DNA of 42,848 nt, from UHGV virus genome UHGV-0210678. One strand, written 5' to 3'. The position numbers were made by a program, and so were the translations under genes. Shown here piece after piece: positions 1-42,848 of the stretch. The notes beneath the pieces were generated by a model that saw only the letters and a list, made by a program, of their open reading frames with translations, searched no databases and was not told the DNA's origin. Positions within the stretch are counted from its first letter, which is position 1, and each line of letters begins with the position of its first letter. The DNA comes from a virus.

Positions 1-399
1 ATGGCATCTTCGGGAATTGGGAACCGTTTAAAAGAATTACGAAATATGCAAGGTAAGACACAAGATGAGGTTGCAAAATCAATTGGTATCAGTAGAGCTC
101 GATATTCACATTTAGAAAACGAACGTAACGAACCCGATAATGAACTACTAAAACTTCTTGCTAGCTATTATGAAGTATCGACTGACTATCTTCTTGGAAA
201 TAGTGAAAAAAGTCATAAATCTCCAGACTGGGCTACCGAGGCAGATCGTATTGATTTAGATAAGTTGCTCCAATCCAATACTCCAATGGGTTACGGTGAA
301 ATGAGCATGTCTCCTGAAGACCGTGAAAAAGTCCGCAATGTTATTGAAGGTATTTACTGGGATCGATTGAAAGAGCTTCGAGAAAAAGGAGAAAAGTAG
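1..399 (+). CDS. cpg: CI-like lysogeny repressor (XRE HTH), phi-g1e Cpg-like
   Basis: N-terminal XRE HTH (LKELR..TQDEVAKSIGISRARYSHLENERNEP). 132 aa, no S24 peptidase domain. RBS AAAGGAG at the window end; divergent from an 88-aa cro-like gene across GATAC boxes, as in phi-g1e. Confidence 0.9.
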   Translation: MASSGIGNRLKELRNMQGKTQDEVAKSIGISRARYSHLENERNEPDNELLKLLASYYEVSTDYLLGNSEKSHKSPDWATEADRIDLDKLLQSNTPMGYGEMSMSPEDREKVRNVIEGIYWDRLKELREKGEK

Positions 400-407
400 G
401 TGTATCT

Positions 408-839
408 ATGCGATACGACACGTATCTTAAAGTAGAACAACTTGCAGAATCCTTTGGCACATACGATCCGTTTACAATTTCAGAAAAATTAGGATTCAAA
501 GTTCACTTTAAGGATATTGGTTCAAATGTGGGGTTTTGCACTTCAATATTAGGAACCACAGAGATAATTATTAGTGATAGTCTTCAAGATTCACCTGCTA
601 GGCTTCCGGTTATGGCTCACGAATTATGTCATGGTATTGAGGACACGGCCTGTGTTTCTTGGTACACACTTGGTGACTATCAGAAAAACAGTGCTGAGTA
701 TAAAGCCAATGCCTTTGCATGCCAAGAATTGGCGAAGCTATACGAAGAAGAATACGATGAATTACCTGATAGTTTCAATGCACTAAAAAATGCGTACGGA
801 TTACCAGATGAATTTTTGGAGTTTTTTTCGTTTTCGTAA
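408..839 (+). CDS. ImmA/IrrE-family Zn metallopeptidase (probable repressor-cleaving protease)
   Basis: HExxH motif (AHELCH), downstream E..AN.FA motif, directly after a repressor lacking an autoprotease domain. Confidence 0.88.
   Translation: MRYDTYLKVEQLAESFGTYDPFTISEKLGFKVHFKDIGSNVGFCTSILGTTEIIISDSLQDSPARLPVMAHELCHGIEDTACVSWYTLGDYQKNSAEYKANAFACQELAKLYEEEYDELPDSFNALKNAYGLPDEFLEFFSFS
412..426. promoter_or_regulatory. GATAC-box operator inside the start of the immA-like gene
   Basis: GATAC-GACAC-GTATC, the same 15-bp inverted repeat as those in the switch region. Confidence 0.75.
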
Positions 840-890
840 TGTGAGTTAAAATTTAATTATCATGGGGATTTCTATTTGGAGGAGTTTCAA

Positions 891-1817
891 TTGAAAAAGG
901 GACTAATTTTAGGAATTACATTGTTATCATTTGGCTTAGTAGGTTGTACCAACACAAGTACAAGTAGTTCTAGCCAAAATAGTAGCGATACTAGCAAAAC
1001 AGCAACTAAACAGCTTACAAACAAACAAGTAACAGCAATTTATAACACTACTATGAATGCTGAGGCTGATGTTTGGAGTAAGTTGACAGATTCAATTAAA
1101 AATAATGATAACGAAATGTCAGATGCAGTTAACAGCGCAGATACGGTGCTAACTAAAAATGAAGCTACTTTAAAACAGCATAAGAGTGAAGACGGTGTCT
1201 CTGATATGTCAAAATTAGTGCAATATTCACATACATTAATTGATGAATACATGGGACAACTTAAGCTTGATAAAAAAGGAAATAGCTTAATTTCAAAAGA
1301 AGCATTATTGAGTCAAAAAATAAGAAAGCAGTTTAATATTTCTGCTCCAACAAAACTAAATACCGCAATTAAGAGTGCAACAAAAGCAATAAATACAATG
1401 CCAGGCGTTTCTGGCAAAACAATTCGAACTACCAATTATACAATCACAATTACTTCGACAGAAATCACGCCACATTTTGAAGGTGGCACTGACTTGATTG
1501 TCTACTATACATTCAAAAATACTTCTAAGAATAAAAATATTGAGCCAACTGAATCACTTATCGAGGGTGCTCATTTTACTCAAGAAAGTAAAACGTCAAT
1601 CAATGACTTGGACCTCGGTAATCCTTCAAAGGACTCTGATGAATGGAGATCGCTTGAAAAAGCTGCGTCACAAAAAGTTAAACCAGGTGCCGAAGTAAAG
1701 TGTATGGGGAGCTATGAATTAGACAATACTGAATATCCCGTCAAAATCCAAGCTACTGATCCAGATAACAATGATGCCAAACTTGGTACAATAACTTTAG
1801 AGCTGCCAAATAACTAA
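891..1817 (+). CDS. Lipoprotein with C-terminal DUF5067-like (Ig-like) domain; superinfection-exclusion candidate
   Basis: RBS GGAGG then TTG at 891; lipobox LVGC; Ser/Thr linker; C-terminal VYYTFKNTS..KVKPGAEV motif. Confidence 0.75.
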   Translation: MKKGLILGITLLSFGLVGCTNTSTSSSSQNSSDTSKTATKQLTNKQVTAIYNTTMNAEADVWSKLTDSIKNNDNEMSDAVNSADTVLTKNEATLKQHKSEDGVSDMSKLVQYSHTLIDEYMGQLKLDKKGNSLISKEALLSQKIRKQFNISAPTKLNTAIKSATKAINTMPGVSGKTIRTTNYTITITSTEITPHFEGGTDLIVYYTFKNTSKNKNIEPTESLIEGAHFTQESKTSINDLDLGNPSKDSDEWRSLEKAASQKVKPGAEVKCMGSYELDNTEYPVKIQATDPDNNDAKLGTITLELPNN

Positions 1818-1884
1818 CACTTCTCGGTCGCTATCGAATGGAACACAGATAATCTGAATGCTAAGTATAATCAGTAACCCGAGT

Positions 1885-1974
1885 GACCAGATAGGATGTC
1901 GATAAAAGCTAGGAGTTTGGACTACTTATAATTTGGGGAGTTATTATTACTGGGGAATAAATTATATTGGAGGA
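1885..1974 (+). repeat. ~90-bp cassette leader, copy 1 (contains TATAAT and RBS)
   Basis: GACCAGATAGGA.GTC..TAAAAGCTAGGAGTT.GG.CTACTTATAATT.GGG...TGGGGAATAA...TTGGAGG, shared with 2959-3047. Confidence 0.85.
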
Positions 1975-1981
1975 AACATCA

Positions 1982-2542
1982 ATGAAAAAATACAGTGTTT
2001 TATTACTAGCTGGAATAACCGCATTGTCGCTCACCGCATGCGGAAATAATAATAGTTCTAAAACTAATTCCGTTAATAGCTCCAAGGCAGAAAAAGTTTC
2101 ATCAACAAAATCGACTGATCCGTCAAATGATAAATGGACGTTTAAAGATAATGTTTTCTCAGCCGGAATTGAAACTTATAAATTTACGAAATCGGAAATC
2201 CGTGATGGCAGCGAAGACGGAACTAAAATTTTAGTTCTCTATTGTGACGTTACTAACAACTCTAAAAAGGAACAGGATCCTTCAAATATCTATACTGTAG
2301 TAAATGCTTATCAAAAAACAGATACAGCAAACAAACAACTTTTGCCCGGCACACCCAAATATGACGATAACGGTAATAATCCAATACAAAAATACGAAGA
2401 TGGCCTAAATGATAAATTGCTGCCAGGGAAAACAACGCAGGCGGCGGTTATGTTCAAGTTAGAGAACAAAAATGATGTAACGGTCAAATTCAATAACGCC
2501 AATTTCCAAACTATTGGGACAAAAACATATTCTGTAAATTAA
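1982..2542 (+). CDS. DUF5067-like lipoprotein
   Basis: Lipobox LTAC; LYCDVTNNSKKE..KLLPGKT motif paralogous to the previous gene's C-terminus. Confidence 0.8.
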   Translation: MKKYSVLLLAGITALSLTACGNNNSSKTNSVNSSKAEKVSSTKSTDPSNDKWTFKDNVFSAGIETYKFTKSEIRDGSEDGTKILVLYCDVTNNSKKEQDPSNIYTVVNAYQKTDTANKQLLPGTPKYDDNGNNPIQKYEDGLNDKLLPGKTTQAAVMFKLENKNDVTVKFNNANFQTIGTKTYSVN

Positions 2543-2596
2543 AATATTGGCTTGATTCTAACCGTAATAAACCATGTAAAGACTGGAGAATTTGTT

Positions 2597-2932
2597 ATGA
2601 AAAAGATGAGTATTGGTTTTGTAGCCATTATAGCTATAATTTTCACACTGGCTGGTTGTGGAAACAAAAAGCCTGATTATACTGCTTCAACAGCAGAATC
2701 AGCATTAAATGCTAATAAAGATATTGAGGGAAAAACCGTTCAATTCAAGATCAATAAAGTTGTTCCAAATAGCGCATTTGGTTATAACCTTGAAACTGGC
2801 AAGCACTTGAATTTCGTAAGTTCTGAAAATCCCAAGGTGAATAAAGGTGAAACAGTTACGGTAAAAGTTAAGAAGGCTAGCTCATCTGTGGGCTCTTGGG
2901 TTATCTCATACACAAATCTCAAAAAAAATTAA
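2597..2932 (+). CDS. Small lipoprotein (possible OB-fold)
   Basis: RBS GGAG, ATG at 2597, lipobox LAGC, beta-rich mature region. Confidence 0.75.
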   Translation: MKKMSIGFVAIIAIIFTLAGCGNKKPDYTASTAESALNANKDIEGKTVQFKINKVVPNSAFGYNLETGKHLNFVSSENPKVNKGETVTVKVKKASSSVGSWVISYTNLKKN

Positions 2933-2958
2933 CTAAAAAATGGCCATAGCAACCTATA

Positions 2959-3047
2959 GACCAGATAGGAAGTCATTAAAAGCTAGGAGTTGGGGCTACT
3001 TATAATTCGGGGAATTATTGTTATTGGGGAATAACATATTTTGGAGG
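2959..3047 (+). repeat. ~90-bp cassette leader, copy 2
   Basis: Close direct repeat of 1885-1974, ending at the RBS of the 3055 gene. Confidence 0.85.
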
Positions 3048-3054
3048 GATTACT

Positions 3055-3774
3055 TTGGAAAGCTTTTGCGCAATTATGTTTTTTTTCTCATTGATCGCAA
3101 TAGTATATTTTGCGATTCGTTGGATTATCAATCACTTTATAAAAAATGGTGTTAACAAGCCATACAAAAAATATACTTTTATTTCGCTTATAGCAGCCGT
3201 TCTATTTCTAACAGTAGGAACCATAGCCTCACCAACTCATCGATCAAGTGCAGATCAGACAAGCACTTCTAGCAGAATATCTTCTAAACACAAAAAGAAA
3301 AATACTTCCAATGAGTCAAAAAGAAAGGCTAGTATCAGTAAAGCTAACTCTATTAAAGAGAAGGATTCATCTGAAAGCGCCCTATCAAGCAGCAAAGAAG
3401 AATCTGCAAGTATTGCTGCCTCCAAGTCTGAATCCAAAGAGAATTCAGAGAGTATGGCTAGTTCTGAATCCGAAGCAAGCAAAAAGCAGTCTGAGGCAGA
3501 AAGCTCTTCAATAGCTAAAGCCAGTTCAGAATCATCAGTTGCTAGCTCGTCATCAGCTAAAAAAGCGAGCGAAACAAGTACTACAGACAATGCTTCTTAT
3601 ACACAAAACGGTGGTTGGACTACTGCTGCTTCTGGTATGGTTTTTGTATCAGACTCCAATAAGTACTACACCAGCGTTAAAAATCCAGGTAATTACCAAT
3701 ATATGACCCAGAGTGCTGCTGATAATTCTGGTGCCAAGCCAGCACCACGGGGCAATCAATACGCAAGACCATAA
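3055..3774 (+). CDS. Membrane-anchored surface protein with Ser/Ala/Lys-rich stalk and small C-terminal domain
   Basis: TTG start after GGAGG; two hydrophobic N-terminal segments; long low-complexity linker. Confidence 0.75.
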   Translation: MESFCAIMFFFSLIAIVYFAIRWIINHFIKNGVNKPYKKYTFISLIAAVLFLTVGTIASPTHRSSADQTSTSSRISSKHKKKNTSNESKRKASISKANSIKEKDSSESALSSSKEESASIAASKSESKENSESMASSESEASKKQSEAESSSIAKASSESSVASSSSAKKASETSTTDNASYTQNGGWTTAASGMVFVSDSNKYYTSVKNPGNYQYMTQSAADNSGAKPAPRGNQYARP

Positions 3775-3781
3775 CAGGTCC

Positions 3782-3800
3782 AAGCCCTCGTCGGGGCTTT
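3782..3800 (+). terminator. Hairpin just upstream of tRNA-like element 1
   Basis: AAGCCC-TCGTCG-GGGCTT-T with only a short U-tract. Confidence 0.5.
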
Positions 3801-3803
3801 CAC

Positions 3804-3889
3804 GCGAGCGTAGTTCAACGGTAGAACGGTGCTCCTTTGAATTGCTAACTAGATACTAACAGATGTAGGTTCGACTCCTGCCGCTCGCA
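3804..3889 (+). ncRNA. tRNA-like element 1 (37-nt insert in place of the anticodon/variable arm)
   Basis: Acceptor GCGAGCG/CGCTCGC-A, D arm GTTC-AACGGTA-GAAC, T arm GTAGG-TTCGACT-CCTGC; insert 3828-3864. Confidence 0.85.
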
Positions 3890-3924
3890 TTGTACGTTAA
3901 TAGCAAATAATTATGGAGGCAGCT

Positions 3925-4113
3925 ATGAATATTGATATCACAAAACTATTAGATTGGGGATTGATAGTACTATCTCTTTACTTAGTTGTGGATACACTTC
4001 TGCAAACAAATCATAACAACCCCTACAACATGTTTATAATAACCCTCAAATTAATAGTTGCCATCATCGTGGGATTGTTTGGTATGTACACAACTTTTTA
4101 CAACATCTATTGA
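3925..4113 (+). CDS. 62-aa two-TM membrane protein between tRNA-like elements 1 and 2
   Basis: GGAGG at 3915-3919, ATG at 3925, two hydrophobic helices. Confidence 0.7.
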   Translation: MNIDITKLLDWGLIVLSLYLVVDTLLQTNHNNPYNMFIITLKLIVAIIVGLFGMYTTFYNIY

Positions 4114-4128
4114 AACTTCTGTTAACAC

Positions 4129-4220
4129 GCGAGTGTAGTTCAACGGTAGAACAATTATTTGCACACTTCTCATAGGTCTCACATCCTATATTGATGCAGG
4201 TTCGACTCCTGCCGCTCGCA
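4129..4220 (+). ncRNA. tRNA-like element 2 (43-nt insert)
   Basis: Acceptor GCGAGTG/CGCTCGC-A, D arm identical to element 1, T arm GCAGG-TTCGACT-CCTGC; insert 4153-4195 unrelated to insert 1. Confidence 0.85.
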
Positions 4221-4267
4221 TTGTAACAAATAACCCATACTACCGCTTACTTTAGCACGTACATCAC

Positions 4268-4354
4268 GTGGGCGTAATTCAATGGTAGAATAACGATTTC
4301 AGCCCTTCTCTCTCGTTTGAAATTGTTATGTAGGTTCAATCCCTGCCACCCACT
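4268..4354 (+). ncRNA. tRNA-like element 3 (38-nt insert forming a 10-bp stem with a 16-nt pyrimidine-rich loop)
   Basis: Acceptor GTGGGCG/CACCCAC-T, D arm ATTC/GAAT, T arm GTAGG-TTCAATC-CCTGC; insert 4292-4329. Confidence 0.8.
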
Positions 4355-4377
4355 TTTAAAAGAAAGAAGGTAAGATT

Positions 4378-4554
4378 ATGGATAAAGATATGTCGAAATA
4401 TGAACTCATAGATAACATTACTAATGACTTAACCTCTTTTATTAATCTGTATGCTTTCGTTTATCTTACAAAAGATAGCTACTCAAGGAAAGAATGTGGC
4501 CGCATAATCCAAGGAATGGAAAGAGATATGGTTGATCGTCTTAAGCAAAAATAA
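4378..4554 (+). CDS. 58-aa hypothetical protein (MDKDMSKYEL...RLKQK), absent from the ORF track
   Basis: RBS AGAAAGAAGG at 4361-4370, ATG 4378, TAA 4552-4554; fills the gap between element 3 and tRNA-Gly. Confidence 0.65.
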   Translation: MDKDMSKYELIDNITNDLTSFINLYAFVYLTKDSYSRKECGRIIQGMERDMVDRLKQK

Positions 4555-4611
4555 TTGTAGGTACATTCTAATTAACTGTTGAGCCGACCAAAACCCATTG
4601 TTGGCTCTTAT

Positions 4612-4682
4612 GCGAGTGTAGTTTAGTGGTAAAACGACAGCCTTCCAAGCTGTAGTCGCGGGTCCGATTCCCGTCACTCGCT
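4612..4682 (+). tRNA. tRNA-Gly(TCC), T-loop variant TCCGA, no encoded CCA
   Basis: Full cloverleaf: GCGAGTG/CACTCGC-T, anticodon stem ACAGC/GCTGT with loop CT-TCC-AA. Confidence 0.9.
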
Positions 4683-4742
4683 TTAGACCATCATTAACAG
4701 TCAAAAATTCAGGAAAACAAAAAGTATCGGAGGAGTCTAACA

Positions 4743-5606
4743 ATGAGTGAACCAGAAGAAGCCACACATAATGCTAAAGTGATTTCGTTTATTAATATGA
4801 AAGGTGGAGTTGGAAAAACAACCCTATGTGTTGGGTTAGGCGAATACTTGGCTAAGTTTAAAAACAAACGAATATTATTTGTAGATATGGATCCTCAATT
4901 CAATACAACTCAATCTATTATGGACTTATTTGACTTAACAGACAAATACATGAACGATTTCAGAACGAGCAGAAGCATTCGTCAGATATTTAAAGATACA
5001 CAAACAATTTCAGAAATTCCTACGCTTCCTACTTTAGCCGATCTTGCTATTGATCTACATTCTAATGCTCAAGAACCTAATATGAGCATTATATGTGGCT
5101 CTATAGACTTAATAAAAGATGATGACAGCAGGAAGTCAAAATTTAAGCGTCTGCATAAATTTTTAAAAACTAAAGATGTTATTGATAATTTTGACTACGT
5201 ATTTATCGATTGCCCGCCTACAATTTCTTTTTATACCGATTCTGCACTATTTGCATCCGACTACTATATAGTACCAACAAAAATAGATCGTTATTCTACA
5301 TTAGGTGTCAGTTTACTATATAATGTTATTAAACAACTTGAGTTTGATGAAGATACAACGTTAAAAAGCCTAGGAATTATTTATACAAATGTTCCAAACG
5401 AGACAACTCAAAAGTCTAATAAAATACGTGATATTTTTGAAGAAGCTGATTTTGTAAGCGAATTAGGGTTATTTAAAAATGTTACACATCAAGTTCCTGA
5501 TTTAATGTTTGGCAAACAGGGCAATATATCATCTCACTATAAAAAGTCTAGAGATGACATGAAATTAATAGCAACAGAATTTTTAACTAAATTTGGAGAT
5601 GAATAA
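4743..5606 (+). CDS. ParA/Soj-family ATPase
   Basis: Deviant Walker A KGGVGKT, A' motif VDMDPQ, Walker B FIDCPP. Confidence 0.9.
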   Translation: MSEPEEATHNAKVISFINMKGGVGKTTLCVGLGEYLAKFKNKRILFVDMDPQFNTTQSIMDLFDLTDKYMNDFRTSRSIRQIFKDTQTISEIPTLPTLADLAIDLHSNAQEPNMSIICGSIDLIKDDDSRKSKFKRLHKFLKTKDVIDNFDYVFIDCPPTISFYTDSALFASDYYIVPTKIDRYSTLGVSLLYNVIKQLEFDEDTTLKSLGIIYTNVPNETTQKSNKIRDIFEEADFVSELGLFKNVTHQVPDLMFGKQGNISSHYKKSRDDMKLIATEFLTKFGDE

Positions 5607-5609
5607 TCT

Positions 5610-5972
5610 ATGGAATTTAATTTAATGCCATTAAATGAATTTAATAAACTGGCAAAAAAAGATCAACCGACATATTTTTATGGGGCTATTTCACAAACAA
5701 TCTTCTCTTTTAATGGTAATAAGGAAATTCCATTATTTTTAAAAACCACATTTAACATTGAATTTAAAGATTATGTTTTTCGTGCAAAACCATTAATTGT
5801 TTCTAGAACAATTAAGATTTTTTTTAATGATTCAAGCATCAATTTTAAGGAACAATATAAAAAATTGCTGAACTATTATGCAAATCAGAAAGATGGTTCC
5901 ACCACCAATAAAACTCCTAATAAAAAAAGCAATGCTAACGATTATTTAGAGAAGTGGCTTCGAGGAATATGA
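5610..5972 (+). CDS. Hypothetical ParA partner protein (not recognisably ParB)
   Basis: Starts 3 nt after the parA-like stop; AT-rich; 120 aa. Confidence 0.75.
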   Translation: MEFNLMPLNEFNKLAKKDQPTYFYGAISQTIFSFNGNKEIPLFLKTTFNIEFKDYVFRAKPLIVSRTIKIFFNDSSINFKEQYKKLLNYYANQKDGSTTNKTPNKKSNANDYLEKWLRGI

Positions 5973-6634
5973 GAGACTCTAATTTCACTGCACTCATTAA
6001 CGATAGAAATAACGCATTTAAAATAATATTTAGTGTTCGGTCAAACTTAAGTGATGATTCACAGAAAATTTTAAAAGAGTCAATTTTTAGAATAGTTTCA
6101 TATAAATATTTCTGGTATTCCAAAGAGTCTTACAAATTTTGCCGACTTTTTATTTCTGACTTAGTTATTGCACTGACACTTTTATGTAAAAAAGATAAGC
6201 GTATTTTTTACGTGTATTTAAGATCAAGCATAGAAGCTTTTTATAATTGTGCAAACATGATCGATGAACAAAACATAGAAAATGATTCAAGTAGTTATTT
6301 TAAGGCAAAGAAAAAATTCAAAAATCTAATTTCTACCCAAAAAGGTTTTCAATTTCTTGAATCTTTTGAAACGCTAAACGAGAGCTATAAACAAATAAGT
6401 AATGTAATACATCGAAATGTGTATACACAAGATAAATTAACAGTGTACATGAATGAATATTTTAAAACCGATGATTTTGAAGATTCAATAGAAATTGCTC
6501 AAGCAATAGAATTACTAGATACTTTAACTGAAATATATTCTTCCTTTTTTCTAACATCTCCATCATTCAAGAATATTCTAGAAGACAGTTTCTACAGAAG
6601 AAAAACTTTGCTTCGTGAAATACAAAAATACTGA
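5969..6634 (+). CDS. Helical protein with HEPN-like signature; candidate effector
   Basis: ATGA overlap with the previous stop; LRSSIE and YKQISNVIH motifs. Confidence 0.6.
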   Translation: MRDSNFTALINDRNNAFKIIFSVRSNLSDDSQKILKESIFRIVSYKYFWYSKESYKFCRLFISDLVIALTLLCKKDKRIFYVYLRSSIEAFYNCANMIDEQNIENDSSSYFKAKKKFKNLISTQKGFQFLESFETLNESYKQISNVIHRNVYTQDKLTVYMNEYFKTDDFEDSIEIAQAIELLDTLTEIYSSFFLTSPSFKNILEDSFYRRKTLLREIQKY

Positions 6635-6754
6635 TTTAAGCAAAATCCCATTTAGGAGTTTTATTTAAAGATGATTTGTCAAATTAAGTACAACATTAGA
6701 TTCCAGTACTTCTTACCTTATACCCCATGATGGGGTATATATTTTGAGTTAAAA

Positions 6755-6768
6755 AGAACATACGTTTG
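6755..6768. promoter_or_regulatory. Firmicute LexA (SOS) box upstream of int
   Basis: AGAAC-ATAC-GTTTG matches GAAC-N4-GTTY; palindrome TATACCCCA-TGA-TGGGGTATA nearby at 6719-6739. Confidence 0.65.
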
Positions 6769-6811
6769 GGAATGTCAACCTATTGTTATTTCCAGTTGGG
6801 AGGAATAAAAC

Positions 6812-7933
6812 ATGTCAGTAACCAAACTTAATAATGGTAAATGGCAAGCCCGTGTCTCTTATAAAGATGATGACGGTAACTATAAGTCGGTTACTCATTT
6901 AGAAAAGCGCAAAACTGACGCTGTTGAGTGGGAAACTAAAACTAAGAATGCTCTGCTGGAAGGTGCTGACTTATCACGTAGTACCGAGAGTCTAAAGCAT
7001 TACTTTCTTGATTGGATCAGAATTTACAAAACTGACGGTGTATCGCGTCATACTCACGAGCTATATATGGGCAACTGGCGCCACGTCTCTGCCTATTTTA
7101 AGGATAAACCTATGAGCGCAATTAAACGTCCAGATTACCAGAAGTTCCTGAATGAATTTGGCCGCAGTCATGGAATTGCCACATCTCACAAGCTTCATCA
7201 ACAAGTACACACTGCAATCAAGGACGCCGTAGCTGATGGCATTCTAAAACGAGACTTTGCTTACAAGGCACACGTCACTGGACGCCCTCCTAAGCCCGTA
7301 GAGGAAAAGTATTTGACGTTGTCCGATTATCAGAAGCTACGTAAATACCTCATTAAAACAGCTGACTATGACCACATGACTATGCTGATGATGCTGTTTC
7401 AACTAGAAACTGGAACCAGGTTCGAGGAGGCTGCTGGTCTAACGTGGGATAATTTGGATTTGAATAATGGAATAGTTCACATTAAACAGCAGTGGGACGC
7501 CCGTAGACAGACTTTTCGTCCAACTAAGGGAAATGGACAGGCCGATGGAGATATAACCATAGGACCCGCCTACTGTCGTTTTATGAGGAGCTATCGTAAT
7601 GCGCAGAAAGATTATTTAGAATTACACGAAATGAAGAATCCTAAGAACCTCGTATTTTGGTCCAAACTAGGAAAAATAGTGGGCAATGGGAATGCAAACG
7701 AAGAGCTAGGACGTATTTGTAACCGTCTAAAGATCAACAAAGTTACAACACACGCCATGAGGCACACACACGCTTCGATTCTTATCCTAAATCATGAGTC
7801 CCTTCCCTATGTTCAACATCGCCTTCGACATCAAAAACTAGAAACGACCGTTAACACCTACGTCCATCTTATTGAAGAAGAAAACGGCGTGTCAGATAAG
7901 AAGGCTACCGAGCTAATGGACGAAGGATTTTAA
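6812..7933 (+). CDS. int: Tyrosine integrase
   Basis: N-terminal arm-binding region; catalytic R (TGTRFEE), HAMRHT, and terminal H..Y (LRHQKLETTVNTY). Confidence 0.95.
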   Translation: MSVTKLNNGKWQARVSYKDDDGNYKSVTHLEKRKTDAVEWETKTKNALLEGADLSRSTESLKHYFLDWIRIYKTDGVSRHTHELYMGNWRHVSAYFKDKPMSAIKRPDYQKFLNEFGRSHGIATSHKLHQQVHTAIKDAVADGILKRDFAYKAHVTGRPPKPVEEKYLTLSDYQKLRKYLIKTADYDHMTMLMMLFQLETGTRFEEAAGLTWDNLDLNNGIVHIKQQWDARRQTFRPTKGNGQADGDITIGPAYCRFMRSYRNAQKDYLELHEMKNPKNLVFWSKLGKIVGNGNANEELGRICNRLKINKVTTHAMRHTHASILILNHESLPYVQHRLRHQKLETTVNTYVHLIEEENGVSDKKATELMDEGF

Positions 7934-7999
7934 AAATGATAATTTTATGATTGCTGTAGTCCTTGTGCCGCAAGGGATTACAAAATCATTTGTTAATTT

Positions 8000-8262
8000 T
8001 TCTTCCAAAAACTGCTATATTTTGGCTACTTTTTTCGTTTTTGGAAGAATCGTGGAAGAACATATCGTGTTTGAGTGGTTTTCGAGTGTAAAACAAAAGC
8101 ACCAAAACGCCTTTATATCAGCGTTTTGGTGCTTTGTCGTTTCTCTATATTTGTCGCCTTATCACCCGCACGGTAGTTATACCATCATAGGTAGCACGCT
8201 ATAAATGCCATTTATAAGCCATTTCTGAAAAAGAGAGATTTTTAATTTACAAATCGTGGAAG
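8000..8262. other. attP region; probable core ~8150-8173
   Basis: Repeated TGGAAG(AA) arm-like sites at 8000-8010 (inverted), 8039-8060 (tandem) and 8252-8262. On the - strand the central part reads CCGTGCGGGTGATAA, like a tRNA 3' end. Confidence 0.65.
8096..8135. terminator. 15-bp perfect inverted repeat (probable bidirectional terminator)
   Basis: AAAGCACCAAAACGC-N10-GCGTTTTGGTGCTTT. Confidence 0.75.
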
Positions 8263-8381
8263 GCTCCCAAATATTTTATATTTTGCATCTCTATTTGTAC
8301 ATATTTATAATATAATAGTTTATATAATTTAAACAAAAAGGAAAAACAATTGGTTTTGATATTTTTATTGGAGGGCATCTC

Positions 8382-8900
8382 ATGTTTGGATGGATTGTTT
8401 TAATTGTATTTTCTATTGCGGCTTGGTTATTATGGGAATCAGATAAAAATGGTTGGGCTTTGATGAGTCTCATTGGTGTAATTGTAGGGATAATGATGAT
8501 ATTTAGTATTGGACCGTTTAAATGGCCCGGTTATACCAATCCTGAACAAGCAATTAATTTTGCAGCCAAGAGAGATCAATTTAATATCACATTGTATACC
8601 GTTGATGATGTGGGTGGTGCAGGCCCTACTGCGGGTAATGCAATATATATTTTAGAGAACACACACAAAAAAGGGTATGTATTTAAACACGATGGCAAAT
8701 ATTTTTACTTACTTGAAAGGGTAACGTATATTGACAACGTAAATGATCCTACAAGTAAATACTCATATGCAGTTGATGCAATTCCTGTAGATCAGAAGGG
8801 GGATATACCGGGAGATTATAGAAGTGTAAACATTCAAGAATATACAGGAGGGCATGCAAAAGAGGCTGTCGGGTTAAAATACTCAGATCTCCCATTTTAA
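8382..8900 (+). CDS. Moron membrane protein (two N-terminal TM helices plus soluble domain)
   Basis: GGAGG RBS; upstream TATAAT boxes; hydrophobic N-terminus. Confidence 0.75.
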   Translation: MFGWIVLIVFSIAAWLLWESDKNGWALMSLIGVIVGIMMIFSIGPFKWPGYTNPEQAINFAAKRDQFNITLYTVDDVGGAGPTAGNAIYILENTHKKGYVFKHDGKYFYLLERVTYIDNVNDPTSKYSYAVDAIPVDQKGDIPGDYRSVNIQEYTGGHAKEAVGLKYSDLPF

Positions 8901-9004
8901 CACAAATTTCATACCCGGCCGAAATTTCTCTTTTTTCTTGATTTTCTACTACCCGAGAACTATCTGTCTATGCCCACGCCTGCCCCGCGTGAGCATTTTT
9001 TTGT

Positions 9005-9040
9005 AAAAAAATAGCCCGTACCAGCCGAAGCCAGTACGGG
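9005..9040 (-). terminator. Intrinsic terminator with cUUCGg tetraloop
   Basis: On -: CCCGTACTGGC-TTCG-GCTGGTACGGG-CTATTTTTTT. Confidence 0.7.
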
Positions 9041-9244
9041 TATAGTTTAACCAATAAATAGTTTGTTACTAGGAAAAAACATACGTAATAAGATGTGGCC
9101 TGATGACGTTACATTAAAAAATTGACATCTATGCCTTATTTTTATATCAAGTTTGGCATAACTTGTACCAAAATTGTGTTGTTAAAAATGAAGCTCGCTC
9201 ACAACTAAACCAGTACTACACTTAAGCATATAAATAGTGTCTAT

Positions 9245-9817
9245 TTAGTCTAAATACCCCATAATTTCAACTATACTATCAATATCAACAAACAAGGGAT
9301 ATGTGTCAGGTATCATCATTGTCTGCTTGTCATCATAGTCATAGTGTAAATATCTAAAATTATAACGCGTATAAAATTCCAAGGCATCTGGCAGCGATCC
9401 CACTACTATCCCTATAAGGCCGAGATTAAAAAGGTGTCTCATTTTAATTACATTTTTGAATATATCAAGAATCATGCTTGCACCCACATGCATATCCTGA
9501 TACTTTTTAGCAACTCCGAACCACGAAATCTCAACTGCAGGTAATACAATACTTTGATTATTATCTTCCGGAAGGCTGCGCAACTCATTAAACATCCTTC
9601 TATCATACGGTGTTTTTACCTCAATAATACTGGTAGAAATCGTATAATAACTAACAAGTTGTGTCTCATCATAATAAACCGTAGTTGATCGTATATTATT
9701 ACTCTCATCTTCTAGGGCCTTCGTTTTCAAGTAATTATTGACTAGATTATTCCCACAATCAAATTCATTTAATAGATGATCATCAGTTAGACCGGAAATG
9801 TTACTTTTGCGTATCAA
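9245..9817 (-). CDS. GNAT acetyltransferase, AtaT/TacT-type toxin-like
   Basis: FDCGN..VNNYL, VSYYTIS, LPAVEISWFGVAKKYQ..VG and ALEFYTRYNF motifs. Confidence 0.8.
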   Translation of the reverse strand: MIRKSNISGLTDDHLLNEFDCGNNLVNNYLKTKALEDESNNIRSTTVYYDETQLVSYYTISTSIIEVKTPYDRRMFNELRSLPEDNNQSIVLPAVEISWFGVAKKYQDMHVGASMILDIFKNVIKMRHLFNLGLIGIVVGSLPDALEFYTRYNFRYLHYDYDDKQTMMIPDTYPLFVDIDSIVEIMGYLD

Positions 9818-9992
9818 ATAGTATCGTTGCTTTTCTCAAGGAGGTAACCGCCCTATTGATGCCTTTACGCCGTGAAATAGTATCATGTCCCATAGTACTA
9901 GGCAGTAAGTTACTCATTATATCGCGTAAATCATTGTGTTCTGAAGCTGTAATAACCTGCTTTAAACTTTTCCTATCATTCACAACAGCCAT
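9801..9992 (-). CDS. 63-aa putative antitoxin
   Basis: Strong RBS GAGGGAGG; overlaps the GNAT gene start; promoter TTTACA-18-TATAAT at 10057-10028. Confidence 0.65.
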   Translation of the reverse strand: MAVVNDRKSLKQVITASEHNDLRDIMSNLLPSTMGHDTISRRKGINRAVTSLRKATILFDTQK

Positions 9993-10263
9993 AGTTATTC
10001 CTCCCTCTTATCGATAACTTTTCATTAATTATAGTGGATTTTCGCTGACTTTGTAAAGCATTATTATCTTGCTCTGACATAAACTTACATATTTGAATTA
10101 GCTAACTCTTAATTTATAGCTGGGATAAATCGTGGAATCAATAGTCTTTCCATTTAATTTAACTAGCGTATTCATCCCCATAGAGAATCGCTGGGCAATT
10201 ACCCACCATGAATACCACCCGCTAATTGCCAGTAATGTAGTTTCACAGTAGTGAGTATTAAAG

Positions 10264-10385
10264 TTGCACGATTTCTCATGTATTCCTATGATAATAATGG
10301 AACCTAGTAATAATCTGGTTTTCTCTTTCGCTAAGATACTTTTTCTTATGTATTAGCCGTCTGCCTTTACAGCAGGCGGCTTTTT
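10264..10385 (+). ncRNA. Candidate ~85-nt sRNA unit
   Basis: TTGCAC-17-TATGAT promoter, no ORF, terminator AGCCGTCTGC/GCAGGCGGCT-TTTTT. Confidence 0.5.
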
Positions 10386-10388
10386 ACG

Positions 10389-10418
10389 CAAAAAATCCCC
10401 CACGCCGAAGCGCAGGGG
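10389..10418 (-). terminator. Duplicated terminator-like hairpin, copy A
   Basis: CAAAAAATCCCCCACGCCGAAGC (23 bp) identical to 10892-10914; UUCG loop on -. Confidence 0.65.
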
Positions 10419-10762
10419 AATTAATCAAGTTATAACTATCATCTAGAAACTACACTAGAGACAATTAATATTATACTTATTACTTGCTATTCTGTAAAGT
10501 CTTGTAGTTATCTAATTAGCTATATTGACAGCTAATAATGCTAAATCTAAACTCTCACTAACAAAATATACAGGCAAGCAACACAAAAAAATCTTCCACT
10601 CATCAAGCAGAAGATTATCCTCATCACTTCCGGCACCACTAACCGACAATCTTGGGGGGATTTGAAAGCTGTGATACTAATAACAGGACAAGGGACATAA
10701 TAACACTTGTCGGTTTATATCACAATACCGAAAGTAATCTATAGAAAAATATTAATAAGTCC

Positions 10763-10878
10763 TTGTTATATTAATCAGGTTTAATGTATAATAACTGTGT
10801 TCTTTATTATCTTAGGAGAAACAGAACACCCATTTTATTTATTTAAACATTGGGCCAGTCTTGACTGGCTCTTTTTTA
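10763..10878 (+). ncRNA. Candidate ~80-nt sRNA unit
   Basis: TTGTTA-18-TATAAT promoter, GTGTTCT/AGAACAC hairpin, terminator GCCAGTC/GACTGGC-TCTTTTTT. Confidence 0.5.
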
Positions 10879-10891
10879 TATATTTTGTTAA

Positions 10892-10922
10892 CAAAAAATC
10901 CCCCACGCCGAAGCATGGGGGA
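10892..10922 (-). terminator. Lysis operon terminator (copy B)
   Basis: Hairpin TCCCCCATGC-TTCG-GCGTGGGGGA-TTTTTT on -, just after the holin. Confidence 0.8.
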
Positions 10923-10946
10923 CTAGAACAGTTCACGATTATTATA

Positions 10947-11324
10947 CTACTTTTGGCTTGCTTGTGAGGCGGATTCTGACGCCATTTCAGTGTCAGAAGC
11001 TGCAGAACTATTCACTGCAGCGACTGTGGACGTTGGTGTTTGCGCTTCGTCAGCAACCGCATTAGCGGTCGCTTCGACTTGACTTTCCTCGTCACTTTTA
11101 ACTGTTGGTACTGTCAATGTTTGAACGTCAGTAATAACGCCCAGCATACCAAGGATCGTTAATACAGTGTTGATAACGGCAACAATGGCTGACCAGTCAC
11201 CGGTAAATTTAATACCAAACATGGCAAAAACTTGTTGAACTAACACAATTAATAACGAAATAATCCCAGCAATCAATTTTCCATTCAAGCTTCCGTCAGC
11301 ATTCTTAAAACTAATTTTTTTCAT
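10947..11324 (-). CDS. Holin (phiLC3-like, two TM helices, acidic tail)
   Basis: ATG at 11324; two TM helices with INTVLTILGMLGVI motif; follows the lysin. Confidence 0.85.
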   Translation of the reverse strand: MKKISFKNADGSLNGKLIAGIISLLIVLVQQVFAMFGIKFTGDWSAIVAVINTVLTILGMLGVITDVQTLTVPTVKSDEESQVEATANAVADEAQTPTSTVAAVNSSAASDTEMASESASQASQK

Positions 11325-11607
11325 TTCCTTTGGCTTCCTTTTCATATAGGTGTTTAAATTCAATGTCATGGCCATCTAACCGGCCTTCTACCTTAATGAC
11401 CCGATTTTCAATAGCGTTCATTGTGTCGGCGTTTTGCTGTCTCACTTTTAAACTTTCATCGGTAAAACGGCTAAGCCGCTTGCCTAAATCGTTAAGCGGG
11501 ATACGGACCGTCTTATTGAGAATCCAATTAGCTAATACACAAATACTAGTGACAATGGCAACAATCGATCCCCATTCATCCCAACCTAATCCTAATAGTG
11601 TATGCAA
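11311..11607 (-). CDS. Lysis-cassette membrane protein (one TM plus coiled coil)
   Basis: Lies between lysin and holin; N-terminal TM, heptad-like C-terminus. Confidence 0.7.
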   Translation of the reverse strand: MHTLLGLGWDEWGSIVAIVTSICVLANWILNKTVRIPLNDLGKRLSRFTDESLKVRQQNADTMNAIENRVIKVEGRLDGHDIEFKHLYEKEAKGNEKN

Positions 11608-12765
11608 TTACCGCACCACCAATCGCTGGCCAGGATAGATAGTGGTGTAAATCGTCTTGCCGTTCTGACTAGCTAATGTAGTCATGTTTAGGCCGTTGCG
11701 TTGTGCGATTGTCCACCAGCTATCGCCATACTTAACTGTGTAGTACGTATGAGTTACACCACTCTTTACATATTCCAGCGTATTGCTTGCCGGGCCGGTT
11801 GCTAGATAACCATAACCATTAAAACGTGGTTGGCGTACCCAACGATAGCCACCCTGAATAATGGCTCGGTCAGTCTTGATCGTGGTTCCGGCTGGTAAAA
11901 TAGTGATCGCATTTGATGACGTTGACGCGCCTGTGTGCAGCTTAACCGCAGTCTTGAGTGTGTAAGTTTTCGTTTCCTTGATCCACTTGGCTGACGTAGA
12001 TGGCTTATAAATGTTTTTGTTTGCTTTTCGGTTGTTGGCCTTAACTGCACCTTTATTAGTCGGCTTGACCGTTGATTTCTGACCAGCAGTGTAGTAATCA
12101 GTATAAAGTTGACTGACGTCAAAACCACCATAACTAATCCGGAAATGGACTGACCCAGACCATTGCCAAGCATTGTTATTCATATACCATTTCTTGCCAG
12201 CTGGCACAAACGGATAGCCAGCAATCCAGCCAGTTTTGCCCTTGATGGTCATCTTATTGTTAGCCCATGATCCAGACGTGTAAATGTCGGCCCGATAACC
12301 AAACTTTTCGATCTCTTTCATGAAGGCGGCATTGTTGCGGTCATTGGTTGCTTGTGACAAGATTCCTTGTTCTTCAGCCGATTCTACGTCCGTTGCCAAT
12401 ACTGCGCCCACCGGTAACCCGGCCGCTTTGGCTGCCTGACCAGCATAATCAGCTTCGGCAATCGCTTGGGCCTTAGTTTTATAATGGGCAAAATGATAGC
12501 CGTTGACGTATAAGCCAGCCGCTTGACCATTAGCGATATTGCTAGCAGCATAGCCATCTTTGAAGGTTGTGCCTTCACTAATCTTAACGGTGAGGGCCTT
12601 AACACCAAACTCGTTACGCATCGAAACATACTCAGCGGTACTCATATAGCCGTTGTTATTCGACACATCGACCATATCCATGCGGGCAGCGTTAGCATTT
12701 AGCCCTAAAAAAAGAGTCGCCATGGTGGCGGCTCCAGCCAATAATAGTTTATTTTTTAGTTTCAC
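11608..12765 (-). CDS. Endolysin: signal peptide, GH25 muramidase, SH3-like domain, LysM
   Basis: AAGGAG RBS then GTG at 12765; signal ending ANA; VDVSNNNG, VKISEGT and DVE motifs; C-terminal YTVKYGDSWWTIA..IYPGQRL. Confidence 0.92.
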   Translation of the reverse strand: MKLKNKLLLAGAATMATLFLGLNANAARMDMVDVSNNNGYMSTAEYVSMRNEFGVKALTVKISEGTTFKDGYAASNIANGQAAGLYVNGYHFAHYKTKAQAIAEADYAGQAAKAAGLPVGAVLATDVESAEEQGILSQATNDRNNAAFMKEIEKFGYRADIYTSGSWANNKMTIKGKTGWIAGYPFVPAGKKWYMNNNAWQWSGSVHFRISYGGFDVSQLYTDYYTAGQKSTVKPTNKGAVKANNRKANKNIYKPSTSAKWIKETKTYTLKTAVKLHTGASTSSNAITILPAGTTIKTDRAIIQGGYRWVRQPRFNGYGYLATGPASNTLEYVKSGVTHTYYTVKYGDSWWTIAQRNGLNMTTLASQNGKTIYTTIYPGQRLVVR

Positions 12766-12778
12766 CCTCATCATCTCC

Positions 12779-15361
12779 TTAATGCGCGTTAATAAAATCA
12801 ACAATCTTGTTAGCAACTCGATACTCACCAGCTTGGTTAGGATGCAAGCCATCACGTAAGTATGCTGTTGCCTGTCCCGGAATAAACGGGCTGATGCCAG
12901 ATTCGGCATATAAGTCAAGTATCGGCAAACTGTAGTAGTCGGCAACTCGCTTAATTGCATTCACGTAGTCACTTTGGAGAAGGCCTTGTTTGTTCTTTGT
13001 AAAACTATCCGGAGATTGATTGTAACCATGTTGTTTCATCGGTGTCAGCACAATGATCTTACTAGTAGGATTATTAGTAATTAATGTTTTAAAAACGTAA
13101 TCGGTCGCGCCAAACACAGTTGACTGGTCATCATCACCAAAAATTCCTAGCTTACGCCCATAGTGGAAGTCATTTATCCCAAACCAAACGGTAATCAGGT
13201 CGCCTTTGATTCCCGCTACTCGTTCAACTGCACTGTCGGTTCTGCTATCATCCTTAGTAAACGTCGACCCTGATACACCGGCATTGGCCATTGTCGCAAG
13301 CCGCAAACGACTTTTAACAATGTCACACCATTTTGTAGGGTTATACGACCATGTAATTGAGTCACCAAACGCCACCCCGTCTTCCATGCCATAATCAATT
13401 TTACCTAAATTGGTTTTGGCAAACACAATTGGAAAATCAAAATTATAAGATGGCGTAACCCCCGTCCAACTAATCCAGCCGATATAAAGCTCATCATTTG
13501 CTTGCTCACCAGCTGAACTAGAACTCGTTATTTTTAAAGTCGTTTGATTGATATACAGGAAACTGGCGCTCGTCGAATTGCTTAAGTCAATTGGATCCGG
13601 ATTAGCCGACCGGATATCTTTCATACCATATTGAGTGATAAAGTGAACGTAAGTATTTTGTGGGACAGTCAACGTTTTAGAATCTATGTCCAAGATAAAT
13701 GGAGCACCCATAGCAAAATACCCATTACGATTAAAGGCCGTGACTTGTGTGCTATAACCATCGATTGTATACCACAACTTCAAATTAATATTTGGTATCA
13801 AATCCCAACTAATATACCCAAGATAGAAATAAGCCTTTGAAGCCTTGGTAACTGAATCGACTACGGCAAACTCCATGTTGAGGGAATCATAAAAAATAAA
13901 GCTAACGGTACCACCAGTATCAAGATTGATGGTCCCAGAGTTTGGAATTCTAGTCATGTCTTGCCCATCAAATAGATTCTTGTAGTCGTCAGGAATCTCT
14001 AAAGTCTTGGCTTTTAAGTCCAACTTGAATGGTTTTCCCGAAGCTAGATAAATATCATGTTGAATTTGAGGAAATGTCTGATTAACTCCATCCACTGTAA
14101 CCGATGCTACGTTCAATGAATAAGTGACCGAACCGGCAATGCTGACCCAACCTAATCCAACGTTATCAGCAGGAATGTCAGATGATCCATAAACTTCGAA
14201 TTGTTTACTATTTTTAGAATAAGTAATCCAAAACCCAGTTTCATCCGGATTGTCAGTAACCAATTTAATCAAAACGTCGCCAGGAATCGAGTCCTTAGTA
14301 CTGATGACTTCGGTGCCAGCGATGATGGCCCAAACATTCGAAAGTGTTAGGGTTTTAGCTACTGAATCAATTACCGCGGGTGCTCCTGATGCGATGTAAC
14401 CATACCGAGCTGATGGGCTTAATTTTTGAACACTGACGGTACCATCTTTGATTTCGGTAGATTGGTAGGCGCCACCATCTACCCAAGTACCATCCGGCCC
14501 CCACATCCACTTATGACCAGTATCAATAGTGATAAAGACGCCATCATGTCCTGATGGATAAGTTGTCTTTAAAACGTCTGAACTAGCAATAGCGTGCGGT
14601 TGACCGCCATCAAAGTTAGTGAAGCCGCGTTTGATCATATTGACTACTTCAGTATTAGTTGGCCGCTTGCCCAACTGAGTCATAAGGTTAGCATTCAGCT
14701 TAGCCAGGGCCTGTTCTAATTGAGTATTGGTAGCAATGTCGCTGGACTTGATTTTACTTTGTAATACATCCAGCTGGCTAATCATTTCTGCCAAATGATT
14801 TGAAGCATCTGAACTCAAACTGGCGATTTTGTCAAATTCAGTTTGGAATTCAGACTTATACTTACTATTAGTAGCAGTAACAGCCTGTTGAGCTGAATCT
14901 AGTAGTTTCTGCAATTCCGTCCGGAACGGTGCCTTATTGACAAACATGTCTGGGTTGCCATTATAGACGTGGAACCAGACATTGAACGTTGTTACCCGCT
15001 TACCGTCAGCGTTTTGCAACCCCAAGAAACCATAAAAATAGCCTTCCTGCGGGAACATAGTTCCGGGAAGGTTCATCTTAACTCGACCCAAGCCAACAAT
15101 ATCATCGCTAGTCCCCACATAACTAACTGCTTCACCGGTTTCAGCGGTCACTTGGTCGTTTTCATCAAGGCTACCCACGAAACCGGTCAAGAATGGCACT
15201 AACCCATCTTGAAACTGTTGCGCCAATCCACGTTCTTTGAAATTGACTACCAATGGAACCTGTTCGTCGCCTACCCGGCCGTTAAAACTATCGCTAAGAT
15301 TAAACCCATCGCCCGAGCCAATTTGTTGCTTATACGTATCTAACGTAATCGTATTAATCAT
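12779..15361 (-). CDS. Baseplate upper/receptor-binding protein with C-terminal SGNH (GDSL) esterase
   Basis: BppU-like N-terminus, coiled coil, repeated beta modules, SGNH blocks GDSIT, GVSGS, GINDF, DGLHP. Confidence 0.85.
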   Translation of the reverse strand: MINTITLDTYKQQIGSGDGFNLSDSFNGRVGDEQVPLVVNFKERGLAQQFQDGLVPFLTGFVGSLDENDQVTAETGEAVSYVGTSDDIVGLGRVKMNLPGTMFPQEGYFYGFLGLQNADGKRVTTFNVWFHVYNGNPDMFVNKAPFRTELQKLLDSAQQAVTATNSKYKSEFQTEFDKIASLSSDASNHLAEMISQLDVLQSKIKSSDIATNTQLEQALAKLNANLMTQLGKRPTNTEVVNMIKRGFTNFDGGQPHAIASSDVLKTTYPSGHDGVFITIDTGHKWMWGPDGTWVDGGAYQSTEIKDGTVSVQKLSPSARYGYIASGAPAVIDSVAKTLTLSNVWAIIAGTEVISTKDSIPGDVLIKLVTDNPDETGFWITYSKNSKQFEVYGSSDIPADNVGLGWVSIAGSVTYSLNVASVTVDGVNQTFPQIQHDIYLASGKPFKLDLKAKTLEIPDDYKNLFDGQDMTRIPNSGTINLDTGGTVSFIFYDSLNMEFAVVDSVTKASKAYFYLGYISWDLIPNINLKLWYTIDGYSTQVTAFNRNGYFAMGAPFILDIDSKTLTVPQNTYVHFITQYGMKDIRSANPDPIDLSNSTSASFLYINQTTLKITSSSSAGEQANDELYIGWISWTGVTPSYNFDFPIVFAKTNLGKIDYGMEDGVAFGDSITWSYNPTKWCDIVKSRLRLATMANAGVSGSTFTKDDSRTDSAVERVAGIKGDLITVWFGINDFHYGRKLGIFGDDDQSTVFGATDYVFKTLITNNPTSKIIVLTPMKQHGYNQSPDSFTKNKQGLLQSDYVNAIKRVADYYSLPILDLYAESGISPFIPGQATAYLRDGLHPNQAGEYRVANKIVDFINAH

Positions 15362-15652
15362 TTACTCACCTTCCTCAGTCTCTACTACTTTGCCGTTAAC
15401 AATTTGGATCGGTACATCATACTTAGTCAAAATATTAACAAGTTCATGCATATTTTCATCCTGAACTCGAATTTTTGATTCAATTGTAGTTTGTGTCTCT
15501 TTAATATCACTTTGCCGGTGCTCTATCGTAGCTTGATTATCAAGTATGTCATTGAAAGTATCTTGAGTTATCACGAAGTTGGATATCAGCATTTCCCGTA
15601 GCGGAGCATCATACACAGCAGATAATTCATTAGTGAATAATTTAATGCTCAT
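15362..15652 (-). CDS. Small baseplate-region protein
   Basis: Translationally coupled within the tail operon. Confidence 0.7.
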   Translation of the reverse strand: MSIKLFTNELSAVYDAPLREMLISNFVITQDTFNDILDNQATIEHRQSDIKETQTTIESKIRVQDENMHELVNILTKYDVPIQIVNGKVVETEEGE

Positions 15653-15870
15653 TCAACCGCCTCCTTCTTTTGCCACGTCACTTTCCCGTCATTATCAATG
15701 GCAGGTTCCCATACCGTTCCATCTGGTGACGTCAACTGCCCAATTAAACTTAGTCGTTGGTCCAAGTCATCACTAGTAACTAACTCTGGTTTATTGGCAA
15801 TCTTCTCCCATCTAATTGGAAACTGCATTGAAAGAATATTAATAGCCTGTTGCACCGTCATTCTATCCAT
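15649..15870 (-). CDS. Small baseplate-region protein
   Basis: Overlaps both neighbours; LTSPDGTVWEPAIDNDG hairpin motif. Confidence 0.7.
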   Translation of the reverse strand: MDRMTVQQAINILSMQFPIRWEKIANKPELVTSDDLDQRLSLIGQLTSPDGTVWEPAIDNDGKVTWQKKEAVE

Positions 15871-16996
15871 TCACGGCACCACCCAACGCATTAAGTCTGT
15901 CAAGTGTATTCACATCAGTAATCAAATCATTGCCGTCTACAGCATCAAGCCCGGCCTTTAGTTGTACGATCTGCTTGCCAGAATCACTATGAGCAGTCTG
16001 CAATCCCGCGGTGATTTGTGTAAAGCTTTTGGTCATATTGCCAAATGTCACGCTTGTCGTCGATGGATTAACCAAATCAATCACGGTTTCACTGATTCGA
16101 GTTTCAACATCCACACCATTACGATCCCGAATATAGCCGTAATTTCCAACCTCACTGTTATTAATCATTCCAGGTACCGAGTTAGTCTTGAAATCATTCA
16201 ATGTCGCAGTTCGCTGAATCAACGGCACATCTTGTAATTTTGATTTCAAATATGCCAGCAATGAATCACTGTTTGTAAACCGCTCATCAGAAATTGGCTC
16301 TGCATCAATTACACCCCACGTTGTTGCGTTAGGACTCGTGTACTCAGCAGTAGCCAATGGTTTTTCTTTGTCGTCTAACTTCCCTGTACCTTTAATATGA
16401 GTTGCAATCGTCGTGTAATCACTCTCATCGGTCAACGAGCTAAGATTCAATCCATCTAACCAAACGAAAGCATCACGCTTACCGACTTGTTTATAAATAT
16501 CAATATGCTTGCCCGTACTAGTCCATTCGAAATTGAAGTCTGACATCAAAGTGTTTAAGAATAAATCAAACGCTAAGCCAGTACCGAAACCTTCAGAAAA
16601 ATCATAATGATTGAAATCATCATGAATCGTATACGTAAAACCAGTGCCTTCAGTAATTAGCTGCATGCAGCTATCGAGCGACTGGGATCCCTTTATACTC
16701 TTCTCAACGTAATGGTCGTTTAAATCGTGCACAGCGCCCAGAAACGTTGCTTTAACATTGCGACTACCGCCGATGTTAGATCCATTCATGGTCTGAATAC
16801 GGTAAGCTTCGCCACTATCAGAATCTAGCAAAAGCGTGCGTGGTTGCAACATACCCACAGCAGACGCATTCGTACCCGTGTTAATAAATGTCAATTCCAA
16901 CTGCGCCACCTGATTCACAGTTTCAGTCAATTGTGCTGAAATTGGGATAACTGGTAGTTCGTTACCTGTTACATCACGTAAATAAAACACTTTCAC
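15863..16996 (-). CDS. Baseplate hub (Tal-like) protein
   Basis: Follows Dit; YTSPNATTWG..SDERFT motif. The start may be the GTG at 16990. Confidence 0.85.
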   Translation of the reverse strand: MKVFYLRDVTGNELPVIPISAQLTETVNQVAQLELTFINTGTNASAVGMLQPRTLLLDSDSGEAYRIQTMNGSNIGGSRNVKATFLGAVHDLNDHYVEKSIKGSQSLDSCMQLITEGTGFTYTIHDDFNHYDFSEGFGTGLAFDLFLNTLMSDFNFEWTSTGKHIDIYKQVGKRDAFVWLDGLNLSSLTDESDYTTIATHIKGTGKLDDKEKPLATAEYTSPNATTWGVIDAEPISDERFTNSDSLLAYLKSKLQDVPLIQRTATLNDFKTNSVPGMINNSEVGNYGYIRDRNGVDVETRISETVIDLVNPSTTSVTFGNMTKSFTQITAGLQTAHSDSGKQIVQLKAGLDAVDGNDLITDVNTLDRLNALGGAVNG

Positions 16997-17001
16997 ACCT
17001 C

Positions 17002-17820
17002 CTAAACGTAATAGCGTGTATCAAACTCCAAATCATAATTCGTTGCACCCGCTACCAGTAATTCATTAATCCCTTTGACATAATCTAAATAGGCATGATT
17101 CCCCTTGCTGTAGACATTCACGCCATCCACAACTGGAACCATGCCATATAAAATTAGAGTTTGGGATTTCTTCAACGCTTGATTTAACTGAAACACCTGC
17201 CCTGTAGTTTTGTTTGTGATCGATAACTGACTAGCCACATCGCCATGGAAGGTTAATGTGGCCGTTTTGCCATCAGCCAGTAGCGGAATTGAGCCGCCAA
17301 CAAACACCTTCATATCGCTCTGATTGGTAAACCGATATGGCGGCAAACATGTAAACGGAATATCAAATCCTAATGGTATGTTATTCTTCATGTTGGCAGT
17401 GGTGTTAATCGTCTCGCCAAATCCACCAGTAACAACTAGGTTAACTGTGATATCCTCCGTCATAATAGGTGACGCTTCATAAGGGTCTACATTAAAGCCA
17501 TCATCCGCATGGACTGGCCAACGAATCGATGGAATGACGCTACTAACAACATAAAAATCCTCATAGCCGCGAAATAAATCAAACAACTTCAACCGCATTA
17601 GTTCTTGGTCAACTGAGTCAATTGTTTTGACATCAAACACTAGTGGTATCTTGCGTTCACTCGTATGTGTTTCAGATGAAGCTACATTGTACTTACCAAC
17701 TGGCGTGTAAGTTCGAGTGAACGTTGGTGCAGGTGGTGAAAACTTTTCTACTTGAATACCCAAATCAGATAGCCAGTAATTACTGCCATCCTGTTGAATC
17801 ACTTGAATATCTAACTCCAT
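17002..17820 (-). CDS. Distal tail protein (Dit)
   Basis: Directly after the tape measure gene; typical size and C-terminal GxN motif. Confidence 0.85.
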   Translation of the reverse strand: MELDIQVIQQDGSNYWLSDLGIQVEKFSPPAPTFTRTYTPVGKYNVASSETHTSERKIPLVFDVKTIDSVDQELMRLKLFDLFRGYEDFYVVSSVIPSIRWPVHADDGFNVDPYEASPIMTEDITVNLVVTGGFGETINTTANMKNNIPLGFDIPFTCLPPYRFTNQSDMKVFVGGSIPLLADGKTATLTFHGDVASQLSITNKTTGQVFQLNQALKKSQTLILYGMVPVVDGVNVYSKGNHAYLDYVKGINELLVAGATNYDLEFDTRYYV

Positions 17821-20800
17821 CTATTTGCCTCCTCTCGCTCGATCAATGACAACATCTTGGCCTAGAGCCAACTTAATTAACGGATACTGGGCATTAAAAA
17901 GGACGCCATTATCTAGTTTGGCAGTGATGTTAACTGTCTTGCTAGTAATTGCGTCCACTAATGACTTGACCATACCTAATACCTCACCAGTTCCGTTTGC
18001 TGTTGCATCACTGACTGCGACGAGCCCGCCATTCTTAGGAGCATCTACGGGAATGGTACTCTTTAACCCAGCGGCTTGTTCCGCACTTGTAGCAACAAAA
18101 GCCTGCTGACCAAATGACATCTTGACAGCTTGGTCCGTTAAATACTTGCTGTAATTCGATTGATCATCTGGAATATGAATTTCACGTTGGTTATGCTCAG
18201 ATACCCATGCTAACTGCTTCTCATATGACTCACCGCCCTTGTCAAAACGACGATGACCGCTGGGCGCCCAACCGCGATTCCACATCAAATCGTTGTACCA
18301 GTTGGAATCATTAAATAACGCCAATAATTGGTCATAACCATTAGCACGGTTTCCATGGCCTTTAACCGCGTAATATCGGAATGTTTGTCCAATAAATTGA
18401 AGTAACCCTTGAGCAGGGTCAACACCAGTATTGACATCCACATAGCCATGTTGAAATACTGTTGGATTACCGCCGGACTCGTGATTGATGGTATTAAGAA
18501 TTTTCTTAATACCATCTTCAGGCATCGATACATGCATAGCAGCGGCGGCTCGCTTGATATACGGAATCCACCGTGTTACACCAGCACCACCCGGATTACC
18601 AGCACCCTCAATGGCTAGTTTCTTTAGCCAATTGGTTTGCTTCTTTTCCCATGATTTTGTATCTGGTCCGAAATGACTTTGTGATCCACCTGGAAACAGG
18701 TTCATATCAAAACTTGAATCTATTAGTTTTTCCCAGTTCTTAATAGGGTGCTCCATGAACTTCATAGCATCACCAAATAGGTTCTTGATCCAATCAACGA
18801 TGTTGCCACCGGAACCAGTCGCAAACATCGGCAACCCCATCATTTTAAGAATTGGTGCCGCTTTTTCAGTATCCTCGCCTGAAAAGACTTGAGCGCCAAC
18901 AGGCAAGTGAGTCACAGTTGGAACAGCCGGTGATAGTCCTAATGATCCATTACCGTAATCAATCAATTCTGGCTTATAACCATCACCGACTATTGCAGTT
19001 TCAGGACTTGTGATTTTACCATTAGTACCGGTTTTATGTGGTATCCCTGTCGTTATGCTTAACTTGTTTTCAGTTGCTGTGTAGGAACTCTTGCCACCAA
19101 CAGCTTTAGACAATGCATTAACACTAGCTCCACCTTGATCAAGGTTATGAGCAACACCCTTTCCAACTCCGCCAGCAGACTTCAGGGGGTCGGCAGCTTT
19201 ATCGACTAGGCCTTGATTGAATGATTCCATTGTATTGTGGCCAGCACCAACAGCTTTTTGCCCCAAAGTCATAACATCTTTGATGGTTTGAGCAGTCCCC
19301 GTAACTGAATTAATGGGCACCTTTTTCTCACCGTTGATACCAGCGTTATAACTATCCATGGTCTTACGGCCGCTTTCACCAATATCAATATTAGTCTTCC
19401 CCTTAACCATCGCTGCTAATACTTTCAAGTAGTTTTCAGTTGAAATTTTTTTATCAGCATAAGCCTTGTTAAGGGTATCCATGGTCCATGACCCTTCGCC
19501 AGTGATATTGATTTTAGCTCCACTCTTTACAGCTGACTTTAGCTTATTCAATGCAGATTTAGCACCAGGGATTCCTAAATCAATACCAGTTGCTAAAGTA
19601 TCAATATCTTTTTGCCCAATCTTTTTCAAGTTATGATCAAAAATATTAGAAATTGCTTTACCATAGCGTGTCTTTAAATCACTCTTGGTAATGATACCTA
19701 AATCCAAACCTAACTTGAGCGTTTGGATATTGCTCTTGCCCAATTTAGATAAATCTTGCTTAAAAATAGCAGCATATTGTTTGCCGTACTTACCCTTTAA
19801 ATCGGAGTCTGTAATTGAGCCATCTTTCAAACCTTTCTTCAATGTTGAAATGTCATCTTTACCCAGTTGTGATAGGTCTTTAGGAAACAATCCCATAATC
19901 TTTCCGTTGAATTGTCCATTTAGGTCGGATAATGTAATTACACCGTCTTTGAGGCCTTGCTTTAGAGTCTTCATTTCCTGACTGCTTACTTTAGAAAGGT
20001 CATGTGGAAACAAGCTAACAATGGAATCACCCAAAACTGGCTTTAACTCTTTTAGCGTTAATACGCCACTAGACAAGCCAGATTTTAGTTCATCCATAGT
20101 GGATTTGCTTAAATCACTGGCAGATTTAATATTTCGTGACTTCAAGTCGGCTAAAATAGTATTAAAATAGACTTTTGCTTCTTCATAACCTGTTTTAGAT
20201 CCAGATTTTATATCGTTCCAAAACGAAGCCGCTGTCTTCTTACCATACTTTCCAAGATCAATCTTGCTAGTCGTGTCTGAAAGATCTAAGCCCCATTGCT
20301 TAGCAACTGCCGTAGCACTTCCCAAACTTCCGTTGTTCAGTGCCTTAATATAGTCGCTATGAATTTTAGCGGCCGCTTTGGCATTCTCAGCACCCGACTT
20401 AGTAGTCGTTGCTAATAAATCATCAGCGTCAACTTTGGCTTGAGCAACAGCTTGGTCAGCATCCATTCCCATTGCTTCATAGGCTTTTTCCTGAGACTTC
20501 TGGAACTTAGCTATATTCTTTTCAATGGTCCCATGCGCGTTGACTTGATCATCAATGTACTTCTGATTGTCTTTCTTATGATCCGCAATCCACTTAGCTG
20601 CAGATTCTTCGCTGTTGCTGACATCGTCCCAATAAAGCTTTTCCTTTTTGCCATTCTCATCGGTAATCGTTTTCGTGTATTCATCATCAAGCGTTTGCTT
20701 AGTACGCAAGCTTTCACGACCATTGTTGTTATACGCATCGCCAGCCGCCTTTTCAGTTTTGATGTATTCCAACGAAGCTTGAGTTTGTTGCTTGTTACGC

Positions 20801-23451
20801 TTAGCGTCAAGCATGGCAAGTGCTTGGTCGTATTGGTCTTTGCTAATTTGGTCATTTTTTCTTAGTGATTTCAGTTCAGACAGACTCTTCTTATAACTAT
20901 CACTTGCCTTGCCATAAGTCTTGGAATATGCCGAATCTGCTGACTTTACATCCGCCTTATACATGCCATCCGTGATAGTGCCATGTTGTTGCACATAAGC
21001 TTTATATAACGCTTGCTGGTCTTTATAAGCCATACCAAAGGCAGAGACTTGCGAATCAATGTAAGCTTCAGCCTCATTTAGCTTGGCCTTCTGAGTAGCA
21101 GACAACTTAGAGAAGTCACCGTCAACTGACTTTAAAATGCTCTCCATCGTTTTTTTAGCTTTTTCAAGCTTACTAGTTTGCCCATCAGCCCGCTTATCAA
21201 CACTCTTTTCGACTTGCGTTACCCAGCTACTACCAGCACTTCCAAAGCTTCTAGATAAGTCGGATAGTGCGTCCATCCCAGCCTTTTTAGTCTTGGAAAA
21301 CTGTTGTTCAACCAAATCAGCCATCTTACTGTATTTAGTAACCACATCGCTAGATAATTGTTTAGACTGTTTACCTACCGCAGTGTCCAATAGTGCCATA
21401 TCATTCTTGGCTTTTTGATGTAGTTCATTAAACGAGCCAATTGCTTTTTGCGAGTTTTTACTAATATTGGCACCATATTCGTCCATCGAAGCACGTTGGC
21501 GCTTCAACTGGTCACTATGCTCCTTGCCGGCTTTAATCGCAAAATAAGTTGCTGTCCCCACAGCTGCTACACCTAACACGACCGGGGCGGCAGCCGCAGC
21601 CAATGCGCCCAATCCTGAAACTGTACCTAATGCTGACCCACCTAAACCTAACAAGGATGCTGAACCTGTTTCTGCGCCACCACTAAGGCCAGCAATGACA
21701 GTACTGGCCGCACCGCCATCTTTAACTAAAGTGCCAAATAACGGTGATAGTTTAGCAGCACCAACCAATAGTTTCATAGATCCACTAGTTAGTAGCCCTA
21801 CACCAGAGGTCAATTTTCCAAATATGCTAATCAATGGACCACCAGCTGCAACAGCTAAGCCTGTATTAAGAATTAGCTTCTGCGTTGCCGGATCTAAGTC
21901 GCTAAAACGGTCTAGCATATTCTTTAACTCACGAATAATGGGCGTGAGGGTTGGTAGGAATTTCTGTCCAAATTCAATCTCTAAAGCGTTTAAACTAGAT
22001 TTAAATTGGGCCATGGTGAACTGACTCGTGTTACGCATGGTTTTGTTGTATTTATCAACGGTTCCATTGCTGTGTTCGATCTCATTAGATAACGATTTGT
22101 ACCGGTCAAGATTAGCGTCCATCAAGGTCATACCAACCTTCATATTTTCTTGACCAACAACGTTATACATAAATGACTGGCGCTGCTTATCATTCATCTT
22201 CTGGTAGGCACCCTGCATTTGTCCAAGAATATCAAAGACGTCTTTCATTTTGCCTTTGCTATCGAATACTTGAATATTATATTTCTTTAAATCCTTAGCT
22301 GCTTGACCTGTCCCTGTTCCAACTCGTGTCATCAATGATGACAGCCCCGTACCAACAGAGCTAGCGTCAATACCAGCAGACTTTAAGCGCCCTGCAATTG
22401 CCATAAATTCATATGTTTTAACGCCCATGGCGTGCATTGCAGCACCGGCATTACCACTAATTTCTTTCAAATCATCTAATGACATGGCTGACTTATGGGT
22501 GGCTTCGGTCATCTGATTCATCAGGCTGTTACCATTCTTGATTACAGTACTGTTTGAACCCAAGTTCTGACCAAACTGCTCAAGCATAGAAGCAGTCAGT
22601 TTAATAGACTCCCCAGACTGATCAGAATTAGCTGTCATAGTCTTTAACAACTCTGGCATCATTCCCATGGCTTGTTTGACATTGTAACCATTAGAAACCA
22701 ATTCAAACATACCATCATTGATTTCTTTGGTACCAACACCAAACTCTTTGGACCATTTTAATGTGTCTGAAGATAGATTCTTCATAATTGAGCTTGTTTG
22801 GCTAGCAGAGTATCCTTGTGCAACAACTTCCTTACGGATATCAGCTAATTGATACTGATAATCGGAAGCGGCTTTAGTTGCTACACCCAGTGCTGTGACA
22901 ATAGGTACCGTAAAACCAATAGTGGCCTTACTTCCAAGAGAGCTAATCTTTTCACCAGCATTTTGTATCTTAGTACCCATTATCATGGCTTTGTCAGCTG
23001 CGGCAGCCATTTCAGGTGTTAATGCGCCAACACCCTTTTGCAACTTGCCTGCTGACAAAACCAGAGCTCGCTGTTCACGTTCAAGGGCAGCATATTTGCT
23101 TTTAGCCGCTACTACTTGAGCAGAATTATCACCTTCTGCTCGTGACAGACGACCAATTTCACCAGCTGTTGCTGTCATCTCTTGTCGGTTAGCTTGCAAC
23201 TGTGCTTTATAAGAGTTCAACTTAGAAACTTGAGAAGACATGTGCAGCCCTGCTTGTTCTTGAGCAGCTGATAGCTTACTATAGCTGGCTGCAGTTGTCT
23301 CTAACCCTTGATTCAACACTTTTAAGTTGGCAGCTGCTTTCGGGCTAACATCCACGTCTTTAAATGTTCGCTTAAGAACTTCGGCTTGTGCAAGCGCCTC
23401 TTTAGCGATTAAGTCTACGTTAATCTTGACACTACCAGCAATATCAGCCAT
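17821..23451 (-). CDS. Tape measure protein with C-terminal lytic transglycosylase domain
   Basis: 1876 aa, Ala/Gly-rich helical; TP901-type core; HESGGNP..AQGLLQF motif. Confidence 0.95.
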   Translation of the reverse strand: MADIAGSVKINVDLIAKEALAQAEVLKRTFKDVDVSPKAAANLKVLNQGLETTAASYSKLSAAQEQAGLHMSSQVSKLNSYKAQLQANRQEMTATAGEIGRLSRAEGDNSAQVVAAKSKYAALEREQRALVLSAGKLQKGVGALTPEMAAAADKAMIMGTKIQNAGEKISSLGSKATIGFTVPIVTALGVATKAASDYQYQLADIRKEVVAQGYSASQTSSIMKNLSSDTLKWSKEFGVGTKEINDGMFELVSNGYNVKQAMGMMPELLKTMTANSDQSGESIKLTASMLEQFGQNLGSNSTVIKNGNSLMNQMTEATHKSAMSLDDLKEISGNAGAAMHAMGVKTYEFMAIAGRLKSAGIDASSVGTGLSSLMTRVGTGTGQAAKDLKKYNIQVFDSKGKMKDVFDILGQMQGAYQKMNDKQRQSFMYNVVGQENMKVGMTLMDANLDRYKSLSNEIEHSNGTVDKYNKTMRNTSQFTMAQFKSSLNALEIEFGQKFLPTLTPIIRELKNMLDRFSDLDPATQKLILNTGLAVAAGGPLISIFGKLTSGVGLLTSGSMKLLVGAAKLSPLFGTLVKDGGAASTVIAGLSGGAETGSASLLGLGGSALGTVSGLGALAAAAAPVVLGVAAVGTATYFAIKAGKEHSDQLKRQRASMDEYGANISKNSQKAIGSFNELHQKAKNDMALLDTAVGKQSKQLSSDVVTKYSKMADLVEQQFSKTKKAGMDALSDLSRSFGSAGSSWVTQVEKSVDKRADGQTSKLEKAKKTMESILKSVDGDFSKLSATQKAKLNEAEAYIDSQVSAFGMAYKDQQALYKAYVQQHGTITDGMYKADVKSADSAYSKTYGKASDSYKKSLSELKSLRKNDQISKDQYDQALAMLDAKRNKQQTQASLEYIKTEKAAGDAYNNNGRESLRTKQTLDDEYTKTITDENGKKEKLYWDDVSNSEESAAKWIADHKKDNQKYIDDQVNAHGTIEKNIAKFQKSQEKAYEAMGMDADQAVAQAKVDADDLLATTTKSGAENAKAAAKIHSDYIKALNNGSLGSATAVAKQWGLDLSDTTSKIDLGKYGKKTAASFWNDIKSGSKTGYEEAKVYFNTILADLKSRNIKSASDLSKSTMDELKSGLSSGVLTLKELKPVLGDSIVSLFPHDLSKVSSQEMKTLKQGLKDGVITLSDLNGQFNGKIMGLFPKDLSQLGKDDISTLKKGLKDGSITDSDLKGKYGKQYAAIFKQDLSKLGKSNIQTLKLGLDLGIITKSDLKTRYGKAISNIFDHNLKKIGQKDIDTLATGIDLGIPGAKSALNKLKSAVKSGAKINITGEGSWTMDTLNKAYADKKISTENYLKVLAAMVKGKTNIDIGESGRKTMDSYNAGINGEKKVPINSVTGTAQTIKDVMTLGQKAVGAGHNTMESFNQGLVDKAADPLKSAGGVGKGVAHNLDQGGASVNALSKAVGGKSSYTATENKLSITTGIPHKTGTNGKITSPETAIVGDGYKPELIDYGNGSLGLSPAVPTVTHLPVGAQVFSGEDTEKAAPILKMMGLPMFATGSGGNIVDWIKNLFGDAMKFMEHPIKNWEKLIDSSFDMNLFPGGSQSHFGPDTKSWEKKQTNWLKKLAIEGAGNPGGAGVTRWIPYIKRAAAAMHVSMPEDGIKKILNTINHESGGNPTVFQHGYVDVNTGVDPAQGLLQFIGQTFRYYAVKGHGNRANGYDQLLALFNDSNWYNDLMWNRGWAPSGHRRFDKGGESYEKQLAWVSEHNQREIHIPDDQSNYSKYLTDQAVKMSFGQQAFVATSAEQAAGLKSTIPVDAPKNGGLVAVSDATANGTGEVLGMVKSLVDAITSKTVNITAKLDNGVLFNAQYPLIKLALGQDVVIDRARGGK

Positions 23452-23466
23452 CTACACACATCCTTT

Positions 23467-24108
23467 CTATATTTTCCCTTGCTCCCGTAACTCTTTCATC
23501 CGTAACGCCTTGTGTGGCATATCTAAATTAGCTAGCTCGATAGATAGTTCATCTGGTGTCAGCTTGCCGTCGCCATCGGTGTGAGCTTGTTTTAATCCAT
23601 AAATCAGCTTCATTTGCTTTAAATAAGTTTGCGTATCAGCATCCATATCATCACTAACCTTGGCCAGTCGAAATCTGACAACTTTTTTAAATTGCGTGTC
23701 TTCATTAAGACCATCCAACATAGTGGTAAACCGTTCCCAACTGAGACTATCTCGGTCTAAATCGATACCATATTGTTGTTGGAACCCAGCCTTGATTAAC
23801 GATTCGTCTTCATCAAAATCAAAAGACCGCTTACCAGATTTGAGTACCTTGGCTCGAACCCGATCGCGGTCATTATTGATTTTTGTATTAAATATTTCAG
23901 ACAGTAACTGACCCTTGTCCTCAAAACGTAGCTTGCTCGTATCGTCCAATACCAGCGCTTTTAAGCCGACTTCTACACGCTCTGGTATAGTGAGACCTTC
24001 ATCCCGAATCGCTTTAAAATATAGCAACACCATGCGAAATGAAAGGTCTAAACGATACCGATGTTTCCGAAATACGATGCTGTTAGTGTTTATATCGGTA
24101 AAACTCAT
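23467..24108 (-). CDS. A118 Gp15-like tail assembly protein
   Basis: FDFDEDESLIKAGFQQQYGIDL..LSWERF..L motif; directly precedes the tape measure gene. Confidence 0.85.
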   Translation of the reverse strand: MSFTDINTNSIVFRKHRYRLDLSFRMVLLYFKAIRDEGLTIPERVEVGLKALVLDDTSKLRFEDKGQLLSEIFNTKINNDRDRVRAKVLKSGKRSFDFDEDESLIKAGFQQQYGIDLDRDSLSWERFTTMLDGLNEDTQFKKVVRFRLAKVSDDMDADTQTYLKQMKLIYGLKQAHTDGDGKLTPDELSIELANLDMPHKALRMKELREQGKI

Positions 24109-24623
24109 TGTTCATTCTTCCGCAATTCTGTAATGGATTTTAGGTATTTGTCACGATAATCAGAAATATCCGTATGTTGTTCAATGTTAATCATGATTTG
24201 GGCAACCACTTTAGCAAATACCACCATGGAATCATTGCAAGTATGGTATAGTTCCTTGCCAGCATCCTTACCAAACATCCCATCAAGTAATTGATAAAAG
24301 CGTTCCTTAGCTTCAAGCTTATATTTGTTCTGAATATCATCGTACATTCGCAAATAGCGCCGTTGTAGGACTTGTTTTTTATGATCTAACGCAGTCATTG
24401 GTTCATTAATCATATCTTTTTCCAATTGAGCTTCTTTATCAGTTAACTCAACTGATCGATGATGTAGCTCCTGCTGCAATTTCACCTCAGCCATTTTAAT
24501 GTCATTATATTGATCTGTAAAAACAGCAAATGATTTATCAGCAAAACTTGCCGTGTAATTCTTATCACCAATTTCAAAAGTCATACTGTCACTAGGAACC
24601 TCTAATTTAATTACATCACTCAT
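24105..24623 (-). CDS. Tail assembly chaperone
   Basis: Synteny between the major tail gene and gp15-like gene. Confidence 0.75.
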   Translation of the reverse strand: MSDVIKLEVPSDSMTFEIGDKNYTASFADKSFAVFTDQYNDIKMAEVKLQQELHHRSVELTDKEAQLEKDMINEPMTALDHKKQVLQRRYLRMYDDIQNKYKLEAKERFYQLLDGMFGKDAGKELYHTCNDSMVVFAKVVAQIMINIEQHTDISDYRDKYLKSITELRKNEQ

Positions 24624-24675
24624 GCTGGTACCTCCTAATATTTTTAATGCTATGTATGACGGATCGCTCCGTCAC

Positions 24676-24753
24676 TTGCCTACATACTCTTTACAATAGC
24701 GCCATCGCTAGTAGGCAATGATTGAACATTTGATGGCGCTGCTATTTTGACGG
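24676..24753 (-). other. -1 frameshift site and pseudoknot; 21-codon extension of the major tail protein
   Basis: CCG TCA AAA TAG; stem AGCGCCATC/GATGGCGCT; loop TTGCCTAC pairs with downstream GTAGGCAA. Confidence 0.75.
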
Positions 24754-25359
24754 ATTACCGCTGTCAGTTGGCATATTAGCCTTAACACCCAAAATAATCG
24801 CATTTTGACAAGGTGTATCCTTCAATGCAGTTTGCATATCAGTAGGATTGCTTGCCTTGATTACTGTGGGAGTAGCATTGTACGTCATCGTTACCTTGAA
24901 GCTGCCGTTATCGTCCGCAGCGCCACCACCATCATCAATGTCAGAGAATGTTCCCATACCTGATTCAACCGCATTAGGTGTTAATGAACCATCTTCTTCT
25001 TGTACCCATTGGACTTTACGGAACATCCGTTCACGTAAGCCACCAGTCTTTTGCTTCATGTCGGCAATATCATCTTGGGCCGGGTTCCCAATTGAACGAT
25101 CACCAGAAATATCATACGATGACGTTACCCCAGTAACTGTTTGTCGTTCTTGGCCACCACCATTGTAGTAGGCAGCAGACTTCTTCTTATCAGTATATTT
25201 AGGCGTTACAGTCGTAATACCATCACCTAAATATAACCAGTTGATCGTCTTATCTGCCGCAGTTTTTCCTACCCAATATTCATCTAAATAGTTTTCTTGA
25301 ATTGACCCTTGAACGTTTCTGTCGTTCGGGTCAGCTGTTGGTGTTGTTGCATCAGCCAT
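24742..25359 (-). CDS. Major tail (tube) protein
   Basis: A118 Tsh-like motifs (YYNGGG..TVTG, SGDRSIGNPAQD, GGGAADD). Confidence 0.9.
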   Translation of the reverse strand: MADATTPTADPNDRNVQGSIQENYLDEYWVGKTAADKTINWLYLGDGITTVTPKYTDKKKSAAYYNGGGQERQTVTGVTSSYDISGDRSIGNPAQDDIADMKQKTGGLRERMFRKVQWVQEEDGSLTPNAVESGMGTFSDIDDGGGAADDNGSFKVTMTYNATPTVIKASNPTDMQTALKDTPCQNAIILGVKANMPTDSGNPSK

Positions 25360-25376
25360 TTTGCATTCCTCCTAAA

Positions 25377-25802
25377 TTAAATAATTACTTGTACACTAAA
25401 AGCGCCTTGATAGACACCATACTTTTGAGCATCTTGACCATCGTCATCCTGGACAGTGGCTAGAAACTCCGGTGAGGTTGTCATCTTAGCGCTTATGAAT
25501 TTGAAACTTCCATTCTCACTTTTGATTGATATCGGCGTTGCATTCTCCATGATGTCCATAATGGAACTGAGAGTGTTAATACAAACAATTCCGTGTGGAT
25601 GTTTAGCAGTGATTGCAAATGCAAAACTACGGCGGCGGCGACCGTCATAATATCGCGTTGCCGGTCCAGCGGGTTGCAATGTATAACTCAGTGACATTCC
25701 AGGAGCATAATCGTTACCCAGCGTTAAAGTATCAAACAGCTTAACGTTAGCACTGAGGTAATCAGCAACCCGAACATCCAAATCAAGGTCAGCTTGACTC
25801 AC
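25377..25802 (-). CDS. Tail terminator/neck protein
   Basis: Directly before the major tail gene; GTG start at 25802. Confidence 0.75.
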   Translation of the reverse strand: MSQADLDLDVRVADYLSANVKLFDTLTLGNDYAPGMSLSYTLQPAGPATRYYDGRRRRSFAFAITAKHPHGIVCINTLSSIMDIMENATPISIKSENGSFKFISAKMTTSPEFLATVQDDDGQDAQKYGVYQGAFSVQVII

Positions 25803-26203
25803 TACGTCGCCCCCAATCCGTGTGCAACAAGTGCTGCCCAATTGTGACCATTAACCAAATAGGCTTTATCAACCCAACCTTTTTGCGCTAACGCATGCTT
25901 AGTGTGGTTATAATTCAAAGGCCGATTCGTCACTACTTTGTGATAGCCTCTCCGCTGACCCATTGTATCCGGTGCTTTCACCATTACTTTACCACCGTAC
26001 ATATAGGCCGCATACGGCTCTGTCCAAACAATAGTAACGCCAGTACCGGTTTGAATTCTCGATACATGGCCAGCTAAATAACCATTTAGAAATGGCACAT
26101 ATTGGTCAGAATCACGCACAATCACATCTGCTAGTCGGTTTGTCAGCACATTAAGATTATTCAAACGCATAATTAGCGGTGCCAAGTCTACCTTAGTAGT
26201 CAT
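25802..26203 (-). CDS. Neck/tail completion protein
   Basis: YVPFLNGYL..EPYAAYMY motif; ATGA overlap at 26200-26203. Confidence 0.8.
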   Translation of the reverse strand: MTTKVDLAPLIMRLNNLNVLTNRLADVIVRDSDQYVPFLNGYLAGHVSRIQTGTGVTIVWTEPYAAYMYGGKVMVKAPDTMGQRRGYHKVVTNRPLNYNHTKHALAQKGWVDKAYLVNGHNWAALVAHGLGAT

Positions 26204-26589
26204 TGCAACACTCCTTCCCAATGATGAACATGCGTGCCAAAATCATAAATAGGATCAAGACTCTTCACGATTAACGATTGGTGGGTACTTTGTATTTCAA
26301 CTTTGTCGTTAAGCTTGGGCAACCTATCTAGCGGCGTCGAGTTAGTTGAATCCACAATTAGTGTATAGGCCCCGGTGACAACCTGTGCACTAGCATTACC
26401 ACCAACGGATTGAACCGACACTGAGGTTGCAGGTTCGACTCGTACATGTCTAATCGTGTAGTCATCAGATCCATTACTATCTGAGCTGGTAATCCATGAG
26501 TCCTGTTTGGCTTTATTAGCGTCGTAGGGTGTCACTTTGATGGCATCATCTAACAACTCGATGGGAATCGGATCAATAATACCATCCAT
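26200..26589 (-). CDS. Head closure/adaptor protein
   Basis: Synteny; C-terminal HHWE motif. Confidence 0.8.
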   Translation of the reverse strand: MDGIIDPIPIELLDDAIKVTPYDANKAKQDSWITSSDSNGSDDYTIRHVRVEPATSVSVQSVGGNASAQVVTGAYTLIVDSTNSTPLDRLPKLNDKVEIQSTHQSLIVKSLDPIYDFGTHVHHWEGVLQ

Positions 26590-26994
26590 TTAGTGCACCC
26601 CACGATACAATAGGCCAGTTGGTCGTAAGTAGTTGATTGCCGCATTGGAGCGTTGTGCCGTACTACGTGGCAGTGTCGCGGGTGATGACTTCTCATAACT
26701 AAATTTGCCTATCGTCACATGACTAATCCCTTTAGCCGATTGTTTAGCGTTAGCTAGTTCTTCAACTCCACCAGAATCAATAAAACATTCAATCTGAGCA
26801 CAGACAGCCTTCTTCACATTAATTCGGTCAGCGTCAAGTGGCAAATCATCAAGATTATGCGAATCGAAATAATAATTTGCATATTGATTGACTATCTCTT
26901 CGGCCCGTATTTCCAAACGTTCAAACTTAATATTTGCTGGTACCGCCTCACCAAAATAAACATTATTGTAAAAATCTTGATCTACTATCGGCAT
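26590..26994 (-). CDS. Head-tail connector protein
   Basis: VKKAVCAQ, SHVTIGKFSY and YLRPTGLLYRG motifs. Confidence 0.85.
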   Translation of the reverse strand: MPIVDQDFYNNVYFGEAVPANIKFERLEIRAEEIVNQYANYYFDSHNLDDLPLDADRINVKKAVCAQIECFIDSGGVEELANAKQSAKGISHVTIGKFSYEKSSPATLPRSTAQRSNAAINYLRPTGLLYRGVH

Positions 26995-27004
26995 CTAATC
27001 ACCT

Positions 27005-27265
27005 CTAACTAGCAGTTACATTGGCACCGTCAGTAGTTGCTGTAGCTTTAACATTTTGTGGACTAGCGGGCTTGGCGGCAAGAACCGTAAATCCCGGAAC
27101 ATCTACCTTGTCACTCGTTTGACTACCGTCCACATAGGCAACCTGATAGTCACCAGTAGCGACAACTTTGCCAGCTGATAAGCCAGTAATTGCCACACTG
27201 GTTGCATCACCAGTTGCAATTGCCGTTTCATTACCCTTTTGATAAGCATTCAACACTTTAGCCAT
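27005..27265 (-). CDS. 86-aa FN3/Ig-like virion accessory protein, possibly circularly permuted
   Basis: SVAITGL..G...YQV motif in the middle; PASPQNVKATATTDGANVT at the C-terminus. Confidence 0.7.
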   Translation of the reverse strand: MAKVLNAYQKGNETAIATGDATSVAITGLSAGKVVATGDYQVAYVDGSQTSDKVDVPGFTVLAAKPASPQNVKATATTDGANVTAS

Positions 27266-27287
27266 TCTATATTCCTCCTATTTTTAA

Positions 27288-27365
27288 TTGCCTACTTTGC
27301 TGTGATCTTCGCACCGTCATTCGTAGGTATTGCTTTAACATTAGACGGTGGCATTATTTTGACGG
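27288..27365 (-). other. -1 frameshift site and pseudoknot; 21-codon extension of the major capsid protein
   Basis: CCG TCA AAA TAA; stem CACCGTC/GACGGTG; loop CCTAC pairs with downstream GTAGG. Confidence 0.75.
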
Positions 27366-28301
27366 CGTACCAGATGCCACAGCTTTACCCTTATTGGATT
27401 TTTTAACCGTAGCATCCTTAGTGCTGGTTACGTTTTGGTTAATAACAGTACCGCCTTCGACATCAAATGGATTAATGACTAACAACTTAGTGTCATCATA
27501 GATTGCAACACCATAATGTTCATCGGCATTAAACTTAGTGATTTTATGATCCATATCGCGACCCTTTTCAGAGAGAACATTCCGCTTCATGTAGGTACGC
27601 ATTGCACCCGGCTTAACTGCCACAGCGGAGCCTTCTTTGATCTTACGCGACCGTACAATTTGCCATCCGAGTAACTCACCAAATGTGCCATTAATCAAGA
27701 TGTTGTCACCTAAATCAGTTGCTCGCGTCCAGTTCTCAGCAGCAGCCTTACGTAGTTTATTGACATCTTTAGGGTTCATAAACAATACGCCGGTGGTCGG
27801 TGAATCATCTTCTACCGCGTACTCACTCGTATCATCATTAAATGCAGCTTCAATTGCATCGACCATATCCAATGACGTAACATCAACGCCAGTGCTTAAC
27901 GTAAGCCGTGATTTCATTGCAGTAGCCAAGATATCATTGTCAATCTTAGATGCGATTGCCATCGTAATTTGTCGCTGACCTTCACCCACTGGATCTCCAT
28001 ATCCAGACAGAGCGGCTTCGTCAGTAATCTTGACACCTTTACCTGCTTTCTTAATCGTGAACATGTCGGTATCTGTTGAAAGGCTAGCATAATCAATAGC
28101 GCCACCTTCATCGACATCCGTTGCATCTCCGATATACTTGTATCGAGGTACGGTTACATCAGTACCTGGTCGACCTTCAAGTGTATTGTCAACAGGTGCA
28201 ATAGCGCTAAAACGAATTGCTTTAGGTAATTTAGCGCTAATCATCGCAGTCATAACTTGTGGATCAATCAGGTTATCTAATACAGTTGTTTCATCTGCCA
28301 T
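27354..28301 (-). CDS. Major capsid protein
   Basis: LIDPQV..LEGRPGTDVTVPRY.YIGDA and ITDEAALSGYGDP motifs. Confidence 0.93.
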   Translation of the reverse strand: MADETTVLDNLIDPQVMTAMISAKLPKAIRFSAIAPVDNTLEGRPGTDVTVPRYKYIGDATDVDEGGAIDYASLSTDTDMFTIKKAGKGVKITDEAALSGYGDPVGEGQRQITMAIASKIDNDILATAMKSRLTLSTGVDVTSLDMVDAIEAAFNDDTSEYAVEDDSPTTGVLFMNPKDVNKLRKAAAENWTRATDLGDNILINGTFGELLGWQIVRSRKIKEGSAVAVKPGAMRTYMKRNVLSEKGRDMDHKITKFNADEHYGVAIYDDTKLLVINPFDVEGGTVINQNVTSTKDATVKKSNKGKAVASGTPSK

Positions 28302-28314
28302 GTGTTATTTCCTC

Positions 28315-28926
28315 CTAATTATTTGTTAGTTTTTTAACAGCTTGCTTGTAAACATCAGGGTGCTCTAGTTTCAGTTTTGCAGCTTCACCATAGCTAATCT
28401 TTGACAAATCTGGCACCGCAACGTTACCTTGACCACCACTAAGGTTTTGACCAGCAACTGCCGTTCCTTGCGCTGCTTCTACACCCTTAAATGCTGGGTT
28501 ACGCTCTAAAACCCCAGTTAACGCTTCATCGATTGTTTTCACACCATTAGCTTTACTTGCTAAGTCAGCCTTAGCGAGCGCCAGCGCATCACTCAAATGA
28601 TCAGCATCAACTCCCTGTTTAAGAGCAGCTACTTGAGCTTCCGCATTGTCAGCGCGACTAGTTTCTTTTGCAAGTTTACTGGTAGCCTTGTCTAACTCAC
28701 CGGATTTAGCCTCCAATGCACTCTGATTAGCCGCTACATCTTTATTATGTTGTTCAACGACACCTTTCAAGTCATCCTCGTTATCAAACCCAAGTGACTT
28801 CAATAATTCAGTACGTGCGTCTGCAGCCACCTGCTCTGTATCAACCGAAGAAGGAGTTGCCACTGAATCGGTTGCTGGGGTTGTCGGAGGCGTAGACTCT
28901 GTTGACGTTGCATTATCCTCTGCCAT
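28315..28926 (-). CDS. Scaffold protein
   Basis: Acidic coiled coil before the capsid gene; C-terminal SYGE..KLKLEHPDVY. Confidence 0.85.
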   Translation of the reverse strand: MAEDNATSTESTPPTTPATDSVATPSSVDTEQVAADARTELLKSLGFDNEDDLKGVVEQHNKDVAANQSALEAKSGELDKATSKLAKETSRADNAEAQVAALKQGVDADHLSDALALAKADLASKANGVKTIDEALTGVLERNPAFKGVEAAQGTAVAGQNLSGGQGNVAVPDLSKISYGEAAKLKLEHPDVYKQAVKKLTNN

Positions 28927-28989
28927 CTTTATTGCTCCTCTCTAAATTTAGGTATAAAAAATAAGCCTTTTAACGCCATGCTAAGGGCA

Positions 28990-30075
28990 CTACTGTTTTT
29001 CTCGATTGTATTGACGTACTAGCCCATGCTTGTTAACAAACTGACGAGTAACTGACTGACGACGGCTCACTAATTCTTGTGCAGCCGTAATATCACTTTG
29101 ATCGCCAAGCTTTTTAGCTGCTATCAGTTTACGCTTTGCTTTTCGCACCTCACGTTCAAGTCGTCGCTGAGTTTGTTCTAATTGATACCTAGCAGCATTG
29201 TCATCATCTGACTGCTGTGGCACTGGCATTGAACCGTAGCCTTCGATATATGGAATCGTATAATGTCGGCAATTAATGCCCCCAATGCCAGTAATCGTAC
29301 CGTATCCCGTTGTTGATTCGAAATCTGGATACTTGTCTGTATTACCGTTCAAAGAATAAACATGGTCTTGATACTGTAAGTGGCTTGGACGGCATCCAAT
29401 ATGTGAACTAACTTTAACTAACGAGCCATACTGGCGATACCTAAGTAACTCTGTATCATTCGTAGCACTATTAATACTTGAGTTAACCACTGTCCGCACA
29501 TAGACATCTGGTGACCATTTTCGACCAGCCTTATCAACGAGTGCGGGTACACCTTGTTCTGCCCATTGCTCACTAGCTTTACTTATTGCTTTCGATGGAA
29601 CCGTCCCGTTATTGATTGACTGCCTAGCATCACCGACAATTCCCTTAAATGTCCGATACGCATTTGTACTCATGTTACGCCGTGCAAGGTTCAGATAATT
29701 ATCCGTCTCTGTTAACTGGTTTTCAACAATCTGCTTAAAATGCTGTGAGTCCTTAATCGAATTTACTTGCTTGCCTGTAGCCTCTCTAAGCCACTTTTCA
29801 GCTTGTTTAATGTTGCCTTGACTAATTGTACCCAGCTTCGTGTGCAACTGCTTTGAAGCATGTTTCGTTGGCGACACAGTGATTCTAGCCGCATATTGTC
29901 GCACATCGTCCGCATGATTCAGCAATTCATTTACCCACTCATTATCGGTATCATCATGTTTAGATGCTTCATTTCCTATCAGGTTGATGATGTAAGACCA
30001 AATCAATTCTTCAACACTAGCATAATTACTCGCATCATCGTCTGAATAGTCTGATAAATCCCATGGCTTAAGCAT
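28990..30075 (-). CDS. Minor capsid protein
   Basis: DKAGRKW, SSH.GCRPSH, GINCRH and QRRLEREVR motifs; start overlaps the portal gene end. Confidence 0.88.
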   Translation of the reverse strand: MLKPWDLSDYSDDDASNYASVEELIWSYIINLIGNEASKHDDTDNEWVNELLNHADDVRQYAARITVSPTKHASKQLHTKLGTISQGNIKQAEKWLREATGKQVNSIKDSQHFKQIVENQLTETDNYLNLARRNMSTNAYRTFKGIVGDARQSINNGTVPSKAISKASEQWAEQGVPALVDKAGRKWSPDVYVRTVVNSSINSATNDTELLRYRQYGSLVKVSSHIGCRPSHLQYQDHVYSLNGNTDKYPDFESTTGYGTITGIGGINCRHYTIPYIEGYGSMPVPQQSDDDNAARYQLEQTQRRLEREVRKAKRKLIAAKKLGDQSDITAAQELVSRRQSVTRQFVNKHGLVRQYNREKQ

Positions 30076-31663
30076 CATCCTCACCATCTTTACCATTACC
30101 ACCAACGACATCTTCAATTGCACCTTCAGCATTCGCTGTTTCTGCATTGATTCGTTCAAGAACCTGTTGCGCTTCCACATCGGTGATTCCATTGGCCCGC
30201 TTGATCGCTTCTAGCTGTGTCATGACGGGGTGATTGCCATTAGCTTTCATGTAATAATCCAGATTATCATTCCGGTCTTTGGCAATCGAATCATCAAAGT
30301 TAACTGAAATATCAATATCCGTTTGACCTGAATATTGTACACCAGGGTCGTTCTTCCCAAGTTCAATGATGACTTGGCACATATGTTCAATTGCCTCGCC
30401 AATCAGGGTTTCATGACTGTTCTTTGATTGATAAGTGTCGCTGTTCTCACTAATAACCGCGGTTGCAGTAATAACACCCTGTTTGCTGTCAAATGTAAAC
30501 ATATCCGCACTAAATCCAATTTGTGAGGAGTAGAAATGCAACAGATCATTGATTCCAGATACGATTGCTTCATTTCGCAACCCTAAGGTAATATCAGTTG
30601 GTTTAGCTGACTCACCATCACCGCCACCCATTGTCGTGTTGTATGCCATGTAGACATCTTCAGTCCAATCGACAAAATACCGTGCCTTACCGGTTTGTGG
30701 GTCAACTTCACGCCTCAATTGATTTGCTGGTGCAACGATGCGTCGTTTGCCTTTAACAAATTCTTGGAATAGCAGGTCATAGGCTTCATCTAGTTGGCGT
30801 AACGTATCCACTGCATTCGCATAAATCGGAATACCAAGTGGACTGTCAATGTGCAAGTTGTTGGCTAGGTTGGGTTTCAGATAGATAAATGTAGGTTGCG
30901 AGTATAATTCTTTGGGATACTTAGTTGGTTTGGGTGACATATTTTTGAACGCATTTGGTAGGTCGCTCCAGTCATTGATTTTCACACCCAAATCATCAGT
31001 ACTGTTAGTTGTACTCTTGTAAATTTCATTAGTCACAACATAGTCAGTATCTGTTTCTTCATGCCATTCCAGTAACGTATAGTAATGACTGTCACTCATG
31101 AACTTAGAGGCAATGACAGCCTCACTCACACCATTTGCATCTGAAGAAATCGGATAGAACGCATCTGCGGTAGCGAATCGAATCTTAACTTTACCACGGT
31201 CGGTATATAGCCGAATTACAATGCCACCAGTTGCGAACATATATTCTAAGTAACGTTCAAAATTGTTGTAAAAATGATTATCCTTCAGGGTTTGCTGTAC
31301 GAATTGATTCTCATCCGTTTGATAATCCTCAGGCGACGTAGGATCATTAGGGTTCTTCGCATCCTTAGGACTAACGGTGATGACAGCCTTTTGATTAAAT
31401 ACTAGGCTTGCCATCTTTTTAGCAGCAACTTGTCCCATGTTTAATGACATCTTCTGACGATCTAAATAAGAGCCGTCAGGAAGCCGCTTATGGATTTTCA
31501 ACCATTCAGGTGTTGACTGGTAAATACCAAACCACTTAGCAATCAATCCATACTGATCATCATCCGCCATTACTTTCTTATGGTCAGGTACACTCTGCAA
31601 TTCACTAGCTAATCCCATTTTGACCAACACCCCCTTTATCCAATCGTGTATTCTATTAAACAA
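30068..31663 (-). CDS. Portal protein (A118-like)
   Basis: Follows terL; SPLGIPIY, TATAV and FDDSI motifs. Confidence 0.92.
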   Translation of the reverse strand: MFNRIHDWIKGVLVKMGLASELQSVPDHKKVMADDDQYGLIAKWFGIYQSTPEWLKIHKRLPDGSYLDRQKMSLNMGQVAAKKMASLVFNQKAVITVSPKDAKNPNDPTSPEDYQTDENQFVQQTLKDNHFYNNFERYLEYMFATGGIVIRLYTDRGKVKIRFATADAFYPISSDANGVSEAVIASKFMSDSHYYTLLEWHEETDTDYVVTNEIYKSTTNSTDDLGVKINDWSDLPNAFKNMSPKPTKYPKELYSQPTFIYLKPNLANNLHIDSPLGIPIYANAVDTLRQLDEAYDLLFQEFVKGKRRIVAPANQLRREVDPQTGKARYFVDWTEDVYMAYNTTMGGGDGESAKPTDITLGLRNEAIVSGINDLLHFYSSQIGFSADMFTFDSKQGVITATAVISENSDTYQSKNSHETLIGEAIEHMCQVIIELGKNDPGVQYSGQTDIDISVNFDDSIAKDRNDNLDYYMKANGNHPVMTQLEAIKRANGITDVEAQQVLERINAETANAEGAIEDVVGGNGKDGEDDA

Positions 31664-31665
31664 GG

Positions 31666-32991
31666 TTAGTAACCTCCCTTGTATTTCTTCGTAAAGTAGT
31701 TAGCCGCATACCGGCACTCATCCATTGCATGGTTATTTGCATCGACAGGCTTACCAGTCGCCTCATCACGAACATACATACCAAGTTCTTTAACGAAGTG
31801 ATAGGAATCATAGCTCTGATTGGCTAGTCCACTATCCGGCGTATCAACTAAGACAAACTGACCATCGGCAATCAGTGATTGTTGACGCTGGATACCCACT
31901 TCAATTCCTTTAGAGTTACCAACGTGATCATGGCCATTGTTATCTGCCTTACCAGCCTCGATACCAACTTTGATTAGCTCTTGCCGCAATGCTAATGAAG
32001 CAGGGTCCACTAGTACCATCGAGTAGTGCAGCTGATATGTGCTGACGCACCACATAATGAATCTTCTTAATTCTGTTGCATACGTGCTCATCGCCTTTGT
32101 TTGTCCCGTCTCCGTGCCACTGTGATAATAATTAGCAACGCGATTTAGAACAAACTTAAAACGTCCATCAGGTTGACGGACGCGGGTAACAATATTGCAA
32201 CTCATTGTTGTGGCGTCATCTTGACCGGCATCACCCGTAAAGTACATCTCAACCGGTTGTCCAATCAAGGTATGGTTAGTCATACTATCTTGGTCAAACT
32301 GGTCATAGATAATCCCTTGTGGCATAACTCTTAATCCTAACCAGTCGCGCTTATACAGATATGGATTCTTCTTAAGCTGTGCCTCCATCTCAGCCAAACG
32401 CTTGGTTGTCATCACTGGGTTATCAGACATACGCCAATGCAGCCAATGCGCATCACGTTCATCAAAGAACTTAATAATCGGGTCTTGTGGTGCTGGCGGG
32501 TTAAGGTCAGCAAGATGATAACGATACTTAGCTGCAGCTGTCCGCCGAAAGGTTTCGTCAAGGAACTCTCGGTTTAACAAGTTGATTTCAGAATACGCGA
32601 CTGAGCCCATTGACATCCCACGAATGGCGTTAGCACTGTTTGACTTGGCCCCACCTTTGAAATAAATCTTCTTTTTTCCACTAGGCAGGTCTAAAGCTAA
32701 ATGGTCACCACCGCGATCACGTCTCAAATGACTAGCACCATCGAATATATAAGCTAGTCCCATGCCATCACCTTCGATAAACAGGTTATAGGCTAACTCT
32801 TGGTTGTAGGCACTGACTAAATGGTTCTCGTCCGGGGTTGCCAAATAGAACATTGCAAGCCGGGCATCATCTGCTGCTGTCTTGCCGGCACGAATCGAGC
32901 CCTCATTCACATCAAATAGGTGGTCGAATGGAGAAAATATGAACGTCGCTTGCTTCTTACCATAATTAATATTACTTAATGGTGTTTGCAT
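31666..32991 (-). CDS. terL: Terminase large subunit (PBSX-like)
   Basis: Walker A EGSIRAGKT, DLNP, VDPAS and NHAMDECRY motifs. Confidence 0.95.
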   Translation of the reverse strand: MQTPLSNINYGKKQATFIFSPFDHLFDVNEGSIRAGKTAADDARLAMFYLATPDENHLVSAYNQELAYNLFIEGDGMGLAYIFDGASHLRRDRGGDHLALDLPSGKKKIYFKGGAKSNSANAIRGMSMGSVAYSEINLLNREFLDETFRRTAAAKYRYHLADLNPPAPQDPIIKFFDERDAHWLHWRMSDNPVMTTKRLAEMEAQLKKNPYLYKRDWLGLRVMPQGIIYDQFDQDSMTNHTLIGQPVEMYFTGDAGQDDATTMSCNIVTRVRQPDGRFKFVLNRVANYYHSGTETGQTKAMSTYATELRRFIMWCVSTYQLHYSMVLVDPASLALRQELIKVGIEAGKADNNGHDHVGNSKGIEVGIQRQQSLIADGQFVLVDTPDSGLANQSYDSYHFVKELGMYVRDEATGKPVDANNHAMDECRYAANYFTKKYKGGY

Positions 32992-33481
32992 CGTTTTCTT
33001 CCTCCTTAGGAACCAGTTGCGCTGCACCCTTCGTTAAAGCCTTAAGCAATGGATTGACATGACCAACGCCTTCAAGTTCATTAGCCTTATGCTCAACAAT
33101 GCGAGCATCCGCGTTAGCTTTCCTGATTTGTGCCTTCCGAAGTTCATCATTACCATCCGGTGAGCCAAATCCAGCCATGGTTAGAATCGTTGTATTTGCT
33201 TGTAGGCGTACCATCTCAGACTTGGCATTTAAGGATAGCTGGTGTAACTGTTTGACTGCATCCGGCACATAACCATCCAATGCGATATGGCGGTATTCTT
33301 GCTGAGCTTTGATAAAGGTTTGGTTCTTCTTCCAATTGGCGAGTGTCTGTCGTGAACGGTTTACCGTTTTGGCAATTTCTTCATCCGTTAACTCATCTTC
33401 AAACAGCATGATAACAGCCTTTTTCCGCCGTTCATCAAGGCTTTGAAAAGCACCATTTTGTAAACTTTTGTATACTGTCAT
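32972..33481 (-). CDS. terS: Terminase small subunit
   Basis: N-terminal HTH (TDEEIAKTVNRSRQTLANWKK); overlaps the terL start. Confidence 0.85.
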   Translation of the reverse strand: MTVYKSLQNGAFQSLDERRKKAVIMLFEDELTDEEIAKTVNRSRQTLANWKKNQTFIKAQQEYRHIALDGYVPDAVKQLHQLSLNAKSEMVRLQANTTILTMAGFGSPDGNDELRKAQIRKANADARIVEHKANELEGVGHVNPLLKALTKGAAQLVPKEEENDANTIK

Positions 33482-33520
33482 TACATACCACCACACCTCC
33501 GTTAATTGGAATTAATTAGT

Positions 33521-33643
33521 CTAGCTCAATTGCTTAATGCGTTTTGAGAAACAATAACAACGCTTGAATAAATTAATTTGAATCCACGATACAACGTAAG
33601 AATGCTTATTTTCGTCGTATTTCGTCATGTAATGATGTACCAT
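33521..33643 (-). CDS. 40-aa hypothetical protein (MVHHYMTKYDEN...), absent from the ORF track
   Basis: AAAGGAGG RBS, ATG 33643, TAG 33521-33523. Confidence 0.6.
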   Translation of the reverse strand: MVHHYMTKYDENKHSYVVSWIQINLFKRCYCFSKRIKQLS

Positions 33644-33678
33644 TTGCTCGCCCTCCTTTATTTTTAATATGTAATTCA

Positions 33679-33951
33679 CTAATCTAGTAAGTCGTAAGTT
33701 TGCTTAAAGATATCAGGCTTGCATGGGTAAAACTCACCGTGAACTCCTTTGATGATGTAATCACCCCGCTCAGCAAGCATATCGCCTTCCAATGTGTGAA
33801 TGACTAACTTTACATCAGGTGTGCCTTTATTTTCAAAACTGATTACACTTTTTTTAATGGCTTCACAAGCCCATTCTGGATCTTCTTTTTGGTCATAGTC
33901 TCCCGTCCATTTGAAACAATCAATAACTACTGGTTTCTTTTGTGCTTTCAT
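33679..33951 (-). CDS. Conserved 90-aa phage protein ([33 protein letters not shown]-like)
   Basis: AAGGAGG RBS, ATG 33951; widespread phage motif. Confidence 0.8.
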
Positions 33952-34090
33952 GCTGTACCTCCTTATTTTTATCCAAACTAAAAGCGCCATGCTGTTTAGC
34001 ACGACGCTTCATCCATTTATCTAAGTGGGCATCCATCTCTGCTTCTTGTGGCGTGATGTAGCCATATTTTGTATTAATCATCTTTGCCAT
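33920..34090 (-). CDS. Hypothetical protein
   Basis: Short ORF overlapping its neighbours in the late-leader cluster. Confidence 0.5.
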
Positions 34091-34193
34091 GAGTTGCCTC
34101 GTTGCTTGAACAGAATGGATATTGTCCACCAAATAATTCTAGGTTAACTTTTTTCCAATCATTCTCAATGACCCAGTTGTCTTTCATATTCAT
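34074..34193 (-). CDS. 39-aa hypothetical protein (MNMKDNWVIEND...)
   Basis: AGGAGG RBS, ATG 34193, TAA 34074-34076. Confidence 0.5.
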   Translation of the reverse strand: MNMKDNWVIENDWKKVNLELFGGQYPFCSSNEATHGKDD

Positions 34194-34563
34194 TGTAGTT
34201 CCTCCTAATCGTATGTACTTAAAAAAGCCTGACGTCAGCCAGGCCTATGTATTGTTGCCTCATAAGATGGCGATCCTGTTATTCAACAATACAATTTTAT
34301 ATCATACTATATCCAACATCATTTGAGTTGCAATACACACTATTTACTTTACTAAAAAGATCCCAACTAAATGTCAGGCTCCTGTACACGGTTGTTATCG
34401 GAAAAACGATTATAGTTTTTGCAACCATGTTTGATTATATTGCCACAGCGCACATGTTTCCGCATGCAATTTGGTGGCCAGTTTAATTGCGCTAATTATG
34501 TGATTCATAATACTATCAAATAGATGTATACTTATTTCATCTTTAACGAAAGGAGAGAGAAAT

Positions 34564-34833
34564 ATGTCATATGAAATAGTTAAAGTTCATACGGACAATA
34601 GTTTTGACACCGACGAATCTGATATTAAAAAGGTTCAACTATCAGATGGGAGTGAAGAAACCGTTGCGCAAGTGGTCAATTTTATTGATCAAAACCTTGA
34701 ATATTATTTCACTTCACGTGAAGGCAATAAAACCGAAGTTGAAACAGTGCATCCCACTTACCGTGATCCATATATAAGAACTAAAGCAAACCAAACGACT
34801 TATGACAATCTACTCAGTTTGCCTAGATTCTAG
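34564..34833 (+). CDS. DUF3892-like moron protein
   Basis: Opposite strand, own RBS; C-terminal YIRTKAN...DNLLSLP motif. Confidence 0.8.
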   Translation: MSYEIVKVHTDNSFDTDESDIKKVQLSDGSEETVAQVVNFIDQNLEYYFTSREGNKTEVETVHPTYRDPYIRTKANQTTYDNLLSLPRF

Positions 34834-34845
34834 TTTAAAGGACTC

Positions 34846-34992
34846 TCACTTTGAGGTGGGGGTTTTTGTTTTAACATTGAAATCATAGTGAGCTAATGTC
34901 TGACCATCAGCCAAATTTTCATTTGATCTGTTAATTGATACCAAACGACCATGTAAAACCTCATTTACTAATTGTTCAATAATTTTAAACAT
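34846..34992 (-). CDS. 48-aa hypothetical protein (MFKIIEQLVNE...)
   Basis: AAGGAGG RBS, ATG 34992, TGA 34846-34848. Confidence 0.55.
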   Translation of the reverse strand: MFKIIEQLVNEVLHGRLVSINRSNENLADGQTLAHYDFNVKTKTPTSK

Positions 34993-35023
34993 AACCAATT
35001 CCTCCTTAATTTCAATTTAACAA

Positions 35024-35083
35024 TATCGCCGGTAGGACTCGAACCTACATCCAATTGTGGCTTGCCAATTAGCCCACAGCGAT
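35024..35083 (-). ncRNA. tRNA-like element lacking an anticodon arm
   Basis: ATCGCTG-TG-GGCT-AATTGGCA-AGCC-[10 nt]-GTAGG-TTCGAGT-CCTAC-CGGCGAT-A. Confidence 0.75.
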
Positions 35084-35169
35084 ACTCGCATTCAACGGCC
35101 GATGTTAAATACGAAGACTAATGCCGGCGGCAGAGAGGAGCGCATCACCCCTTATAAATCCGCCGGCAA

Positions 35170-35242
35170 CGTAGCCTGCTGGACTTGAACCAGCGACAAC
35201 CTGATTAACAGTCAGGCGCTCTACCAACTGAGCTAAGGCCAC
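35170..35242 (-). tRNA. tRNA-Asn(GTT)
   Basis: 73-nt cloverleaf, anticodon loop CT-GTT-AA, discriminator G73. Confidence 0.92.
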
Positions 35243-35332
35243 ACGAATGTTAGGAAATATGACTAACTTTCCCAACGTTCAATAAAACATATTGTATAAT
35301 TAGATATCCCAACAAATTAGAGGTGAATACTA

Positions 35333-35980
35333 ATGACTATTCGAATTTCATTAACTGATTTTCTTACTTTCAATGCTTCTAAGTCACAACGTAGTAAAAG
35401 AAATGTTGTTAAACGAATTCAAGACCGCCATGATTACAACCCGGCTTTTGATTTTTGGAAAGATTTACGTGAAGCTGTTAAGAAGCTTCCGGATAATCCT
35501 AATTTATCCGCTCTAGATTCCATAGCTGCAAGTGAGCCTGATAACAGACAACACAAACGCGAAAATTATACTCGTGCAGTTGCCCGTTTTAAATCATTTG
35601 TGAAGCACGAATCTCCAGAATTCTTTTCTGTTCAAAATATTAAAAACATTTGGTCCATGGAAAATCAGCTGGAAGTTAATGTTTCTCCTGAAATAGGTAT
35701 GAGAATTAATGATACTGAATATCTAGTCAAAATTTATTTCAAGGTGAAAAACCCCAATATTGCTATCAGTAAACAAAACGTATCATCTACTCTTGCAATG
35801 TTAAGAACTGCATTAGATGCTTCTGGTGAAAAAAGGCCATGCGCAATTCTCAATATTCAAACAGGAAAGCTAATTCCTGAAGACCAAAGTAATATTGAAG
35901 ATGATGAAATGGATTTAGAAGTTGAAGCACTGACTTTCGTCAACACCTGGAATCGTATTGTCCCCCCAGATCACTCATAA
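35333..35980 (+). CDS. Moron protein, function unknown
   Basis: Opposite strand; TATAAT at 35295-35300; GAGG RBS; 215 aa. Confidence 0.75.
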   Translation: MTIRISLTDFLTFNASKSQRSKRNVVKRIQDRHDYNPAFDFWKDLREAVKKLPDNPNLSALDSIAASEPDNRQHKRENYTRAVARFKSFVKHESPEFFSVQNIKNIWSMENQLEVNVSPEIGMRINDTEYLVKIYFKVKNPNIAISKQNVSSTLAMLRTALDASGEKRPCAILNIQTGKLIPEDQSNIEDDEMDLEVEALTFVNTWNRIVPPDHS

Positions 35981-36116
35981 CTTGTGCACATTCATCACAT
36001 ATCCATGAACCATCGTCATTTTGTAACGTTGCCACCTGCCCACATAGTGAACAGCGTGGCTTTTTAATATGGATTAAGTACCAGTCATGTATCCATAAAC
36101 GTAACGAAATAAACAT
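35940..36116 (-). CDS. 58-aa zinc-ribbon protein (CSLC..CDEC), absent from the ORF track
   Basis: RBS AAAGGGTG, ATG 36116, TGA 35940-35942; first ORF after the late promoter. Confidence 0.6.
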   Translation of the reverse strand: MFISLRLWIHDWYLIHIKKPRCSLCGQVATLQNDDGSWICDECAQVMSDLGGQYDSRC

Positions 36117-36150
36117 ATTATCACCCTTTTCTTAATTACCTTATGCTACT

Positions 36151-36231
36151 AATTTACCATCAATTTATTGCTATGAAGTCCGGCTTGAGTTCGGAAAAAG
36201 TTCGGTTAAAGTCCGGTTTGAGTTCGGTTTT
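36151..36231 (-). promoter_or_regulatory. Late promoter with five 11-bp-periodic activator repeats
   Basis: AGTYCGG at 36177, 36188, 36199, 36210 and 36221; extended -10 TGGTAAATT on - at 36159-36151. Confidence 0.75.
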
Positions 36232-36667
36232 GATAAATATTCAGGTCTTCTAGGTAATAGCTCTGTGCAAACTGTAGCATTGCCAATGGCTTCCAGCGGT
36301 CAAAATACTGAGTCTTGCTGTAGCCAATATCCATGTAGCACATCGTGTCGCTGTAACCTTGCAAATATAGCCGATCTAATATCTCCTGGCACTCATGATC
36401 ACAGCGAGCCATGGCCTGAATAGTCTGTCGGACAATCTGCTCTGCATACAGGCGGCGTGTAATCCGATCCTCGGCCGAGTTACCAGCTGGGGACGACTTA
36501 GGCATGCCATCCATGCTAGGCGATTTTAAATCAGCGACCGAATGGCCGGACGCCCGAACTGCTTGCGGTAACTTCTTATCCAGGAACCGCCGCACCTGTT
36601 TAATTGTTTTCTCCTGGTCAATTGGTGGAAAAATTTCATCTGAAATAACTTGCTGTTCGCCCATCAT
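36206..36667 (-). CDS. arpU: ArpU-family late transcription activator
   Basis: KSPSMDGMPK motif; C-terminal HTH (IGYSKTQYF..ALQFA-like); upstream of the packaging region. Confidence 0.9.
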   Translation of the reverse strand: MMGEQQVISDEIFPPIDQEKTIKQVRRFLDKKLPQAVRASGHSVADLKSPSMDGMPKSSPAGNSAEDRITRRLYAEQIVRQTIQAMARCDHECQEILDRLYLQGYSDTMCYMDIGYSKTQYFDRWKPLAMLQFAQSYYLEDLNIYQNRTQTGL

Positions 36668-36686
36668 GCGCCCCTCCGCTTTCGTA

Positions 36687-36811
36687 TGCTATAATTAATT
36701 TTGTAGGAATTAGTTGTAGCGCAATCAGCATTGGCAGCGCCTTTTATATGTTATACTTACAACGGTCATTCGAGTGGTCCTGTGACTGGTCGCCCTAGTA
36801 GGCGGCTTTTT
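36687..36811 (+). ncRNA. Tandem candidate antisense sRNA units upstream of arpU
   Basis: TGCTATAAT at 36687 and TGTTATACT at 36749; terminator GGTCGCC/GGCGGCT-TTTT. Confidence 0.5.
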
Positions 36812-36913
36812 GTTTACTCTCGCGATCACTCAACTCCATAATGTCAGCAATGAAGTCCTGACCAATTTGTGCCTGTTGCTCAGTTGTCAGTGCCACGCTC
36901 TAAACTTAATCAT
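36795..36913 (-). pseudogene. Deletion scar: YopX-like N-terminus joined to the C-terminus of another gene
   Basis: RBS then MIKFRAWH* (36913-36887), overlapping an out-of-frame VALTTEQQAQIGQDF...AAY*. Confidence 0.55.
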
Positions 36914-37103
36914 CGTCACCATCTCCAACCAAATCATCTAGCTCGTTTATTGCTTGTTTAACTCCATCAGCGGTTGCAGGCATTCTTAAATCCATCCAGC
37001 CTTCGTAATCTTTAACCAATCTCCTACGCAACTCTTGCATTCCACTATCCATTCGCCGGTGCTTCCGTGTAATCGTTGAACGCTTCTTAGTGTGTTTAGG
37101 CAT
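36906..37103 (-). CDS. Hypothetical protein (MPKHTKKR...)
   Basis: GGAGG RBS; overlaps the rusA end. Confidence 0.65.
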   Translation of the reverse strand: MPKHTKKRSTITRKHRRMDSGMQELRRRLVKDYEGWMDLRMPATADGVKQAINELDDLVGDGDDD

Positions 37104-37476
37104 CTTCGTCCTCCGTGATTTCATCTATTTCTACTCTAGGATTTCGTTTATCAACGGCAAATTCGTCCTGGAATCCTGTGATGTGCTTTCGATTGTCGTT
37201 GCCTAAAAGTCCAACCTTCATAAAGCCGTCCAGCACAAACTTTTTAGCAAACGCGATATTATCCGCATCTTTTCGGTTGTTCTTCGTGTACCACGTAAAT
37301 TTAAGCTTGCAAGGCCAGCTGAATTCGACTCCAGAATTTCGACTAGCCCGCGCATATACACTACATAAGGCCGTGTACCGCTTCTTTAGGTTAGCTGCGG
37401 CGTATCTGTTGGCCCGTTCAGCCTTGATGTACTCATTTAAGCTAGGTAGTTCACCCTTGATCACAACTTTGCTCAT
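37096..37476 (-). CDS. rusA: RusA Holliday-junction resolvase
   Basis: PSLN, DADN...K...D.....G...ND and PRVEI motifs. Confidence 0.9.
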   Translation of the reverse strand: MSKVVIKGELPSLNEYIKAERANRYAAANLKKRYTALCSVYARASRNSGVEFSWPCKLKFTWYTKNNRKDADNIAFAKKFVLDGFMKVGLLGNDNRKHITGFQDEFAVDKRNPRVEIDEITEDEDA

Positions 37477-37991
37477 ACTTTCGGCACCCGGCTAATGTAG
37501 TAGCCATTAACGATCCCGTTAGACATACTGGCCTGTCTAATGGAGAACTCTGGGGCGTCAATCCTTTTACATAATCGTGCCAGTGTTTGATAGGCGATCA
37601 CTTCATCAGGATTGTTATACTTCTCAGCACGCCAGTAATCGTTAGTCAGTGGCAGGCTGTATTTGTGGACTAAATCCTTTACCCGCTTAAGCTCAATCGA
37701 CGTACTTTCGGATATTTGTCTGAGAGAATGTTTGCCATGCTTATGTGCTTGCCGAATGGCTTTAATATCTTCACGTTCTCCCTGCTTCGGATCTTGTTTC
37801 ATACTGGCTAGGTAGGCCGCATCACTGCGTACCTTAGTCCCAGGCTTAACCAGTCTAACCGGGAACGGCCATTCGCCAGATTTGTAGTTATGTTGCGCGA
37901 GCTTAAACATTTCCGGTTCTGGACCGATTGCTAGTGGGTGATCGATATCGGGTAGATCAGCGTTAATTACTAGCACCTGTGTTTCAGTCAT
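37473..37991 (-). CDS. Hypothetical protein with central HTH-like segment
   Basis: ATGA-coupled; SLRQISESTSIELKRV. Confidence 0.7.
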   Translation of the reverse strand: MTETQVLVINADLPDIDHPLAIGPEPEMFKLAQHNYKSGEWPFPVRLVKPGTKVRSDAAYLASMKQDPKQGEREDIKAIRQAHKHGKHSLRQISESTSIELKRVKDLVHKYSLPLTNDYWRAEKYNNPDEVIAYQTLARLCKRIDAPEFSIRQASMSNGIVNGYYISRVPKV

Positions 37992-38275
37992 GCGCTCACC
38001 TCCGTTTGCAATCCTTGTCTAGCTTGCTCTAGATCAATAAAATACTCGGCTGGCTTACCCCAACATTGGGTCAAATCAAAATTTAAGCCATCCCGCTGAT
38101 ATTCAATAATTAAAACCTCGAGTGCAAATAGCTTGTACTCATGAGCGCACACCTCATCTTGTGCACTACCACCGGCCTTTAAATGCCGCTTCATACGCTG
38201 CTTAGTCCAATGCAGTGCCGATGATTCATAGGCATGATTAGCGGCTAACTTGACTAATTGATTACCCCAATTCAT
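37988..38275 (-). CDS. Hypothetical protein downstream of the initiator
   Basis: ATGA-coupled ORF. Confidence 0.7.
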   Translation of the reverse strand: MNWGNQLVKLAANHAYESSALHWTKQRMKRHLKAGGSAQDEVCAHEYKLFALEVLIIEYQRDGLNFDLTQCWGKPAEYFIDLEQARQGLQTEVSA

Positions 38276-39204
38276 TTAGCTTCCTCCTGACTGTTCACGA
38301 GCGCTAGGAAATCCTCATCACTCATATCGTCCTGCTGGTTATCGCTTGAGTTTGGCTTAGAATCCGCCTGAGAAGCGCCGTTTTGCATCCACTTTGGCGT
38401 AACTTCTTTACGGCCGTTTGATGCCTTACCCTTTGGCTTAGGCGGTGTCATATCGTATTCATCCATCCAGCCTCGACCACCCAGCCAATTTTCTAAGCTT
38501 TTGGTGTAATACTCACCCGTGCCATGTAGCTTTAAATAAGCCTTATACTCGTTAATCTTAGCAACAATGGTCTCTAAGCTAACCCCCTCAACCTTGGCTG
38601 CATAATAAACGTCATAAGCTTTTTGAAAATCACGCTTTTTCGGGTAGATGGACCAAACCTGTTCAGTAAACTCTTGTTGAATGCGATCACGAGGATCACG
38701 CGGTTGGGTTTTATTTGTTTTGTTATTATCTGATTTACTCTGTTCTGATATACTATGGGGATTGTCAGTGTTGTTTACTTCGTTTCCAACGTTGGAAACC
38801 CCGTTATCAGTATTGGAAACCCGTGGTAAACGATATTTATTAAGAATTGAGCTATCTTTCTTCTGCCGAGAAGCTAATTTATAGTTCTCTTGAATTCGCT
38901 TAGACGTTAAGATTTTTTCTTGCTTGAACATCTCAGCGTCGAAAAACCCTACCTCACTTGCTTTTAAAACCACGTCCTGTACTGCGCTTTCCTTGGCACC
39001 AATATCATCAGCCACCAAGAACCGCATATCAGCATCCCACGTCATGTAATACCCTTCATCTTGATAAATATTACAGAGCAGGCAGATTAGTACAGCAATC
39101 GATTGGTTTCCACAAGCACGCATGATTTTACGGACCTTAATGTCACGCAGAAAATCTACATCTAAGTTGAAGTAGTCAATTCCCTTCTTAATTGGACGGG
39201 CCAT
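38272..39204 (-). CDS. Replication initiator (DUF4373/Lin1244-like N-terminus)
   Basis: MARPIKKGIDYF..DVDF..D.K..IY..GYY..LTS.RIQ; C-terminal WSIYPKK..WL. Confidence 0.88.
   Translation of the reverse strand: MARPIKKGIDYFNLDVDFLRDIKVRKIMRACGNQSIAVLICLLCNIYQDEGYYMTWDADMRFLVADDIGAKESAVQDVVLKASEVGFFDAEMFKQEKILTSKRIQENYKLASRQKKDSSILNKYRLPRVSNTDNGVSNVGNEVNNTDNPHSISEQSKSDNNKTNKTQPRDPRDRIQQEFTEQVWSIYPKKRDFQKAYDVYYAAKVEGVSLETIVAKINEYKAYLKLHGTGEYYTKSLENWLGGRGWMDEYDMTPPKPKGKASNGRKEVTPKWMQNGASQADSKPNSSDNQQDDMSDEDFLALVNSQEEAK
38700..38830. other. Probable replication origin within the initiator gene
   Basis: 18-bp palindrome GTTTCCAACGTTGGAAAC (38782-38799), repeated TTGGAAACCC and TTRTCAGTRTTG, adjacent AT-rich tract. 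Confidence 0.6.
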
Positions 39205-39293
39205 TTCGCACCTCCTGTCCTTACTAATGGGCCTTTCACCCGTTCGGTGGATTCAGTCACTGCTGCATTCAAGCCAATTCGAATGTCATTTGA

Positions 39294-39689
39294 TTAAAAT
39301 GGTAGATCGTCGTCGCTGATAGTGATTTGGTCACTAGCACTTGGTGTAGCTTGCTTGTGTGACGGTTGTTGCTGCTGGCCCTGATTACTCATTCGTTCTG
39401 GCAGGTCAAAGTCTGTAACGTTGACTCCCAACTGCGTTTGGCCGTTGTATTCATCAACTTCAAACGTACCTGTTACCAGAACGTGATTTCCTTTATGGAA
39501 ATATCGCTCAATCGTTCCAGCCCGCTTACCCCAGACCGCACATCGAAACCAGTCAGTGCCATAGTTGCCTTGATCATCCGGGCGATTCTGTCTTACTGCT
39601 AAACTAAAGTTAGCAACTTGCATACCGCTTTGCGTTTGTCGCACTTCGGGGTCCTTACCTAAGTTTCCCGAAATAGTGATTTGTCTCAT
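39294..39689 (-). CDS. ssb: Single-stranded DNA-binding protein
   Basis: GNLGKDPE..F.LAV..TDW motif; acidic DDDLPF tail. Confidence 0.95.
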   Translation of the reverse strand: MRQITISGNLGKDPEVRQTQSGMQVANFSLAVRQNRPDDQGNYGTDWFRCAVWGKRAGTIERYFHKGNHVLVTGTFEVDEYNGQTQLGVNVTDFDLPERMSNQGQQQQPSHKQATPSASDQITISDDDLPF

Positions 39690-40333
39690 GCTGATTGGTC
39701 CTCCTTGTCAACGTACGAATCTAATTTATTAGTAACCAACTCAATTAACGTGTTAGCACTACTGTGTGTCAGCTTATCAACGCTGCCAACCTTCTTGAAG
39801 TAAGCTTTAGCAACAAATTCCTTATCCTTGTTTGTCACACCCGCCAGAGCTTCAAACAGTCTGTCTAGGCGGTCCTTTTGCTGGCTATTAATAAGCGGCT
39901 CACCATCAGTTGCATTGCTGTCAGTTGTATCCGGATCTTCTTCCTGGTCAGTGATGTTAAACAGCTGTTTGTAGAAGTACTTCTGAGCACTCGTACAAGC
40001 TTTAGCCATCGCTTTCTCACCGCTATCTTGGCCACTTCCGGGCATTGAACCTGTCTGTGACTCTGAACCGTCTGTGATTAAGAACGTCCCCATGACGTCA
40101 ACAAAGTGGTTTGAACCGCCCTTCTTGCTGGCTTTATCATATTGATTGATAATCTCGTAGTTCGGGATAATTCGAATTCCAACACCTTGGATTGCGTGCT
40201 CAACCGCAGCTTTGATAGCTCCTTCGGATTGAAATTCATAGTTCTGGAAACTATTCTTACCGTCTTTATGAACCGCGCCAATTGACTTAGCAGCCTCATT
40301 AAGTTTCTGCATCAGATTAAGCTTCTCATTCAT
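39686..40333 (-). CDS. ERF-family single-strand annealing protein
   Basis: KDGKN.FQNY; GQDSGEKAMAKACTSAQKY...LFNI..EEDPD. Confidence 0.88.
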   Translation of the reverse strand: MNEKLNLMQKLNEAAKSIGAVHKDGKNSFQNYEFQSEGAIKAAVEHAIQGVGIRIIPNYEIINQYDKASKKGGSNHFVDVMGTFLITDGSESQTGSMPGSGQDSGEKAMAKACTSAQKYFYKQLFNITDQEEDPDTTDSNATDGEPLINSQQKDRLDRLFEALAGVTNKDKEFVAKAYFKKVGSVDKLTHSSANTLIELVTNKLDSYVDKEDQSA

Positions 40334-40335
40334 CC

Positions 40336-40848
40336 TTAGTCCTCCTTAGCTTTTACGGAAATTTTGGGCTTCTTGAGTGACCCGGAGTATCCTGGCAGAG
40401 CCTTAAGGTTTGAGTCCATGATCTTCCCATCAGGGGTTACATAGAGCTCTCCACTTGCTAATCGATTCTTGATTTCCGTTTCGTTTACACTCCGGGTCGT
40501 CTTGATTAATGTATCGTCAAAGCGTTCAAAGACTGCTGTAAGCTCTTTGGGTGTCGCGTCCTTATCTCGTTCAAGGTTCCAGTTACGAGACGTACTAGGG
40601 TTAACGGTGCCCATTTTGAAGCGAAAGAACTCAGTATCAACTTGTTCTTGATCACCCATTGCCATTCGCTGTAATTCTTGTAGTTGGTCAATTTGATCAT
40701 CTACCGTCTTGATGGCCTTTCGATACTTATCAACTTCCATTTGCGGTTTTAGCATGGCCTTTTTAAAAGCCTTCTTATCTCGGGTAGCCTGCTCAAGCTT
40801 GGCTTCCATTTCATCAAGCGTCATGCCCACAGTTTCTTCTTTAATCAT
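40336..40848 (-). CDS. Gam/gp157-like coiled-coil protein (possible nuclease inhibitor)
   Basis: Coiled coil, located just upstream of erf; IKTTRSVNETEIK motif. Confidence 0.6.
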   Translation of the reverse strand: MIKEETVGMTLDEMEAKLEQATRDKKAFKKAMLKPQMEVDKYRKAIKTVDDQIDQLQELQRMAMGDQEQVDTEFFRFKMGTVNPSTSRNWNLERDKDATPKELTAVFERFDDTLIKTTRSVNETEIKNRLASGELYVTPDGKIMDSNLKALPGYSGSLKKPKISVKAKED

Positions 40849-40972
40849 TCTCATCGTCCTCCTCATCAGCAATGACGCCACTTTCAATCAGCTCTTCCTC
40901 AGTAGGTTCATCATCACGCCAGCCTTCCACAGCTTCTTCTTGGCCAATTAACCAGCTATCGTAGCCGTTCAT
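40841..40972 (-). CDS. 43-aa acidic protein
   Basis: GGAGG RBS, MNGYDSWL...; very Asp/Glu-rich. Confidence 0.65.
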   Translation of the reverse strand: MNGYDSWLIGQEEAVEGWRDDEPTEEELIESGVIADEEDDEND

Positions 40973-41145
40973 TTTGCCCACCTCCGTATTAACATGACCA
41001 ACCATTGTCTTAGTGACTGTTTCGGAGTACAATAGAACTCGAAAATAAAATTAGTAAGCGTCTTTGCTGCACGGGTACTCCCAATACTCGAGCAGCTTTT
41101 TTCGTACTCAAATTTAGGCTTTAGCGATACTTTGCGTACTTCCAA
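40969..41145 (-). CDS. Hypothetical protein
   Basis: AAGGAGG RBS then TTG at 41145. Confidence 0.5.
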   Translation of the reverse strand: MEVRKVSLKPKFEYEKSCSSIGSTRAAKTLTNFIFEFYCTPKQSLRQWLVMLIRRWAK

Positions 41146-41242
41146 TTCGTTCGACCTCCTTAAATGTGTCAAAAAGATTATTCAATTCTTCAATTGTGAT
41201 TTGCTTGTAAAGCACATTTCCAATCCTGAACGTGAATTTCAT
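41114..41242 (-). CDS. 42-aa hypothetical protein (MKFTFRIG...)
   Basis: AAGGAG RBS; open frame to TAA at 41114. Confidence 0.5.
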   Translation of the reverse strand: MKFTFRIGNVLYKQITIEELNNLFDTFKEVERIGSTQSIAKA

Positions 41243-41255
41243 CGTCTTCATCTCC

Positions 41256-41339
41256 TTAAATTCCAAACCAACTAGCAACCTCATGACGCTTGAACCACAA
41301 TGCCGTTAACGCGCAGCCTACTATTGCTCCTTCAATCAT
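41256..41339 (-). CDS. 27-aa hydrophobic peptide (MIEGAIVGCALTALWF...)
   Basis: AGGAGG RBS, ATG 41339, TAA 41256. Confidence 0.55.
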   Translation of the reverse strand: MIEGAIVGCALTALWFKRHEVASWFGI

Positions 41340-41351
41340 TGCTATTTCCTC

Positions 41352-41864
41352 CTAGCCATTTTCTTGGTTGACTTTATCGATTACTTCCTGCAATTTATCC
41401 ATTGGGATACCGGCATACTCAGCCTTCTTAGCCAAATCGGTTATCTCGGCGCTAATCTCTTCTGCGTATTCACGTGGATAGCGTTCAATAACTAGTTGCT
41501 GCGCTGGTGTCCGATCTCTCGGCTTGACTGTAATAGCTTCTTCAAACTCAGCCTCAATTCTTTCTCGCTGACGCTGTTCCTTTTTCTGTTTCATCAAAGC
41601 CGAGAACATATCACCTTGTAGCTGACGATCATTCTGGAATGACAGCACGCCGAAATTCTCACGAGCACCAGAATAATTAAGCCAAAAATCGTTAATTACT
41701 TTTGCTAACGACTTCCTTATTTGTGAATCAGTGCTTCTTGATCCACTCTTCAACCGAGACAATTGTCCGGGAGAAACATGCGTCCTATCTGCAATCTGCT
41801 GCTGTGTTAGTGTTTTATCTCTACCTAATGCCAATGACAATTGCTCTGCAAACTTGTTCTTCAT
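41352..41864 (-). CDS. XRE-HTH transcriptional regulator
   Basis: LTQQQIADRTHVSPGQLSRLKSG. Confidence 0.85.
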   Translation of the reverse strand: MKNKFAEQLSLALGRDKTLTQQQIADRTHVSPGQLSRLKSGSRSTDSQIRKSLAKVINDFWLNYSGARENFGVLSFQNDRQLQGDMFSALMKQKKEQRQRERIEAEFEEAITVKPRDRTPAQQLVIERYPREYAEEISAEITDLAKKAEYAGIPMDKLQEVIDKVNQENG

Positions 41865-41931
41865 ACCTACACCTCTGTATTTTGGAAAGGGCTTTATATC
41901 GCCTTTCCACGTAATTCACCTATAATTTAAA

Positions 41932-42237
41932 TTAATCGGGATGATCTAATAAGTAATCCATCATCTCAGCTGCTGGAATCTGCCAGCCGTTATGGGTATT
42001 CACATAATCAATGAAGCCACCCTGTTCAATATCCAAATCATGGCGATGCTTGGTTAAATATCGTGAGGCTCGTTCGGTTGATTTAGTTCCGTATTTATAC
42101 TTGGCCAAATCTTTAAGCTTCCAAGTACGAATACCACGCTGTGCTTGCTTCCAGGATTGGAACCTCTCGTATTCTTCTTCGCTAATGAATTGGAATCCCT
42201 TTGGAGCCTCATGCCGAATCAATATCGTATCTGACAT
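41932..42237 (-). CDS. DUF771-like (excisionase-like) DNA-binding protein
   Basis: TWKLKDL..LDIEQGGFI.Y..GW.I.A..M motif; early operon position. Confidence 0.7.
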   Translation of the reverse strand: MSDTILIRHEAPKGFQFISEEEYERFQSWKQAQRGIRTWKLKDLAKYKYGTKSTERASRYLTKHRHDLDIEQGGFIDYVNTHNGWQIPAAEMMDYLLDHPD

Positions 42238-42248
42238 GTTCGCACCTC

Positions 42249-42419
42249 CTAATATGAAACTGACATAAGTTGGCTAGCTTGCTCGTTATACTCGGCCGTT
42301 ACCGCTCGGAATTCAGCATCTAGTGCTTTATCGCTTAGTGCCTCAAACATTACTCTTGGTGTTTCTGGTTTAACCTTTGCTAGTGCATTGATTAATGTAG
42401 TTCGTGATAGATGTGTCAT
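42249..42419 (-). CDS. 56-aa hypothetical protein (MTHLSRTTLINAL...)
   Basis: AAAGGAGG RBS; ATGA overlap with the cro-like stop. Confidence 0.7.
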   Translation of the reverse strand: MTHLSRTTLINALAKVKPETPRVMFEALSDKALDAEFRAVTAEYNEQASQLMSVSY

Positions 42420-42682
42420 TTTGCCGCCTCCTTTGTCAATTTGTATGCTTTCGCCGATATGATACGTTTAGTATCATTATCTGGTAAAAAAATATCAGGA
42501 AACAAAATTTCTGGTTTAACCTCAAAAAGATATGAAAATTTAGCAATTAATTTGCTACTAGGGTTGCGCGATCCATTTTCTATGCTTCTGACAGTTATTT
42601 CCGCAACATCAAGTAATTTTGCAACACTATTTTGAGACCAACCATTCCTATTTCTTTCTGCAATAAGTCGTTCACGCTTCAT
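42416..42682 (-). CDS. cng: Cro-like repressor, phi-g1e Cng-like
   Basis: GGAGG then ATG 42682; 88 aa; XRE HTH; divergent from the CI-like gene. Confidence 0.88.
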   Translation of the reverse strand: MKRERLIAERNRNGWSQNSVAKLLDVAEITVRSIENGSRNPSSKLIAKFSYLFEVKPEILFPDIFLPDNDTKRIISAKAYKLTKEAAK

Positions 42683-42827
42683 TTTTGCACCTCCAAACCC
42701 GATACATATCGTATCAACAACTATTATAATAAACGATACTTTAAGTATCGTCAAGTGTTTTTTGAAACTTTTCGTATCATGGATTGAAACCGATACGCAG
42801 TGTATCTATACTGATACATATAATATC
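42461..42827. promoter_or_regulatory. Genetic switch: six GATAC-N5-GTATC operators and divergent promoters
   Basis: Boxes at 42461, 42701, 42735, 42764 (GAAAC variant), 42792, 42813 (ATATC variant). TTGACG-17-TATTAT on -, TTGAAA-17-TATACT on +. Confidence 0.88.
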
Positions 42828-42848
42828 CATTAAGAAAGGAGCGTTACT

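What the first reader, a model, noticed from the sequence alone, without database searches (positions are those of the whole stretch)
3804..4354. Array of tRNA scaffolds carrying variable inserts in place of the anticodon arm
Seen: three elements (3804-3889, 4129-4220, 4268-4354) retain acceptor stem, D arm and T arm but have 37, 43 and 38 nt of mutually unrelated sequence where a class I tRNA has about 22-23 nt. Elements 1 and 2 are almost identical outside the insert, including the flanks CAC and TTGTA. Element 3 shows compensatory changes (C2-G71 to T-A, A4-T69 to G-C, D-stem G-C to A-T), so the fold appears selected rather than decaying. The 5' half resembles tRNA-Gly and a true tRNA-Gly follows. 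Inference: a constant-scaffold/variable-insert RNA system, excised by RNase P and 3' processing and stabilised by the tRNA elbow, displaying exchangeable antisense or guide sequences. It is conceptually like P1 C4 or P4 CI immunity RNAs but built on a tRNA chassis. I do not know a described family that matches.
Basis: partly seen in the sequence, partly recalled or inferred. Interest (0 to 1): 0.92.

Follow-up and report, generated by a model that had tools for sequence, protein, structure and literature searches.

The report
Phage tRNA shells with swappable guides
A temperate phage of lactic acid bacteria carries three tRNA-shaped genes whose anticodon arm is replaced by exchangeable sequences; relatives are cut out and tailed like tRNAs in RNA data, and they likely work as antisense guides that cover ribosome-binding sites of messenger RNAs whose identity is still unproven.

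Summary
The three elements lie in the repressor operon of a phig1e/Sha1-like Lactiplantibacillus temperate phage. They belong to a family of 153 distinct elements with one tRNA-Gly-like scaffold and 21 insert classes. Inserts are swapped between identical flanks, and none forms a canonical anticodon arm (0 of 92). In raw RNA-seq of another strain (two runs, one study), three classes appear as discrete RNAs. They start in the same register as host tRNA-Gly reads and end in a C that is never encoded (T follows in 174 of 174), as the CCA-adding enzyme would give. Inserts pair with the host Shine-Dalgarno sequence better than shuffles (1 of 200). No target is proven. The best candidate is element 2 against a hairpin-plus-SD leader of the replication-initiator gene in rival prophages (0 of 32 shuffles; not significant across 21 classes). 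Elements 1 and 3 have only null-level or borderline candidates. It probably works like P1 C4 RNA but is not a C4 member (no Rfam match). The scan found this family before on other DNA (e1-5323500). The processing evidence, insert swapping and tested target candidates are added here.

The parts
3804..3889 (+). Element 1: tRNA scaffold with 37-nt class-1 insert (3828-3864), largely unstructured, anti-SD motif near its 5' end
   Evidence: class-1 alleles seen as discrete RNA with a 3' C
3925..4113 (+). 62-aa hydrophobic cargo ORF, found behind 8 different insert classes in relatives; no Pfam, PADLOC or PHROG family
4129..4220 (+). Element 2: scaffold with 43-nt class-7 insert (4153-4195): open 5' anti-SD arm plus a 5-bp hairpin with an 8-nt loop
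4268..4354 (+). Element 3: diverged scaffold (three compensatory changes, one mismatch) with 38-nt class-2 insert (4292-4329), an 11-bp stem presenting a C/U-rich loop; insert identical in all 39 copies counted
4378..4554 (+). 58-aa cargo ORF (phrog_15564, unknown function); its downstream flank type is the only one seen behind class 2
4612..4682 (+). Canonical tRNA-Gly(TCC); 5' half 74% identical to the scaffold, the likely ancestor of the chassis
1..839 (+). Context: repressor-like HTH protein and ImmA/IrrE-like metalloprotease heading the operon that holds the array
6812..7933 (+). Context: integrase, preceded by a ParA-like ATPase gene (4743-5606)
39229..39241 (-). Hairpin in the leader of the replication-initiator gene (38272-39204); this phage's loop allele pairs poorly with element 2, another allele in related prophages pairs well (candidate target site)
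41256..41339 (-). Unannotated 27-aa hydrophobic early ORF; its end plus the next SD is element 1's top-ranked phage site, but not above the null

Best explanation
These are prophage small RNAs built on a tRNA-Gly-derived shell whose anticodon arm is replaced by an exchangeable guide; relatives accumulate as discrete RNAs with tRNA-like ends, and the guides likely pair over the ribosome-binding sites of target mRNAs, most likely early lytic genes of this or competing temperate phages, which would block their translation and stabilise lysogeny. Steps: (1) co-transcription with the repressor operon (inferred from position and strand; flanking reads seen). (2) Excision and 3' tailing by host tRNA enzymes (ends and non-templated C seen for classes 1, 4 and 5 in another strain; enzymes inferred). 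(3) The tRNA fold protects the RNA (inferred, by analogy to the engineered tRNA scaffold). (4) The G-poor insert pairs with SD regions (statistical bias shown, pairing inferred). (5) Recombination in the constant scaffold halves reshuffles guides and cargo genes (mosaicism shown, mechanism inferred).
For: Family of 153 distinct elements and 21 classes; one upstream flank type carries 12 classes and one downstream type 10. Compensatory stem pairs across classes, such as acceptor pair 2 C-G in 96 and T-A in 10 of 114. In classes 6 and 10 the insert's basal stem changes on both sides while the loop is largely kept. RNA-seq depth over element 1 is 121 and 88 against 8-19 in the adjacent bins; molecules begin at position 10, like host tRNA-Gly reads, and end at the acceptor 3' end followed by discriminator, C and adapter. 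The same holds for a class-4 element, and the 3' end for class 5. T follows the discriminator in 174 of 174 element-flank types. Mean duplex with the host SD is -9.8 against -8.4 and -8.8 for shuffles (1 of 200 each) and -7.0 for phage DNA (0 of 200); insert cores are 11% G. Element 2 against the replication-initiator leader: -35.7, best of 1338 start regions, reached by 0 of 32 shuffles; cofold gain -11.4 for that allele against -0.2 for the phage's own. For classes 1, 3, 7 and 8, carriers' own genomes pair better than non-carriers' (p at most 0.006).
Against: No target is established. Elements 1-3 have no site above shuffles in their own genome by ungapped scan, in +-10 kb of 86 phage sequences apart from the BLAST-preselected hit, in 2437 host start regions, or at 3 or fewer mismatches in five host genomes. 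Element 1's best phage site is no better than shuffles, and that locus ranks first in 4 of 33 shuffles. The element-2 result is one of 21 classes tried. Its 5' arm is a generic anti-SD binder (rank 28) and its 3' arm ranks first in 1 of 28 shuffles; guide and target alleles do not covary. Self-avoidance is 0 of 6 against 12 of 35, p=0.11. The carrier test is confounded by two phage lineages and is null for classes 2, 4, 5, 6, 9 and 20. SD-plus-start grammar is 11 of 21, only borderline against dinucleotide shuffles (52 of 1000). The RNA evidence is one study and one strain, from unstranded-looking libraries not made for small RNA.
Confidence: 0.5

Rival explanations
1. Same antisense mechanism, but the guides are aimed mainly at host genes, as prophage regulators of host metabolism or stress genes.
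For: The class-6 loop pairs ungapped over the SD and start of host ppsA (29 of 33 positions by my count). Score 20.8-21.8 in 4 genomes, 16.0 in one and 8.5-13.3 in 13 more distant ones; reached by 4 and 6 of 110 shuffles. Class 15 against a MerR-family gene: 0 of 110 in both nulls.
Against: Only 2 of 21 classes stand out in both nulls, where about 1 is expected. The class-15 match is present in G001 and G019 but lost in G014, G018 and G023. The window's own classes 1, 2 and 7 are at null level and have no near match in five genomes. Only 77% of one host chromosome was scanned by duplex methods.
Confidence: 0.17
2. The RNAs act on proteins, not mRNAs: tRNA-shaped decoys or mimics of the 16S rRNA tail that titrate nucleases, toxins or tRNA-binding factors during infection.
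For: The tRNA elbow is fully kept. The anti-SD bias is also what a 16S-tail mimic would show. The failure to find strong antisense targets fits.
Against: 21 dissimilar insert classes with differing structures fit sequence-specific guides better than one protein ligand. No defence-system gene was recognised among 8 proteins from around the array and elsewhere in the phage, beyond a weak partial hit.
Confidence: 0.14
3. The scaffolds are punctuation marks and recombination linkers: tRNA processing cuts the long lysogenic transcript into cistrons, the repeats let cargo genes be swapped, and the inserts are tolerated filler.
For: Elements alternate with variable cargo genes, and flanks are reshuffled around them. 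Processing is seen. The transition share in insert cores (48 of 61) does not clearly differ from background (11 of 11, 11 of 16, 9 of 22).
Against: It does not explain the anti-SD bias and G depletion, the conserved loops on covarying stems or the invariant class-2 insert in 39 copies. A plain tRNA would serve equally well.
Confidence: 0.13
4. They are decaying tRNA pseudogenes, unusual decoding tRNAs or intron-containing tRNA precursors.
For: ARAGORN calls element 1 tRNA-Lys(ttt). All three pass the Rfam tRNA threshold. The acceptor stem resembles tRNA-Gly.
Against: 0 of 92 distinct inserts form a canonical anticodon arm. Element 1 has C at position 33, and its remainder does not fold as a variable arm; the supposed anticodon varies within the class. 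No splicing joint over element 1. Stems stay paired in 2415 of 2448 cells, though my search selected for pairing.
Confidence: 0.04

Closest known systems
C4 antisense RNA of phages P1/P7 and C4-like sRNAs (passages of PMC5320573 read)
   Same: A phage immunity-region RNA of about 80 nt cut from a longer transcript by tRNA-processing machinery; a constant structure with variable loops; one loop occludes a ribosome-binding site and another gives specificity upstream, the arrangement predicted for element 2; multi-copy C4-like families with variable loops exist in Acinetobacter.
   Different: No Rfam C4 match at E up to 10. Here the chassis is a true tRNA with D and T loops and a 3' added C, one large insert replaces the anticodon arm, the elements stand in arrays interleaved with cargo genes in Lactiplantibacillus prophages, and no cognate antirepressor target was found.
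CI immunity RNA of satellite phage P4
   Same: A small RNA processed from the phage's constitutive transcript that acts on phage RNA by pairing.
   Different: CI is single-copy and pairs with sites on its own transcript; here no site above null exists in the own genome by ungapped scan, and inserts do not pair with adjacent cargo genes.
Engineered 'tRNA scaffold' expression system (passages of PMC3753655 read)
   Same: Identical design: acceptor stem, D arm and T arm kept, anticodon stem-loop turned into an insertion site, recognised by host factors.
   Different: That one is man-made and carries aptamers or structural RNAs; this is a natural, phage-borne, diversified family.
Phage tRNA-Gly(TCC) and ordinary phage tRNAs (Rfam RF00005)
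   Same: Acceptor, D and T arms; no encoded CCA; the same read-start register.
   Different: No anticodon arm (0 of 92 inserts), so they cannot decode.

Membership tests
Decoding tRNA (class I or II) | Acceptor stem, D arm and T arm with conserved loops | tested here: met
Decoding tRNA (class I or II) | 5-bp anticodon stem with 7-nt loop, U33 and purine 37; if long, a folded variable arm | tested here: not met
   0 of 92 distinct inserts pass; elements 1-3 pair 4, 2 and 3 of 5 with wrong loops
Decoding tRNA (class I or II) | Mature ends with added CCA | tested here: inconclusive
   Non-templated C after the discriminator for classes 1, 4 and 5 in one strain; full CCA not resolved in the consensus ends
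Decoding tRNA (class I or II) | Aminoacylation | not testable with these tools
   needs a charging assay
Intron-containing tRNA | Spliced product restoring an anticodon arm | tested here: not met
   No joint over the class-1 element at depth about 90-120; the only joint listed is in tRNA-Gly. Classes 7 and 2 were not adequately covered.
C4 antisense RNA (P1/P7) | Match to the C4 sequence-structure model (three stem-loops P1-P3) | tested here: not met
   Rfam at gathering threshold and at E up to 10 gives only tRNA and chance hits
C4 antisense RNA (P1/P7) | 5' end made by RNase P from a longer transcript | tested here: inconclusive
   Reads start at position 10, the same offset as host tRNA-Gly reads; the enzyme was not tested
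C4 antisense RNA (P1/P7) | Loops pair with the ribosome-binding region of a cognate phage mRNA | tested here: inconclusive
   General anti-SD bias; one candidate for element 2; none above null for element 1; borderline for element 3
C4 antisense RNA (P1/P7) | Needed for lysogeny or superinfection immunity | not testable with these tools
   needs deletion experiments
Type I toxin-antitoxin antitoxin acting on the neighbouring gene | Complementarity to the adjacent small ORF's start region | tested here: not met
   The own insert ranks on average 11.4 of 20 classes against the downstream gene's start region, 81 pairs
tmRNA | tRNA-like domain enclosing a tag ORF, about 350 nt | tested here: not met
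   86-92 nt; ARAGORN reports no tmRNA

The most novel reading that the evidence does not exclude
A natural, reprogrammable RNA-guide array: prophages collect and trade tRNA-shelled guides by recombination in the constant scaffold, and each guide silences translation of a chosen gene of a rival phage (such as its replication initiator), a satellite or the host. This would be protein-free, multi-target immunity that borrows host tRNA maturation, with target-loop polymorphisms as escape alleles.
Probability: 0.3. Interest if true: 0.92.

Novelty: new variant of a known kind. Interest (0 to 1): 0.74.

Why it matters
It shows a phage family using the tRNA fold as a generic stable carrier for interchangeable RNA sequences, the design biotechnologists built by hand. 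If the inserts are guides, it adds an RNA layer to lysogeny control and phage-phage conflict in a major fermentation and probiotic genus. It would also give a ready chassis for antisense knock-down in lactic acid bacteria. It matters for annotation as well: the elements are miscalled as tRNA-Lys, missed by ARAGORN, or left unannotated (no RNA features in the Sha1 record).

Tried and rejected
Target searches that gave nothing above chance for elements 1-3:
- exact and wobble-aware ungapped scans of the window
- +-3 kb loci
- 86 phage sequences, including +-10 kb loci, Sha1 and phig1e
- 2.8 of 3.62 Mb of the G001 chromosome (one search timed out after 15 of 19 classes, and the output was cut)
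- blastn of each insert in 50,697 phage and 72,556 plasmid records. These gave the element itself in Sha1, one same-strand class-1-like match on a Lactiplantibacillus plasmid record that I did not open, and hits at E 0.7-9. The E=0.7 hit for element 2 lies inside a prohead-protease coding region.
- degenerate patterns in five host genomes

A 'deduced target' pattern for class 3 found 0 hits in viral contigs and two unrelated surface-protein start regions in 23 genomes.

The idea that within-class A/G and C/T changes reflect G.U tolerance was dropped: they are transitions and not clearly above background.

The apparent convergence of classes 1, 3 and 6 on the 27-aa early ORF was dropped as unproven, because that locus is sticky in shuffles.

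An anti-satellite role rests on one class-13 match (5 and 21 of 110 shuffles) that is weaker in six homologous loci; no satellite relatives were retrieved from viral contigs.

Three virulent phages (291 start regions): 5 of 21 classes beat all of their 3-6 shuffles, about the chance rate. Element 3's best hit there (-29.9, stronger than 6 of 6 shuffles) recurs in Gut-P1 but not in four other homologues.

Cis pairing with the adjacent cargo gene was rejected.

Runs X20 and X22 laid no reads. The contig runs X1 and X12 hold the DNA but cannot show ends. The promoter and terminator scan was near chance level.

Full report
Observation. Rfam gives them 38.6-50 bits as tRNA with the anticodon arm unmatched, and no other family reaches its threshold; down to E=10 only chance hits are added. 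ARAGORN calls element 1 tRNA-Lys and misses the others. Elements 1 and 2 are 96-97% identical outside the insert. Element 3 has the three stated compensatory changes plus one acceptor mismatch.

Setting. The window looks like a complete 42.8-kb temperate phage genome opened at the repressor. The array lies on the repressor strand between a cI-like gene, an ImmA-like protease and DUF5067 lipoprotein genes on one side and a ParA-like gene and the integrase on the other. The closest named records for this region are Lactobacillus phages Sha1 and phig1e. Class-1 elements also occur in genomes titled Lactiplantibacillus herbarum and L. pingfangensis.

Family. Further scans brought the set to 153 distinct elements in 21 insert classes of 33-50 nt. 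A relaxed pattern matched 13 of 401 family genomes, 9 of 22 in G001's genus. Stems are paired in 2415 of 2448 cells; this figure is inflated because my patterns and parser demand conserved loops and mostly paired stems. The double changes are the better evidence: acceptor pair 2 is C-G in 96 and T-A in 10 of 114 elements, pair 6 C-G in 87 and T-A in 8, and the first D pair G-C in 106 and A-T in 3. These count sequences, not independent events. None of 92 distinct inserts makes a canonical anticodon arm. Inserts are exchanged: one upstream flank type precedes 12 classes, one downstream type follows 10, and class 1 occurs with 18 upstream and 15 downstream types. In classes 6 and 10 the stem at the base of the insert changes on both sides while the loop is largely kept.

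Expression and processing. Of four raw RNA runs laid on window 2900-5000, two gave no reads, and two (X23, X24; one study) come from a strain with related prophages. Depth over element 1 was 121 and 88, against 15 and 8, and 17 and 19, in the adjacent bins; two class-1 alleles contribute. Molecules begin at 3813, tRNA position 10, the same offset at which host tRNA-Gly reads begin (4621), and end at 3888 followed by G, C and adapter. On a five-element array from G001 the same runs show a class-4 element running from position 10 to the acceptor end, a class-1 element likewise, and class-5 reads ending at the discriminator, each with an extra C in the loose-end consensus. These consensus ends agree only 46-61% across reads, so full CCA is not resolved. 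No splice joint crosses element 1. The element-2 type was absent from these reads on the window. The element-3 type carried a G-to-C change at 4333 that breaks a T-stem pair and showed no enrichment or discrete ends, which is a single natural hint that the fold is needed.

What the inserts look like. Cores are 35% U, 28% C, 27% A and 11% G. Their mean duplex energy with the host SD sequence is -9.8 kcal/mol, reached by 1 of 200 mononucleotide and 1 of 200 dinucleotide shuffles and by 0 of 200 phage DNA samples. In 11 of 21 classes the reverse complement reads as SD, spacer, start codon (2 of 1000 mononucleotide and 52 of 1000 dinucleotide shuffles reach this).

Targets. Ungapped and BLAST searches found none for elements 1-3. 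Gapped duplex scans of prophage start regions gave one candidate that survived controls. Element 2's hairpin loop and 3' arm are complementary to one allele of a conserved hairpin upstream of the replication-initiator gene, and its 5' arm covers that gene's SD. The duplex is -35.7, best of 1338 regions, against -29.6 and -29.9 in two sets of 16 shuffles, none of which reaches it. With full folding the gain is -11.4 for that allele and -0.2 for this phage's own. The allele occurs in 10 Lactiplantibacillus-type loci among 39 pattern hits. Of phages with both leader and array in view, 0 of 6 with the allele and 12 of 35 with the two related alleles carry class 7 (p=0.11; 10 further phages with a fourth allele also lack it). 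Against it: 21 classes were tried, the 3' arm alone ranks that family first in 1 of 28 shuffles, the 5' arm is generic, guide and target alleles do not covary, and another gene's start region fits the 3' arm almost as well. Element 1's top site, the end of a 27-aa early ORF and the next SD, is present in the window but is not above null. Element 3's best site is the SD of orf58 of virulent phage B2 (-29.9, beating 6 of 6 shuffles), shared by Gut-P1 and absent from four homologues. Among host genes, class 6 fits the ppsA start and class 15 a MerR-family start (4-6 and 0 of 110 shuffles; names). The first match holds in four close genomes, the second in two. Neither class is in this window. Inserts do not pair with their neighbouring cargo genes. 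For four of ten classes tested, carriers' own start regions pair better than non-carriers', none significantly worse, but phage lineage confounds this.

Mechanism. I commit to antisense blocking of translation initiation by tRNA-shelled guides, aimed mostly at early phage genes (0.5). The rivals are host-directed antisense action (0.17), protein decoy (0.14), punctuation and recombination linker (0.13) and tRNA or pseudogene (0.04). Shown: structure, family, swapping, discrete tRNA-like RNAs in a relative, anti-SD bias. Inferred: the enzymes, the pairing, the targets and any effect on lysogeny.

Comparison with known systems. Passages of PMC5320573 describe C4 as a 77-nt, three-hairpin, RNase P-processed RNA whose b' loop occludes ribosome-binding sites and whose a' loop gives specificity. 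The elements may work like this but fail the Rfam test. Passages of PMC3753655 describe the engineered tRNA scaffold with the same architecture. P4 CI RNA is recalled, not read. Seven literature searches, of which I saw listings and abstract openings only, showed no description of this family. The library lacks most subscription papers, including older prophage-transcription studies of this species that I recall but could not check, so absence from print is not proven. No supplements were read. I had the antisense reading before seeing it, and I re-tested its claims here.

Verdict. A real, undescribed as far as searched, and expressed RNA family with a striking design. It is a new chassis for what is probably a known kind of action. 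Interest 0.74.

Noticed in passing
window 41256-41339 (-): Unannotated 27-aa hydrophobic-basic ORF ending in WFGI in the early operon; a matching short ORF was found in 89 of 126 loci examined, in two main sequence types that track two prophage lineages; no Pfam match.
   Followed up: partly
window 39229-39241 (-); L437-L440, L441-L469: Conserved hairpin just upstream of replication-initiator genes with a polymorphic 7-nt loop (four alleles), kept in front of at least five unrelated initiator N-termini and also in a second phage group without arrays; no Rfam match at threshold in the window.
   Followed up: partly
window 35024-35118 (-): ARAGORN 'tRNA-???' next to tRNA-Asn with a good T arm, a poor D arm and an alternative stable fold; not part of the family.
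   Followed up: no
window 1885-1973 and 2959-3047: 89-nt leader repeated at 87% identity in front of cargo genes of the lysogeny module; similar leaders follow many elements in relatives and may be further recombination linkers.
   Followed up: no
L512, L517, L539, L541, L555, L587, L602: An unrelated family of tRNA-shaped elements in gut metagenome contigs (18 copies) with a 38-43-nt anticodon-arm insert of variable loop length on a fixed stem.
   Followed up: no
L549:1490; L482:1494: Two unrelated tRNA scaffolds whose expanded anticodon loops are C/U-rich, one reading like a full anti-Shine-Dalgarno sequence; possible independent inventions of the same design.
   Followed up: no
L480, L481, L483: Family members in three other genera sit beside insertion sequences, two of them beside an mscL-like gene, one pair with a class not seen in prophages; suggests spread off the phage.
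   Followed up: no
G001:C1 596800-606000 (L176, L177): Satellite-like island (integrase, repressor, primase, helicase-like gene, 124-aa HTH-like gene), named from my reading of the protein starts; the HTH-like gene has homologues in 7 of 23 genus genomes.
   Followed up: partly

Follow-up and report, generated by a model that had tools for sequence, protein, structure and literature searches.

Several described RNAs come close to the elements examined here. The CI RNA of phage P4 is a close, C4-like system, and the design of engineered tRNA scaffolds involves insertion of an RNA into the anticodon stem. The C4 antisense RNA of phages P1 and P7 is processed by RNase P and pairs through two short loops, and it is an RNA of the phage immunity region, cut by RNase P from a longer transcript, with three stem-loops and short variable loops, one of them partly over an RBS (PMC5320573). 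Engineered tRNA scaffolds carry a foreign RNA in the position of the anticodon arm and rely on host processing for stability (PMC3753655), YrlA Y RNA has a tRNA-like domain and is a non-coding RNA that keeps a tRNA shape without decoding (PMC7790460), and the Pas sRNAs are base-pairing RNAs of prophages that occur in seed variants and vary in copy number (10.64898/2026.05.13.724894). Here we describe a family of phage-borne elements that shares features with each of these.

The analysed stretch of DNA, virus genome UHGV-0210678 (42,848 nt, hereafter the window), looks like a complete temperate phage genome opened at the repressor. The phage repressor (1..399, plus strand), assigned to PHROG repressor families, starts a same-strand lysogeny run that continues 3' with a metalloprotease (408-839) and closes with the integrase (6812..7933, plus strand; phrog_1), with two DUF5067 genes listed between the latter two, while the lytic genes occupy the minus strand. 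Three tRNA-like frames sit on the same strand in the interval from repressor to integrase, and this arrangement was also found in phage Sha1 and in a module deposited as a plasmid. The first frame is followed by a hydrophobic 62-aa ORF (3925..4113, plus strand), which was without Pfam or PADLOC match, its 66-aa form being without PHROG match; ORFs of this type follow seven insert clusters across related loci. After the third frame come a 58-aa ORF of unknown function (4378..4554, plus strand; phrog_15564) and an intact tRNA-Gly(TCC) (4612..4682, plus strand; Rfam tRNA 72 bits, also called by ARAGORN), which is likely kin of the frame's ancestor. We looked for a terminator-like site between 2900 and 4800 of the window and found none. 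The nearest genome, G001, belongs to the genus whose named members bear the tRNA-like frames. Other features of the run include a pair of long, similar leaders in which G-rich words are repeated (1910-1985 and 2983-3058) 5' of lipoprotein/membrane genes, and a stretch between tRNA-Gly and integrase (4743-6634) with a ParA-like ATPase, two unknown ORFs and a weak PADLOC candidate match, possibly a defence module. A 6-pair hairpin (3782-3799) lies directly 5' of the first frame, and in other phages the 3' strand of this hairpin is found again ahead of several insert clusters.

Each of the three copies consists of a constant tRNA-Gly-like frame, with an acceptor stem of 7 pairs plus D and T arms, in which the anticodon arm is replaced by a different short sequence. 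Copy 1 (3804..3889, plus strand) scored 48.3 bits against the Rfam tRNA model with acceptor, D and T arms intact, copy 2 (4129..4220, plus strand) scored 50 bits and copy 3 (4268..4354, plus strand), whose frame is divergent, scored 38.6 bits and showed two-sided changes at pairs 2-71, 4-69 and 10-25. In the alignment the 5' acceptor strand of copy 2 is identical to that of the adjoining tRNA-Gly, which makes an origin from a glycine tRNA likely; the frame has A51-U63 where this tRNA-Gly has G51-C63. CCA is encoded in none of the three copies. In place of the 22-23 bases of a tRNA, copies 1, 2 and 3 hold 37, 43 and 38 unrelated bases, and the 5-pair anticodon stem and 7-nt loop of a decoding tRNA are absent. 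Insert 1 (3828..3864, plus strand; 37 nt) belongs to the commonest cluster, F2, is unstructured (fold -0.5 kcal/mol) and carries near its 5' end the anti-Shine-Dalgarno (anti-SD) octamer pointed out in an earlier sequence-only reading of this DNA. The complement of insert 2 (4153..4195, plus strand; 43 nt, cluster F5) does read as SD, spacer, ATG and six codons, as that reading had it; insert 2 itself has a 5-pair hairpin, which is broken in variants. Insert 3 (4292..4329, plus strand; 38 nt, cluster F0) forms a strong hairpin with a CU-rich loop, measuring 13 pairs and 14 nt rather than the 10-bp stem and 16-nt loop given earlier (z -4.5; none of 200 shuffles was equally stable), and was present as a single sequence in all 25 parsed copies, from partly overlapping loci.

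Scanned with Rfam at gathering score, the whole window returned tRNA matches only, and the C4 and Y RNA models were unmatched. The frames are best read as working like the C4 RNA of P1 while lying outside the C4 family. The likeness would extend to processing from a longer transcript, transcription and processing of the frames being predicted; in contrast to C4, the frames are recognisable tRNAs with D and T loops and without Rfam C4 match, several per phage, with unrelated inserts and without a target found in their own genome. Unlike engineered scaffolds they are natural, phage-borne, arrayed and diversified, and unlike YrlA they have no Rfam Y RNA match, nor did the tested flanking proteins match the Ro60/Rsr family. 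The Pas RNAs differ in that they are terminator-ended sRNAs, with neither tRNA frame nor cassette exchange.

The frame recurs in other genomes. A pattern scan of viral contigs gave at least 136 stretches, with about 400 estimated and some of them unrelated tRNAs. From these loci, which overlap so that the counts are not independent, we parsed 204 frames, whose 51 distinct inserts fell into 16 clusters; further loci raised the clusters to 18, clusters F18-F20 having been dropped as spurious (unrelated tRNA-Gly-type matches). A scan of species representatives placed the frame in seven named Lactiplantibacillus genomes, in Lentilactobacillus and Secundilactobacillus and on a Pediococcus plasmid, most of the others among its 95 matches being archaeal intron-bearing or otherwise unrelated tRNAs. 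The inserts measure 33-50 nt and are unrelated between clusters, with distant kinship seen by eye within F2/F13/F14, F10/F12 and F0/F8/F11, and within clusters they are conserved across several species. The frame stays paired throughout, with two-sided changes at pairs 2-71, 4-69, 6-67 and 10-25 (by eye from the parsed tables) and with the D and T loops kept. Insert stems of F3, F7 and F16 likewise vary on both sides around near-constant loops (by eye from the listed variants). Related Lactiplantibacillus prophages carry arrays of 1-6 frames within the examined loci, in many orders, and the part of G001 examined holds 8 frames of three clusters. One and the same flank stands upstream of 11 different insert clusters, and this suggests cassette exchange via the constant arms. 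In one degenerate F16 frame (L006) the D loop is damaged and the insert keeps a 9-nt match to the 3' end of the host 16S rRNA.

Taken as a family, the inserts show an anti-Shine-Dalgarno character that exceeds what their composition gives. The inserts are pyrimidine-rich, the 16 cluster representatives holding 158 C vs 69 G in 642 nt. We scored the complements of these representatives against 300 dinucleotide shuffles each, with an SD matrix trained on 2,033 G001 genes. Of 300 shuffles, one reached the summed anti-SD score of the 16 clusters, and none did so with G-U pairs allowed; for the sense strand of the same inserts, taken as control, the figures were 223 and, with G-U, 79. Taken singly, insert 1 gave p 0.003 for the SD complement, insert 2 a borderline 0.056 and insert 3 did not pass at 0.35 (0.14 with G-U pairs), so the earlier claim that all three inserts are antisense to initiation regions holds only loosely. 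SD plus start codon at the usual spacing was not enriched family-wide (score reached by 72/300 and 54/300 shuffles), and the low single values for insert 2 (p 0.013) and F6 (p 0.003) are uncorrected for 16 tests. The MRSVQI start read from the complement of insert 2 is present in the window copy and fragile in the cluster, 6 of 8 variants stopping at codon 5 in strict complement. Start regions paired better than mid-gene windows for 17 of 18 clusters, F17 being the one without preference; composition accounts for much of this, shuffles doing much the same, but in 5 of 18 clusters (insert 1 included) the preference exceeded that of all 10 shuffles, against about 1.6 expected. A general antisense-to-RBS character is in this way supported family-wide, and a single-stranded region complementary to the RBS, as a trans-acting antisense RNA would have, exists at family level and singly in insert 1 only. 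The antisense reading holds in this general character and not for named targets.

The target pool comprised 2,524 host starts, predicted with a simple custom gene caller in 2.8 of the 3.62 Mb (77%) of the G001 chromosome, together with 700 groups of prophage starts drawn from 51 loci. Four isolate phages were added, pattern searches covered between 5 and 70 genomes or records, and BLAST was run against 50,697 records of phages and 72,556 of plasmids. Duplex energies were computed for the 16 representatives with 48 window starts added, a whole-strand scan was also made, and the remaining 23% of the G001 chromosome and its other contigs were covered by pattern search only. Such a search is insensitive to short seeds, and large lytic phages, satellites, most plasmids and defence islands fall outside its seed-level sensitivity. 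Over the host starts and prophage start groups of this pool, 1, 8 and 5 of 10 shuffles did as well as inserts 1, 2 and 3, respectively, at the best start site. Because no target for the three inserts beat shuffles, the specific phage or host genes proposed earlier as targets are unsupported. In five Lactiplantibacillus genomes no long non-self complement was found at up to 2-3 mismatches; with three mismatches insert 1 had 5 matches vs 17 for its reversed control, and inserts 2 and 3 matched their own copies only. No target complement for the inserts was found in the four isolate phages and the window, and the suggested BLAST against phages and plasmids returned only other copies (Sha1 and the plasmid-deposited module) or matches at E 0.7 or worse. 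Across the family, the best target exceeded all shuffles in 4 of 18 clusters, against about 1.6 expected.

One site may be kept as a lead for insert 1. The early lytic operon contains a 42-aa ORF whose start region (41252..41280, minus strand) would pair with the insert in two blocks. Among 2,572 starts, the divergent relative F14 of insert 1 ranks this site first; by eye the pairing suits most insert variants, and 18 of 51 virus records have the site. Insert 1 itself does not rank it above chance, and the choice is post hoc, the pattern having been derived from the same site, which is also the coding end of the upstream ORF. Other candidates were set aside. F3 pairs with a host start in G001, G006 and G009, the gene being presumably PEP synthase by its protein N-terminus, but one of 10 shuffles did equally well, and pairs are lost in two of the insert variants. 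All 10 shuffles were beaten by F15 on the start of a MerR-like gene, with six G-U pairs and a one-member cluster, and by F12 on a leftward moron leader, and neither is established. The same applies to F4 on the leader at 864-881 of the window (equalled by 0/25 shuffles in one test and 7/30 in another). Insert 3 on a gene junction in L463 reached -34 kcal/mol, beyond all host starts, but 5 of 10 shuffles equalled it. The BLAST match in a Latilactobacillus phage lies mid-gene (E 0.7), and a score of 69 proved to be an unmasked degenerate frame and no target. Viral contigs scanned with exact degenerate patterns of F1 and F16 gave frames and one unrelated gut-phage start, and the single match in one exact degenerate scan was the L006 contig with its degenerate frame.

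Taken together, we put a probability of about 0.5 on the reading that these are host-processed antisense RNAs, transcribed with the lysogeny genes, excised as tRNA mimics and acting in trans through short CU-rich seeds against RBS. The frames would be co-transcribed with the lysogeny genes and, having preserved their acceptor and T arms, would be excised by RNase P of the host together with a 3' nuclease. Pairs of the A51-U63 type are linked to weak EF-Tu binding, and with this pair in place of the G51-C63 of tRNA-Gly and without a usable anticodon arm the excised RNAs would probably be excluded from translation. As stable small RNAs they could then pair with the RBS regions of other mRNAs and lower their translation. 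Pairing may proceed through short or two-part seeds, as in C4, which would explain the absence of long complements. The diversity of the inserts, and not any match, suggests variable genes of co-resident or incoming mobile elements as the likeliest targets. A bolder version, which we hold tentatively and at less than even odds, is that a glycine tRNA became a reusable chassis, carrying arrays of interchangeable guides that the host tRNA machinery excises and that each silence a different gene of a rival prophage, an incoming phage or host defence; if so, the phages would have a multiplexed antisense weapon that works without protein and gains diversity by cassette swap.

Several other explanations compete with this antisense reading. 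The frames might be decoys that soak up host defence enzymes recognising tRNAs, such as anticodon nucleases and tRNA-modifying toxins, with the insert as an uncleavable stand-in or as bait for an RNA-binding protein or a sequence-specific RNase; this we consider unlikely, for it explains neither why the inserts fall into 18 discrete clusters, each conserved internally and with several per genome, nor the strand-specific anti-SD bias. Alternatively, the frames may punctuate the lysogeny transcript, cutting it into separately stabilised small mRNAs and giving homology for swaps of accessory genes, with the inserts as near-neutral filler. The position of the frames 23-60 nt 5' of many different small ORFs, against which the inserts shuffle freely in related prophage loci, would suit such a role, as would RNA-run contigs of other strains that break and rejoin at frames, although the assembled contigs, from 4 of 22 RNA runs, cover DNA-like lengths and so are uninformative on expression. 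Filler would hardly be conserved in clusters across several species, keep stems of its own with two-sided changes or show the anti-SD bias, and an ordinary tRNA would serve punctuation equally, so that we regard this explanation as doubtful at best.

The sequence-only reading had also named the adjacent small ORFs as possible targets, which would amount to antitoxin-like regulation in cis. The short complements on which it drew are present, namely 10 nt of insert 2 (4153-4162) to 3903-3912, a 9/10 match of insert 3 to 4361-4370 and 9 nt to 34553-34561, the claimed RBS of DUF3892, yet none goes beyond chance, the inserts of the wider family giving 23 exact matches of 11-12 nt scattered over the window. 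Insert 3 does stand before one and the same ORF in all 6 distinct contexts. Over 76 insert/ORF pairs, cognate inserts did no better than foreign ones (mean rank fraction 0.49), and the same ORFs come after many different inserts, which makes silencing of the neighbours very improbable. The least probable explanation is that of odd or decaying tRNAs, a tRNA-Lys for copy 1 for instance. Rfam and ARAGORN do label the copies as tRNA, but in copy 1 the putative anticodon stem of the ARAGORN tRNA-Lys is weak and its loop lacks U33, the anticodons assigned across inserts are scattered or undefined (Lys, Trp, Glu, Ile, Leu, unknown), and a frame that is still paired around long, unrelated inserts does not look like decay. 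With regard to intron-containing tRNAs, the inserts are by eye without a shared flanking anticodon stem, unlike the archaeal tRNAs in the same table. With regard to RNA anti-CRISPRs, which mimic a solitary repeat, only words of 7-9 nt, in F7 and F4, were common by eye to host CRISPR repeats and inserts.

The tRNA-frame RNA family is real and apparently undescribed, no account of it having been found in a literature search largely confined to sources other than subscription papers. An older study of L. plantarum prophages reportedly noted transcribed tRNA genes in lysogeny modules, and the frame RNAs may thus already be on record as plain tRNAs. Whatever the mechanism, frames miscalled as tRNAs for Lys, Leu, Trp, Glu and Ile distort phage tRNA counts. 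If the antisense reading is right and the inserts act as guides, the family would be the natural counterpart of engineered tRNA scaffolds and could serve readily as a chassis for knock-downs. It would also represent a new way in which phages come into conflict with one another and with their hosts, in a genus of industrial and probiotic use. Because insert and frame can be altered separately, the family is easy to test.

Some further RNA-like elements were observed in the same material. A second, unrelated tRNA frame with a CU-rich hairpin insert of 38-43 nt occurs upstream of head genes in gut phage contigs (L008, 2492-2581, and its kin L007, L029, L036, L041 and L042); a pattern search of 5 records gave no convincing target for it in its own genome. 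On the strand opposite to the frames, L389 (1560-1660) and L187 share a conserved unit of roughly 100 nt that reads leftward. This unit combines an extended -10-like box with a strong terminator hairpin, ends directly behind some frames and is possibly a separate small RNA. In the window itself, just downstream of tRNA-Asn, a tRNA-like RNA without anticodon arm (35024-35092, minus strand) has a gap of only 10 nt between D and T arms and a near copy in G001.
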